NCBI GenBank assembly: GCA_963752155.1
Contig: CAVVXH010000009.1
Coordinates: 1 to 26,578 of the forward strand
Length of the DNA: 26,578 nucleotides
Origin: an uncultured Parachlamydiaceae bacterium
Lineage (GTDB): Bacteria > Chlamydiota > Chlamydiia > Chlamydiales > Parachlamydiaceae
Direction of reading: 5' to 3'
Below the pieces are notes generated by a model that saw only the letters and a program-made list of their open reading frames with translations, searched no databases and had not been told where the DNA came from. This document shows, in pieces, positions 1 to 26,578 of this stretch (its first letter is position 1; the number at the start of each line of letters is the position of its first letter). A program made the position numbers and the translations under genes.

Positions 1-1
1 C

Positions 2-1243
2 ATCGCTATTTTGATTGCCCTGATAGGTTCTTATGGACTGAACATCATTAGCGATCTCTTAACTCTGAGCTATCTTAAAAATACGCCCCCAGAGGGACTA
101 AAAGATTTGTATGATCCCAAAGAGTATCAAAGGTCTCAGGAATATTCCCGGGAACGCATTCGTTTCGGATTTGTTCGCTCCACTATTGACCTCATTGTCC
201 TTTTGGCCTTTTGGTATGCAAATGGATTTAATCTCTTGGACCAATGGCTGCGTGGCTTTGGTTGGTCTGAACTAGCTACAGGAATCGCTTACATCGGAAC
301 GCTAATTTTTGCATCCGCCTTAATTAATTTGCCCTTTAGCATCTATTCAACCTTTGTTCTTGAAGGAAAATTCGGATTCAATAAGACTACACCTAAAGTC
401 TTTATTACAGACAAAATCAAGGGAATATTGCTTAGTATCCTTCTCGGAGTACCTTTATTAATGGCCATCTTATGGTTTTTTGAAGTTACGGGCCCTTACG
501 CATGGCTTTATGCATGGGCCACGGTCACACTATTTACTCTTATCATTCAATATATCGCTCCGATTTGGATATTGCCTCTATTCAACAAGTTTACTCCTCT
601 CGAAGATAACACACTGAAGCAATCCATTTTTGATTATGCCAAATCTATAAAATATCCCCTCAAAGATATCTCCGTGATGGATGGAAGCAAACGTTCCGCT
701 AAGGCTAATGCTTTCTTCACAGGATGGGGGAAAAATAAACGGATTGCCTTATTTGATACGATGTTGGACAAATTTAACGTTAAAGAAATAGTGGCTGTGG
801 TGGCACACGAAGTAGGACATTGTAAACTTAAGCACACACTTAAAGGAACAATTCTGAGTGTTCTCAGCATGGGGATACTCTTTTATCTACTGTCGATTTT
901 TATAAAAAGCCCCGGTTTGTTTGAAGCTTTCGGGATGAGTCATATATCTACCTATGCGGGATTAGTTTTTTTTGGGATGCTCTACACACCAATAGAGATA
1001 CTCCTTTCAATAGTGAAAAATATTTTTTCCCGAAAACATGAATATGAAGCCGATCGCTATTCGGCGGAGACAACAGGCGATGGAGAGGCCCTAATCGCAG
1101 CTTTGAAAAAATTATCCGTACATAATCTTACAAACCTGACACCTCATCCTTTGACGGTTTTTTTAAATTACTCTCACCCTCCGCTTAAAGATAGAATTCA
1201 AGCTTTAGAAACTTGGGCACGAGCCGCTAAAACTATTATTTAG
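2..1243 (+). CDS. M48 family zinc metalloprotease (STE24/CAAX prenyl protease-like), 5' end runs off the window
   Basis: HEVGH (HExxH) motif, SKRSAKANAFFTG, EYEADRYS and C-terminal YSHPPLKDRI; multiple TM segments; frame is open back to position 2, so the true start is probably upstream. Confidence 0.93.
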   Translation: MAILIALIGSYGLNIISDLLTLSYLKNTPPEGLKDLYDPKEYQRSQEYSRERIRFGFVRSTIDLIVLLAFWYANGFNLLDQWLRGFGWSELATGIAYIGTLIFASALINLPFSIYSTFVLEGKFGFNKTTPKVFITDKIKGILLSILLGVPLLMAILWFFEVTGPYAWLYAWATVTLFTLIIQYIAPIWILPLFNKFTPLEDNTLKQSIFDYAKSIKYPLKDISVMDGSKRSAKANAFFTGWGKNKRIALFDTMLDKFNVKEIVAVVAHEVGHCKLKHTLKGTILSVLSMGILFYLLSIFIKSPGLFEAFGMSHISTYAGLVFFGMLYTPIEILLSIVKNIFSRKHEYEADRYSAETTGDGEALIAALKKLSVHNLTNLTPHPLTVFLNYSHPPLKDRIQALETWARAAKTII

Positions 1244-1467
1244 AGCCTTCAGCCTCATTTTGATCGTCTATTAGGTTCCCTTCCAGATCTATTGTCAATT
1301 TCTTGCAATTGGCAATCTCTTCGGGCATAGACTTAAGTTTGTTGCAACTTACATCTAAATTAATTTTTTTTATGCTCTTAGCCTCGGACCACTATTTGAG
1401 ATAGTTTAGATTTCCCAAAAGCGTTATGATTTATTATTTCTATAAATTGATAAAGTTGTTGGTAATC

Positions 1468-1833
1468 ATGACAAAAAAACGACAAAGCCGTCCTGTTAGT
1501 GCGCTTGATGTAGCAGCCCACATATTGGCTAACCACTTACAAAATACACCTATATTAGCTTGGAAGATGCATAAACTGGTGTATCTTTGCCAAGTCCAGC
1601 AGTTGATCAACGAAGGTGTGGTGATGTTCTCTGAAGAAATATTGTCAACGCCTAAAGGAGTTATGATTAAAGAACTTTGTGCTCTTCACTATAACCAATG
1701 GTATATAGGTGATAGTTCCAGAGGTAATTTAAATCATCTTTCGTTAAAGCAAATCGATGCAATTGATGAAGTGATGAAAAAATATGGAGATAAATCAGTT
1801 GAAGAATTGGATAAGTTAATTCAACTTACTTAA
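1468..1833 (+). CDS. Panacea/SocA-like (DUF4065) antitoxin-domain protein, divergent and apparently C-terminally truncated
   Basis: SALDVAAHIL...KMHKLVYLCQ...MFSEEI...IDEVMKKYGDKSVEEL follows the DUF4065 pattern, but the usual AWxxGPV is STPKGVM and the final THxExPW is missing; ATG at 1468 preferred over 1426. Confidence 0.7.
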   Translation: MTKKRQSRPVSALDVAAHILANHLQNTPILAWKMHKLVYLCQVQQLINEGVVMFSEEILSTPKGVMIKELCALHYNQWYIGDSSRGNLNHLSLKQIDAIDEVMKKYGDKSVEELDKLIQLT

Positions 1834-1895
1834 AAATCCCTTTGCGATTCCAGAATCAATTATTAATGACATTAAAGCGGTCCACTTTATTTTAA

Positions 1896-2297
1896 TTATG
1901 ATTGTGTTGCTGCATTTGTATAAAATTTTGGATGCTTGTAATGTCTATAGGCAACGAGTGCACCAAGAACACAACTAGCTGCAAGTAAAACAAGTAAGGC
2001 AGTTTGTGCTTGCGTAGATGCAACTGCTAAGTCTGTTAATCTTGCATTTTCTTCAATGATTTCTTTTAAATCAACGATAAAGGGATTTAATGGAATAAGG
2101 GGTTTTGCAGGAAAACTAAGAGCTTGCATTCCAAAACTAATGAGACTTCTACCAAGAAATGGAGCAATTATTAGGAGTGTTGCGCTCCCAAGCAGGGCAA
2201 TAGTGAAATTTGTAATACGAAGATCAAGCGGATTTACTTGCGGTGAAGTAAATAGAGCTTTATAAGATTGAATAAGTTCGCCTATTACACATTCCAT
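1896..2297 (-). CDS. Hypothetical membrane protein with two hydrophobic segments
   Basis: 133-aa ORF with hydrophobic stretches FTIALLGSATLLIIAPFLG and ALLVLLAASCVLGALVAY; sigma70-like promoter upstream. Confidence 0.7.
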   Translation of the reverse strand: MECVIGELIQSYKALFTSPQVNPLDLRITNFTIALLGSATLLIIAPFLGRSLISFGMQALSFPAKPLIPLNPFIVDLKEIIEENARLTDLAVASTQAQTALLVLLAASCVLGALVAYRHYKHPKFYTNAATQS

Positions 2298-2339
2298 ATT
2301 AATGTCTCATTTTTGTTTATTAATTTATCAACTAACTTA

Positions 2340-2369
2340 ATTTTAACAGAAAATAAGAATTAAAGTCAA
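2340..2369 (-). promoter_or_regulatory. Putative sigma70/sigma66 promoter of ORF 1896-2297
   Basis: Minus strand reads TTGACT-N18-TAAAAT about 45 nt upstream of the ATG. Confidence 0.5.
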
Positions 2370-2520
2370 TAAATATTATATAAATATATCTATAAATTTG
2401 TTGCTTTGGATACAACGTTTATAGTCAATTGCTAGTCCAAAAGTTTAAGCCATACGGAGAACAGGATTACTTCTTGATATTGCATATTTCCCGGTTAAAT
2501 AATTATTGCCGAACTGATTC

Positions 2521-3003
2521 TTAGTCCCATTCTATATCCAGCAAGATCCGCTTCCGATTGAGCCCACCCGCAAATCCGGCGAGTCCTCCGTCGGAACCTA
2601 TCACACGGTGACATGGAATCACGATCGAAATGGGATTCCGCCCAATTGCCGTACCAACCGCCCTATATGCATTTGGATGGCCGATTTCTATCGCTATGTC
2701 TTTATAAGTACATACCTCTCCAAACGAGATTTTATAAATAGCTTCCCAAACAGCCCGTTGAAATTGGGTTCCATTTGTCTCTAACGGCAAGTCAAATTCT
2801 TTTCTCTCATGTAGAAAATATTCATTCAATTGCTTTTCTGTTTCCAAAATCACTGGATCTTCTTTTGCTTCATCCATTTGGTCCAAACGGACACGATTAA
2901 GCTTTTCATTATCCCACAAAATAGCCACTAATTTTTGATCATTGACTACGATTTTAAGGGGACCTAATGGAGATTTAATTATTTTATATTTAAGTGTTTT
3001 CAT
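2521..3003 (-). CDS. ogt: Methylated-DNA--protein-cysteine methyltransferase
   Basis: Active-site PCHRV, GTQFQRAVW, RAVGTAIGRNP; ATG at 3003 preceded by AAGGA. Confidence 0.95.
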   Translation of the reverse strand: MKTLKYKIIKSPLGPLKIVVNDQKLVAILWDNEKLNRVRLDQMDEAKEDPVILETEKQLNEYFLHERKEFDLPLETNGTQFQRAVWEAIYKISFGEVCTYKDIAIEIGHPNAYRAVGTAIGRNPISIVIPCHRVIGSDGGLAGFAGGLNRKRILLDIEWD

Positions 3004-3104
3004 TTTTTCCTTCAGTTTCAAATAATTTTTGCAAATGCCTTGTACTTACTCCAATGAACATTGCACCCATAGTAATATGTGTTCTTTTTTTGATACAATG
3101 ATTA

Positions 3105-3560
3105 TTACGATACAAGCTTGTGAAGCGAATTTGCAAATTGCTGGAGATCTTTCGGACCAAAGAGCGCAGTCCTTCCAGTTATTGAGCCAGCATCATAAAA
3201 TTCTTTCATGATATCGCGCATCGATAAAATTGAACCAATGGTATCTTCCCGATAGATTTCACCTCGCGGATTTAAAGCTTTGGCTTTTTTTTTCAAAACC
3301 TTTGCTGCTAAAGGGATATCTGCAGTGATGACAATATCGTGAACTTCGACTTGATCAATGATGTATTGATCGGCTGCATCAAACCCTTTATCTACAACAA
3401 TGAGTTGTATCTGATCACTAAGTGGGATGAGTTGATAAGAATTTGCCACAAGAATAACTTTAATATTTAAACGTCGACTTACCTTAAAAACGCACTCTTT
3501 GACTACTTTAGGGCAAGCGTCAGCGTCAATCCATATTGTATTAGGCTTATGTTTTGGCAT
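3105..3560 (-). CDS. YaiI/YqxD family protein (DUF188)
   Basis: IWIDADACP, GFDAADQYI, VITADIPLA motifs; start uncertain (3560 or 3590). Confidence 0.9.
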   Translation of the reverse strand: MPKHKPNTIWIDADACPKVVKECVFKVSRRLNIKVILVANSYQLIPLSDQIQLIVVDKGFDAADQYIIDQVEVHDIVITADIPLAAKVLKKKAKALNPRGEIYREDTIGSILSMRDIMKEFYDAGSITGRTALFGPKDLQQFANSLHKLVS

Positions 3561-3618
3561 TGTAGAAAAATTTAAAGGTTTAATAGCCAAGGTAAGTGTG
3601 GCTACTTCTGGTTGCTTT

Positions 3619-3647
3619 TGGAGTGTCTGACGATTCAGAGCACTCCA
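3619..3647. terminator. Stem-loop between ORF 3693-4694 and the yaiI-like gene
   Basis: TGGAGTG-TCTGA-cgat-TCAGA-g-CACTCCA; lacks a clear U tract on the minus strand. Confidence 0.35.
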
Positions 3648-3692
3648 GAGTAGTTTATACGGCTTAAAAATGCAAGAAGAAGAAATCCTATG

Positions 3693-4694
3693 TTAAGACA
3701 TTTGGATGTTTTTTCCAGGATTGATGTTAGGTGCATTTGACTCCAAAAAATCTTCAAATTTGAAAAAAGAGAAATCAAAATAAAAAAGAGAAATTATACG
3801 ATTTTCAGATTTAGCCGGATCCCTCCGGACTAACAGTGATTCGTGTAGGTCGTCAATTACTTTCCAAATCTCTACCAATTGATTTTCGATAAAAAATGCA
3901 GCAATATGACGTGTAGAAGTACTGCCACCATTATGAACCTGCGATGCAAGGAAATGATTAATTAGATTAGATTTTGCTTTTACGATATTATTTTGTAGTG
4001 TTATGAAAGTTCTTCGAATTTCTTTTCTTTTTTCTCTGTTTTTTGTTTTCCCGGTTTCGATGAAATCAGCCTTTAGCTGAGAAAGCATGTGAGTGAACCG
4101 AAAAGTAATGAAATATTCAAATTCTCCATAAGGCGCAGTATCTAGATTATTAAATCGTGATAATAATTCTATAAAGTCAGATATGTGGGTTTCACAGGAT
4201 TTGTCTGCCTCTATAGCTTTTTCTGTCTCAACAGGAAGGTTACAGTCAAATTTAGCTAATAACAACGAAGAGATGTCATCTTTAGATCTAAGAAGCTTTA
4301 TTATGAGGCCCATCCTAATCAATGAAAACTCTTTGCTGTGGAGTTGGCTGTACATATCTTTTAATTGAGATGTGATTTCCACCATAGGATGTTGTGGCAG
4401 ATTTTCAAGAATATTTGTCGTTTCAAAACAAAGGAATCTTTCATTAATTTTATCTGAAGTTATTTTTATATTTTCTTTTAATTCTTTAGTGACTGTATAA
4501 AGTTCGGTAATTTTTACCATATCAACAGTACAGATGCTCTTGACTGCACTTATGTTAAAAAAATTAACAAATTTTAAAAAAACATTTTTACATTCATCTA
4601 TATCATTAGAGTGTGACAATACATCATTAAACTGATTAATAATCATTGGTAAGTCACTTGAATTAGGTAAATAATTTTGGCTAACAAGTTCCAT
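3693..4694 (-). CDS. Hypothetical protein (333 aa)
   Basis: Long AT-rich ORF with AAGGA RBS; no motif recognised. Confidence 0.75.
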   Translation of the reverse strand: MELVSQNYLPNSSDLPMIINQFNDVLSHSNDIDECKNVFLKFVNFFNISAVKSICTVDMVKITELYTVTKELKENIKITSDKINERFLCFETTNILENLPQHPMVEITSQLKDMYSQLHSKEFSLIRMGLIIKLLRSKDDISSLLLAKFDCNLPVETEKAIEADKSCETHISDFIELLSRFNNLDTAPYGEFEYFITFRFTHMLSQLKADFIETGKTKNREKRKEIRRTFITLQNNIVKAKSNLINHFLASQVHNGGSTSTRHIAAFFIENQLVEIWKVIDDLHESLLVRRDPAKSENRIISLFYFDFSFFKFEDFLESNAPNINPGKNIQMS

Positions 4695-4927
4695 TCGATA
4701 TTCCTTTTAGGTAGGTTAACAATAAAAAACGCCTTTTGCAAATTAGAGACGTTCCCATACAAATTTGATAATGATTATATGATATATAAAAATAAAGCAC
4801 AAGTAAAAGGTTATTTTAAAAAAATAATTTCTTTACATGTGTGAACAAAAGCATTTGATCATTCGAAAAAAACGTAGCTTGCCACTTGCCTTCTCCGTGA
4901 GTAAATCTTTGATTGTCTTTAGCTTCC

Positions 4928-5047
4928 TCAAGCAATCGCAGCCAATCCATTTCTCTCTACAAGTGATAATAGCTTTAGAGAAGGACCAGCGGGATGCTTT
5001 GCACCCCTTTCCCATTGGCTTACGGAATCTTTTAAGTGTCTGTTAAA
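4928..5047 (-). pseudogene. C-terminal remnant of an XRE-family HTH protein (COG2944/HigA-like antitoxin)
   Basis: Minus strand reads FNRHLKDSVSQWERGAKHPAGPSLKLLSLVERNGLAAIA*; no start codon before an upstream in-frame stop; absent from the ORF track. Confidence 0.8.
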
Positions 5048-5135
5048 GCCCCTACTTTCTCGCTTAAATTAATTGTAAATATATTGCAACAACGCTATTT
5101 TTCCCTTTAAGAGAACACTATTAAAGGGAAACATA

Positions 5136-6215
5136 ATGAGCGTTTACACCTATTTGTGGGCATTTATATTCTGCTTTAACGTTTTAAACGCTTCTTCAAA
5201 TACTTCAGAAGCCGAAGCTGGTTTCGATAAAGGACATCATAAGCTATTTTATCCCGGATCTTTGGCGATTATACCGCAGGATGGCAGAGAAGTATTTTAC
5301 GAGGCATTTGCCGCTGCCGAACATGAAATAAGGATTGAAATATGCGTTCTCGAAGATCCTTGCATCCTTAAAAGTCTTAATCATGCCATAGAACGAGGTG
5401 TTCGAGTTCGTGCAATTGTAGATCATGGCAAATACGAAACCACTCCTCTCGAAAGGATGAATCTTGCCAAATATTTGACCAAAGCCGGTGGTCAGCTACA
5501 CCTGAGCAATCCAATATTTCCACGTAGTTTTCCAAAGGTTATTATCATTGATAATCGTTATGTGCTCATAGGGACGGCTTGTTTGGACACGGAAACGTTT
5601 GCTCAATATCGTGATTATGTTTATGTCAGTGATGTTTCCGACATTATCGAATGCCTTTCAAATTTATTTGAAAATGACTGGTATTATTCAAGACGCCCCG
5701 GTCATTCTTTTCCGACGTTTAATCCTACGCCTGTTATTACAGTGGAAAATCTTATTGTAGCTCCCGTGAATTCAGCGGATCAACTTGTAGACTTTATTCA
5801 GGGGGCAAATAAAACGTTGGATGTGACTTCGGAATTGCTGGGGAATCCGACTTTAGAGAGTGAACTATCCGCTGCAGTGACTAGGGGTGTACGAGTGCGT
5901 TTGATTGCTCCGAAAGTTGTCAATGGGGCTACTGCGGAAGAGCAAGAGCTGCAAACTTTTTCGTTGCATAAACTACAGACAGCCGGCATTAAAGTTCATG
6001 TAACGGTTTTGCCGGAGAGTCGTGAACATCCTTACATGCATGCTCGTACGGCTATTGCGGATGGAAAGGTTGCGTATGTGGGGTCGATTAGCCTTTCGCC
6101 TGATTCTTCGACTTTTAATAGAGAAGTTGGGCTGATTTTAGATAAGAAACGTGTTGTTGATAAATTGCGAAAGCAATTTGAAATTGACTATCGGACAAAA
6201 AGTAAGAGAGAATAA
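5136..6215 (+). CDS. Phospholipase D superfamily protein (two PLDc domains) with signal-peptide-like N-terminus and non-canonical HKD motifs
   Basis: AIERGVRVRAIVD and AVTRGVRVRLI repeats; motifs FPKVIIIDNRYVLIGT and HARTAIADGKVAYVGSISL; NREVGL. Confidence 0.88.
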   Translation: MSVYTYLWAFIFCFNVLNASSNTSEAEAGFDKGHHKLFYPGSLAIIPQDGREVFYEAFAAAEHEIRIEICVLEDPCILKSLNHAIERGVRVRAIVDHGKYETTPLERMNLAKYLTKAGGQLHLSNPIFPRSFPKVIIIDNRYVLIGTACLDTETFAQYRDYVYVSDVSDIIECLSNLFENDWYYSRRPGHSFPTFNPTPVITVENLIVAPVNSADQLVDFIQGANKTLDVTSELLGNPTLESELSAAVTRGVRVRLIAPKVVNGATAEEQELQTFSLHKLQTAGIKVHVTVLPESREHPYMHARTAIADGKVAYVGSISLSPDSSTFNREVGLILDKKRVVDKLRKQFEIDYRTKSKRE

Positions 6216-6236
6216 ATTTTCGACCGGTCCATTATT

Positions 6237-6435
6237 AAAATTTTTGGAGTGCGCGTGGCTTTGCCACCGCAGAACGTAGCCTCTATACGAGTTATGCCTG
6301 CGGACGTAGCCTCGATAGAACTCAAGCAAGTGTTCTAACCAGGTTAGTATGAGTTAATGGAGGCAACGTCTACCGGCAAACTCGTATAGAGGCTACGTTC
6401 TGCGGTGGCAAAGCCACGCGCACCCCAAAAATTTT
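6237..6435. repeat. 199-bp palindromic element (REP/MITE-like)
   Basis: Arms 6237-6293 and 6379-6435 are reverse complements over 57 bp with one mismatch; imperfect pairing continues inward; GC-rich relative to flanks. Confidence 0.92.
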
Positions 6436-6598
6436 TTTATTAGCTGCTTAACTTCACTAGGATATCTCGTTCCCCAAGTTAATATATATCGTATGAAACA
6501 AGTTGGTTTCATTTAAGGAAAATCATGAGTCCAATCCAATTCTAGACTTTGAGTTTCTTACAAAAATTATTAAACAAAGATAACAATAAGGAGAGATC

Positions 6599-6676
6599 AT
6601 GATCCTTAAGTTCCAACTTGAGTGTACAACAAATTATTCTGAGGAAGACTTGAGTGAGGGACTTACTTCTGTTTAA
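6599..6676 (+). CDS. Possible 25-aa small ORF or truncated gene start
   Basis: TAAGGAG RBS 5 nt before ATG; MILKFQLECTTNYSEEDLSEGLTSV*. Confidence 0.3.
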   Translation: MILKFQLECTTNYSEEDLSEGLTSV

Positions 6677-6697
6677 CTTAGACGCAATTTTAAAATT

Positions 6698-7078
6698 TTA
6701 AAAATAATCATCTAAGCAATAATCACCTGTTGTCGATGCAGGATTATCATCGTCAGTTAGACGGTAATAGTAAATATCTAAGTTACATTTGTTGAAAGCC
6801 CATGCATGGGGGATACTATCATCAAAAAATACCAGCGTTTGATCCGAGATTACCAGTTCTTCGCTTTCATTCCCATACCACAATTTTGCAGTTCCATTTT
6901 GTTTCACCAAGGCTACAAGAGGTCTATCCCCATTGGTGAAATATCGAGTGTGAGTCGGGAATTCTCCAGAGAACTTAATTCTGTTCTCAGTTGTAATTAG
7001 TCGAATTTTCTGGAAACGATTAAGTATACTTGTTAAATTTTCGCTATTGAATGCAACGATAATTGGATATTCAACCAT
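6698..7078 (-). CDS. Hypothetical protein, possibly cupin/double-stranded beta-helix fold
   Basis: 126-aa ORF, beta-rich pattern with FPTH...GTAKLW...LVFFDDSIPHAW. Confidence 0.6.
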   Translation of the reverse strand: MVEYPIIVAFNSENLTSILNRFQKIRLITTENRIKFSGEFPTHTRYFTNGDRPLVALVKQNGTAKLWYGNESEELVISDQTLVFFDDSIPHAWAFNKCNLDIYYYRLTDDDNPASTTGDYCLDDYF

Positions 7079-7281
7079 GTTTGAGGCCCTTTAATTATTT
7101 GGCTTTATTCACCTTTTGGAAATACGGTCAGCTGAGAAATGCCGTCTATGCTGCTTTGCTCCTTGGTAATATTTAAGGCCCAAATTAGCACATTCGGAGC
7201 TTCACTGCAATCATTAAGTTAGTTAAATTCAATGGCATTTTGTTCTTAAATTATTTATAATCAAAATTATAGGTGCCGAAA

Positions 7282-7887
7282 ATGAAAATGCTAGAAACCA
7301 AGCGAATTATGATTCGATCTTTTACTATCGATGATCTACAATCGATTCATCAAATATTAGATCACGAACTACAGGATTCTGATTTTGGAAATGAAGGAAG
7401 TCAAACGCTAGAGGAGCGTCAAAGATGGTTACAATGGACCTTGTTGAACGATGAGCAACTTTCCAAACTCCACCAGCCTCCCTATGGAGAACGAGCAATA
7501 GTAGAAAAAGAAACTAGTAAACTCATAGGAATCTGTGGGTATGTGCCTTGTTTAGACTGTTTTGAACAATTATGTGATTTTAATCAAACTGACAAATTTA
7601 CTGCTCAAAGTCTTACCACAACTGAATTTGGACTTTTTTATGCCATTTCAAAAAGTTTTCAAGGCTTAGGCTTTGGGACAGAAGCAGCGGCAGCTATGGT
7701 CGCTTATGCGTTCGAGCATTTGCAAGTCAAAAGAATTATTGCCACCACAACTTATGATAATGCAGCTTCAATTAATGTGATGCGTAAATTAGGGATGGAT
7801 CTTAAGAAAAATTCTCTTTTGACACCTTCTTGGCTGCAAGTTGTGGGTGTTCTCGATAATTTTATAATACTTCCTAAGAAAAGGTGA
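7282..7887 (+). CDS. GNAT N-acetyltransferase, RimJ/RimL type
   Basis: LETKRIMIR, acetyl-CoA motif QGLGFGTEAA, NAASINVMRKLGM; start could be 7273, 7282 or 7288. Confidence 0.92.
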   Translation: MKMLETKRIMIRSFTIDDLQSIHQILDHELQDSDFGNEGSQTLEERQRWLQWTLLNDEQLSKLHQPPYGERAIVEKETSKLIGICGYVPCLDCFEQLCDFNQTDKFTAQSLTTTEFGLFYAISKSFQGLGFGTEAAAAMVAYAFEHLQVKRIIATTTYDNAASINVMRKLGMDLKKNSLLTPSWLQVVGVLDNFIILPKKR

Positions 7888-8016
7888 ATCTAGGAAATTT
7901 ATTTTATTTGTCATTAGCTTGTTCGTGGGAAGCAATCTCATTGCAGAAGCCAATGAATGTTCAAGTTTAGGAAAAGCTCTTGAACATTTTCACATACATG
8001 CGGTAAGGTTGAAGAA

Positions 8017-8207
8017 ATGGCCAAGCCCAAAAAAATTAAAGATGAGGTCCGTGTATCTTTCGTCTTACTAAAAGCTCAAGCTGAATGGGGAAAACACATG
8101 GCCTTCCAAATGAGCGTGCAAGAGAAAAGAATGATTTCGGCTTCCGAGGCCATGCGTATGGATATTGAAACCGTTATTCAGTGCCTAAGCAGTTGGATCT
8201 TTTTTAA
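8017..8207 (+). pseudogene. Small ribbon-helix-helix-like protein, probably frameshifted near 8175
   Basis: MAKPKKIKDEVRVSFVL... alternating beta strand then helices; adding one T at GTTAT (8173-8177) gives the ending ETVYSVPKQLDLF* with stop at 8205-8207. Confidence 0.45.
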
Positions 8208-8284
8208 AAGAAATTAAAAGAAATTGGGATCTTTTACAAAAAGACCAGTTCGAAAAAATCCATAAAATTAACCCCCTGGTTTAG
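8207..8284 (+). pseudogene. C-terminal remnant of a DUF4160 protein
   Basis: KEIKRNWDLLQKDQFEKIHKINPLV* ends 2 nt before the DUF2442 ATG; NW...KIxPL is the typical DUF4160 ending and DUF4160-DUF2442 is a conserved gene pair. Confidence 0.7.
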
Positions 8285-8286
8285 CT

Positions 8287-8601
8287 ATGATAGTAAAAAA
8301 AGCAGAATACGTTAAAGACTATAAAATAAAGTTGCTTTTTAGTGATGGCATCACGAAAATTGTAGACTTCAAACCATTCGTTCAAAGCACTCGAAAGCTC
8401 ACAGCTCCCCTTTTAAATGCAGAATATTTTAAGAGTTTTACTGTTGATGAAATAACCATATGTTGGCCTAATGGGTTAGACTTCGCTCCAGATTTCTTAC
8501 ATGAAATTGGGAAAGAAGTTCAATTAAGAAAAAAACAAATGAAGCCATCAATAAGGCGTATACGCTCTACAAATCAAAAAATTTCAAAGGCTATTTCTTG
8601 A
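8287..8601 (+). CDS. DUF2442 domain-containing protein (putative antitoxin)
   Basis: AEYVKDYKIKLLFSDG...VDFKPF...TICWPNGLDFAPDFLH. Confidence 0.9.
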   Translation: MIVKKAEYVKDYKIKLLFSDGITKIVDFKPFVQSTRKLTAPLLNAEYFKSFTVDEITICWPNGLDFAPDFLHEIGKEVQLRKKQMKPSIRRIRSTNQKISKAIS

Positions 8602-8671
8602 TTTTTTATCATGTTTTTTTAGTAGTTTAAACGAGCTAATATTTCTGTCTGATATTATATTTAGTACGCCA

Positions 8672-9211
8672 TTATTTTAAAGGAGCCTCTAGCCAACAAC
8701 AATTATAATGTTTACCGTCGAACTTCACTGTCTTGGACAATGTTCCGGCTAATTTAAATCCAAATTTCTCAAATGCATGTTTACCTACTTGTTTTTCAAA
8801 TAACGTGACCCAAACAATCATCTGTTCGAGATGAGGGACTTCCTCTAGCTTGCTCTTTAAGCCATTATAGAGCGCAGTCAGAACACCATGCCTTCGAAAT
8901 GATGAATCTACATATGCACTACAAATCTCTACTTGATGCCGCATATACAGGCCAAAAAGCTCTGTCGCTCCTAACATGCCAATTAACTTTCCTTCATGCA
9001 GAGCAATAAAAAACCACTTTCCTTTTCCATGAAACGCGTCTAAACACATCTTTTTCCATTCTTCATCAGATTTTCCAGTTTCATCTTCTCGGGAGATCCC
9101 ATATGCTCTTGGTTCTTCCTTAAGAGCCTCAAGTCGCAAATATCGAAACTCTTCCCAATCATCGGCATTTAATGACCTAATCACAATTTCAGCGCCTGAG
9201 ATGGTCAACAT
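8672..9211 (-). CDS. GNAT family N-acetyltransferase
   Basis: WEEFRYLRLEALKEEPRAYG, YVDSSFRRHGV, FEKFGF; start uncertain (9211 or 9223). Confidence 0.88.
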   Translation of the reverse strand: MLTISGAEIVIRSLNADDWEEFRYLRLEALKEEPRAYGISREDETGKSDEEWKKMCLDAFHGKGKWFFIALHEGKLIGMLGATELFGLYMRHQVEICSAYVDSSFRRHGVLTALYNGLKSKLEEVPHLEQMIVWVTLFEKQVGKHAFEKFGFKLAGTLSKTVKFDGKHYNCCWLEAPLK

Positions 9212-9503
9212 AGTAAATTCCATATGGCAAAGTACCAAAAATCCTAATTTCATACACCCACATCTAAGTGGTTGTAGCATTCTTGCCTAAAAAAAACAAG
9301 CTTTATCTCTGATTTCATCTGATTTCATATGCCCTAAATCAGGCTAAGTTGATAGATTTATTTCATTATTCCATATCAGATTCCAGGTGTTGAGCACATT
9401 TTTATTGAAATTTATCTGTTTTTTTTATTTAGTAAAATTATACCTCTATTAATTAGATATTTACTCTAATTGGTGTCTTTTATTAAAAATTAGGAGAAAG
9501 GAT

Positions 9504-10526
9504 ATGAAAACTATAAAAGCATGGGCAGCTCTTGAACCACATGGTAAGTTGCAACCTTTTAATTACGACCCACCTCCATTAACCGCAGAAGAAGTTGAAA
9601 TCGAAGTTGATTATTGCGGTCTTTGCCACACAGACCTTGCATTTATTAAAAACGAATGGGGGAATATACCTTTTCCTTTAGTTCCAGGACATGAAGTTGT
9701 CGGTCGCATTGTCGAATTGGGAGAAGTAGCCAAATCGAAAGGACTCAAAATAGGGCAAACAGTAGGTGTGGGGTGGAATAAAGAGAGTTGTCAGCATTGT
9801 AATCCATGCATAGAAGGGGCAAATCATCTCTGCTCTTCTATAAAGTGGACTATTTTTGGTAATTATGGAGGTTTTGCTGAACGCGTAAGAAGCCATTGGT
9901 TATGGACAATCCCTATTCCTGAAGGGATAAAAGTTGCTGATGCAGGGCCTTTATTTTGTGCAGGAATTACCGTATTTTCACCTCTGATGGAGTTTCAAGT
10001 CAAACCCACAGATCGAGTTGGGGTGTTTGGCATTGGTGGTCTCGGTCATCTTGCTCTGCAATTCTATCATGCCTGGGGATGTGACGTGACAGCGTTTTCT
10101 TCCAGCAAAGAAAAACAAGATGGAATTAAAGCTCTCGGTGCTGACCACATCGTATCGAGCAGAGATACAAAGGAATGGGAGGCTCTCAAAGGTCAATTGG
10201 ATTTTATTGTGATTACCGTATCGGTACCTTTAGATTGGAATAAAATTATTGCGATGTTGGCACCTAAAGGACGTTTGCATTTTGTAGGGATTGTTTATGA
10301 GCCTATACCGGTTTCTGTAGTGTCATTGCTAGTCCGACAAGCAGAAATTTCCGCTTCTCCATCAGGATCAAGAAGTTCAATGGATAAAATGTTGCGCTTT
10401 GCAGCTCAGCATAAAATCAGCCCAATGGTTGAACATTTTCCAATGAGTAAAGTGAATGAAGCTATCACTTATCTTGAAACAGGAAAACCAAATTATCGTA
10501 TTGTATTGGATGCTGATTTTAAATAG
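9504..10526 (+). CDS. Zinc-dependent NAD(P)H alcohol dehydrogenase / aldehyde reductase (Ahr/CAD-like)
   Basis: CGLCHTD, PGHEVVG, structural-Zn CQHCNPC...C, GIGGLG, C-terminal YRIVL; AGGAG RBS. Confidence 0.95.
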   Translation: MKTIKAWAALEPHGKLQPFNYDPPPLTAEEVEIEVDYCGLCHTDLAFIKNEWGNIPFPLVPGHEVVGRIVELGEVAKSKGLKIGQTVGVGWNKESCQHCNPCIEGANHLCSSIKWTIFGNYGGFAERVRSHWLWTIPIPEGIKVADAGPLFCAGITVFSPLMEFQVKPTDRVGVFGIGGLGHLALQFYHAWGCDVTAFSSSKEKQDGIKALGADHIVSSRDTKEWEALKGQLDFIVITVSVPLDWNKIIAMLAPKGRLHFVGIVYEPIPVSVVSLLVRQAEISASPSGSRSSMDKMLRFAAQHKISPMVEHFPMSKVNEAITYLETGKPNYRIVLDADFK

Positions 10527-10543
10527 GATTAGAACCACATGAC

Positions 10544-10568
10544 CCCCTATACGCCTGGTATATAGGGG
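10544..10568. terminator. Hairpin between convergent genes
   Basis: CCCCTATA-N9-TATAGGGG between stops at 10526 and 10584. Confidence 0.55.
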
Positions 10569-10583
10569 TGATCGGGCTTATTT

Positions 10584-11015
10584 TTAATATGAATCAAAAT
10601 AAGATCTATAGTCAGGATAGTAATAATATTCGGAGCGATGGCGTGGAAAATAATCATAAAGATAAGAATCGAAATAATCTGGGTAATAATAGTTATTTAA
10701 ATAATAAAAGTAATCTGGATAGTAATAAAATCCATTGTATCCATTCCAATTCCAATTTCTTAAATTAAATCCATAGTTGTAATATTTATAATCATAATGC
10801 CTATGATTATTAAAACCGTGATCATGATAGCCATTACGGAAGTTACCATAACGGTTGAAATGCCCGAAATGATCTGCTCTACTTCGATTTAATCGAGCTG
10901 TAATGAAAGTTGATTCATTAGTATATGTAGTCGGGAGTTGAGTTTCGGAAGTAGGAAAAATTGTTCCTAAAAGAAGTATAAAAATTAAAGAGATTTTTGA
11001 AGTAGTTAAATACAT
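10584..11015 (-). CDS. Secreted Tyr/Asn-rich low-complexity hypothetical protein
   Basis: Signal-peptide-like N-terminus; three YYYPDY repeats; GAGG RBS and a good promoter upstream. Confidence 0.75.
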   Translation of the reverse strand: MYLTTSKISLIFILLLGTIFPTSETQLPTTYTNESTFITARLNRSRADHFGHFNRYGNFRNGYHDHGFNNHRHYDYKYYNYGFNLRNWNWNGYNGFYYYPDYFYYLNNYYYPDYFDSYLYDYFPRHRSEYYYYPDYRSYFDSY

Positions 11016-11047
11016 ATTAACCTCTAGCAGAGAGACTATCTATTCTT

Positions 11048-11077
11048 AGTATATCATCAAAATTAAGGAAATGTCAA
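11048..11077 (-). promoter_or_regulatory. Putative sigma70/sigma66 promoter of ORF 10584-11015
   Basis: Minus strand TTGACA-N18-TATACT with TG extension of the -10. Confidence 0.6.
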
Positions 11078-11154
11078 ATAGGCATCAATTCTCGCAAAAT
11101 GACAGAATAGTTTTTTAATCACTTCAAAAAAAGCATTTACATTCTCTACCTTAA

Positions 11155-11282
11155 ACATAGAAATACATAGAAACTTAAATTTTCTATGTTCCAATATCTC
11201 CTTAGACTTCAAATACTTTTTTGCCTATTTGTCCACTTGTCCACATGTCTACTTGACGGAAAAAACACAATTCGCCTACAAT
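11155..11282 (+). promoter_or_regulatory. TA operon promoter with upstream operator-like repeats
   Basis: TTGACG (11253-11258)-N18-TACAAT (11277-11282); three 8-bp repeats TGTCYACW at 11230-11253; ACATAGAAA twice direct (11155, 11165) and once inverted (11181). Confidence 0.6.
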
Positions 11283-11308
11283 TAGGATAAGCAACCAAGG
11301 GAGGATAT

Positions 11309-11575
11309 ATGGGAGCTCATTCACACACCCATAGAATAAAAATCAGCGTCGATGTTTCCGAAGAGGAAAAAACCTACATTAAAATGATCGCAGCCAAGAA
11401 AAGAATAACTATTAGTGAGTTTATTATGTCTTTTGTTAGACCTAATATTCCTCATTCCGAACCCAATGCTGAGACAAAAAAGGCAATGAGGGATATTGAA
11501 GAAAACAAGAATCTTACACGGTATAAAACTGTTGATGATTTTTGGGCTGATATGGGATTAGATCCAAATGCTTGA
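11309..11575 (+). CDS. Type II antitoxin, RelB/DinJ-like
   Basis: N-terminal RHH-like KISVDVSEEEKTYIK; C-terminal PNAETKKAM...YKTVDDFWAD; overlaps the toxin gene by 8 nt. Confidence 0.85.
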   Translation: MGAHSHTHRIKISVDVSEEEKTYIKMIAAKKRITISEFIMSFVRPNIPHSEPNAETKKAMRDIEENKNLTRYKTVDDFWADMGLDPNA

Positions 11576-11840
11576 AGTCGTGCCGACCAAACCTTTTAAA
11601 AGAGACTTAAAGAAATACCAACATAGAAGAGATGTGGTCAAGGAACTATATGAAGTTATTTCAACCTTGGCTAAAGAAGAACCTTTGGATCCGAAAAAGA
11701 AAGATCATAATTTAATTGGTGGTTATGTTAATTACAAAGAATGTCATGTTAAAAATGATGTTCTATTAATTTATCGAGTCGATCAAGACACTAAAAGCCT
11801 ATACTTGGCTAGGTTTGGATCTCACTCTGAACTGTTTTAG
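11568..11840 (+). CDS. yafQ: Type II toxin, YafQ family mRNA interferase
   Basis: FKRDLKK, DHNLIG, ECHVKNDVLLIY, RFGSHSELF. Confidence 0.93.
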   Translation: MLEVVPTKPFKRDLKKYQHRRDVVKELYEVISTLAKEEPLDPKKKDHNLIGGYVNYKECHVKNDVLLIYRVDQDTKSLYLARFGSHSELF

Positions 11841-11912
11841 CAGTTACAGTTATTGGAAACCTCTTTATGCCTTGCAGGATTACCGTTATGTTTTATTGAT
11901 AACAGAGAATAG

Positions 11913-11968
11913 ATCCTTTGTGTAAAGTTTTTGTTTTTTAAAATTTTTTATACACAAAGGATTTTTTT
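11913..11968 (+). terminator. Putative intrinsic terminator after yafQ
   Basis: ATCCTTTGTGTA-N26-TACACAAAGGAT followed by a T run. Confidence 0.55.
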
Positions 11969-12151
11969 ATTGTACTCCTGAGCAATGGCCGGAATAATTA
12001 TTTTTTTAATAAACGATTTTCCGAAAGAAAATCACTCATTCGCAATTGCTGGGAGAATTGCTGAATGCTAAGAAATTACTTGCAAGATTAATACCAAAAA
12101 TCTAAAATCAAAATTTTTTACTGCTGATTTGAAAACTATAAGGGAGATTCT

Positions 12152-12379
12152 ATGGCACGCGTTCCACTTTTACGGCTAATTATTTGTTTGTTATTCGTCT
12201 TACCATGTTATGTTTTTTCTGGAGAAGAGAATTTTCTTTTAATTGACGGCATCTCAAATGAAAAAATCATGGAATTTGGGCCTAATATAAATACGCAAAT
12301 GAGTCCTTGTTCAACTTTTAAGATTCCTTTGAGCTTGATGGGATATTTAACAATGAACAAATATGAAGAAATTTTATGA
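12152..12379 (+). pseudogene. N-terminal fragment of a class D (OXA-like) beta-lactamase
   Basis: Signal peptide plus SPCSTFKIPLSLMGY (STFK active-site motif); similarity stops near 12345; SxV and KTG motifs absent. Confidence 0.85.
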
Positions 12380-13532
12380 AAGCGGCTATAAAAATAAACA
12401 ACCTTTCTAAGACTTTCCTTGCCAGAGACACATTTCCAGGTATTTTTGGAGCTATTAAAGGGCTTTTTGTTGCTCAAAATCGTGAATTGAATGCGATTAG
12501 GGATTTATCCTTTGAAATTGCAACTGGAGAGCGGGTAGCTTTTATCGGACCGAATGGAGCAGGAAAATCAACAACAATTAAGATGTTAACTGGAATTCTT
12601 TATCCTACCTCTGGGCATGTTGAAGTTCTTGGTTTAATCCCTTGGAAAGATAGACATGCTTTAGGATATCAAATAGGGACTGTTTTCGGGCAAAGGACTC
12701 AGTTGTGGTATCATTTGCCCCCTTCAGATACTTTTGATTTACTTTCAAAAATCTACGAAATCGATCCACGGACATATAAAGATCGTCTTCAAGAGCTTGT
12801 ATGCTTGTTCGAGATCGAGCATCTTTTATATAAACCGGTGCGTCAGCTTTCTTTAGGTGAAAGAATGCGGTGCGAAATTGTCGCTAGCTTGCTTCATAAA
12901 CCTAAAATTCTTTTTTTAGATGAACCTACAATCGGTTTAGATATAAATGCAAAATTAATGATTCGCGATCTTTTGAATAGATTGTCTAAGGACTACGGAA
13001 CTACATTATTTCTTACATCGCACGATACAGCAGATATAGAACAAGTATGCGATCGTGTTATTATATTAGATAAAGGTTTGATTATTACTGATAGCTCCCT
13101 GAAAGATTTGAAAAAAACATACATGAAAAAGAAAATTCTTACGTTAGTTATGGATGAAGAATACCTTTCGTTAAACCTAGAAACGGCAGTTCAAGATGAT
13201 AAAGTGATGCAAGATTTTGAGTTAGAATCGCTTTTGATGGGGGCGATCATTCCCAAAAGGTGAAGGCGCCTCCCATCAGAAGCGATTATGGCTCAAAAGA
13301 TTGCGTCAATTTATCGTCTTCAACTGCCGTTTCTAGGTTAAACCTTTCAGGAATTAAGGTTTTAGAAAATGCACACCATCATTTCATTTGTGAAGTAGAT
13401 ATAGGATCTACACCGATCGATCGGGTAATTCAAGAAGCTTTAAAATTGACAACACTCAAAGATATAACGATTGAAGACCCCTCTATGGAAGAAGTGATAC
13501 GTCTTTTATATGGGGCAAATAGCAATGCTTAA
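12376..13532 (+). pseudogene. ABC-2 type transporter ATP-binding subunit, interrupted by a 167-bp palindromic insertion
   Basis: GPNGAGKST, LSLGERMR, LFLDEP, LTSH; removing 13174-13340 fuses the two ORFs into one 329-aa frame (EEYLSL|NLSGIKVLE). Confidence 0.9.
13174..13340. mobile_element. Palindromic MITE-like insertion
   Basis: Perfect 18-bp terminal inverted repeat AACCTAGAAACGGCAGTT; ~72-nt imperfect arms; GTTAAACCT repeated at 13170 and 13337, so the exact TSD length is ambiguous (TAA is one option). Confidence 0.9.
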
Positions 13533-14313
13533 GATTCAAAAGTATCTGTCGATTTTTAATTTATCCTTTCTCCATGCTTTCAAAAATTATAAGGCTTTGA
13601 TAGGATTGAGCATTTTCTTGATGACTTGCTTAATCATTTTTGCACATCTTTGGAAAATTGCTGCTGCAAAAGCAGGTGTGGTCACTTTTAGCCCTGAACA
13701 ACTTCTTTGGTACATTGCGTTTAATGAATGGGTATTGGTGTCAATACCTGACACCCAAGAAGAGATGGAGCACGATCTACGCAGTGGACGATTAGCTTAT
13801 TTGCTTCCAAGGCCCATCTCTTATCTTGGAGCGACATTCGTTGAAGCTTTAGGGATTTTAACCGTAAATCTACTTGTATTAGGATTCGTTACATTTTTAT
13901 TTACTTGGTGGCAAGTCGGAGCTTTACCTTTTCACCCTATAGGTTTATTAGTAACGATATTATTTGGTTTTATAGCAGGTTTAATTGTAATTATTTTTCA
14001 AATGCTCATTGGTCTTTCAGCCTTTTGGCTTCAGGATGTCAGTCCTTTTTACTGGGTATGGGAGAAACTCCTATTTATGCTTGGGGGGTTGATGCTTCCT
14101 CTAGCTGTCTATCCACAATGGATGCAAACTTTAGCGCATTTCACTCCTTTTCCTGCCATTTTGGGAGAAAGAAGTGCCTTGGCTTTAGATTTTAATTTGG
14201 ATAGCATTTTGACTCTTACACTTTCATTAACTGGATGGGGTATTTTTGGGCTAATTTCTCTTCTGCTTGTGTATCGCAAGGGATTACGCATTTTAAATGT
14301 TGAAGGAGGGTGA
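13525..14313 (+). CDS. ABC-2 family transporter permease
   Basis: About 6 TM segments, DLRSGRLAYLLPRPISY, LGGLMLPLAVYP; ATG at 13525 overlaps the ATPase end (13510 is an alternative). Confidence 0.9.
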   Translation: MLKIQKYLSIFNLSFLHAFKNYKALIGLSIFLMTCLIIFAHLWKIAAAKAGVVTFSPEQLLWYIAFNEWVLVSIPDTQEEMEHDLRSGRLAYLLPRPISYLGATFVEALGILTVNLLVLGFVTFLFTWWQVGALPFHPIGLLVTILFGFIAGLIVIIFQMLIGLSAFWLQDVSPFYWVWEKLLFMLGGLMLPLAVYPQWMQTLAHFTPFPAILGERSALALDFNLDSILTLTLSLTGWGIFGLISLLLVYRKGLRILNVEGG

Positions 14314-14317
14314 CGTT

Positions 14318-15100
14318 GTGATAAAAACCATCACTTTTTTTATATACCTTCTGAGAACAAGCATCAAGGCATCTATTAGTAACAGAGGGGTCTTTCTTAT
14401 TGAATCGGGATTGATGATAGCAAATAACCTTATCTTTTTTATTATATGGTGGATCTTTTTTCGTCAGTTTAATGATGTTGCAGGTTGGAATTTCAACGAT
14501 ATGATCATTTTGTTGGCAGTTGGAACAGCGGCCAATGGATTGATGCATATTTGCTTTGGAGGAATAAGAAATTTATCAAAAATTATTATTAATGGTGATC
14601 TTGATCCATTCATGACTCAACCAAAAAATTTGCTCCTACATATTGCTGGCTCGAGGTCGCATTCAAAAGGATGGGGGCACCTGATGACAGCTCTAGTTTT
14701 AATCATCTTAGGAGGCGTTTCGTTAACCACCGTCCCTTTAATTTTGATAAGTATTTTGACCGGATGCTTAGTGTTTACAGCGATAAATATCATCGCACAT
14801 AGCCTTCCTTTTTGGATGGGTTCCGTTGAAGGATTATCTAAGAAATATTGTGATGCACTTTTTCTATTTGCTCTTTATCCTACGAATATTTATTCAGGAT
14901 TGCTTCAAATCATGATGTTCACCGTGATTCCCGCTGGCGTTATTAGTTATCTTCCAGTTGAGCTAATCAGAGATTTTTCATGGGATAAATTAGTTATTTT
15001 AATCTTAAGCTCTTTAAGTTTTATTGTTATTGCTTTTATTGTTTTTTATTCTGGGCTTAAAAAGTATGAATCTGGAAACAAGTTTGGGACTCGTTTGTAA
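14318..15100 (+). CDS. ABC-2 family transporter permease
   Basis: About 6 TM segments, IINGDLDPFMTQPKN, YPTNIY, YESGN; GTG at 14318 preceded by GGAGG. Confidence 0.9.
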   Translation: MIKTITFFIYLLRTSIKASISNRGVFLIESGLMIANNLIFFIIWWIFFRQFNDVAGWNFNDMIILLAVGTAANGLMHICFGGIRNLSKIIINGDLDPFMTQPKNLLLHIAGSRSHSKGWGHLMTALVLIILGGVSLTTVPLILISILTGCLVFTAINIIAHSLPFWMGSVEGLSKKYCDALFLFALYPTNIYSGLLQIMMFTVIPAGVISYLPVELIRDFSWDKLVILILSSLSFIVIAFIVFYSGLKKYESGNKFGTRL

Positions 15101-15135
15101 TTAGGGAAGAATTGCTGGTTATCAGTAAATTGTAG

Positions 15136-15414
15136 CGATAAAAACGATAAAAACGATAAGAACGATAAGAACGATAAAAACGATAAAAACGATAAAAACG
15201 ATAAAAACGATAAGAACGATAAAAACGATAAGAACGATAAAAACGATAAAAACGATAAGAACGATAAGAACGATAAAAACGATAAGAACGATAAAAACGA
15301 TAAAAACGATAAAAACGATAAAAACGATAAAAACGATAAAAACGATAAAAACGATAAGAACGATAAAAACGATAAGAACGATAAGAACGATAAAAACTAT
15401 AAAAACGAGAAGAA
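15136..15414 (+). repeat. 9-bp tandem repeat CGATAA(A/G)AA, 29 canonical plus 2 degenerate units
   Basis: Counted directly; the canonical units differ only at position 7 (A or G). Confidence 0.97.
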
Positions 15415-15529
15415 GTCTGGTTGTAAGAAAAACGTGGAATTAAAATGTTGTGAAATTTTGGGAGCAAACATCAAGCGCAATTATTCAACTATTTAAAAGT
15501 TTCTCAACTTCAAAACAATGAGGACTTCC

Positions 15530-15637
15530 TTCTCATCGTTCTTATCGTTCTTATCGTTCTTATCGTTTTTATCGTTTTTATCATTCTTATCGTTCTTATC
15601 GTTCTTATCGTTTTTATCGTTTTTATCGTTTTTATCG
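15530..15637 (-). repeat. Inverted array of the same 9-bp unit, TT(C/T)TTATCG x12
   Basis: Reverse complement of the 15136-15414 unit; 2 units carry one extra substitution. Confidence 0.95.
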
Positions 15638-15711
15638 TCTCATCGTTTGCATCATTGATTACGTCTACATAAAAAAACATATCCAGACAACATCGTGAAT
15701 AAGTGTTAATT

Positions 15712-15739
15712 TCCTTATCCTTATCCTTATCCTTATCCT
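15712..15739. repeat. 6-bp microsatellite (TCCTTA) x4.7
   Basis: Seen directly; the minus-strand unit GATAAG is the core of the neighbouring 9-mer. Confidence 0.85.
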
Positions 15740-15816
15740 GATGCGTATGGATTCCGATGTTGAGGGCAGCCACATGGCCTCTAAGCAGTCCAAACTGCTG
15801 CGTAAGGTCATAACAG

Positions 15817-16671
15817 CTAAAAATTTGATATATGTGTCATCAAATCAATAAACATCTTTGCGTTTCTGGATAACTTTCTATGTTTTGAGAAAATTGCTAA
15901 AATTTTATAAGGAATAGAAGGAATACTACAGTCATATGGGATTAAAGATCGCTTCCCTATGATATAATCAGGGAGAAAACCGATTCCCAGCCCCTGTTCC
16001 GTTAGGCTTGCAATGACTTCCCAACTTGAAATTTCCATATAGGATTTAATCTCGAAATTTTTATCCTGAAGGTGCTGTCGTAGGAGTGAGACTTCTTTGC
16101 GCTCTTCACTGAGAATAAATCTAGTCATAGATGCTTCAGAGGTCTTTTTTGTTCTATATAACCGATATTCTCCCTTATAGATCTCTTTGGTATGAAATGA
16201 AGAGAAGTCTTCGTTGTCAAGGACTATACCAAAATCAACATCTCCTTTTTTAACGAGGTCGATAATTGTCCCAGTATGACCAAATCTCAAAACAGGATCG
16301 ATAGCTCCAGATATTTGTGAAAGTTTTCCTAAGTAGGGTGGAAGCAATGAGAGAGCAAAACTGTGAGTGCAGGCAAAAGAAAGTTTCCCTTTAAATACAC
16401 CTTCGGTCTCATTGAAGCAATCTTCGATCTCAGAGAATATCGAGAATATTTCTTTGCATTTGTCAAGGAGAAGTAATCCATCCGGAGTGAGTTGAAATCG
16501 ATTCTGTTCATGGGTAATCAACTGTTTTTCTAATGCTACTTCCAATTTATTAATCGCTTGGCTAATTGCAGACTGGCTGACAAAGTTTTCTTTAGCCGCT
16601 TTTGAAATGCTCTTGGATTGTCCTGCACTGAAAAAATAACGAAGGAATGTGAGGTTTGGAGTAAATTTCAT
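15817..16671 (-). CDS. LysR family transcriptional regulator
   Basis: SISKAAKENFVSQSAISQAINKLE HTH, LTPDG, GLGIGFLP; ATG at 16671 preceded by AAGGGA. Confidence 0.95.
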   Translation of the reverse strand: MKFTPNLTFLRYFFSAGQSKSISKAAKENFVSQSAISQAINKLEVALEKQLITHEQNRFQLTPDGLLLLDKCKEIFSIFSEIEDCFNETEGVFKGKLSFACTHSFALSLLPPYLGKLSQISGAIDPVLRFGHTGTIIDLVKKGDVDFGIVLDNEDFSSFHTKEIYKGEYRLYRTKKTSEASMTRFILSEERKEVSLLRQHLQDKNFEIKSYMEISSWEVIASLTEQGLGIGFLPDYIIGKRSLIPYDCSIPSIPYKILAIFSKHRKLSRNAKMFIDLMTHISNF

Positions 16672-16683
16672 TGGGTCCCTTGT

Positions 16684-16698
16684 ATAAGTAATACTAAT
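16684..16698. promoter_or_regulatory. Putative LysR recognition box
   Basis: ATAAG-TAATA-CTAAT, an imperfect dyad containing T-N11-A, immediately upstream of lysR in the divergent spacer. Confidence 0.5.
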
Positions 16699-16783
16699 GC
16701 ATAGTATCATATTTATTAATTTTTTCTAAAACTAAATTTCGAATAGACTGAATTTTAAACCAGCAACAAAAGAGGAGAAATCA

Positions 16784-18315
16784 ATGAGTACAAAAGAATC
16801 AACAATGCCTGAATTTACCGGATGGAGGGCAGCATTGTGGCCGATACATCGGTTTGAGCTTAAAAAGTTTCTTCCATTATCGTTCATTATGTTTTGTTTA
16901 CTATTTAATTATACGATTTTGCGAGATACAAAGGATACTTTGGTAGTGACTTCAGCAGGAGCAGGAGCGATTACATTTTTGAAATTATATTGTGTAACTC
17001 CAGTCGCAATTCTATTTGTGATTATTTATGCTAAGTTAACAAATATATTGAATCGAGAAACTATTTTTTATGCAGTAGTTGCTCCATTCTTGATATTTTT
17101 TGGTCTCTTTGGATTTTTGATCTATCCAAATTTAGATCTTTTGCATCCTTCAGTTGAGTCTATAAACGCTTTACATGCAAGTTATCCACGTTTAAGTGGA
17201 TTTATTGATCTATATGCTTATTGGGCTTATTCAGTGTTTTATGTATTAGCTGAAATTTGGGGGAGTGCCATGATTGCTCTAATGTTTTGGCAATTTGCTA
17301 ACTACGTAGTACGCATGAGAGAGTCTAAAAGATTTTATGGATTATTTGCAGTAGTGGGTAACGTAGCCTTGATTTTTTCTGGACAAGTTGTAGGTTTTTC
17401 TTCCGGATATATTCAAAATTTCTTTGCAACTAAAGAAGAAGCGTGGGAAGTGTCACTTTATTTATTAATGGGTGCTGTCGTATTTTTTGGGTTAATTTCT
17501 ATGGTCATCTATCGCTGGATGCATACTAATGTACTGGTCGATAAACTCTATTTTGATCAGGATGAGCACATTCAACCAAAGAAAAAGAAAAAAAAGCCCT
17601 CTTTATTGGAAAGTATAAAGGTGATTTTATGTTCACCGGAGCTAGGTCTAATTGCGGTTTTGATTATGGCCTATGGTGTAGCAATCAATCTTGTTGAAGT
17701 TCAGTGGAAACATCAGCTGGGACTTTGGTATGGAAGTGATAAAGGGGGTTTCAATTGGTTCATGGGCAATATTCTACAACCACAGGTGTTGCCACTATAT
17801 TGTTTGGACTTTTTGCAGGATCAAATATTCTGCGCAGTGTAAGCTGGTTTAAAGCTGCTATCATTACTCCATTAGTGATTACAGTGGGTGGAATAGTATT
17901 TTTCCTTTTTGTATTCTCTGAAGCATTTATGGAGTTCATTTTAAAGAATTTGGCCTCTGTGAGTGCTGTAACTGCGGCGACTTTTTTAGGGGCTTTTATT
18001 TTGATTGCAAGCAAAGCAATCAAGTATATACTTTTTGATGCTACCAAAGAGATGGCTTATATCCCTCTTGACGAAGAATTAAAGTCAAAGGGAAAAGCTG
18101 CCGTAGACGTCATTGGTGGCCGTGTAGGCAAGGCCGGAGGAGCTTTTACTCAAAGCACTCTTTTAATTCTTTTTGCAACTAAAGATGTAGTAGCGATTGC
18201 TCCTCAGGCTTTCATAGTTTTTGCTGTGGTCTGCAGTCTTTGGATGATTTCTGTTAAAGTCTTGGCACGCAAGGTTGACGAAGCTGTTGAACCTCTTTCT
18301 GTAGAATGCTTATAG
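16784..18315 (+). pseudogene. TLC/NTT family nucleotide (ATP/ADP) translocase with a single-base frameshift
   Basis: ELKKFLP, NYTILRDTKDTLVV, AEIWGS, FWQFAN, NLVEVQWK, KYILFDATKEMAYIPLD, KGKAAVDV, GKAGG; adding one G at 17764-17766 gives FMGQYSTTTG and a 510-aa protein. Confidence 0.93.
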
Positions 18316-18443
18316 AAGAAGTCTTTTCGATCTTTTCAATTAATCTAAATTGTGTTAATTACTTTTTTTAAGTTGTTTTCGGCGTATTTGCCCCTTTTAG
18401 AGTGGTCGTCACAATTTATTTTTTCATGTTGGGGACTTCCTGT

Positions 18444-19586
18444 ATGCGAAATATACGATCATTATCCACAGCGCTCTTGCTGTGTCTACTCCTGAGCGGG
18501 TGCAAATCACCGGAAACAATAACGAATAATCGAAAAGCCAGAGTCTTGCAAGTGCAGTCTCAGGACCTTTTTCCTACTTTAAGGTTTCCTGCAAGGTCTA
18601 GTCCTGGCAAAAGGGTCAATTTAGCCTTTCGGGTGAGTGGTCAGCTTATTGACTTAAAGGTAATCGTTGGACAAGAAGTTAAAAAGGATGAAGTGTTAGC
18701 TCGTGTTGATCCGCGCGATTTTGAGTTTCAAGTGAGAAACATAGAGGGTAGCTTGCTTCAAGTTGAGGCTGCGCTTAGGCTTGCAGAATCAGAATCTGTA
18801 AGATTTAGCAACCTCTTTGAAAGGGATCGTGGAGCTGTCAGCGAGATCCTCGTTAAACAGAAACAAGAATCCGTTAATAATCTCAAGGGACAACTTAAAT
18901 CGACCCAGGCAACGCTAGAAACTGCTAAGATGGCTTTGGCCGACACCACCTTAAAAGCCCCTTACAATGGAACTATCGTAGCGACTTTTGTAGACAATTT
19001 TGAACAAATTAGAGCTGGACAGTTTATTGTTCGTTTAGTCAGTACTGAAGAGGTTGAAGTATTAATTGATGTTCCCGATCGAATCATTTCTTCGATTAAA
19101 GATGCAAGAAATATCCATGTTCAGTTCGACGGTGTACCTGGAGTCCGTTTCCCTGCGACTATTGAAGAGATCGGAACCGAGGCTTCACAAACGACTAGAA
19201 CCTTTCCTGTGACCTTAATTGTTATCCCTCCGGAAGGGACATATTTATTTCCTGGAATGACCGGAACAGTTTTTTTGGAAAAATCAAGAACGCATGCAGA
19301 AGATGAGGAAACCTTTAGATTGCCCTTAAGTGCACTCATTAGCCAGGATGGGACAGCTTCGAATGTCTGGGTAGCAGATTCTGTCACTTGGAAAATATCT
19401 GCAAAGCCAGTGAAAATTGTTACTTTAGTTCAACAATATGCTGTCGTAACAGGACTCTCTGACGATGATTGGGTCGTTGTAAGTGGTGTCAATTTTTTGA
19501 CTGATAAACAGGTTATTTCCCCTCTTGCTGTACGCATCGATGATTCAGGTGAAATCTTTCAGCTTCCGGAGACGATGGATCGATGA
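18444..19586 (+). CDS. RND efflux periplasmic adaptor (membrane fusion protein)
   Basis: Lipobox LLLSGC, LAFRVSGQL, TTLKAPYNG, TRTFPV, LFPGMTG; ATG at 18444 preferred. Confidence 0.93.
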   Translation: MRNIRSLSTALLLCLLLSGCKSPETITNNRKARVLQVQSQDLFPTLRFPARSSPGKRVNLAFRVSGQLIDLKVIVGQEVKKDEVLARVDPRDFEFQVRNIEGSLLQVEAALRLAESESVRFSNLFERDRGAVSEILVKQKQESVNNLKGQLKSTQATLETAKMALADTTLKAPYNGTIVATFVDNFEQIRAGQFIVRLVSTEEVEVLIDVPDRIISSIKDARNIHVQFDGVPGVRFPATIEEIGTEASQTTRTFPVTLIVIPPEGTYLFPGMTGTVFLEKSRTHAEDEETFRLPLSALISQDGTASNVWVADSVTWKISAKPVKIVTLVQQYAVVTGLSDDDWVVVSGVNFLTDKQVISPLAVRIDDSGEIFQLPETMDR

Positions 19587-22500
19587 TAAAAAGCTTAGTC
19601 GAATATGGGATCCACAATAAATTTGTAACTTATTTCATTTGCTTTCTGATTTTTTGTGGGGGAATCGCTAGTTTTTTTGGATTGGGTCAGTTAGAGGATC
19701 CAACTTTTACCATTAAAACGGCGATGGTTGTGACCAAATATCCCGGAGCCAGTCCTGCAGAGGTTGATTCACTGATCACGGAAAATCTTGAAAGAGTTTT
19801 ACAGCGAATGATTCAGGTCAATCATCTTTACTCTATCTCAAGGGCAGGGGAGTCGCTAATTAGAGTCGACATTAAAGATTCATATACTTCTGATATGATT
19901 CCACAAATCTGGGATGAATTAAGAAAGAACATTGCCGATGCAGCTCCCTTATTACCTTCCGGAGTCCCACCTCCAATGGTTTTAGACGACTTTGGTTTTG
20001 TCTATGGTTTCCTTTTAGCGCTTACAGGCGACGGTTATAGCTATCGAGAGTTAGATGATTATGCAGATAGGGTCCGGAAAGAGTTATCCCTTGTAAAAGA
20101 TGTAGCCAGAATCGATTTGTGGGGAAGGCAAACAAAAGCTGTTTATATCGATGTGTCAAGCCAGCGCCTTGCTGGATTAAACATCTCTCCGGAAACGTTT
20201 TTGTCGACGTTACGACAGCATAATGAAGTTGTGGACGCCGGGGCCTTTGACAAAGGGGGCCAACGTTTGCGCTTTTCTTTATCCGGAGAATTTTTTAAGC
20301 CTGAAGACATCGGTGAATTATTGATCAAACCAAGTCCTGTAGATCTAATTAGCAACATATCCAGTGACACAAGCAACGCCTCTTTTGAGACGTTGTCGGC
20401 AGAAGCACAAAATGTGATTCGCTTCAAAAATCTAGGGACCATTCGACGTGGCTATGTTGAGCCCCCTCAAACCATCATGCGCCATAATGGCAAGCCGGCT
20501 ATCGGAATTGCTATTGCCGGGTCCGATCAGGCTAATATTGTCCATGTGGGAGATCGACTCACTAAAAAATTCGATGAACTTCTTGCTGGAATGCCCCTTG
20601 GCCTTGAATTGAGCAAAATTTCATGGCAGTCTGAAATCGTTAAAGAATCTGTGGATGGGTTTATTCTCAGTCTTATTGCTTCTGTTGCGATAGTCTTTGC
20701 TGTTTTGATTATTCCGATGGGACTGAGACTCGGTTTAATTATCGGCTTCGATCTCGTTTTGACGATATTGGCAACATTTATTTTTATGTATGTCACAAAC
20801 ACTCCCATGCAAAGAATGTCCTTAGGCGCGCTTGTCCTTGCCGCGGGAATGATGATCGATAATACCCTAGTGCTTGCCGACAGCTTATCTTCAAAGTTTC
20901 GCAATGAAAAAAATCGCATTCAAGCAGCAGTTGAGACAACTCAAGGGTTTGCATGGCCTCTTCTAGCTTCTACTTTGATTGCTATTCTTGCTTTTTTCCC
21001 TATTTTTATTGCTAGATCAGGAGCAGGGGAGTATTGCCGTACACTCTTTACCGTTATTACTGCCTCGCTACTTATCAGCTGGTTCATTGCCATGCTGATT
21101 ACCCCTGTGCAATGCCTCGATCTCCTTCCACACAATTCAGCTGTCACATCGGAGAATAAAGACTCTGAATTCCAATCTCCATTTTTTCAAAGATTTAGGA
21201 AGTTGCTAGGGACTCTTATTCACTTTCGATTTGCAACAGCACTCTTCTTAGTCGCTGCATTTGTTTTTTCAAGTTTTGCGTTTCAATACGTCCCAAGGTT
21301 GTTTTTTCCCGATTCGACGCGTCCTCAATTGATGGTAGATTTCTGGGGTCCGAATGGGATGTCCATACAACAAACTTCAGAAGAAATTGGAAAAGCCGAA
21401 TCTGCTTTTCTTAAGCTACCCGGAGTCGACAGCATCTCTACATTTGTTGGACAAGGACCTCCCCGTTTTTACCTCCCTGTTGATTCCGAGTTACCTTATC
21501 CTAATTATGGACAGATGATCATTAATTTTGATTCTTTTAGGACGATTGCCCCATTCATTGAAAAAGCACAACAGTGGATGGCTGAAAATCCGAATTCAGG
21601 CATGTTACGATTTCGAAAATATACTGTTGGACCTGGAAATGCTTGGAGATTTGATGCTAAATTACTAGCTCCTTATGGTGCTAATGATTCTGTTCAAAGA
21701 GAGGCTGCACACCATTTTTTAGAAATTGTTGCTAAATCTCCTTATGGGACAGATTGGCGACTTGATGAAATGAATCCCGCGCTTCAATGGAAGGTAGATT
21801 TTGATCAACAACGCGCACGTTGGGCAGGAATATCCAGAAGAGAGCTCTCAACATCTTTAAGGCGATCTTACGACGGTCTCGCCGTCGGTTTTTTTCGGGA
21901 AGGAACCGATTTTCTCCCGATAATTATTCGTCCTCCAGAATCCGAGCGAAATGATCTTTTGGCTTATTACAATACGTTGCCTGTAAAACCACCTCTGCAA
22001 ACTTATTCTATTCCCGCTTCACAAGTCATTTCAAGTGATTCCGCCGGTTGGGAATCGCCGCTTTTGATGCGTTGGGATGGCAAGCGTCAAATTGCCGTTC
22101 AAGGCATTCCCAAACCCGGTTATACGTATTCTCAGCTGAAAGATAGTGTAGAAAACGACATCAAAAATTTTTCGTTTCCGAAAGGTTCAGACATTTTTTG
22201 GGGAGGTGAACAAGAGAGCACACGAGTAGCGCAAGAATCTCTCATCCCTGGACTCATTCCATCCGCCATTTTAATTGTTCTGCTTCTTGTCTCGATTTTC
22301 AATGCCTATCGGCCAGTCCTTATTATTCTTTTAGCCCTTCCTTTTGCCTTCATTGGCATTTGCTTAGGTCTCCTCACTACTCAGATCCCTTTCGGTTTTA
22401 TGGCACTTTTGGGGGCCATGAGTTTGGCCGGCATGATGAATAAAAACATCGTGATTCTTTTAGATGCTGCAAGCGAAAATGTGAAAGCGGGGATGAATCA

Positions 22501-22732
22501 TTACAAAGCGATCAAAGAAGCTGCTATAACTCGTGTTAGACCGATCTTGCTTGGCGCTGCAACGACAGTTTTAGGAGTTGTGCCACTTTTGCCGGATGTC
22601 TTTTGGAAGGCTATGGCAGTGACCATTATGTCAGGTCTTGCAATTGGATCTCTCATCTCTATTTTCGCAGTACCTGTCATCTATTGCATCCTTTATAGAG
22701 CCTATCCTGATCATTCCGAGGAGAAAGCATGA
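19583..22732 (+). CDS. RND efflux permease (AcrB/AcrD/AcrF family)
   Basis: 1049 aa; YPGASPAEVD, GMMIDN, KNIVIL, RVRPIL; ATGA overlaps on both sides. Confidence 0.95.
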   Translation: MIKSLVEYGIHNKFVTYFICFLIFCGGIASFFGLGQLEDPTFTIKTAMVVTKYPGASPAEVDSLITENLERVLQRMIQVNHLYSISRAGESLIRVDIKDSYTSDMIPQIWDELRKNIADAAPLLPSGVPPPMVLDDFGFVYGFLLALTGDGYSYRELDDYADRVRKELSLVKDVARIDLWGRQTKAVYIDVSSQRLAGLNISPETFLSTLRQHNEVVDAGAFDKGGQRLRFSLSGEFFKPEDIGELLIKPSPVDLISNISSDTSNASFETLSAEAQNVIRFKNLGTIRRGYVEPPQTIMRHNGKPAIGIAIAGSDQANIVHVGDRLTKKFDELLAGMPLGLELSKISWQSEIVKESVDGFILSLIASVAIVFAVLIIPMGLRLGLIIGFDLVLTILATFIFMYVTNTPMQRMSLGALVLAAGMMIDNTLVLADSLSSKFRNEKNRIQAAVETTQGFAWPLLASTLIAILAFFPIFIARSGAGEYCRTLFTVITASLLISWFIAMLITPVQCLDLLPHNSAVTSENKDSEFQSPFFQRFRKLLGTLIHFRFATALFLVAAFVFSSFAFQYVPRLFFPDSTRPQLMVDFWGPNGMSIQQTSEEIGKAESAFLKLPGVDSISTFVGQGPPRFYLPVDSELPYPNYGQMIINFDSFRTIAPFIEKAQQWMAENPNSGMLRFRKYTVGPGNAWRFDAKLLAPYGANDSVQREAAHHFLEIVAKSPYGTDWRLDEMNPALQWKVDFDQQRARWAGISRRELSTSLRRSYDGLAVGFFREGTDFLPIIIRPPESERNDLLAYYNTLPVKPPLQTYSIPASQVISSDSAGWESPLLMRWDGKRQIAVQGIPKPGYTYSQLKDSVENDIKNFSFPKGSDIFWGGEQESTRVAQESLIPGLIPSAILIVLLLVSIFNAYRPVLIILLALPFAFIGICLGLLTTQIPFGFMALLGAMSLAGMMNKNIVILLDAASENVKAGMNHYKAIKEAAITRVRPILLGAATTVLGVVPLLPDVFWKAMAVTIMSGLAIGSLISIFAVPVIYCILYRAYPDHSEEKA

Positions 22733-24219
22733 ATAAGCGATCTCTGTTAATGAACCTCGGCCTTGTCTTAAGTATTACAGTTGGATGTATACGTGTTGGA
22801 CCACCGTACGTAGAGCCGACGGCTCAGGATTATGAGGAATGGACACAAAATGACAGTCCTCATATTTCCAATCGCGAAGATGATACAAATGATTGGAGTA
22901 CTGTTTTTGAGGATCCATGGTTAAAGCGGTTGATCGATGTTGCAATGGAACAAAATTATTCTCTCCAGGCAGCTTTGTGGCGCATTCAAGAGGCTAGGGC
23001 ATTGCTGCAAATTGCGACAGGAGAATTTTTTCCGCAAACTCAGCAAGCATCAGGATCATGGGACTCAGTACGTTTTAGTAAAAACGCTCCCAATGCTCGT
23101 TTTGCAGATAGGGTATTCCGGAATGCATTGCTTCGTTTTACAGTGGCTTGGGAACTTGATTTTTGGGGCAAGTATAGAAGTGGAATCGATTCAGCAGCCT
23201 ATATTTATCAAGCATCGGAAACAGATTATTTCGGTGTGCAGTTGATCCTTACAGCTGATATAGCAAAAGCATACATCAGTTTATGTACTTTCATCGATAC
23301 TAGCCGGGTAGTCAGAGAAAACATCAAATTGCAACGTCGAAGCATAGAAATCATAAATGTCCGTCTTGAAGCCGGTCTTGTGTCGGAGTTAGATCTTCAG
23401 CAGGCTCAAGTTCTTTTGAGCACAACAGAAGCACAATTGCCTATTGTAGAAAGAGAAATTGAGAATCAAAAATATGCTTTGGCAGTTCTTCTAGGTATTA
23501 CTCCAGATAAAATTTCTTGTTTTTTGGATGATGTAGATTTATCTATTCCTTTTATACCTTCGACTGCAGTGACCGGAGTCCCTGCAAGCCTCCTTTGCCG
23601 CCGGCCTGATCTCATCGCAGCAAGACAGCGCATTCTATCTCAAACTGCCATTGTAGGCATAGCAGAAACAAATTTGTTGCCTCAAATTTCTTTATTCGGA
23701 ACGATCGGTTTTGATGCAGGCTATGGGCATCATCTTTTTAACACGAATGCTAATAAGGGTTTTCTTTCTTCAGATAGCCTAACTTATATCTTTGGACCGC
23801 AATTCAACTGGCCATTATTTAATTATGGAAGGTTGGAAGGACGTGTGGACTTGGAATGGGCTCGGTTGCAAGAAATGATTCAAGGATATAGAAACTTGGT
23901 TCTAACTGCCTATCAAGAAGCAGAAGAGGCGATGAACGCTTTCGTCAAAGCTCATGAAGAACGGAAGTTTTTGAAGGTGAGTGTTAAGGCAGGTTTACGA
24001 GCTTATAAGCTGTCACAAGAACTCTATTTGGAAGGCCTTGTCGATTATGAAAGGGTCTTGGAGGCTCAACGGGCCCTGCTCGATGTGCAAGACCGTTATG
24101 TTATAAACAATGGAAATATAGCTCTTTTTTATGTTCAAATTTATCAAGCTTTAGGAGGCACGATTTTTTTGAATAATGATCAATTAACAAAAGATATTGC
24201 CGATGGTTGCTGCAAATAA
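22729..24219 (+). CDS. Outer-membrane efflux lipoprotein (OprM/NodT family)
   Basis: Lipobox ITVGC, VGPPY, WELDFWG, PASLLCRRPDL, YQALGG. Confidence 0.93.
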   Translation: MNKRSLLMNLGLVLSITVGCIRVGPPYVEPTAQDYEEWTQNDSPHISNREDDTNDWSTVFEDPWLKRLIDVAMEQNYSLQAALWRIQEARALLQIATGEFFPQTQQASGSWDSVRFSKNAPNARFADRVFRNALLRFTVAWELDFWGKYRSGIDSAAYIYQASETDYFGVQLILTADIAKAYISLCTFIDTSRVVRENIKLQRRSIEIINVRLEAGLVSELDLQQAQVLLSTTEAQLPIVEREIENQKYALAVLLGITPDKISCFLDDVDLSIPFIPSTAVTGVPASLLCRRPDLIAARQRILSQTAIVGIAETNLLPQISLFGTIGFDAGYGHHLFNTNANKGFLSSDSLTYIFGPQFNWPLFNYGRLEGRVDLEWARLQEMIQGYRNLVLTAYQEAEEAMNAFVKAHEERKFLKVSVKAGLRAYKLSQELYLEGLVDYERVLEAQRALLDVQDRYVINNGNIALFYVQIYQALGGTIFLNNDQLTKDIADGCCK

Positions 24220-24757
24220 AGAGATTAATATTTCTCTTAACGATATAAGACATCTTCTTTTGGAGCCAGATTGTGATCCATTTAAAGATAGAAATTTAAT
24301 GATTTCTGGCCTTGAATACGCCGTCAACCAATTAAGAACGAAGCCTTTACCTGAAGAGGTTCAATTAAATCTTATTCTTTCCAAAAGGAATCCGGATATT
24401 GATTTAGGCAATGTCAAAGAGTCTCTTCATCGTCATTGTATGAATATAGTAAGAGATAAAGAAGAAGAGTTAAGCTATTTAAGATGGCAAATTAAAAATA
24501 ATTTCAAACGTGCGTTATTGCCTTTATTGATTACGATCATTAGCGTAGGTATGGTTATGTATTATATGATGGATGAGCGATCCAAAATTATTCAGATCTT
24601 GTTGGTTCTTTTAAATAATTGTGTTATTATTATGGGATGGGTGTTGCTTTGGATTCCGGCAGAGATGTTTCTTTATGAAGCACCGCGAGTTAGAAAAGAG
24701 ATTGCTCTTTACAGGCTCCTTGCAGATGCTGAAATAGATATTTCATTTGTGAGTTGA
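24203..24757 (+). CDS. Hypothetical protein with two TM segments, coupled to the RND operon
   Basis: Overlaps the OMF 3' end; hydrophobic segments followed by GWVLLWIPAEMFLYE. Confidence 0.75.
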   Translation: MVAANKEINISLNDIRHLLLEPDCDPFKDRNLMISGLEYAVNQLRTKPLPEEVQLNLILSKRNPDIDLGNVKESLHRHCMNIVRDKEEELSYLRWQIKNNFKRALLPLLITIISVGMVMYYMMDERSKIIQILLVLLNNCVIIMGWVLLWIPAEMFLYEAPRVRKEIALYRLLADAEIDISFVS

Positions 24758-25015
24758 TAGCAAAATGTAAAATCTTCTAGTCATTTTTTTGTGTGTAATA
24801 TTTTTGTTTAGGATGAGTTAAAATATTTGGATATAGTCTTTTTAATAGACCTTGATCACACATAGGATTTATGTAGTGATTTCTGAGAGAATCTTCTTTT
24901 CTATTAAGTAATTGAGATATTTCTGATAGAGAGAGCGCTTGTATTTGACAAAGGTCGAGAATAAGCTGTCTTACCAATTCCTTAGAGCTTTTCTTTGATC
25001 CAGTAATCTTTTTTG

Positions 25016-25160
25016 GGCTATGTTCACCTGTACACGAGAAACTTTCGCTCAATTATTCCTCCTCTGTGTTCTCTGTGATCTCTGTGGTAAAAAAAAATCT
25101 ACCACAGAGATCACAGAGAACACAGAGGAGGAATAATTGAGCGAAGAAGTGAACAAGGCT
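25016..25160 (+). mobile_element. 145-bp palindromic MITE, copy 1
   Basis: Ends GGCTATGTTCAC...GTGAACAAGGCT; 8-bp TSD CTTTTTTG at 25008-25015 and 25161-25168; perfect 46-bp stem 25044-25089 / 25100-25145. Confidence 0.95.
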
Positions 25161-25188
25161 CTTTTTTGCTATTTTCTGTAATTGTGTG

Positions 25189-25343
25189 AAACGTTCGGAG
25201 CTTTCATCCAAATGTTCGGAGCTCAAATGTTCGGAGTTTTCACTCAAATGTTCGAAGTTCTCGCTCAAATGTTCGGAGCTCTCACTCAAATGTTCGAAGC
25301 TCTCACTCAAATGTTCGAAGTTCTCATTCAAATGTTCGGAGCT
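25189..25343 (-). repeat. 21-bp coding tandem repeat (about 8 units, EHLSE(N/S)(F/S))
   Basis: Core AAATGTTCG(G/A)AG at 25189 (variant), 25210, 25225, 25246, 25267, 25288, 25309, 25330; one unit shortened to 15 bp, frame preserved. Confidence 0.93.
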
Positions 25344-25356
25344 TTTTTCTAATGGG

Positions 25357-25923
25357 TCATTTAGGCCTCTTTAAATTAGAAATTTTATTTTTGATTGCCT
25401 CAAGAGCCTCGGGAAAAGTTTTCTTATAGTAGTCACCGCCGAAATGTCCTTGGTCTGTAGATTCATGGTAATCAGAATTAAGCTTATCGTGGACATAGCG
25501 TGCTTCAGAAATAGGAATCCATGGGTCATTAAGTCCTGCGAATTGTATAATCCATTGTTGGTTTTTCTTGATTGCATTCCAATCCCAAGGAGTATCAAAA
25601 TAACCACTTACTTTTTCATTTTCTATCCCTAAATCGGTATGGTAGGCTCCAACTATGACAGATCCTAAAATCCGATTTTCTTCTGCATATCTCATCGCAG
25701 CAATGGCTCCCGAGGAATGGCCTATGATAATGGTGTTTTCATCCGGCTTTAAAGTGTCTTTTAAAAATGGGATCCAATAAGATGCTCTTGCTAAGTCGGC
25801 ATCGGGAAATTGAGATGCATCAACATTAATTCCCAATTTTTCTAATTCTAACTTTAGATAGGGGAACCAATTGTCTGTTGGCTTTCCTCCGCCATTTCCA
25901 TGGATTAAAATCGCTCTGATCAT
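25357..25923 (-). CDS. RBBP9/YdeN family alpha/beta hydrolase
   Basis: LIHGNGG, nucleophile GHSSG, DPWIP, GHF; AGGAG RBS 6 nt upstream. Confidence 0.93.
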   Translation of the reverse strand: MIRAILIHGNGGGKPTDNWFPYLKLELEKLGINVDASQFPDADLARASYWIPFLKDTLKPDENTIIIGHSSGAIAAMRYAEENRILGSVIVGAYHTDLGIENEKVSGYFDTPWDWNAIKKNQQWIIQFAGLNDPWIPISEARYVHDKLNSDYHESTDQGHFGGDYYKKTFPEALEAIKNKISNLKRPK

Positions 25924-25937
25924 CGTTTACTCCTGTC

Positions 25938-26080
25938 AGCCTTGTTCACTTCTTCGCTCAGTTATTTCTCCTCTGTGTTCTCTGTGATCTCTGTGGTAGG
26001 TTTTTTTACCACAGAGATCACAGAGAACACAGAGGAGAAATAACTGAGCGAAAGTTTCTCGTGTACAGGTGAACATAGCC
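25938..26080 (-). mobile_element. 143-bp palindromic MITE, copy 2 (inverted relative to copy 1)
   Basis: Ends AGCCTTGTTCAC...GTGAACATAGCC; 8-bp TSD CTCCTGTC at 25930-25937 and 26081-26088; perfect 46-bp stem 25953-25998 / 26007-26052. Confidence 0.95.
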
Positions 26081-26093
26081 CTCCTGTCCATTT

Positions 26094-26122
26094 ACTGTAA
26101 GCAATTTTATTGCGGAAGTCAA
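26094..26122 (-). promoter_or_regulatory. Putative promoter of the hydrolase gene
   Basis: Minus strand TTGACT-N17-TACAGT just outside the MITE TSD. Confidence 0.55.
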
Positions 26123-26199
26123 CACTCTTCCAAGTTCTTGTTTTTGTGTTTTTATGATATCTTTTTGTTCAGGCAAGAGTCACAAAGCAGGTTTTAACA

Positions 26200-26578
26200 A
26201 TGTCTAGCATTATTTTTCTATTTGGACCTTCATGTAGTGGTAAGTCAACCTTAGGCAAAGTTCTTCAAATGAATTTTGGTGATAAGTGGACATATATCGA
26301 TCGAGATGATTTGATCGAACAAAATTTATGTACCGATTCAACAGCAGATAAAACTTTGGAAGAAAGGATTCAGTTAATTAAAAATAATATCATCGTAGAT
26401 GCTCAAATTCCTTGGAGGGAAAAGATGATGGGGGAATTTTATTTTATGATCCTTCCTCCTCTTGAAGTTTTATTAAAGCGTGATTCTGATAGAACGAATA
26501 AGCTCCAACGCTCTGAAAAACAAGCCTATTATGCTCGAGAATATGTTGTAAAGACACATAGAATCCTTAGTGAATGGG
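26200..26578 (+). CDS. P-loop kinase (AAA_33/CPT-like), 3' end runs off the window
   Basis: MSSIIFLFGPSCSGKSTLGK Walker A, YIDRDDL, LEVLLKRDSDR; open to the end of the window. Confidence 0.85.
   Translation, partial: MSSIIFLFGPSCSGKSTLGKVLQMNFGDKWTYIDRDDLIEQNLCTDSTADKTLEERIQLIKNNIIVDAQIPWREKMMGEFYFMILPPLEVLLKRDSDRTNKLQRSEKQAYYAREYVVKTHRILSEW

Follow-up and report, generated by a model that had tools for sequence, protein, structure and literature searches.

Correia/NEMIS and RUP are bacterial MITEs, and in REPIN/RAYT systems and REP-type hairpins gene-less hairpins are akin to arms that flank a small enzyme gene. Among the insertion sequences (IS), IS903 generates 9-bp target-site duplications, and IS1595 and ISL3 generate 8-bp ones. 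The prokaryotic Mutator-like transposases have been arranged as p-MULT 1–5 (IS256, ISH6, ISLre2 and ISKra4/ISAzba1/ISMich2); the portion of that source used here gives as criteria a helical insert of 99–138 residues, a C/D(2)H motif 11–19 residues after the second D and 8–9-bp repeats (PMC3942029). Template switching at inverted repeats, as laid out in the sections of two studies used here, yields homogenised arms, inverted spacers and multiple compensatory changes (PMC8604942, PMC8794818).

The locus described here lies in a window of 26,578 nucleotides from an uncultured Parachlamydiaceae bacterium (contig C9 of genome G000, an assembly of 3.13 Mb in 22 contigs that is 80% complete). Its element shares with the bacterial MITEs, as portrayed in the consulted parts of a census (PMC11602168), a short, non-coding, intergenic and multi-copy nature, apparently IS-derived ends, a fixed-length duplication and the lack of a transposase of its own; those parts of the census contain neither ‘Chlamyd’ nor ‘hairpin’. 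It departs from them in that the partner IS is in none of the family profiles tested and in that the interior appears not to be IS sequence but a repeat captured from another element. The element recalls REPIN/RAYT in that its core is a gene-less hairpin akin to the arms of GxxExxY genes, but this hairpin is carried inside DDE-type ends with a duplication. With template-switched inverted repeats, so far as the consulted sections describe them, it shares arm homogenisation, spacer inversion and simultaneous compensatory changes; unlike those cases, it consists of paralogous mobile copies in which one-sided and two-sided states coexist (PMC8604942, PMC8794818).

We consider it probable (roughly 0.78) that this is a non-autonomous MITE moved in trans by a DUF6399 DDE transposase, with a captured GxxExxY-type hairpin whose arms are copied onto each other by template switching. 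This reading builds on the copies and their duplications, the homology of the ends, the partner's own duplications, a predicted fold and the pattern of mutations.

Two inverted elements in the window

The initial annotation had described two inverted copies, each with its own 8-bp duplication and a perfect 46-bp stem. Both are present as described (Table 1) and exceed chance expectation: the chance of an exact 8-mer repeat across 145 bp is 0.0004 at a random site, and the probability of four arm substitutions landing as two mirrored pairs is 0.0004 per copy. Between the copies, the loop and two mirrored pairs differ (25961/26044 and 25967/26038); the terminal 12-mers of the element match at 9 of 12 positions. 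Copy 1 is identical in sequence to a copy on another contig (G000:C10:196844-196988).

Table 1. Features of the two MITE copies and their surroundings (window coordinates)
Feature	Position	Strand	Description
MITE copy 1	25016..25160	+	145 bp; majority arm sequence of the family
Copy 1 left target-site duplication	25008..25015	+	CTTTTTTG
Copy 1 right target-site duplication	25161..25168	+	CTTTTTTG
Copy 1 left end, putatively DUF6399-IS-derived	25016..25051	+	terminal 12-mer, spacer and subterminal motif at 25043-25051
Copy 1 perfect stem	25044..25145	.	46 bp; 10-nt loop at 25090-25099
Copy 1 stem arms	25044-25089 / 25100-25145		paired without mismatch
Copy 1 core hairpin	25062..25127	.	CACAGAG-type 9-nt units; also found in relatives, as stand-alone hairpins and in the arms of GxxExxY genes
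Copy 1 right end, putatively DUF6399-IS-derived	25135..25160	-	terminal 12-mer and subterminal motif, 3 nt between
MITE copy 2	25938..26080	-	143 bp; sole copy among 25 with mirrored arm substitutions
Copy 2 stem arms	25953-25998 / 26007-26052		perfect 46-bp stem
Copy 2 target-site duplication, hydrolase side	25930..25937	-	GACAGGAG
Copy 2 target-site duplication, far side	26081..26088	-	GACAGGAG
Serine hydrolase gene, between copies 1 and 2	25357..25923	-	188 aa; Pfam PF06821; outside the element

To judge from its position, copy 2 may lie within the 5' leader of the hydrolase gene. A Shine-Dalgarno-like AGGAG is found inside the duplication on the hydrolase side, 6 nt before the hydrolase ATG, and the insertion of copy 2 doubled this gene's Shine-Dalgarno-like sequence (25924-25937). 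On the other side of the gene, a tandem 21-bp repeat of ~7 units (25189-25352) begins 28 bp from copy 1; it has a 76% match in the related genome G006. Elsewhere in the window, an ATP/ADP translocase (TLC) gene at 16784-18315 is split into two overlapping ORFs, by a frameshift or an assembly indel; its presence is suggestive of an environmental Chlamydiota.

A dispersed family of short, non-coding elements

The genome contains ~30 copies of what is a non-autonomous element, dispersed and independently inserted. Its 28-nt left end is present at 27 sites, at 25 of them together with a right end; these 25 full-length copies measure 125-151 bp and are accompanied by ~7 partial ones, with right ends alone at five loci. 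An exact 8-bp duplication flanks 18 of the 25 full copies, three more have one with a single mismatch and in four it is poor, whereas an exact 9-bp duplication is found in none. All 25 lie outside called ORFs of at least 90 aa, in a genome that is ~82% coding by these crude calls, and no ORF was found inside the element. With its terminal inverted repeats, short length, lack of coding capacity and fixed-length duplication at dispersed sites, the element is a real MITE. A promoter scan returned 6 sites against 4.6 expected, and comparison of the element with plasmids and phages gave no match. The neighbouring genes are convergent at 7, divergent at 7 and co-oriented at 10 of the 24 copies with both neighbours called, without a clear bias to any arrangement; a terminator-like role was discarded, as copies are not clearly over-represented between convergent genes.

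An orthologous empty site was sought without success. The copy at C10:428070 interrupts a host repeat, other members of which carry the duplicated 8-mer once, and this interrupted repeat is, on sequence comparison, a paralogous stand-in for an empty site. The hydrolase orthologue of G001, with no MITE in the 200 nt upstream, was dropped as a candidate empty site since its context differs and does not align. A low-share DNA sequencing run yielded 12 contigs, most of which covered the hairpin core; none contained a joint. The genome also holds a second palindromic repeat family with GC-rich variable loops (49 matches, e.g., C1:63188 and C10:427893), and two MITE copies sit within members of it.

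The element had been proposed to be active. The exact duplications at 18 of 25 copies and the two identical copies speak for recent activity; because the assembly holds only decayed remnants of a partner, we restrict the claim to recent, not present, movement.

The ends correspond to a DUF6399 insertion sequence

The ends begin with GGC, as do those of the IS903 group, and the initial annotation had placed them near the IS5/IS903-group ends. This assignment does not hold: the duplication is of 8 bp and never the 9 bp of IS903, and the partner IS described below has no DDE_Tnp_1 or DDE_Tnp_1_5 match. More generally, mobilisation by a known family with similar ends, be it the IS5/IS903 group, IS1595 or ISL3, appears highly improbable. 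The 8-bp duplications of the latter two and the presence of DDE_Tnp_ISL3 on 21% of one neighbour cluster in the Atlas, and of Transposase_mut on 49% of another, are in keeping with it; against it, the genome contains no PF13737, PF12762 or PF01610 match, its best PF01609 match lies in a high-GC, contamination-like stretch, and the ISs that possess both ends match DUF6399 only. IS1595 was rejected for want of a DDE_Tnp_IS1595 match in the genome or the partner, and ISL3 for want of a DDE_Tnp_ISL3 match on two partners or in the genome; a distant kinship of the partner to ISL3 is possible. There are two weaker PF01609 matches in the genome (L017 and L018). The high-GC stretch, with its DDE_Tnp_1 transposase, forms the start of a 40%-GC contig (G000:C5:1-3500) and looks like contamination or a chimeric join, and its transposase was set aside as a mobiliser for its location; the start of C12 is also of high GC.

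A pattern of shared left-end bases retrieved 20 loci in species genomes (18 of them in three Chlamydiota records, the other two probably by chance) and 7 in metagenomes, while the exact left-end pattern had no occurrence in metagenome contigs. With two mismatches allowed, the left end was recovered in one of 72 other genomes of the family (G041), with different interiors behind it. Among the 7 metagenome loci, L073 and L077 are complete elements of 1,886-1,887 bp with a single ORF of 566 and 564 aa, respectively, in which DUF6399 is the sole Pfam match at E 0.1 (E 3e-35 and 2e-33); NCBIfam yielded nothing for these proteins at E 0.1. Their left-end match follows from the construction of the pattern, and the independent test is a search with the protein, which gave matches in 13 of 400 genomes of the phylum. 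It recovered L081, a 50% identical relative with the same long left and short right ends and an exact 8-bp duplication, and L085, with unequal ends as in the MITE. The genome G183 harbours three identical 1,966-bp IS copies, each with its own 8-bp duplication. The MITE shares its ends with autonomous elements (L073, L077, L081 and L085). Across 12 full or near-full DUF6399 ISs, four, the three G183 copies among them, have exact 8-bp duplications and eight have no target duplication.

The left end of copy 1 is identical to those of L073, L077 and L081 at 27/36, 30/37 and 27/37 positions, and its right end to those of L081 and L085 at 22/26 and 21/26; the identity of the MITE ends to the closest IS ends is only 62-85%. 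The IS ends are bipartite, with a terminal 12-mer and a subterminal motif that are separated by ~15 nt at the left end and by 3 nt at the right, and the outer 8-11 pairs of the MITE stem are these subterminal motifs. The hairpin is therefore off-centre because it inherits an end architecture that is bipartite and unequal. From this correspondence we infer that the DUF6399 protein is the enzyme that mobilises the MITE.

Decayed N- and C-terminal remnants of a DUF6399 IS persist in the genome, and no intact cognate transposase was found in its assembly (80% complete). The DUF6399 genes of G002 and G041 belong to other subgroups, with no matching ends near them. Directly after one N-terminal remnant (L079, G000:C6:54269-54620) comes a near-perfect palindrome of 89 bp, whose ends are similar and which is present in a single copy and without a duplication. 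Two further loci (L154 and L155; G000:C10:106404-106563 and C15:153939-154098) belong to another MITE type, 160 bp long, whose ends are DUF6399-like and whose 8-bp duplications are exact; in G303, an element like these adjoins the L081 IS.

In plasmid records the protein is labelled only ‘DUF6399 domain-containing protein’. DUF6399 goes unmentioned in the non-subscription literature searched, and searches of that literature for chlamydial MITEs and unclassified IS families returned nothing on this element. Going by Pfam, NCBIfam and this literature, we provisionally call the IS unnamed.

A predicted RNase H fold for the DUF6399 protein

A structure model computed from 97 of 120 listed homologues (610 were found) has a mean pLDDT of 87.6 and displays an RNase H core with a long helical insert. 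D166, D221 and E473 are invariant in the 97 sequences. Foldseek placed Hermes first (E 4.6e-5) and ISCth4 next (E 2e-4) among 14 hits at E 0.001 or better. A wider structure search recovered integrase cores (Z 14.7, rmsd 2.9 over 142 residues), Hermes (Z 12.0, rmsd 7.3 over 324 residues) and ISCth4 (Z 11.3, rmsd 4.2 over 243 residues). The A1 profile retrieved nothing meaningful from PDB sequences. The predicted fold suggests that the DUF6399 protein is a probable DDE transposase of the Mutator/hAT type.

Set against the p-MULT descriptions in the consulted portion of the source (PMC3942029), the protein has in common with them the RNase H DDE core, the helical insert, the 8-bp duplications and the structural match to ISCth4. 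It differs in its 565-aa length and in the lack of a Transposase_mut match. As to the C/D(2)H motif, P0001 has a D-x-x-H (D240/H243, 19 residues after the second D) and H243 is invariant, but the 97-sequence consensus has E at the first position. Moreover, ~250 residues separate D221 from E473, the second D and the E, against an insert of 99-138 residues in p-MULT, and because the insert length does not fit we do not file DUF6399 under p-MULT, as delimited in that portion of the source. The hAT transposase Hermes scores as well as ISCth4.

The core hairpin resembles the arms of GxxExxY cassettes

Element positions ~47-112 match 22 of 40 relatives, and among the matches listed outside G000 none reaches the element termini. 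In G006, the hairpin stands without IS ends in 8 of 8 stretches, and this genome has no match to DUF6399. The CACAGAG units bracket GxxExxY (PDDEXK_3) genes or fragments at L129, L134 and L007, and follow such a gene at L135; among the 11 viewed of 12 GxxExxY loci, other genes have related CGCAAAG, CACAAAG or CGCAGAG arms. The two arms of the MITE face outward, like the outer ends of a cassette joined together. In other Chlamydiota the same shell recurs around hairpins of the CACAGAG, CGCAGAG or ACAGGAT type, and exact 8-bp duplications flank 8 of the 9 MITEs seen outside this genome. Judged by sequence, the element would be a composite of IS-derived ends and a captured CACAGAG hairpin, the capture presumably having been an event of its own. 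As G041, of another genus, shares shell, core and loop with the G000 MITE, the composite is either old or transferred.

The reverse arrangement, in which the GxxExxY nuclease system spreads the element via its hairpin and the IS ends are mere passengers, might be entertained in view of the 14 GxxExxY matches and well over 100 related CACAAAG-type arrays in the genome. Yet the limits of the mobile unit coincide exactly with the IS ends and a DUF6399-type 8-bp duplication, all 60 of the 60 CACAGAG arrays in G000 lie within MITE copies, and the arms of the resident GxxExxY genes examined are of other types; we accordingly give this arrangement very little credence.

Several related structures were observed. 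Arrays of the CACAAAG/CGCAAAG type number 136 in G000 and form long hairpins (e.g., C4:110628 and C6:157328), some joined to GxxExxY genes. L007 (G035:C44) comprises three tandem ~350-bp units, each a C-terminal GxxExxY fragment between CACAGAG arms. The window itself contains, at 15136-15638, 9-bp tandem arrays that form a large inverted pair, with ~110 nt of unique core between them; their unit flanks a GxxExxY gene at L019, before and after, and the arrays are probably the expanded arms of a decayed cassette.

Arm changes among the copies

The initial annotation offered two accounts of the mirrored changes in the stem: a hairpin selected as structured RNA, or one homogenised by arm-to-arm copying. 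Compensation across the family, as a sign of selected RNA, is not supported by the copies. The stem is perfect in 10 of 25, and in the other 15 every break is one-sided, so that arm changes in the further copies are mostly uncompensated. Substitutions were counted on the outer 25 of the 46 pairs, the inner 21 being excluded as the aligner misplaces 9-nt deletions there; this gave two two-sided cells, both in copy 2, and seven one-sided ones. Pairwise comparison added 13 one-sided indels in 11 copies, with an ambiguous difference in C11:297148 uncounted. One of the changes of copy 2 recurs in C2:251296 on a single arm, and the two mirrored changes, at sites 6 nt apart, may represent a single event. 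Some of the one-sided changes could be assembly errors.

Other states bear on copying between arms. The loop is exactly inverted in 2 of 25 full and two partial copies, and the copy at C11:246535-246654 has two right ends and 20 mirrored flank bases and forms a full palindrome. In 12 stretches of G041, with arm states compared irrespective of the direction of change, the left arm is block-mismatched to the right in four, an exact match in two and a near match in three; L109 and L112 of this genome exhibit further mirrored single changes, and the change of L112 is present in a one-sided state in L115. These loop inversions, the palindromic copy and the G041 arm states bear out homogenisation by arm-to-arm copying.

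Selection for a structured RNA (an RNase III substrate, a stabiliser or an antisense RNA), with mirrored changes that are truly compensatory, would accommodate the ten stems that are still perfect, the largely maintained pairing between genera despite several differences and the location of copy 2 just upstream of a start codon. Both changes of copy 2 can also pass via G-U pairs, the intermediate with one change on a single arm being that of C2:251296. Hand-counted substitution events number 9 in 92 nt of the arms versus 10 in 43 nt of the ends (one-sided p = 0.048), a deficit predicted by arm copying and equally by purifying selection. A shuffle control gave 7/500, but this value rests on one event, both double changes being in one sequence, and covariation from several independent events is absent over the outer 25 pairs of the 25 copies. 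The one-sided breaks and 13 indels, and loops that are inverted or deleted, run counter to a conserved RNA; the wobble pairs left by five one-sided transitions are divided between the strands (2 and 3), and two changes pair on neither strand. Nor does the orientation of gene pairs favour it, and no Rfam family was matched at gathering score (57 sub-threshold rows, mostly microRNA hairpins). Overall, we regard RNA selection as quite unlikely, and prefer template switching because of the loop inversions, the full-palindrome copy and the block-converted arms of G041.

Discussion

In the mechanism that we propose, the MITE would be mobilised in trans by a DDE transposase from a 1.9-kb IS family whose sole annotation is DUF6399. 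The MITE would retain ~36 bp of the IS left end and ~26 bp of its right end, and between them a hairpin captured from GxxExxY nuclease cassettes and made of their CACAGAG-type arms. The 8-bp duplications would arise as the element inserts into intergenic, AT-rich DNA, after which the copies would decay by one-sided mutation and slippage of 9-nt units. Occasional template switching in replication, the putative mechanism, or else inter-arm exchange, would copy one arm onto the other and thereby give rise to mirrored double changes, inverted loops and converted arms.

A bolder version, which we consider unlikely, is that DUF6399 marks a widespread and hitherto undescribed IS family, intermediate between Mutator/IS256 and hAT, the empty shells of which repeatedly and non-randomly recruit GxxExxY arms as functional cargo. 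If this were true, the hairpin could hold the ends together for transposition, or the GxxExxY nuclease could cut it as a cruciform, with the ensuing repair copying arm onto arm; one element would then couple two selfish systems.

On the more restrained reading of a DUF6399-mobilised composite MITE, a probable function, that of a DDE transposase with 8-bp duplications and defined ends, can be given to a Pfam family that lacked one and has at least 610 relatives in a single search, and the 145-bp MITE offers a natural substrate for testing this enzyme. The locus joins DUF6399 ends and a GxxExxY hairpin in one element, along with side-by-side snapshots of arm copying, and would show how a MITE can be assembled by combining one element's ends with another's repeats. 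It also counsels caution: mirrored stem changes, usually taken as proof of a functional RNA, here accompany inverted loops and converted arms in a selfish DNA hairpin.
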